This document shows positions 1 to 64,000 of a stretch of DNA of 64,000 bases, piece by piece (the stretch's first letter is position 1; each line of letters begins with the position of its first letter). Below the pieces are notes generated by a model. The model was not told where the DNA came from, ran no database searches, and saw only the letters and a program-made list of their open reading frames with translations. The translations under genes were made by a program, and so were the position numbers. The stretch comes from Eledone cirrhosa (taxonomy: Eukaryota), in assembly GCA_964016885.1 (NCBI GenBank), contig CAXHJY010000664.1, positions 1-64,000 on the forward strand. The letters are read 5' to 3'.

Positions 1-20
1 TACTACGACTGCATTATATT

Positions 21-152
21 CCACCGAGGTAAGCTTTACTTTTATATCCTTACAGGGTCAATAAAACAAAGTACCAGTAACACATTGGGTCGATTTAATC
101 TGGTTCACCTCACCCCCAAATTGTTGTCCTTGTGCCTAAATCAAACATCATT
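21..152 (+). mobile_element. tRNA-derived SINE, 3' half
   Basis: Degenerate match to the window's main SINE body (ccaccgagg...atccttacagggtcaataaaacaaagtaccag...ccttgtgcctaaatc). Confidence 0.75.
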
Positions 153-1040
153 AATATTGTATGTTTTTTGTTCCAATACTGCAAAAGTTTGCAATGATTT
201 ACTAAATAATAATTACCCTATAGACATTTGAATTAAGCAACCAGGTGAAAACAATAGAAAGACATTCTTCAAAGGTAAACACAGAACCCCGACTGCATTA
301 CATTAATATTGAAGGTGTTTATTCCAGTACTGTAAAAGCGTGCACTGATTTACCAAATAATAATTATACTATAGACTTTTGAATTAACCGACCAGGTGAA
401 ACCACATAAGAAAGACATTCTTGAAAGGTGTAACACAGTACCCGACTACATTACATTAATATTTAAGGTCTTTATTCAAGTAATGCAAAAGTATGCAATG
501 ATTTACTAAATAATTGTTTCTACTTTTGTCACAAGGCCAGCAATTATCCCAGTGTATTACTGGTACTTTATTTTATCGACCCCGTAAGGATGAAAGGTAA
601 AGGTACTATAGATAAGTAATTATGTTTTGAAACAGGAGCGAGTTTGAAATTAGAAATAGAAGCTTTGAATGGAAGGAGATGGGCGATATATTGGTTTAAT
701 GGTAGCACAGTGGTCTGGATAACCAAAGATGTGGTTCGACTCACATGTACGTCAATTCTGAACTTTTTCCATTTCTTAGAGGCTTCTAACCCTACTGTCA
801 GGCTAAAATGTCTTCAGTAAATAAATACGGCGAAAGCTTCTATTTCTAATTTATACTATAGATATTTGAATTAACCAACCAGGTTAAACCTCAATAGAAA
901 TACATTCTTGAAAGGTAATCACAGTACTTCGATTGCATTACATTAATATTGCATATTTTTAATCTAATACTGCAAATGTTGACAAAGATCCCTCCACTGA
1001 TAAAGATAATATAAACATTTGACTTAACAGATCAGTTTTA
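152..1040. repeat. Degenerate ~150-bp tandem repeat interrupted by other elements
   Basis: Unit tatagacatttgaattaa...ccaggtgaaa...gaaagacattcttgaaagg...cacagtac..gactgcattacattaatatt recurs near 219, 370 and 856; partial units near 480 and 960. Confidence 0.75.
510..603 (-). mobile_element. SINE 3' fragment
   Basis: ttgtttctacttttgtcacaaggccagcaatt...actggtactttattttatcgaccccgtaaggatgaaagg is the reverse complement of the SINE tail. Confidence 0.85.
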
Positions 1041-1229
1041 ACCGTTTAACATTTAAACCAGCCGTATCCGGCCAAAATTCTCTCACCTCTTTCTGTTCAA
1101 ACCGACCGTAATCGGCTGCTTATACGTATGTTAAGGCATTGTTCTCAAAATATAGTAGATCTGTGTCAATGAGCTGCTCAACATTTCTAAACTCAAGACC
1201 AATTTCATCAGTTGTTAAGTCAAGAGTAC

Positions 1230-1430
1230 TCAAAATATACGGTCACATAAAAAGATCAACTCGTGGTGTGAGTAGGTTATGCCTAGAAGAAAAGTTGACT
1301 GGTAAGAGAAGCAGAGGCCGGCAGCCAAATCGATGGCTTGATAATGTCAACTTATGGATTGGACTTGATCTTTGAACTCTGCTGCTGGTGATCGAACTTT
1401 GTGGAGAAAAATATCTCATGTTGATGCGCA
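1230..1430 (+). mobile_element. RTE-clade LINE 3' remnant
   Basis: Translation YGHIKR...LEEKLTGKRSRGRQPNRWLDNV fits the RTE C-terminal GHxxR...GxRxRGRxxxRWxD motif. Confidence 0.7.
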
Positions 1431-1853
1431 GTTTCAACTGGCAGATTTTAGCGTCAAAGAAGAAGAGATAATTATGTGAGATAAAATGTTTACTGTGAAA
1501 ATACAATAGTAAATATAGAGTAATGTAAATGTTAAAGTTTAAGATAGTTTCTTCTAAACCATAACAGGACTTTAAGAGTTAATCCCTTATCGTAAATCTT
1601 TACAGGACAGGTATCAACTTGTAACAGTTTATACAGGACATCAATTGTTTATCGATCTCACTATATATGGAGGAGGACTTTGTAGAATATTGTTATTGGG
1701 TCTGATTTACCCCCTTCCTCTTCCTATTCTATCAAAAGAAAGACATATAACAGATACATACATACATAGACACGCATACACACATGGGTGTGTGGGTATG
1801 CATATATCTATATGTGTCTATCTTTATACGCACACACACACTCCTATATATAC

Positions 1854-1884
<31 letters not shown>

Positions 1885-2465
1885 TCTACGTAGAAATCCA
1901 CACACACAGAATACACTCCCTATATATACATGCACACACACACACACACATACACTCTCTCTCTCTGTATATATATATCCTTCCAAAACCTATTAATTAA
2001 TCAAGCAGCTGCCTTTGTCATTTTACATGTCTAAACACACCACAATTACACACACCTACCTCCAACGACAACACACAGAGACAGAGATAGTAAATTGATA
2101 GCAATACCAATAGCATTTTACATTTACATCTTAATTAATATTACAGTGATTCTCCAATGAAAAGGGAGATTACGATTGTAAGCAGTTGTTAGTGTGACTA
2201 TCAACTTTATCCTGCATTTAAATGTAATTGCTTCTAATTATGTCGATGTTTCGATCGCTGGAAGATAATCACGCTAATAAGATGTGTAACAGAACGCAGG
2301 AAATACATTGGAAGATTGGGCTGGGCTGGGTCGGTCTTTAATCAGTATACTGGTACATCCATGGGCCCTTAAGTATTAATTGAATTGTAGGGGCGCTGTC
2401 TTGGGGATTTAAACATGCTGGAGCTTATTCCTTTCTAGGTTTTAGAGAACACAGACGAATTTTCC

Positions 2466-2491
2466 AGAGAGAGAAAGAGAGCGAGCTGAAT

Positions 2492-2569
<78 letters not shown>

Positions 2570-2729
2570 AAATAGACAGAAAGAGAGCGAGTTGAATAGA
2601 GAGAGAGAGAGCGTGTTGAATAGAGAGAAAGTGAGAAAGAGAGCGAGTTGAATAGAGAGAAAGAGAGCGAGTTGAATAGAGAGAAAGAGAGCGAGTTGAA
2701 TAGAGAGAGAGAGAGAATGAGAGCGAGTT

Positions 2730-2782
<53 letters not shown>

Positions 2783-2800
2783 GAGATAGAAAGAGAAGGA
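2466..2800. repeat. (GA)n microsatellite with interspersed ~24-bp gagagcgagttgaatagaga units
   Basis: Direct inspection. Confidence 0.9.
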
Positions 2801-3021
2801 AAGATAAAAAGAGTGAATTAAATGGATGGTGAAATAAAGAGAAATAAATAGTGAGAGGAGAGAAAGACAAAATTTACACCCAGTACAAGACTGTTACTTT
2901 ATTTATCGACCTCCATAAAAATGAAAGGCGAGATTTAGAGCAGAGAGCCATAGTCGAGTTTGTGGAAACATTGAGCAGTTGAAATAGAATACCAATCCTG
3001 TGATGGCCACACATCTCAGGA

Positions 3022-3212
3022 CTGGGTTGAATTGGCAGTATCGGTAGACGGTCGGACGCCATGCTTTGACGCATAGAGTTGCGACCCTTGCCATTCTGAA
3101 TTCAAATCCCACCGAGGTTAACTTTGCCTTTCATCCTTACGGGGTCGATAAAATAAAGTACCAGCAATGTACGGGGTATTTGCTGGCCTTGTGCCAATAG
3201 TAGAAACAATTA
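3022..3212 (+). mobile_element. Full-length tRNA-derived SINE
   Basis: A-box-like tggcagtatcggt, B-box-like gaattcaaatccc, body gcctttcatccttacggggtcgataaaataaagtaccag, tail ggccttgtgccaatagtagaaacaatta. Confidence 0.9.
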
Positions 3213-3357
3213 TACTTATTCAACCTCGAAAAGGTAAAACAAAGTTGACCTCACACAGAACCAAGAGGACAGAGTTCCAAAATCCATAACTAAGGCGAGG
3301 TTGTTTCATTATGCCTTTCATTCTGTTTACGTGCAAATATTTCAATCGTTGACAATA

Positions 3358-3460
3358 GAATGTGATTAGAATGTCTGAGGTAAGAATAGCTGGACAGATT
3401 TTACGGGCAAAACCAAGAGGTAGGAGACCCAGTAGTAGACCCCAAGCAAGATGGTCGTAG
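3358..3460 (+). mobile_element. RTE-clade LINE 3' remnant
   Basis: Translates as NVIRMSEVRIAGQILRAKPRGRRPSSRPQARWS*, resembling an RTE C-terminus. Confidence 0.6.
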
Positions 3461-3471
3461 GTATTTATGTA

Positions 3472-3531
<60 letters not shown>

Positions 3532-3624
3532 CATAAACAGTTATATATATATATATATATATATATCAAATAAGAGTGGTTCAGAAAGAATCATTAAGAC
3601 GCAGTTATTTCATCATAATTGTTT

Positions 3625-3680
3625 ATTACATGATATATACTTCTGTTACATGGTTATTCGTGTAATTTCATCAGATTCTT
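3625..3680 (-). ncRNA. Degenerate hammerhead-like motif
   Basis: Minus strand CTGATGA-aa-ttaca(10 nt)tgtaa-ca-GAAG-T-ATAT-A-TC, then AATAAA; GAAA changed to GAAG and stem I weak. Confidence 0.4.
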
Positions 3681-3784
3681 ACGCAATCGTAGGTGCAGTT
3701 ATGCAACCTTTGTTTTATGCTGCTTGCCATGTATAACTATCCTATAGTGATGCCAGCAGACATACGAGTCTCTTACCTATGAGC

Positions 3785-3836
<52 letters not shown>

Positions 3837-3907
3837 ATAGGACGGAGGGACAGACAGACAGAAAGATAGATAGACGACAGAGAGATAGAGAGATAGATAG
3901 ATAGATA

Positions 3908-4412
3908 TGTTTCTTTATTAGCCACAAGGGCACAAAAGAAGGGGACAAATACAAAGAGGGAAGTTTACATACAATAAAAACGTGTAAAATGTTATCACAA
4001 ATGCAATTTAAAAACTTGATTTTCCACAATAGGGGAAGACAGTTTATATGGGTAACACATACCCCCGAAAAAATGTGCAACCCTCATCTCCAGGAGTACG
4101 AAGAGTTTGTACTCCTTTCCTCTCCTCCTCCTTTTCCTCAACCTACAGGCTGATATAGAGAGAAGGCCCATTCACTCGGGCCATTCTCGCCACTTTCACC
4201 CACCTTTCATAAAACTTGCTGGGGTACAGCACCTCTCTCTCCATCCTGATTCTTCTTCCAAAGTGGTATTTGAAAAAAGAATCAGTTGTTGGCCGGAGAG
4301 AAAGGTGTCTGACCTCAGCCCTTTCAACCTTGTCCACCATACAACCTCTTTCGCCATAGCTATCACACAAAGGAAAACCGCCTCTCCTTCGTTTTTGAAG
4401 TGGGGTGGCGGT
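3908..4412 (-). mobile_element. Tx1/L1-like LINE 3' end (ORF2 C-terminus plus 3' UTR)
   Basis: AVFLCVIAMAKEVVWWTRLKG...(frameshift)FFKYHFGRRIRMEREVL...FYERWVKV; AATAAA at the 3' end; GATA repeats on both sides. Confidence 0.65.
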
Positions 4413-4635
4413 TTGATAGATAGATGGATAGATAAAATTCCTTTTGGCTGACTCAGAGATACATCGAATTTTGGCATCCAAAATGACTGAGGCTGGACTT
4501 TATAATTTGACCTAAGAATTGCGTTTATATGAGGATTTGAACAAACCACTGAAACTATTGTAGAATGACGCAACTGAATGAAATGCAATTATCCTCATAC
4601 AGTTTTATTGTGATATGTTGAGATAGATACTATAG

Positions 4636-6585
<1,950 letters not shown>

Positions 6586-6620
6586 TATTTGTATATATAT
6601 ATATATATATATATATATAA

Positions 6621-6938
6621 TCTACCTCATCTAGAATAAGAAGTAGATATTGCAATAGCCTGGGATTCAAGGGCCCTCAACTCTTCAACAGGCTGCCGAG
6701 GGATCTGAGATATCAGCATGACGTGGAGGTGGATGCCTTCAAGAAACATCTCGACACCTTGTTATCCAGGATCCCGGATGAGCCCACAGCAAGACACGAG
6801 GGAAACCTAAGGGCAGCAGCAACTAACTCCCTCTTACACCAGTGGCCAACCTATACAGGCTGGAGATAAAATGTGTAGCAACAAGGGCGGTGCCCCAGCA
6901 TGGCCTCAGCCGGATGGCTGAAACAGGTAAAAGAGTAT
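6621..6938 (+). mobile_element. CR1-group LINE 3' end (second family)
   Basis: Encodes ...[21 protein letters not shown]...[16 protein letters not shown]; 3' UTR ggcggtgccccagcatggc...gtaaaagagta; near-identical to part of 21105-21612. Confidence 0.85.
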
Positions 6939-6969
6939 TATATATTTGTGTATATATATATAATATTTG

Positions 6970-7032
<63 letters not shown>

Positions 7033-7058
7033 GTATATATATATATATATATAATATT

Positions 7059-7090
<32 letters not shown>

Positions 7091-7120
7091 GTATATATAT
7101 ATATATATATATAATATTTG

Positions 7121-7151
<31 letters not shown>

Positions 7152-7225
7152 TGTATATATATATATATAATATTTGTATATATATATATATATAATATTT
7201 GTATATATATATATATATATATATT

Positions 7226-7295
<70 letters not shown>

Positions 7296-7440
7296 TGTAT
7301 ATATATATATATATAATATTTGTATATATATATATATATACATACATAATATTTGTATATATATATATATATAATATTTGTATATATATATACATACATA
7401 ATATTTGTATATATATATATATAATATTTGTATATATATA
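6939..7440. repeat. (TA)n array punctuated by aatatttg (minisatellite-like); continues at 8018-8228
   Basis: Direct inspection. Confidence 0.9.
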
Positions 7441-7646
7441 TCTATCTATCTAAGGCGGGTAAAATTCCCGAGATCCATGGACGAGTTCTCTCCAGCGGTC
7501 TCTGTCCCTCATTATCGCTGCCATATCCTGCATCTCCAACAGATCAGTGTCTGTCCTTAGGGCATCAACATATGTTAACCTTGGTCTTCCACTTCTAGTG
7601 TGTCCATGTAGGGGCTCCCAAAGGAGCACTGAGTGCAATGTCAACT
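7441..7646 (-). mobile_element. RTE LINE 3' end with (TAGA)n tail
   Basis: LTLHSVLLWEPLHGHTRSGRPRLTYVDAL...RDRDRWRELV...*, followed by tagatagataga. Confidence 0.85.
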
Positions 7647-7654
7647 GAGTGCAA

Positions 7655-8015
7655 TGGGAGCAAAGATTGTGAGTACGGAAGATGATGTGGTTGAGAGGAA
7701 GAGCAAGGCCTGGGCGGCGTGTCACAGCTTGAGATCGGTGTGGAAGTCGGACCTTCGTAGAGACCTGAAAATCCGCCTCTTCATTGCTGTAGTGGAGTCT
7801 GTGCTGCTGTATGGGTCTGAGACTTGGACACTGACCAAGAGACTCACTCAGATGGTGGATGGGTGCTACACGAGAAAGCTGAGGATGGCTCTGAACATTA
7901 ATCAGTATACAATGAGGATGAAAAACTCAGAGCTGTATGGGAGCATCCCAAAAGTCAGCTCAAAAGTGACACAGAGGAGACTGAGGTTGGCTGGACATGC
8001 TCACCGACATCCAGA

Positions 8016-8017
<2 letters not shown>
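7655..8017 (+). mobile_element. Inverted internal segment of the same RTE element
   Basis: KAWAACHSLRSVWKSDLRRDLKIRLFIAVVESVLLYGSETWTL...[13 protein letters not shown]; ends where the minus-strand piece begins. Confidence 0.85.
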
Positions 8018-8099
<82 letters not shown>

Positions 8100-8169
8100 G
8101 TATATATATATATATATTATATATTTGTATATATATATATATATATATTATATATTTGTATATATATAT

Positions 8170-8229
<60 letters not shown>

Positions 8230-8343
8230 GAGTAAATTCTCTACGGTGTGCGAAATTTTGCATGCCTTTTTCAACGATATCGGCCATACGATTTCACTAA
8301 AAGGTATACCAACTACCATGTCCTCACCGCTGGCGCTCATGTT

Positions 8344-8381
8344 ATCTTTTGACGAAGGACCAGTGTCCGAAATGTAAAGAT
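8344..8381 (+). ncRNA. Minimal hammerhead-like motif (degenerate)
   Basis: atctt-TTGACGA-a-gga(ccagtg)tcc-GAAA-TGTA-aagat; perfect 5-bp stem I; first core C changed to T. Confidence 0.55.
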
Positions 8382-8460
8382 CATTTACTATATCTAGCGT
8401 TAAAGAAATATATTCCTTCATTGTACTGTGTTGTATAATTTAAAGTTTCCGTTTAATTCT

Positions 8461-8505
<45 letters not shown>

Positions 8506-8508
<3 letters not shown>

Positions 8509-8594
8509 GTCCGATGAGCATGAGAATCCAGAGTCGGGCCAGATTGATTCAGAACGAACCCTGAGCTGATCAAAAGCGAAACGTGCATCACTAT
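8506..8594 (+). ncRNA. Hammerhead-like motif with long stem II insert (degenerate)
   Basis: atagt-CCGATGA-gc(56 nt)gc-GAAA-C-GTGC-A-TC-actat; related partial copy at 40171-40238 (-). Confidence 0.5.
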
Positions 8595-8627
8595 TTCATA
8601 AACAAAATGAAGACAAAATCGTCATTC

Positions 8628-8679
<52 letters not shown>

Positions 8680-8813
8680 ATATACACACACATATATATA
8701 TATAAAGATAGTTAGATAGATATAGATATATAATATATATACATATAGATATATACATATATATATATAGATATATACATATATATATATAGATAGATAT
8801 ATACATATATATA

Positions 8814-9111
<298 letters not shown>

Positions 9112-9635
9112 CTGGCAGTCCTCCTCAAACACATTTACACATACATATATGTGCGTGCATGTGTGTAATTTTTGTTTGTGTATATTCGTTTATGTTTCGA
9201 TACGTGTGTGTTGGTGTGTTGGTGTATATGGTTGTGCGAATATATATCTGCGAAACAGTGCACCGAGGCATATGTGTGTGTGTGTGTGTGCGATTGTGCT
9301 TGTATGTGTGGCCCTTCAATTTATCTGCAAATATAAGAGTACCTTCATATGTGAGTGTGTGTATGCATGTGTGTTCATATATATGTATTTATGTTTACAT
9401 GGGTGAGTGTGTTTGAGCGTATACGTGTTTGCGTTTATGCATATTTATGTGTACATGCTTGTATGTAGCGATGTCTGCATATGTATGAATGTATGTAGGC
9501 TAGTATGTATGTGTGTATGTTAGTATGTATGTGTGTATGTGCATGTGGATGCACAGATGTGTAAGCAATAAACCATGAAATGAGGGATGTGACATTTGAA
9601 CTTGCTACAGTCATTTTCACACATTCACTGCACAT

Positions 9636-9890
9636 CAACACCACCCCTTAACCTCGACAGCACACTCACCAACACCACCACCCCTTAGCCTCAACACCAC
9701 CAACACCATCAACACCACCCCTTAACCCCGACACCACCAACACGACGAACACCACCCCTTAACCTCGACACCACCAACACCACACCTTAACCTCGACACC
9801 ACCAACACCATCAACACCACCCTTAACCCCGACACCACCCCTTAACCTCGACACCACCAACACCAACCCTTAACCTCGACACCACCACAC
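9636..9890. repeat. Minisatellite caccacccttaacctcgacaccaccaa
   Basis: About 8 variant copies. Confidence 0.85.
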
Positions 9891-10449
9891 TTACCAAAAC
9901 CACCACCACCACCACCACTATCATTACTGTACGTCAGAACCACGACCCAACCACCATTATATTCACCACAAACACCACCACAAATCTGAATACAAGCCCC
10001 ACCACCACCACACAAAACACCACCACACCCACCACCACACCCACCACCACCAGCTTTATTGCTCATCAACACTACGACGTAACCCCGACAGCGAAAACAC
10101 CGCAACCCAGCCAACTCCACAACCTAGCCAGCATCGTCACCACCAATACCACCACCATACACACCACCACCACAACCACCGCCATCAACATCATCACCAC
10201 ACCCATAACACCACCACCACCACCACCACCATCACAATCCTCAACACCAACCATGTGCAACATCTATCACTACTATATAACATGTGTGAGAGTCCCAAAT
10301 ACATAACTGTATGGCAATAGCAGTCGCTAGCAATAAACAATAGTTGAGAAAATTGGGGAAATTACGCCTGGAAACGGAAATAATTAGACTGAGGTGGCTA
10401 TATAACTATATGTGTGTGTGCGTGTATGTGTGCCTGCGTTCATGTATGC

Positions 10450-10525
<76 letters not shown>

Positions 10526-10527
<2 letters not shown>

Positions 10528-11420
10528 ATCTGTCTGTGTGTATGCACGTCTCTGCGCCTGTGTGCCTATGTGTCAGTCCGTATGTAAGCATGTGTGTCTA
10601 TGCATGTGAGTGACTGTCCTTGTGTAAATATGTGAGTGTGTAAGTGTGTATATCTGTGTGTGTGTATCTGTGTGTGTATATGTGTGTGTGTGTATGTGTG
10701 TCCATCTGTCTGTGTGTATGCACGTTTCTGTGCGCGTGTGTGTGCCTGTGTGCCTATGTGTCAGTCCGTATGTAAGCATGTGTGTCTATGCATGTGAGTG
10801 ACTGTCCTTGTGTAAATATGTGAGTGTGTAAGTGTGTATATCTGTGTGTGTGTATCTGTGTGTGTATATCTGTGTGTGTGTGTGTGTGTGTGTGTCCATC
10901 TGTGTGTGTATGCACGTCTCTGTGCCTGTGTGCCTATGTGTCAGTCCGTATGTAAGCATGTGTGTCTATGCATGTGAGTGACTGTCCTTGTGTAAATATG
11001 TGAGTGTGTAAATGTGTATATCTGTGTGTGTGTATCTGTGTGTGTATATCTCTGTGTGTGTGTGTGTGTCCATCTGTGTGTGTATGCACGTCTCTGTGCC
11101 TGTGTGCCTATGTGTCGTCCGTATGTAAGCATGTGTGTCTATATATGTGAGTGACTGTCCTTGTGTAAATATGTGAGTGTGTAAGTGTGTATATCTGTGT
11201 GTGTATATCTGTGTGTGTGTATCTGTGTGTGTATATCTGTGTGTGTGTGTGTGTCCATCTGTCTGTGTGTATGCACGTCTCTGTGCGTGTGTGTGTGTGC
11301 CTATGTGCCTATGTGTCTGTCCGTATGTAAGCATGTGTGTCTATGCATGTGAGTGACTGTCCTGGTGTAAATATGTGAGTGTGTATGTGTGTATATCTGT
11401 GTGTGTGTGTGTGTGTATAT
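10526..11420. repeat. ~180-bp TG-rich tandem repeat, 5 copies
   Basis: ccatctgt...cgtatgtaagcatgtgtgtcta...gagtgactgtcct restarts near 10526, 10702, 10896, 11070 and 11255. Confidence 0.9.
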
Positions 11421-11685
11421 CTGTGTGTGTGTGGGTGTGTGTGTGTGCATATGGCTAATAAAAATTAGACACTCTACTTCAGTATTGAGTTCTGTGAGTG
11501 ATGTTCTTTGAAATAGAACATCGAAGACTAACAAGGCAATATGAAAGGAAAAAAAAAACATGCCAAAAAAAGCTTTATACATACATATATATATATATAC
11601 AGAAGCATGTATATATATATATATATATATGCATGCTTCTGTATATATATGTGATTATACATATATATGTGCATGCATGCTTCTG

Positions 11686-11723
<38 letters not shown>

Positions 11724-11799
11724 CATGCATGCTTCTGTGTATGTGTATATATATATATATATATATATGTGTGCATGCATGCTTCTGTATATATATGTG

Positions 11800-11921
<122 letters not shown>

Positions 11922-12069
11922 AGTGCATTGTCTTCTTTAGTTGTATCTTCTCTCCATGTCAGCATATATGTTATATATATGAGTGTATACATACATACAT
12001 CATACATATATATAGCTATTGCATCTGTAAATATATATTATATATATATATATATATATGCACAGAAAT

Positions 12070-12112
<43 letters not shown>

Positions 12113-12187
12113 GAAATACACACACACACATATATATATATATATGCACAGAAATACACACACGCACATATATATATGCACAGAAAT

Positions 12188-12243
<56 letters not shown>

Positions 12244-12554
12244 TCCACAGGCGTTAACATATACACACATGCACATACATCGACAGGTACATTTGAATAT
12301 AAGTATCTCTATACATATCCTACAACTGACACCACCACCACCCCCCACTCACCTCACCCACAAAGTCCCTACACCAACACCACCACCACACCACCCCTCC
12401 ACCTTCTCTGTAATTTGCAACAATGAGTTTCTATTGAGGCTATTTTTAGAACACCTGTATCTAATTAATAAAGGTGCGTCAGATTTTAAGCAGTTCTGAT
12501 TGCTAATGGAATCACCACCGTTCTGATTCTTATACCTTTAATATCTCAGATGGT

Positions 12555-13664
12555 ATGATGGTGGTGGTGGTGGTGGTGGCATGGTGGTATGGTGGTGGTG
12601 ATATGGTGGTATGGTGGTGGTGGTATGGTGGTATGGTGGTGGTGATATGGTGGTGGTGGTGATGGTGGTGGTGTTGGTATTGGTAGTGGTGGTGTTGGTA
12701 GTGGTGGCGGTGATATGGTGGTGGTGGTGATGGTGGTGGTGTTGGTATTGGTAGTGGTGGTGTTGGTAGTGGTGGCGGTGGTATGGTGGTGGTGGTGGTG
12801 GTATGGTGGTATGGTGGTGGTGATATGGTGGTGGTGGTGATGGTGGTGGTGTTGGTATTGGTAGTGGTGGTGGTGGTGGTGTTGGTATTGGTAGTGGTGG
12901 TGTTGGTAGTGGTGGCGGTGGTATGGTGGTGGTGGTGGTGGTATGGTGGTGGTGTTGGTGGTGGTGGTAGATGGGTTTGTTGGTGTTGGTAGTGGTGGTG
13001 GTGGTGGTGGTATTGGTAGTGGTGGTGGTATTGGTAGTGGTGGTGGTGTTGGTGTTGGTGTTGGTGGTGGCGGTGGTAGATGGGTTTGTTGGTGTTGGTA
13101 GTGGTATTGGTAGTGGTGGTGGCGTTGGTAGTGGTAGTGGTTGTGGCGGTGGTAGTGGTGGTGGTATTGGTAGTGGTGGTGGCGTTGCTAGTGGTAGTGG
13201 TGGTGGTAGTGGTGGTGGTAGTGGTGGTGGTGGTAGATGGGTTTGTTGGTGTTGGTATTGGTGGTAGAAGGAGATGGTGGTGATAGTGGTGGAGTTGATG
13301 GTGGTGATAGTGGTGGGGATGTTAGTGGTTGAGGTGTAGATGGTGGTGGAGATGATGGTGGTGATAGTGGTGGGGGGCTAGTGGTTGAGGTGTAGATGGT
13401 GGTGGAGGTGATGGTGGTGATAGTAGTGGAGGTGGTGGAATTGTTGGAGGTGGTGGCCATAGTAGTGTTGGGTTGATGTAGTTGTGGTGGAGGTGTTAAT
13501 GCTGGTAGTAGTGTTGGTGGTAGAGCTGGTACTTCGTATCAGATGACAATGATGAAGATGATGATGATGATGCCAACTAGAATGATTATGAGGACGATGA
13601 TGATGTTCATGATGATGGCGGCGACGCCGACTAGAATAATTATGAGGGCATGGATGACGATGGC

Positions 13665-13727
<63 letters not shown>

Positions 13728-13780
13728 GATAATAATAGAGATGACGGTGACGACTAGGGCGATGATGGTAATGGAGGACG
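12555..13780. repeat. (GGT)n- and (GAT)n-derived low-complexity arrays
   Basis: Direct inspection. Confidence 0.9.
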
Positions 13781-13785
13781 ATGAC

Positions 13786-29569: not shown

Positions 29570-29689
29570 AATATATATAAATATATATATATATAAATAT
29601 AAATATATATATATATAAATATAAATATATATATATATAAATATAAATATATAATATATATATATATATATAAATATATATAAATATAT

Positions 29690-29788
<99 letters not shown>

Positions 29789-29791
29789 AAT

Positions 29792-29822
<31 letters not shown>

Positions 29823-29883
29823 AATATATATAAATATATATATATATATATAAATATATATAAATATATATATATATATATAA

Positions 29884-29914
<31 letters not shown>

Positions 29915-29915
29915 A

Positions 29916-29966
<51 letters not shown>

Positions 29967-29993
29967 TATATATATAAATATATATATATAAAT

Positions 29994-30064
<71 letters not shown>

Positions 30065-30300
30065 TAAATATATATATATAAATATATATAAATATATATA
30101 TATATATGTATAAAATATAAATATATATATATATGTATAAATATATATAAATATATATATATATGTATAAATATATATAAATATATAAAAATATATATAA
30201 ATATATAAAAATATATATAAACATATAAAAATATATATAAACATATAAAAATATATATAAATATATAAAAATATATATATATATATAAATAAATATATAT

Positions 30301-30339
<39 letters not shown>

Positions 30340-30518
30340 AATATATATATAAATATATATAAATATATATATATATGTATAAATATATATAAATATATAT
30401 ATATGTATAAATATATATAAATATATATATATATATGTATAAATATATATAAATATATATATATAAATATATATATGTATAAATATATATAAATATATAT
30501 ATATATATAAATATAAAT

Positions 30519-30549
<31 letters not shown>

Positions 30550-30591
30550 CGATATATTTCGAAATGGAAACTATATTTATAAAACCATATT

Positions 30592-30646
<55 letters not shown>

Positions 30647-30678
30647 TATTTATATAAATATATATATATAAATATATT

Positions 30679-30738
<60 letters not shown>

Positions 30739-30868
30739 AATGTATATATAAATATAAATATATATAATTATAAATGTATATATAAATATAAATATATATA
30801 AATATATATGTATATATATATATATATATAAATTTATATATAAATATAAATATATATAAATATATATG

Positions 30869-30901
<33 letters not shown>

Positions 30902-30902
30902 G

Positions 30903-30960
<58 letters not shown>

Positions 30961-31010
30961 TAAATATATAAAAATATATATGTATATATATATATTTATA
31001 TATATATATA
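28820..31010. repeat. ~2.2-kb (TA)n/(TAAA) array
   Basis: Direct inspection. Confidence 0.95.
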
Positions 31011-32107
31011 TGTATGTGTGTGTGTTTTAATTGTTTCCTTTACTATTTTTTCATTCTACTTTGAGTTTCTCTGGATACTTGTGTGTGTTTCGTTTCAGCT
31101 TTTATTCGTTATAAATTTGTATTTTTGGTTTTTGGTGTAGATTGTATATGGAACTAATCCTCTTTCGGAACATTCCACGTCAAGACGATAATTGCTTCCA
31201 GGTAGTATGTTATACAACTTCTTTTCTACACTCTCCAACGTTTTCATAGATAATTACCGATTTGGTGACGGACCCCCCACCCTACCTCTATCTAATTCTT
31301 TCCTTTTACTCCCTCCCAACCCCTCCATTATCACTCTCTAGATCGATCTCTCTTTCTCCGTCTCTGTTTCTCTCAGACTGTTTCTCTCTCACTCTCTCTG
31401 TTTTTCACTCTCACTAAGTTTGTTTCTCTCTCTCACTGTCTCACTCACACTCTTTCTCCTAGTGTCTGTTTCTATCGGTCTCTCTCCCTCCGTCTCTTTC
31501 TCTCTCAGACTCTTTCTCTCTCACTCTCTGTTTTTCAATCTCACTAAGTTTGTTTCTCTGTCTCTCTCTCACTCTCTCACTCACACTCCGTCTCTTTCTC
31601 TCTCAGACTGTTTCTCTCTCACTTTCATAATATATTTCTGACTGTCTCTCTCTCAGAGTCTGTTTCTATCTGTCTCTATTTCTCCGTCAGACTATTTTTC
31701 GCTCTCACTGAGTCTGTTTCTCTCTTTCTGTTTTTCACTCTCACTAAGTCTGTTTCTCTCCATCTCTTTCTCGATGTCTATCAGTCTCCCTCTTTCTTGC
31801 TCTCAAAAAAAACAAAAAACCCAGAACAAAGGAACAACGGGAAGAGGTACCCTATGTAGTTTATACTTGTATCTCTCTTTCTATATATATGTAGAGAGTC
31901 AGAGAAAGAGTGAGATAGAGAGTGAGAGAGAGAGTGAGAGAGAGAGTGACAGAGTGAGAGAGAGAGTGAGAGAGTGAGTGAGAGAGAGAGTGAGAGAGAG
32001 TGAGAGAGAGTGAGAGAGAGAGTGAGAGAGAGAGTGAGTGAGAGAGAGAGTGAGAGAGAGAGAGTGAGAGAGTGAGAGAGTGACAGAGAGAGAGAGAGAA
32101 AGCAAGA

Positions 32108-32138
<31 letters not shown>

Positions 32139-32610
32139 TCGGTATGTGTGTGTGGGTCGGTATGTGTGTGTGGGTCGGTATGTGTGTGTGGGTGGGTGTG
32201 TATGTGTGTATGTGTATGTGTATGTGTGTGTGTATGTGTGTGTGTATGTGTATGGTGTTTTCCTCTAATCATAATTATTCACTTGTATTGAAGTAGCATT
32301 TTACTAAAAATTAAATTAACATGCTCGATACAAATGCAGTACACACATATATATATATATGTATACATACATATATGTTTATACATACACATACATATAT
32401 AGGTGTATACACATACATATATACATATACATACATATACACATATACATACATATACACATACATACATATATATATATATATATAAATGCATATATAC
32501 ATATATATGTATATATATATATATAAATGCATATATACATACATACATATATATGTATATATATATATATAAATGCATATATACATACATACATATATAT
32601 AAATGCATAT

Positions 32611-32684
<74 letters not shown>

Positions 32685-32686
<2 letters not shown>

Positions 32687-32994
32687 TGGCTGCCAACTCG
32701 TTTTCGAGTACGGCCACTACTTTATATTCATGTAGGAGAACCCCTACCGATGCGCTAAAGAAGTGCTATATATATAGAGAGAGATCTCCTGTTATAAAGC
32801 AATGCCTGTGTCGTGAAGCTTTTATAGTGAGCAAAGGCACTGCACAAAGCCAGTCCCACTCTCTTGACCAAGATGATATTTACCTAAAAGAACAAGTCAA
32901 CATCATTAGATACCATCAGGGTTGCAGGTGTTATATCAGAGTTTTCCTTCTCCTAGAATTCTGCCTTGACAAAGGCTAAGGGGTCATCTCTCCC
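32685..32994 (-). mobile_element. RTE-derived non-autonomous element, internally deleted copy
   Basis: Same ends as the 33068 copy but lacks about 100 bp near 32760-32780. Confidence 0.8.
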
Positions 32995-33067
32995 TTAATG
33001 GATGTATATACGTATATCCATACATAAAAAAAAACATACATATATATATATACATACATATATATAT

Positions 33068-33675
33068 GGTGGCTGCCAACTCGTTTTCGAGTACGGCCAC
33101 TACTTTATATCCATGCAGCAGAACCCCTACCGATGTGCTGAACGAGTGTGACTTTTTAGTCCAGCCAGCGACTTGAAAACTCTGGTACAAACACTACACT
33201 TGTGACAATTATTGACACATAGTGCTGGACCCATGGTACCATGTGATGACAAGTGCAGAGAGATCTCCAGATATAAAGCAATGCCTGTGCCGTGAAGCTT
33301 TTATAGTGAGCAAAGGCACTGCACAAAGCCAGTCCCACTCTCTTAACCAAGATGATATTTACCAAAAAGAAGAACAAGTCAACATCATTGGATACCATCA
33401 GGGTTGCAGGTGTTATATCAAAGTTTTCCTTCTCCTAGAATTCTGCCTTGACAAAGGCTAAGGGGTCATCTCTCCCGGTGATTTTGGATGGCCATTGACT
33501 ATTAAGAGCTCCTTTGCCCTTTGACAGGTTTTGTTTTTAGTCCTGCAGGATGTCCAAAGTCATCCTCCTCAACAAGAAACCTTGGTGCGGTTGCCAGTTT
33601 AGTCGCCAACGACCCGACCATGAGACAGGTTGTACTGGGATACATATTACCAGTAGCACCAACTGGTGACCTGAC
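33068..33675 (-). mobile_element. RTE-derived bipartite non-autonomous element, longest copy
   Basis: RTE-5'-UTR-like part (ggcgactaaactggcaacc...ctaggagaaggaaaact) joined to a C2H2-finger-encoding 3' end and an (AT)/(ATGT) tail. Confidence 0.75.
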
Positions 33676-35194
33676 ATAAATATACACATACATACGTATA
33701 TACATACAAAAAAAAAAATACATATATAAAAATATATATACATAGATATAAATATAAATGTATCTATCTATATACACACAAGCATTCGCATATAAATGGT
33801 TATTTTTCAGGTTTTTAAGAAAACCTCATCTCAGCATGTCTTTCACAAGATGATTGCCACATCTCGAATATCCTCTCTCTCTCCCTCTCTCTATCACATA
33901 TAAACGCGCACACTCTCTCTCTCTTTCATACATTGACACTCTCCCCCTCTCTTTCTCTTACTGTCACATGCTGTCACATACACACGCGCACACACTCTCT
34001 CTCTCACTGTCACATACACACGCGCACTCACTCTCTTTCTCTCTCTCATACACACACTCTCCCTCTGTCTCATACACTCACACTCTCTCATACACCTACA
34101 CACACTCTCTTTCATCTCCACTGCTTCATCCCCCATTGTCCTTTCAACCACACACACTCATATATTTACTCGCAAACACATACACACTATCACCACCATC
34201 TCTTCGTCCGCCATTTCCCTTCCAATCACACACACACACACACACACCTTCACACACCTTCACACACACTTTCGCTTTCACTTCCTCCTATTTGCCCTCC
34301 ATTCTCCTTCCACCCCATCCTCTCTCCCTCTTACTCTCTCACCCCCTCTTCGTCCGCCATTTTCCTTCCAATCACACATATATGGACACACACACACACA
34401 CACACTCTCTCTCTCTCTCTCTCTCTCACTCACTTACCACCTCCCCTCCGCCCCCCATTCTCCTCTCCGCCCTCCATTCTCTCTCTCCGTCTCACCTCCT
34501 CTCCGCCCGCCCCCCATTCTCCTTCCAAAACCCACTCTCTCTGTTTTGCTCTCTCTCTCTCACCTCCTCGCTCTCCATTCTCCTTCCCACCTCACACACA
34601 AACAACACACCACATTTTCACAATTAATTCCTTCGTTCTCTTGTCATTCTTATTTCCTCCATTTAAAACAATTAAAAGACATTAAAAGGAAGACATTTAT
34701 GTACCGATTAAACATGTCTGCAATCTGTTTCTTCTTGTGCTATATAGCTTCTTTCCTTTTCTCTTTTCAAATTAGATACGTCTGTATTTTATACATGTTA
34801 GAGTTGAGATTTGCTCTGCTAAAACTAGAATATTGAAAACATACGTGGCATACAAGTAAAACAAGCATGAATGTTTTCATATTATCCACTCTACTACCTC
34901 AAGTATTGAGTATTCTGGTGTGTAATGGTCTAACTGGTTTTTACCGCCTCCAATCTGATATGTATGTATGTATGTTCTTCTGGTTTTATAATTTCACAAA
35001 GTTTTACCAATAGAGAGAGAGTTGGTTTCTAACATAGACACAAGACTCTCCCATTGGAATTTACACAACATCAACTAGGTAGATATGTATGTATGCATGC
35101 ATGTGTAGATATGGATGTTATTGTATATGTGGATGTTTTGAGTTGATTGTGTGCATGTATATATGCTTTGTATCTGTACATGTGTATATGCAGT

Positions 35195-35453
35195 TATTAG
35201 ATGCAACATTTTTGGAATGTTTTACATATTTTTACTGTTCCATTAATGGATTGTACTTGTAGTTTCCTAACTAGTTGTGTTCTTGCTGTTCCTGTGAAGC
35301 CTAGCTTCTCAAGATTTGTATTGAGGCAGTTACTAACATATCCCAGTGCCCCAATAATCACAGGCATAAATCTGAAGGAGTAATCAGGGTGGAGTATCTG
35401 CAGATTTCTCATCAGTTCTGCATAAATATTCTCCTTTTCACTAATCTTTGTTA
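35195..35453 (-). mobile_element. R4/Dong-like (restriction-like endonuclease) LINE C-terminal fragment
   Basis: KISEKENIYAELMRNLQILHPDYSFRFMPVIIGALGYV...GTVKICKTF fits the KxxxYxxL...PxxxGALG region. Confidence 0.75.
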
Positions 35454-35628
35454 GTATGTATGTATGTATGTATGTATGTATATTAGAAAGTGAGGTTTTC
35501 TTTGTTTTTTTTTCTTTACAGAATGAAAAATAACCGAGGTGTCCTACACGAGTGAAAGTACAAAGAAAAAAAGATGAAATCGAAAATGCAACTGGAGTCT
35601 TATTTAAAAAAATATATATTTATTTGGT

Positions 35629-35668
35629 TCCTTTACCGGTTTCGCAGTTCTTCTGCTTTTCAAAAGTA
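35629..35668 (-). ncRNA. Degenerate hammerhead-like motif
   Basis: tactt-TTGAAAA-gcag(aagaa)ctgc-GAAA-C-CG-G-TA-aagga, then AATAAA; two core substitutions. Confidence 0.45.
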
Positions 35669-36078
35669 AAGTTGAGATGGAGGGTCTGTAGTTTTTCTCA
35701 CATGTGAGAAAAACTACATATATATATATAGTAATAATAATAATAAATTCGAAGACTAAAATCCAAAGCGGACTCGATAAGGATAAATATATATCAAATA
35801 TATATGAACCGTAGAGCAAATATTTATTAAAATAACAGTTTCAGAAGATCCCGTTAAGGGTGAAAGCAGCGATTCTTTGCTTAAACTTTAATCTGTTATT
35901 TTAATAAATATATATATATATATATATATATCAGCATATATTTTCACTAGCTCTGACAGTTAGCAAGTGAACAGTGAACTCTGTACTGATAAAGAGTGAT
36001 GCCCAGACACATTAGTGTCTGCAGTTCTGTTTACATGCCAACACAGTTCTAGTTCTGTCAAAGTCATTTCTATTATAA

Positions 36079-36260
36079 TTGTTTCTACTTTTGGCACAAG
36101 GCCAGCAATAACCCAGTGTATTACTGGTACTTTATTTTATCGACCCCGTAAGGATGAAAGGCAAAGTTAACATCGGCGGGATTTGAACTCAGAATGGCAA
36201 GGGACTTAACTATGCGTCAAAGCATGGCGTCCGACCCTCTACCGATACTGCCAACCCACC
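36079..36260 (-). mobile_element. Full SINE with 16-bp target-site duplication
   Basis: gtcatttctattataa at 36063-36078 and 36261-36276 flanks the element. Confidence 0.9.
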
Positions 36261-36276
36261 GTCATTTCTATTATAA

Positions 36277-36485
36277 GGGTTTCTGATATAGGCACAAGGC
36301 CAGACATTTTTGGGGAGGGGAAAATCAATTAAATCGACCCCAGTGTGCTACTGGTACTTTATTTTATCGACTCCGTAAGGATGAAAGGCAAAGTTAACTT
36401 CAGCTGGATTTGAACTCAGAACGTGAAGGGACGGAACTCTATGCAGCAAAGGATAGTCCGACGCTTTACCGATTCTACCAATCAG
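36277..36485 (-). mobile_element. SINE (long-tail subtype)
   Basis: Contains the extra ggggtcgatttaattgatttcccctcccc-like segment absent from the short subtype. Confidence 0.85.
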
Positions 36486-36504
36486 GAACCATCATTTAAA
36501 GACG

Positions 36505-36665
36505 GTGGCCCTTGCCATTCTGAGTTCAAATCCCGCCGAGGTTAACTTTGCCTTTCATCCTTACGAGGTCGATAAAATAAAGTACCAGTAATACACTGGT
36601 GTTCATTGAATCTACTTTCCCCCTCCCCCAAAATTGCTGGCCTTGTGTCTATATAAGAAACCATT
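36505..36665 (+). mobile_element. SINE, 5'-truncated
   Basis: gagttcaaatcccgccgaggttaactttgcctttcatcc...ctggccttgtgtc. Confidence 0.85.
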
Positions 36666-36859
36666 ATATTAGTCAACTTAATTCGTTGTCCTTTCCTCGT
36701 CTACGACTTCCTCTCACTGTTCTTCTATTACTAATGCTAATTCTATCTCCCCCTCTCCCTCTTCAGCATCATTGTATCGGCACCCCACCCCCTGTTCATA
36801 ACAATCACCACACTCCCCATCTTAGCGCGAACGTTTTTTGAACCTCCTCATCGTATTAC

Positions 36860-36959
36860 TAATACTGCTACTTCTACTACTACTACTACTACTGCCAATG
36901 TTAGTACTACTACAACTACTGTCACTACTACCAACACCACCACACCACCACCACCGGTG

Positions 36960-36996
<37 letters not shown>

Positions 36997-38000
36997 ACCA
37001 CTACAACATCACTAGTACTATTACCCCTACATCAACACCAGTACTACTACCCTTACACCACCACATACAGTACTACTACTACCACTACTACTACACCACT
37101 ACAACATCACTAGTACTATTACTACTACCCCTACACCAACACCTGTACTACTACCCCTACACCACCACAACCAGTACTACTACTACCACTACTACTAAAC
37201 CACTACAACATCACTAGTACTATTACTACTACCCCTACACCACCACATACAGTACTACTACTACCACTACTACAACATCACTAGTACTATTACTACTACC
37301 CCTACACCAACACCAGTACTACTACCCCTACACCACCACAACCAGTACTACTACTACCACTACTACTAAACCACTACAACATCACTAGTACTATTACTAC
37401 TACACCACCACATCCAGTACTACTACGACCACTACTCCCACACCACTACCACCACCACTACTTCTATCACCACCAACTACAACCACACAACTATTAATAT
37501 TTTACTACTACTACTACTACTACTACTACCATCACTACTACTATCACCGTCAACCACACAATTATTAATGTTTACTAATACCACTACTACCACCGCTACT
37601 ACGATCACCATCAACTACAGCCATACAACTATTAATAGTTTTACTACTACTACCACCCCACCAGTAATACAATCACTACCACACCACCACCACCACCACT
37701 ATCAATGCCACCACTACCATCACCACCACTACTATTACCGCCAACTACAACCACACTACTAATAGTAGTTTTACTACTACTACCACTACTATTTTTACTG
37801 TTCCTACGACTACTATTATTTTTACTACTACTACCACTACTATTTTTACTGTTCCTACGACTACTATTATTTTTACTACTCCTACCACTACTATGTTTAC
37901 TGTTACTATTATTTTTACTACTACTACCACTACTATTTTTACTGTTCCTACGACTACTATTATTTTTAATACTACTACTACTACTACTACTACAACAACC
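36860..38000. repeat. (CTA/CAC)n-derived minisatellites
   Basis: Recurrent cactacaacatcactagtactattac and tatttttactgttcctacgactac units. Confidence 0.85.
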
Positions 38001-38409
38001 ACCTATGATAATATCAATAGATCCGCTTATGAAGACGATGATTATGATGGTAATGCATTGATTAAAATCTATTTTTCTTCTAAAAAATATTTCAATCCTA
38101 AAATACTTCTTTTGCTCATATTGAAATAGAAATATTTTAGCTGGGAATTCAATGAAACTTTTTCTCCATAAAAGATGACTAAAGCTTGAGCAGACGATAA
38201 CTTAAAACAATGAAAATTAATCAGATGACGAAACGAAACAAAGAAAAAAAATGATATTTGTACGTAATTTTTTTATCTTTCCTTCGTTAAATTAAAATAG
38301 AATATAAAAACAAAACAAAACAACAACAACAACAGCAATAAAAACAACTACAACAATAACGAATATGCGTACCGGTTGAAGTGATCTTTCATTCTTTGCC
38401 CTCCATCTT

Positions 38410-38515
38410 ATTGTCAACAACTTCCGTTTTCTCTCTACTTCACTTCCGTTTTTTCCATAATCCACAAGTAGCAGACAGCCGGAAGCGATTTTTACACGCT
38501 ACCGCCATTATCGTC
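38410..38515. promoter_or_regulatory. Candidate promoter/enhancer with ETS- and YY1-like motifs
   Basis: acttccgt twice, ccggaagc and ccgccatta within ~100 bp of unique sequence. Confidence 0.3.
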
Positions 38516-39528
38516 TTTTGTTTATTTAGAAAATTATTATTATGACTATTGTTATTATTATTTTCGTTACTTCTGCTTTCTTCTTTCTAATATATCAAAT
38601 TGAAAACGTTTGTCGCACATAATTACCTGTAAGAGGAACTATGTTTTATTGAGAAAAACACTGAAAAAAAAACGCCAAAGATAAACAAATCTCAGAGTAT
38701 AATGCATTAATATGGAGATTCTGTAATGTGGACCGCAAAGTAAATTCAATTAGCAAACATCAGAGAAGGTTTTAGGCGGATTTTTAAGAGCAATTCTCTG
38801 TCTAAATGATTTTTAAGAGATTACAAGCAATTAACAGCACAAAGACACACATTTGTGACATCAACACAAACACATAAACAGTCAGGCACATACACATACA
38901 CTCGCACACAGATATACACAAGCAGTCACATACACACACACAAACACACATAAACACATACAGGCTTGCATACAGCCCAACACATATACAAACGTATGCA
39001 GACAGGCACGCATACACACGAATATACACAGCCTGACACACTCACACACAGGCATGCACCCACCCCAATACAAATACAAACGTATACAGACTGGCTCATA
39101 TGCACACGCACACAAATGTACACAGATTCATACATAAACACACACAGAGAGGCACATACATAGACAAACACATACATACACAAGCACAGATATACACACA
39201 CAGGCAAACAAATACACACACACACGTACACAAAACAATCTCTCAATCGCTTCACAAACAAACAATTATATACAAACAAATTGACTAATAAACTAACAAT
39301 AAAGATACACACTTAAACACACAGAAGCTCGCGTTTACACTCACACACACATATACAAACGTCTGCATACACACATGTACGGGTACACATACACGTGTAT
39401 ACTCCTATACAAACAAAACACGCTCTCGTATGATACTTTCAATTTATATTTCTGATACTTTCTATCCATTGTCTACAATTACACATTAGAACCATATAGA
39501 CTCACACCTATATTTACATAATCCTGAT

Positions 39529-39726
<198 letters not shown>

Positions 39727-39775
39727 ATATATATATTTATATATATATATTATATATATATTTATATATATATAT

Positions 39776-39832
<57 letters not shown>

Positions 39833-39880
39833 ATATATTTATATTTATATATTTATATATATTTATATCAAATTTAAAAT

Positions 39881-40032
39881 AATTGTTTCTACTTTTGGCA
39901 CAAGGCCAGCAATTACCCAGTTCATTACTGGTACTTTATTTTATCGACCCCGTAAGGATGAAAGGCAAAGTCAACCTCGGCGGGATTTGAACTCAGATCG
40001 TAAAAGGACGTAACTATGCTGGAAAGCATGGC
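39881..40032 (-). mobile_element. SINE, 5'-truncated
   Basis: Reverse complement of SINE body and tail. Confidence 0.9.
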
Positions 40033-40088
40033 AAGAGTACTCAATACTTAGGGTAGTAGGAGTTCTGCGTCGGGGTTAAACATTTTGC

Positions 40089-40126
<38 letters not shown>

Positions 40127-40624
40127 CAAGGACGGACTATTTGTTAAGCCTTCATTACGTTTATTGATTGGTGACGCGCGTTTCACTATTGATCAGCTCA
40201 AGGTTCGATCTGTATCGATCTGGCCCAAATCTGGAATCGTTGGACCTCTGCTGTAGTAATGACAGAATGAATATATAAGGCATATCATGTCTAACGTTTC
40301 ACGTTCATATGTTGGTCAGTTTATGTTGTTTTGATTAGTGATTTAGCTATGAGGAATGTTTTGGTATGTTTGGGGGTGAGGATAGTGGCGAACCAAATTC
40401 TTGAATGAATATATTTCTTGGTTTACAATTGTTTCAGAAGCCAGACCACAATTCAGTCCGTAAAAATGAAATCTATCAATTATAGATTCGATAAGAATGG
40501 ATTATATTAAAACTGAACTATGATTTGACCTCATCTTCAGAACCAAAAAAGAAAATAAATATAATATTCAAATATATATATACAATATATTAATAAATGG
40601 AAACTATATTTATAAAACCATAAT

Positions 40625-40690
40625 TATTTTATTATATATATTTCAAGGGCAACCAAGGCAAATTATGGTGCGGTTTCATCAGATAAAATA
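40625..40690 (-). ncRNA. Minimal type-I hammerhead ribozyme (left arm of palindrome A)
   Basis: tattttat-CTGATGA-aaccgcacca...tggttgccctt-GAAA-T-ATAT-A-TA-ataaaata. Confidence 0.7.
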
Positions 40691-40740
40691 CAGATAAATA
40701 TTTATTTATAAAACAAATATTTATTTATAAAACAAATCTG

Positions 40741-40806
40741 TATTTTATCTGATGAAAGTGCACCATAATTTGCCTTGGTTGCCCTTGAAATATATATAAT
40801 AAAATA
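40741..40806 (+). ncRNA. Minimal type-I hammerhead ribozyme (right arm of palindrome A)
   Basis: Stem I tattttat/ataaaata; CTGATGA; stem II aag/ctt, gca/tgc, cca/tgg; GAAA; U-AUAU-A; AUA cleavage triplet. Confidence 0.8.
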
Positions 40807-40931
40807 ATTATGGTTTTATAAATATAGTTTCCATATATATTGAATATTTACTCCACTATACTGTTGAGTGCTTTATATCAGTTATAAACATTTTTAAGCT
40901 TGTTGAATCCCAACAAATTAAATATAACCTC

Positions 40932-40986
<55 letters not shown>

Positions 40987-41119
40987 CACTTTATTTCACG
41001 TTGGAATTGCGACCGATAGATAGTTTTAGCAATTGGAAAGACCAATGGAAACGTTGTTTCCTCGGTCCGATTTTACGATTTGAAAGTCTTACGAATGTCG
41101 ATATATATGTGTATCTATG

Positions 41120-42030
41120 TATATATGTGTCTGTGTGTGTGTGGTGAGGTGTGTGTGTGTGTGTAGTGAGGTGTGTGTGTGTGTGGTGAGGTGTGTGTGT
41201 GTGTTTGTGGTGTGGTTGTGTGTGTATGGTGAGGTGTGTGTGTGTGTATAGTGAGGTGTGTGTGTGTGTGTAGTGAGGTGTGTGTGTGGAGGTGTGTGTG
41301 TGTGGTGAGGTATGTGTGTGTGGTGAGGTGTGTACAAGCCTGTATGTGTGTGTTTGTGTTGATCTCACAATCTACAAATACCCCCAATTCCAACACCATG
41401 ACCAACGCCATCTCAACCAATACAACCACCACCTCCAATACTACAACAAATACAACATGTACCAGCTTCACCTCAACCACCACTACAACCAATACGATCA
41501 CCGTCTCCAACACTACAACCAATACAACAAGCACCAACGCCACCACCACTACAACCAATACGATCACCGTCTCCAACACTACAACCAATACAACAAGCAC
41601 CAACACCACCGCCACTACAACCAATACGACCACCACCTCCAACACTTCAACCAATACAACTATCACTTCCAAAACTACAACCAATGCAACCAATACAACT
41701 ACCACCACCAACACTACAACCAATACAACAAGCACTACTTTCACTACAACCAATACAACTACCACCACCAATACTACAGCCAACACTACAACCAATACAA
41801 CAAGCACTACCTTCACTACAACCAATACAACTACCACCAGCAACACTACAACCAATACAACAAGCACTACCTAAACTACAACCAATACAACTACCACCAC
41901 CAATACTACAGCCAACACTACAACCAATACAACAAGCACTACCTTCACTACAACCAATACAACTACCACCACCATCACTACAACCAACACAACAAACACT
42001 GCCACCAATACCACCACCACCACCACCACT
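41120..42030. repeat. gtgaggtgtg repeats followed by an acaaccaatacaac-type minisatellite
   Basis: Direct inspection. Confidence 0.85.
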
Positions 42031-42032
42031 AT

Positions 42033-42178
42033 ATTACTGGTACTTTATTTTATCGAACCTGTAAGGATGAAAAGCAAAGCTAACATCGGTGATATTTTAA
42101 CTAAGAACGTAAATAGACATAACTACATGACGCAAAGTATATTGTTGGACGCTCTACCTATTACTGATTATCTACCGC
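42033..42178 (-). mobile_element. Degenerate SINE
   Basis: ttactggtactttattttatcgaacctgtaaggatgaaaagcaaagc...ggacgctctacc. Confidence 0.75.
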
Positions 42179-42569
42179 CCGGAACAAGAAAAAAAAACAA
42201 TAATAGAACTACAAAGTTAAAAGTGAGCTAATTTAGAGAACAAAAGAGAAGTAGTTGTATGAAATAAAAGAAAACAAACATATTTTTATCGTGCAGCCAT
42301 TTTCGATAGTTTAGATATGAGCCATAGTAAATTATATAGATTTTTATTTTCTTTTATTGTGTAGAATAATTAGTAGCTTAGCTTTCACCGTATGTTTGAC
42401 TAGAGAAAGTAGTCTAATAACAGGGAGTGTAAGCCCCATAATGGATAGAAATGGGCTGAAGCACGCGTTTGGAATTGAAGCCACACTTCTTATTTTGGCA
42501 GCCGATTACACTAACATGCCCACACGTTTTTGTTCATTAAATTTAGAAGCTATCAGTTAATAGCGTTTA

Positions 42570-42620
<51 letters not shown>

Positions 42621-42713
42621 TATATATACGCGTATACACACACACACACATATATATATATAGATATACAGACCAACACACACACATACACACACACACA
42701 AACACATATATAG

Positions 42714-42746
<33 letters not shown>

Positions 42747-42866
42747 TATATAGATACACACACACAGATACACACAGACACACATATACACACACACAGA
42801 CACACATATATACACACACACACACACACATACATATATACACACACACACACACACACATATATA

Positions 42867-42905
42867 TTTTCAGATTTCTATCGCTGTTTCTAAGCATATG
42901 TGTTC

Positions 42906-42944
<39 letters not shown>

Positions 42945-55977: not shown

Positions 55978-56574
55978 CCATGTCCGTATGTACCCATATT
56001 TGTATGTGTATATGTATGTATACATGTGTGTGTATGTGCATGTATTTATGCATGCGTGTGTGTATGTGTGTATGCGTGGGTGTATCCATGTATGCATATA
56101 TGCATGTGTGTATATGGATGTATGCATGTGTGTATATATGCATGTGTGCATGTAGGCATGTGTGTAGGCATGTGTATGTATGCAAGTGTGTATCCATTGT
56201 GCATATATGCATGTGTGTGCATGTATGTATGTGTGTATCGGTGTATGCATGTATACATACATACATTATATATATATAATGTACTATTGTAAAACAATAG
56301 CGTAAGGTCTTCGAAATGCTTTTAATTAAGCATAAGTGTATTGCAAAATACACTATATATACATTCATATATATATCGCTATTTCAGAGCACCAATTCTA
56401 AGTTTATATATATGCATGGTTTATATATATGCATGTTGAGGTAAAAACTCACAATATTCCCTTATAACCAAATAAGCTCAAAGAAGAGAGCAATGCCTGT
56501 ACTATATTTCCTCACTTGATTGCCAAACATAGTACGATTTTGAATGTGCCTGGATATAAAATGGTCGGTCTGTA

Positions 56575-56660
56575 TATCTTTAATTTATCCTTTTAATTAA
56601 TTTGTATTAATTTATCCTTTTAATTAATTTGTATTAATTATCCTTTTAATTAATTTGTAT
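56575..56660. repeat. ~27-bp tandem repeat x3 (taatttatccttttaattaatttgtat)
   Basis: Direct inspection. Confidence 0.85.
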
Positions 56661-56913
56661 AAACTGTTCTATCTGGAGTTAATATATTCGTCATCCCTTA
56701 TGATTTGAACACGCACATGCGCACGCACACACATATATATATAACAAAAAAGGTATGGTAAGATACCAGGTGGACTATGACGTACCAGAGTACTCGATAC
56801 TTAGGGTAGTAGAGTGGGTAATAGGAAAAGAGTCAGGACAGCAGTCTGCTGGCTCAGTTCGGTTCTAGCTGCTGAAACGGCCGGAGCTCAGCCGTCGGGG
56901 TCCTGACTCTTTT

Positions 56914-57006
<93 letters not shown>

Positions 57007-57325
57007 TGTGTGTGTGTATTGATCTTTTACTGCGTTATATATATATATATATAAATTTATATATTTATATTTAACATATATACGCACATTTTTAGACATA
57101 TTTATACATGCATACATTCATATTCATAATAGACATATGCATACATATACGTACTTACACACACACACACATGTGTATATATATATATATATATATAGTT
57201 ACGTGTACATAACAAAAACATCTAATAATTACTAACCTGACACACAATCACCGCCATTTTGCTTTTCAACCGTTTAGAAATAATTTTCTTCCCTGAAAAA
57301 ATAAATATTTACTACCACCACCACC

Positions 57326-57358
<33 letters not shown>

Positions 57359-57914
57359 ACTACTACTACTACTACTACTACCAATAATAATAATAATAAT
57401 AATAATAGTAGTAGTAGTAATAACAATCATAATAATAATATTAATAATAATAATAATTAGGCTACTTTAGATTAAATTTGCAAATCTTTCTTTTTTTATA
57501 TTCTCCAACAAATTTTCCAATTGAAATATAACATAGCGACAACAATTTCGTTATGACGACTTTTAAAAATAATTCTAATTCATTTTTCATGTTTTAATTT
57601 GAATGTTTTATATTTAACTTTAATTTCAAATTTTTTGAATTTCTTAATTTATATTTTTCTTCTTCCATATCTTTTAATTTTAAATTTGTTAAGAAAAAAA
57701 AAATTTCTTTTCGAATTTTTTTTGGGTTATATATATTTCATTTTCTTCATATAGTCTCACTTAAAGCTACACTATATAGAAAACTCCAGCTCTGCCTGAC
57801 TTATGTAGGTTTGCATGTCTAAGTCTTGATTTGTCTTTTTATTTTTTTGTTTTTACTTTCTTCCTTTTTTTCCTATTTAAATTTTCGTTCTTTCTTTCCT
57901 TATGTATGTGTGCG

Positions 57915-57975
<61 letters not shown>

Positions 57976-58048
57976 ATTTATATGTATGTATATATATATT
58001 TAAATGCATGTATATATATATTTATTTATATGCATGTATATATATATG

Positions 58049-58079
<31 letters not shown>

Positions 58080-58132
58080 CATGTATATATATATGCATAT
58101 ATATATAGTTTATTAGGTTCGCGCTTTTGAGA

Positions 58133-58195
<63 letters not shown>

Positions 58196-58776
58196 AATGT
58201 ATTTATATATATGTATATATATGAGAAAGAGAGAGACAAATGAACATCTATACATATATATATATTCGTATGTGGTTGACGTTTGATCGAAAAGAGCACT
58301 CGTTACCGGGGTAGAGTTTCAATATTCATGTTATTAAGGCGTTATTCGGGAGTTTCGCTTGTTTAACATAGGGAAATCAGACCTTGTGATAAACAGGGAA
58401 TCTCCAGAGTAAGAAGACTCACTATTTAGCCTTAATAAAATGATATATAAATACATGTATATACATATCTATGCTAAAACTGAAGGGAAACAACACGGTA
58501 AAATGAAGAAATCTGTTAGTTCAACGCTTGACATAGTAGCAAAAAGGTTGATGTTTCGTGTGTATTGAATCAGCCATATATATATATATATATATATATA
58601 AATGGGGCGGGGGGGGGGGGATTTAGCATAATTGTGAATTATTTCTATTCTGTCCAATTTCAAGTTTGTAAGAATAAAAACAACAAAAAATGTTAATAGT
58701 ATAAAAACAAAAAGAAATGTTGAATCTGTTCATTTAAAATTTTTCTTGCCATTATGAAACGACACCGTTTTAGTAT

Positions 58777-58832
<56 letters not shown>

Positions 58833-58912
58833 ATGTGTGTGTATATATGTGTGTGTATATATATGTATATGTGTGTATATATATACATGTATATATATAT
58901 ATGTATATATGT

Positions 58913-58947
<35 letters not shown>

Positions 58948-58996
58948 CATATATATACACACATATATATATATATATACACATATATAATATCTA

Positions 58997-59041
<45 letters not shown>

Positions 59042-59523
59042 ATATATACGCACACATACACAGGGAGATTATAAGAAATACAAAAACATGGGAAAGCCTC
59101 AGCAAAATGTGGAATGGAAGTGTTTATAAGCTATGTAAGAGGCGCCATTGAAGTTAATTTTTCATTGTAACTGATGACTGGCGGATGTTTGCACGATACG
59201 AGACTCTCAGAGAATAAAAAAAGAACATTATATTTCTCATGCAATCATTGTCTACTTTGGCAGTCACTGGGACCGCATTTATTCTTACAAAGCAAATTCA
59301 ATTCTAAGCTCAAGTAAAAATTATTTCCGATATAACTCAACGTTCTAACAAGTTGTATGAAAATTTATAATTATAAACATTACAATTGTATCTTCGGGGA
59401 CTGAATATATATATATATATACACACACACATATATATATATATATACCTACATACATATATACACACACATATATATATATATATATATACATACATAT
59501 ATATATGCACACATATATATATG

Positions 59524-59579
<56 letters not shown>

Positions 59580-60284
59580 CACACACATATATATATATAT
59601 ATATACCTATATATATATATATACATACACACGAGTACATATACATACACACATATATATATATATATATACACACACGCACATATACATACATACATAT
59701 ATATATATAAATATACGTACATACATATATATATATATATATATGTTGGGGGGGGGGGTTACGTGTGTATATATAAAAACATACAAACATACCAAATTTA
59801 ATGCTAAGATTTATTATTTTCATTCAACTTGTTTGAATATTAGGAGTAGGATCAAATTTTCTTTGGCTAAGAATTGAATTTATGCGTGTGTGTATTTTTT
59901 CGTGTGTGCATGTGTGTGTTTGCGTGTGTTTAGCTGTTCTCTAAAACGATCAATTAAAATATTTAAAAGTTTTCATTCATTTAGAAAATCTAGTAAATTA
60001 AAAAAAAGATTAAATTTATAATTTTGTAAAATTTATTTCTATAAAGAATCAGAATTAAATTTGATGACATTTTTGGGGTTGTTTTTTTTTTAGTGATTGT
60101 ATGTGTGTGTGCGTGTGCGTGTGCGTGTGTGTTTACGTCTGCTATAATATTGATATAAGTTAATGAAAGAAAATCTTAAAAAGTTAAACGTTAAAACTAT
60201 TTTTTGTAGATAGGATCATCTCGAGCAATTATTATTAATAGCTTAATAACTTTTCAATATTTATGAGAATGCACACACACACAC

Positions 60285-62278
<1,994 letters not shown>

Positions 62279-62547
62279 GGCGGCGATGAATTAGTTTTGC
62301 GAGGTTTTTTTTATATGAAATCGTGTGTCGAAACAGATATTGTTATACTTGGGGAGGGTCATATTTGCGTAATATTGCCAGAATTAATAACAGAACACAC
62401 TCACTGTTTGGTTGGTTTTCGCTTCTCGCTGTCTTTTATTATATCTGCGATCTAACTTACTCGGTCCTCAATGTTGCCATTGACTGACCGACGGTCAAAA
62501 ATAATACAGATACAATATAGACACAAACACACACATATATATATAGT

Positions 62548-62592
62548 TTACATAAATCTTTCGTTGCACATCTGCAACATCGTCAGTGGTGT
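62548..62592 (-). ncRNA. Hammerhead motif downstream of the Penelope-like ORF
   Basis: cacca-CTGACGA-t-gttgca(gatg)tgcaac-GAAA-G-AT-T-TA-tgt; perfect 6-bp stem II, weak stem I. Confidence 0.6.
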
Positions 62593-62874
62593 TATATTCA
62601 TTGTTCCTCCTGTTGTGTTGTATGCCTACGCCATTTTTTATTCAGTCTGTCTATATATTTACTTATTTATTTGCTTGTTTGTTTATCTTATTTTATTTTG
62701 TCTTCTTTGCGCATGCGTTTGCGTGTGTGTATAGTGTTATGTGTGATGTGTGATGTGTGACTAGTGTGTATAGTGTTGTGTCTGCTGGGTGACTAGTGTG
62801 TGTTTATGTGCTTGTTGTTATTGTGCTTGTGTATGTATTTATTTATCTTATTTTATTTTATTTTATTTTATTAT

Positions 62875-64000
62875 TTATACTTCTCTTAGGTCAGTGTTGT
62901 TTGTTTGGGTGTTGTTGTTGTTCCACTCATTCTTTCTGTTTAGCTTTGGTCTTCTAATTTCTATGTTGTCTATGTTACCGTCATGTTGTTGTCTAGCATG
63001 TTCGTATAGTACTGACCCGTTTTTTCGTCCTTTTAGTTCCCCCCAGTGATGATCTATCCTTTCACCTATGCTACGAGCTGTCTCACCTATGTATGTTGTT
63101 GTCATGTTTCTGCAAGTACCCTCTGTACATCTTATGCTATAGACTACGTTTCTAGTTTTACAGTTTATCCGGGGGTTCACCTTACATATGATACACTTCC
63201 TACAGTGGGTTTTCTTAAAAGGGTAGGTTTTGCTGATCAGGGATTTTATGGTGGTTCCTGGCTTTTCTACCACCTTTATTTTTAAGTGGGTCTTTCTCAG
63301 GGCCTTTCTACACTGGTTAGCTAATTTCCCTCCAAGGGTGGCGTCCACAAACATGACACTCTGATATCTCTGGTTGTCGTACCATGATGTGGCCTTCCCT
63401 ATCTTATGTCTAGCCCTATCTAAGCTATTCCATGATTTGCTCCTGTATAGTGGGCAGATTCCTTTCATTTCATGTCCAGTTCTATGAGGGTCTTATACTT
63501 TTCCATGGCTCCTTCGTATACTCTGACTCTGTCTCTTTGGTTGTAGCCAGAGAACTGCATGCGGTTGATGAAGTGTTGGATGTGTCCTTCCATTTCTGTT
63601 GGGTCGCACATGCTGGACACATTCTTCATCACTCGTACCAAATCTGCGATCAGAATATTAAACTTAGCACTACTGGACATTGCTGAGTTTTTGAGTATCA
63701 GGTATTTGGAGGCCATGGGTTTAGCATAGTGTGAGTGGAGAATTTGGGCTCTCTCGTCTATAGTGTTAATCCAGAGTTCTGTGTCTAATACAGGTAGTCT
63801 ATTGTTAGGGTGTTTGGAAGGGAAGTCTATAGTTACAGTTATACTCTGGTGTATGGAATTAGCTATCTGCTGGATGCTTTCCATCGTGCTACGTTCTAAA
63901 TCGAACTTGTTAGTGCTCTCTAGTGGGGGTGTTCTTATAACTATATTGATATCATCTACATAACGAGAGTACATGATGAGGTCTATGGAGCTTTCATTAA
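62875..64000 (-). mobile_element. Penelope-like retroelement (RT, Cys-rich linker, GIY-YIG endonuclease), disabled; runs off the window edge
   Basis: SRYVDD RT motif, LPVLD, CxxCxxC...C linker, VVYSIRC...TYIGETARSIGERIDHH; frameshift from an atgaa duplication near 63464-63473. Confidence 0.92.

What the first reader, a model, noticed from the sequence alone, without database searches (positions are those of the whole stretch)
40563..40880. Palindrome A: back-to-back hammerhead ribozymes, one on each strand
Seen: 99-bp arms with 2 mismatches, each holding a complete minimal type-I HHR (8-bp stem I, CUGAUGA, paired stem II, GAAA, U-AUAU-A, AUA). The ribozymes point outward, the inner arm ends lie 5 nt from stem I, and the spacer is a 19-bp duplication. 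Established: Penelope-like elements carry such HHRs and often insert with inverted partial copies. Inference: an ORF-less, symmetric ribozyme cassette. Transcription from either side gives an RNA with one HHR preceded by its own antisense, so it could switch between a ~100-bp dsRNA hairpin (editing/siRNA substrate, ribozyme masked) and self-cleavage. It may instead be a by-product of priming from both target ends.
Basis: partly seen in the sequence, partly recalled or inferred. Interest (0 to 1): 0.8.

Follow-up and report, generated by a model that had tools for sequence, protein, structure and literature searches.

The report
Head-to-head stub of Penelope-like retrotransposon
This mirror-image stretch with two hammerhead ribozyme motifs is a short, cut-off insertion of a common Penelope-like jumping gene with an already described shape; its two unequal arms were likely copied from the two cut ends of the target DNA, and the long hairpin is predicted to keep both ribozymes from folding.

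Summary
The palindrome and both minimal type-I hammerhead motifs are real, but this is not a symmetric cassette. The insertion spans 40583-40934 inside a TA repeat. One arm ends 50 nt past the cleavage site, the other 142 nt past it (92-nt tail). It is the end (pseudo-LTR) of a Hydra-type Penelope-like element; a near-identical copy flanks an open RT + GIY-YIG frame elsewhere in the genome. Across 84 loci, 40 of 41 classifiable head-to-head pairs have one short and one long end, and only 24 of those 40 keep both ribozymes. Inner boundaries cluster 133 nt upstream of the cleavage site, not at the ribozyme. The two arms of an insertion share alleles. Folding gives no support for a switch: the hairpin wins by about 95 kcal/mol. 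The layout is published (PMC8557442, PMC3846280), and this scan noted it before on other DNA of this genome. Residual value: the copies favour double priming on one RNA over the published self-priming idea. No RNA run was available, and no read spans this locus.

The parts
40583..40934 (.). Whole insertion: head-to-head 5'-truncated Hydra-type Penelope-like element ends (short-end arm + long-end arm)
   Evidence: ends match family positions +50 and +142 from the cleavage site
40583..40702 (-). Left arm, element positions -82 to +50 (short end, no tail); likely 13-nt internal deletion near the centre
40625..40690 (-). Left minimal type-I hammerhead motif; predicted cut between 40633 and 40632; third pair of stem II broken (C-C)
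40697..40702 (.). Self-complementary hexamer shared by both arms at the head-to-head junction (6-bp overlap)
40697..40734 (+). Tandem 19-bp duplication of the element sequence just upstream of stem I
40697..40934 (+). Right arm, element positions -82 to +142 (long end); 6-nt deletion near 40835
40741..40806 (+). Right minimal type-I hammerhead motif with palindromic stem-loop III; predicted cut after 40798
40843..40934 (+). 92-nt tail present on one arm only; in a tandem copy it runs on into the 5' UTR and start codon
40572..40582 (.). Left remnant of the (TA)n target
40935..40984 (.). Right (AT)25 target repeat

Best explanation
This is a heavily 5'-truncated insertion of a Hydra-type Penelope-like retrotransposon into a TA repeat, and its head-to-head arms were likely made in one event by priming reverse transcription from both cut target ends at two fixed sites of the same uncleaved RNA. 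Shown: the parent element, two fixed outer ends (+50 and +142 from the ribozyme cut site), short+long pairing, TA targets, and alleles shared between the two arms of one insertion. Inferred: the endonuclease cuts both strands; one 3' end primes at +50 and the other at +142; each cDNA runs toward the RNA 5' end (likely near -133); the long-end cDNA usually stops earlier, as it would if it had to displace the first; the two cDNA 3' ends are then joined through a few complementary bases (here the self-complementary hexamer at -82). The two ribozymes are passengers of the pseudo-LTR. Read-through RNA would form a 99-bp hairpin that masks both, so this copy is predicted to be catalytically silent. 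Confidence is about 0.95 for the identity and about 0.6 for the double-priming steps; the figure given is for the whole statement.
For: Parent: the right arm aligns over about 226 columns with 7 substitutions and one 6-nt gap to the pseudo-LTR of L061, which is followed by an open frame of about 741 codons with RT and GIY-YIG parts (Pfam RVT_1 E 4.8e-4 on L065; GIY-YIG E 3.4e-3 on L053; both below Pfam cut-offs). Pairing: 47 head-to-head pairs in 84 loci = 40 short+long, 1 long+long, 0 short+short, 6 with a broken arm; p 1.9e-11 against 0.5. Six of 8 ten-kb loci show a short-end and a long-end arm in opposite orientation, three of them with a kb-long short-end arm and a tail-only long-end arm. 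Targets: 55 of 60 short ends and 71 of 76 long ends abut (TA)4. One source per insertion: mean 2.4 differences within pairs against 4.6 permuted, 0 of 3000 permutations, 18 pairs; polymorphic site +10 concordant in 19 of 21 pairs, p 1.6e-4. Against single fold-back: the short-end arm reaches more than 15 nt further inward in 21 of 40 pairs, the long-end arm in 2, and in 7 of 40 the arms do not overlap at all. Uncleaved template: 1 of 111 arms starts within -3..+4 and 34 of 111 at -134..-127. Biochemical precedent: a Poseidon element cuts and extends both strands, starts RT at two internal sites that bracket the tail, is predicted to be a dimer and does not need ribozyme cleavage (PMC11167929). 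Raw RAD reads of other samples show strand-switch joints in this family, including +101 joined to -133.
Against: No cDNA intermediate or RNA was observed; the mechanism is read from finished insertions. Shared alleles also fit later gene conversion between arms or fold-back copying, and the two pairs with most private shared alleles (L012, L054) are divergent subfamily copies. Two of 21 pairs disagree at +10. Deletions at the centre of an older, longer palindrome could create the short-arm-longer and non-overlap classes. Short-end arms under about 30 nt escape BLAST, so 'long arm further in' is undercounted; 13 of 29 tail-selected copies have no adjacent inverted partner. Samples are the best-scoring 30 loci per search, not random. 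The rank correlation of inner ends is weak (rho 0.42, p 0.065; within 15 nt in 10 of 20 against 4.4 permuted, p 0.0024). One read joint (L024 1533-1612, 5-nt ambiguity) is compatible with an arm starting at the cut site. The 92-nt tail is longer than the 30-40 bp described.
Confidence: 0.62

Rival explanations
1. Same element, but the inverted arm comes from self-priming (fold-back) of one cDNA or of an antisense template, with later central deletions reshaping the junctions. Self-priming on an antisense template is the reading in PMC3846280.
For: Inner ends lie within 15 nt of each other in 17 of 40 pairs, including this one. Arms share alleles. Small palindromes or overlaps at junctions are common: 21 of 40 BLAST junctions overlap. 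The focal centre has suffered a deletion and a duplication.
Against: Fold-back of the long-end cDNA needs the short-end arm nested inside it, violated in 21 of 40 pairs; fold-back of the short-end cDNA cannot supply the tail; 7 of 40 pairs have non-overlapping arms. It does not explain why one arm always stops at +50. Kb-long short-end arms paired with tail-only arms (L061, L063, L064) would need very large one-sided deletions.
Confidence: 0.22
2. Both target ends are primed, but on two separate RNA molecules from the same donor locus or subfamily.
For: Overlapping arms need no strand displacement in this version. Two of 21 pairs disagree at +10, and site -39 often differs between arms.
Against: Private alleles shared by both arms in young copies (L022, L026, L030). 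Long-end arms are the shorter ones 21 to 2, which two free RNAs would not predict. Site -39 is a CpG, and the first search selected for its T allele.
Confidence: 0.1
3. One reading: a functional, symmetric, ORF-less ribozyme cassette that switches between a dsRNA hairpin and self-cleavage, spreading or kept as a unit.
For: Both cores are intact here. The right arm alone folds into the ribozyme stems (stem I 0.60-0.72). Stem II and loop III change sequence but keep pairing across sister families, so the motif is selected in the parent elements. A read-through hairpin could feed editing or small-RNA pathways.
Against: Arms are unequal and junctions are rebuilt per copy; 16 of 40 pairs lack one complete ribozyme. 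No alternative fold within 90 kcal/mol, and the sense arm zips onto its antisense as it emerges. The left motif has a broken stem II pair. The copy lacks the likely RNA start at -133. Such minimal motifs are reported to cleave slowly even as dimers (PMC6765202 passages).
Confidence: 0.03
4. Assembly fold-back artefact at this locus.
For: Unplaced contig; no laid contig or read spans the locus.
Against: The arms differ by 2 substitutions and by indels and end at the two family-specific positions; the flanks are not mirrored. The same layout recurs on many large contigs, and strand-switch joints occur in raw reads.
Confidence: 0.03

Closest known systems
Hydra clade of C-terminal EN+ Penelope-like elements (Craig et al. 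2021, PMC8557442; includes Hydra-1_Obim from Octopus bimaculoides and Penelope-13_HM)
   Same: RT then GIY-YIG; RWR (RWK-like), DKT, CxCX5C, CxxC and CxH motifs; no CCHH; (TA)n targets; hammerhead near the 3' end. The paper's supplement lists Penelope-13_HM with a 5'-truncated inverted copy at its 5' end and the same hammerhead on both strands.
   Different: Unit about 3.9 kb against 'generally <3 kb', owing to a 3' UTR of about 1.4 kb. Its hammerhead differs from the one listed for Hydra-1_oBim, so it is another family. No tree with named Hydra members was built.
Typical EN+ Penelope-like insertion: inverted 5'-truncated pLTR plus tail at one end (PMC8557442 Fig. 2 legend; Adineta Pen2a, PMC3846280)
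   Same: Head-to-head copy at the 5' end, tail on one arm only, short overlap or palindrome at the junction, pLTR of about 180 bp (-133 to +50).
   Different: Tail 92 nt against 30-40. Here both arms are cut down to the pLTR, leaving no ORF. The short+long rule and arm asymmetry are counted over 40 pairs.
Poseidon element of Anolis (PAc) in vitro (Frangieh et al. 2024, PMC11167929)
   Same: Two internal RT start sites bracketing the tail, both strands cut and extended, AT-rich target, uncleaved RNA as template.
   Different: Other clade; its ORF starts inside the ribozyme, whereas here the start codon lies about 50 nt past the tail. In the parts read (1-2 of 4), the paper does not derive the inverted arm from the two sites.
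L1 twin priming (recalled, not read here)
   Same: Both target 3' ends prime on one RNA, giving a 5' inversion joined by microhomology; matches the 7 non-overlapping pairs.
   Different: Here both priming sites are fixed, and most pairs duplicate the sequence rather than only inverting it.
Animal non-LTR retrozymes (bioRxiv 10.64898/2026.07.22.740005; PMC7761336)
   Same: ORF-less short units with type-I hammerheads derived from Penelope-like pLTRs.
   Different: Retrozymes are direct tandem repeats; this is one inverted pair with unequal ends and no head-to-tail unit.

Membership tests
EN+ Penelope-like element (parent) | Single ORF with RT and C-terminal GIY-YIG, flanked by the same pLTR | tested here: met
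   L061 pLTR-ORF-pLTR, open frame about 741 aa; Pfam hits weak, below cut-off; the L061 copy reads YRDY where L065 reads YRDD
EN+ Penelope-like element (parent) | Minimal type-I hammerhead with palindromic loop III in the pLTR | tested here: met
   core intact in 96 of 109 full-length motif copies; catalysis not tested
EN+ Penelope-like element (insertion) | Inverted 5'-truncated copy at the 5' end, tail at one end only | tested here: met
   40 of 41 classifiable pairs; tail 92 nt rather than 30-40
Hydra clade | RWK-type motif and DKT in place of DKG | tested here: met
   RWR and DKT in L061, DKT in L066, DKA in L065
Hydra clade | CxCX5C linker; no CCHH; CxxC and CxH late in the endonuclease | tested here: met
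   CxCX5C in 3 of 3 copies, one Cys only between the GIY and YIG equivalents, CSLC and CKH present (definition)
Hydra clade | (TA)n insertion preference | tested here: met
   55 of 60 and 71 of 76 ends
Hydra clade | Generally under 3 kb | tested here: not met
   about 3.9 kb between the two hammerheads in L061; the paper gives this as a tendency, not a rule
Hydra clade | Phylogenetic grouping with named Hydra RTs | not tested
   no named reference proteins were fetched; filed as Hydra-type by motifs only
Neptune/Nematis clades | CX2-5CxxC linker and CCHH motif | tested here: not met
Non-LTR retrozyme | Direct tandem repeats, each with a hammerhead | tested here: not met
   single head-to-head pair
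Active hammerhead ribozyme | Self-cleavage of the RNA | not testable with these tools
   folding predicts masking in the whole insertion; no RNA run listed

The most novel reading that the evidence does not exclude
The copies of this family record the unsolved Penelope-like integration step: a dimeric RT-endonuclease primes both target ends on one uncleaved RNA at +50 and +142, the second cDNA displaces the first, and most insertions are 'strong-stop' copies that run off a capped RNA 5' end at -133 in the 5' pLTR. This would explain the inverted arm, the one-sided tail and the abundance of solo pLTR palindromes in one model, and an open-frame copy (L061) makes it testable in vitro.
Probability: 0.45. 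Interest if true: 0.5.

Novelty: new member of a known kind. Interest (0 to 1): 0.22.

Why it matters
As a locus it is ordinary: one of more than a thousand candidate copies (1172) of a retroelement end with a published shape. It matters a little because the way Penelope-like elements make tandem and inverted insertions is stated as unresolved (PMC8557442), and this young family gives countable rules (short+long pairing, shorter long-end arm, shared alleles, sharp 5' stop) that separate double priming from self-priming. If read-through transcribed, such copies would be a genome-wide source of 100-200 bp dsRNA, which could matter for editing or small-RNA silencing; nothing here tests that.

Tried and rejected
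Rfam at gathering score: no hit in the window. No RNA holder listed for the stretch; this is no evidence on expression. Laying two contig sets of one sample, a third contig set and one RAD run on the locus: nothing spans it, reads come from sister copies. First guess Neptune clade: rejected on motifs. Cap-derived extra G at the -133 stop: 4 of 17 show it (L020, L023, L089, L094), 2 more are ambiguous; suggestive only. A stalling hairpin as the cause of the -133 stop: the predicted hairpin begins at about -134, so RT would meet its 3' side first; this favours an RNA 5' end but does not show one. Palindrome B family as a replicate: ends were too heterogeneous against my reference to classify, and no parent ORF was tied to it. 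The left-arm-alone fold used a 118-nt piece and the right arm a 219-nt piece, so those two numbers are not directly comparable. PMC5785218 is not held. Look-up of earlier notes near the finding returned nothing.

Full report
Observation. An ungapped inverted pair lies at 40597-40695 and 40736-40834, 99 bp with 2 mismatches. Each arm has a minimal type-I hammerhead motif: 8-bp stem I, CUGAUGA, stem II, GAAA, a palindromic stem-loop III and an AUA cut triplet. The 301-nt region folds at -159.5 kcal/mol, z -24. Rfam finds nothing at gathering score. The same scan found only one other such pair in the window, at 51784 (-) and 51859 (+). Positions below are counted from the predicted cut (+1 = 40799 on the right arm).

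True anatomy. Comparison with other copies puts the insertion at 40583-40934, between a short TA run and (AT)25. The left arm ends at +50; the right arm runs on for a 92-nt tail to +142. Both align inward to -82, where they overlap on a self-complementary hexamer (40697-40702). The 19-bp duplication is element sequence just upstream of stem I, and the left arm appears to have lost 13 nt next to the junction (the deletion is my inference). The right arm also lacks 6 nt near 40835. The left motif has a C-C in the third pair of stem II.

Parent element. The own genome is 3.0 Gb in 1796 contigs; the arm gives 1172 candidates, of which 40 were scored. Walking upstream led to 3.7-3.9 kb copies. L061 reads pLTR + tail, a frame open for about 741 codons, a 3' UTR, and a pLTR ending at the short end. 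The focal right arm matches its pLTR with 7 substitutions and one gap. Pfam gives weak RVT_1 (E 4.8e-4, 1 of 4 pieces) and GIY-YIG (E 3.4e-3) hits. The protein has RWR, DKT, CxCX5C, CxxC and CxH and lacks CCHH, the diagnostic set of the Hydra clade in PMC8557442 section 11. That paper's supplement lists an octopus Hydra family with a different hammerhead, and Penelope-13_HM with an inverted 5'-truncated copy and the same hammerhead on both strands. So back-to-back hammerheads on opposite strands are already in a published table.

Family statistics. I used 90 small loci from three searches (arm, upstream UTR, tail; 30 best each) and dropped 6 that duplicated another locus, leaving 84. They hold 47 adjacent head-to-head pairs: 40 short+long, 1 long+long, 0 short+short and 6 with one broken arm (p 1.9e-11 for 40 of 41 against 0.5). 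In the 40, the short-end arm reaches more than 15 nt further inward in 21, the long-end arm in 2, and 17 are within 15 nt; 7 have no overlap; only 24 keep both complete ribozymes. Of 111 arms from the arm- and tail-selected loci, 34 start at -134..-127, 1 at -3..+4 and 3 at -66..-58. In the tail-selected set, 16 of 29 new loci have an adjacent inverted partner (counted by eye). Six of 8 ten-kb loci show both end types in opposite orientation; for L062 and L067 no partner was seen. Ends abut TA repeats in 55 of 60 and 71 of 76 cases. Arms of one insertion are closer to each other than to other insertions (2.4 against 4.6 differences, 18 pairs, 0 of 3000 permutations) and agree at a balanced polymorphism in 19 of 21 pairs. 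Limits: best-hit sampling, BLAST boundaries good to a few bases, very short arms missed, and two discordant pairs.

Mechanism. PMC11167929 (parts 1-2 of 4 read) shows for an Anolis element that both target strands are cut and extended, that RT starts at two internal sites bracketing the tail, that the protein is predicted to be a dimer, and that ribozyme cleavage is not needed. Applied here (inference): one target end primes at +50, the other at +142, on one uncleaved RNA; both cDNAs run toward the RNA 5' end, likely near -133; the long-end cDNA tends to stop earlier; the two 3' ends join by microhomology. This accounts for the head-to-head orientation, the short+long rule, the one-sided tail, shared alleles and non-overlapping pairs. 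Fold-back of a single cDNA, close to the self-priming reading in PMC3846280 (passages), fits the 17 near-symmetric pairs but needs later deletions for at least 21 others. In L061 the copied stretch crosses two intact hammerheads, so that template was uncut at both. Raw RAD reads from three other samples of one study show strand-switch joints on a natural single arm, among them +101 to -133 and +74 to -92; one joint is compatible with a start at the cut site (coordinates; 15 of 25 joints shown).

The switch idea. The right arm alone forms stem I with probability 0.60-0.72, but in the whole insertion the probability is 0.000 on both strands and forcing it costs 97 and 94 kcal/mol; prefix folds show the sense arm pairing with its antisense as it emerges. 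No second state is within reach. The motif looks selected in the parent families, since stem II and loop III change sequence while keeping their pairing, and such motifs are reported to work slowly and as dimers in tandem copies (PMC6765202 and PMC7761336 passages). A dsRNA role after read-through transcription remains possible and untested: no RNA run was listed.

What is in print. The layout is described in PMC8557442 (passages, section 11, supplement part 2 of 59) and PMC3846280 (passages). Retrozymes as pLTR derivatives: bioRxiv 10.64898/2026.07.22.740005 (part 1 of 5). An octopus repeat annotation lists Penelope-like families and does not mention hammerheads or palindromes in its main text (PMC13282606 passages). 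Searches for Penelope + twin priming + inverted (2 papers, listing only, neither on this mechanism by title) and for Penelope-like + head-to-head + pLTR + mechanism showed no paper proposing double priming for these elements; the library lacks most subscription papers, and L1 twin priming is recalled from memory. Earlier notes of this scan reached the same class, and some the same two-end idea, on other DNA of this genome; they are not independent support.

Verdict. Real, ordinary in kind: a truncated Hydra-type Penelope-like insertion, not a ribozyme switch. Interest 0.22, owed to the family's use for testing an unresolved integration step.

Noticed in passing
window 51540-51960: Second head-to-head hammerhead pair of another family (95 candidates): same stem I and core, different stem II, GC palindrome in loop III; long left arm and short right arm. 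Parent ORF not found.
   Followed up: partly
family position -133 (e.g. L089, L080, L094, L019, L023): Sharp 5' boundary shared by single and paired copies, with an extra G in 4 of 17; may be the capped RNA start in the pLTR.
   Followed up: partly
L061:4840-4985: The tail is predicted to pair with the 5' UTR just before the start codon; a candidate protein-binding structure that places the two RT start sites. A similar short motif occurs in the tails of other families in the window (about 51610 and 52095).
   Followed up: partly
window 62878-63998 (-): RT thumb and GIY-YIG fragments of another Penelope-like element with a CxxC-type linker.
   Followed up: no
L068:2242-3918: A 559-aa open piece of a second Hydra-type family next to a family A insertion; L066 also holds a different Penelope-like ORF at 315-2524 (-). 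These elements cluster.
   Followed up: no
L024:1440-1552 (reads): An abundant sister subfamily in RAD reads shares stem I and the 3' part, has a different stem II and appears to end near +38.
   Followed up: no
window 39917-40016, 42026-42125, 43060-43159: Three copies of a SINE-like dispersed repeat; an 80-bp tandem of related sequence at 17486-17710.
   Followed up: no
tail-selected loci L075, L081, L086, L095: Four of 29 long-end arms start at +16 to +19 in an AT-rich stretch; possibly a microhomology hot spot.
   Followed up: no
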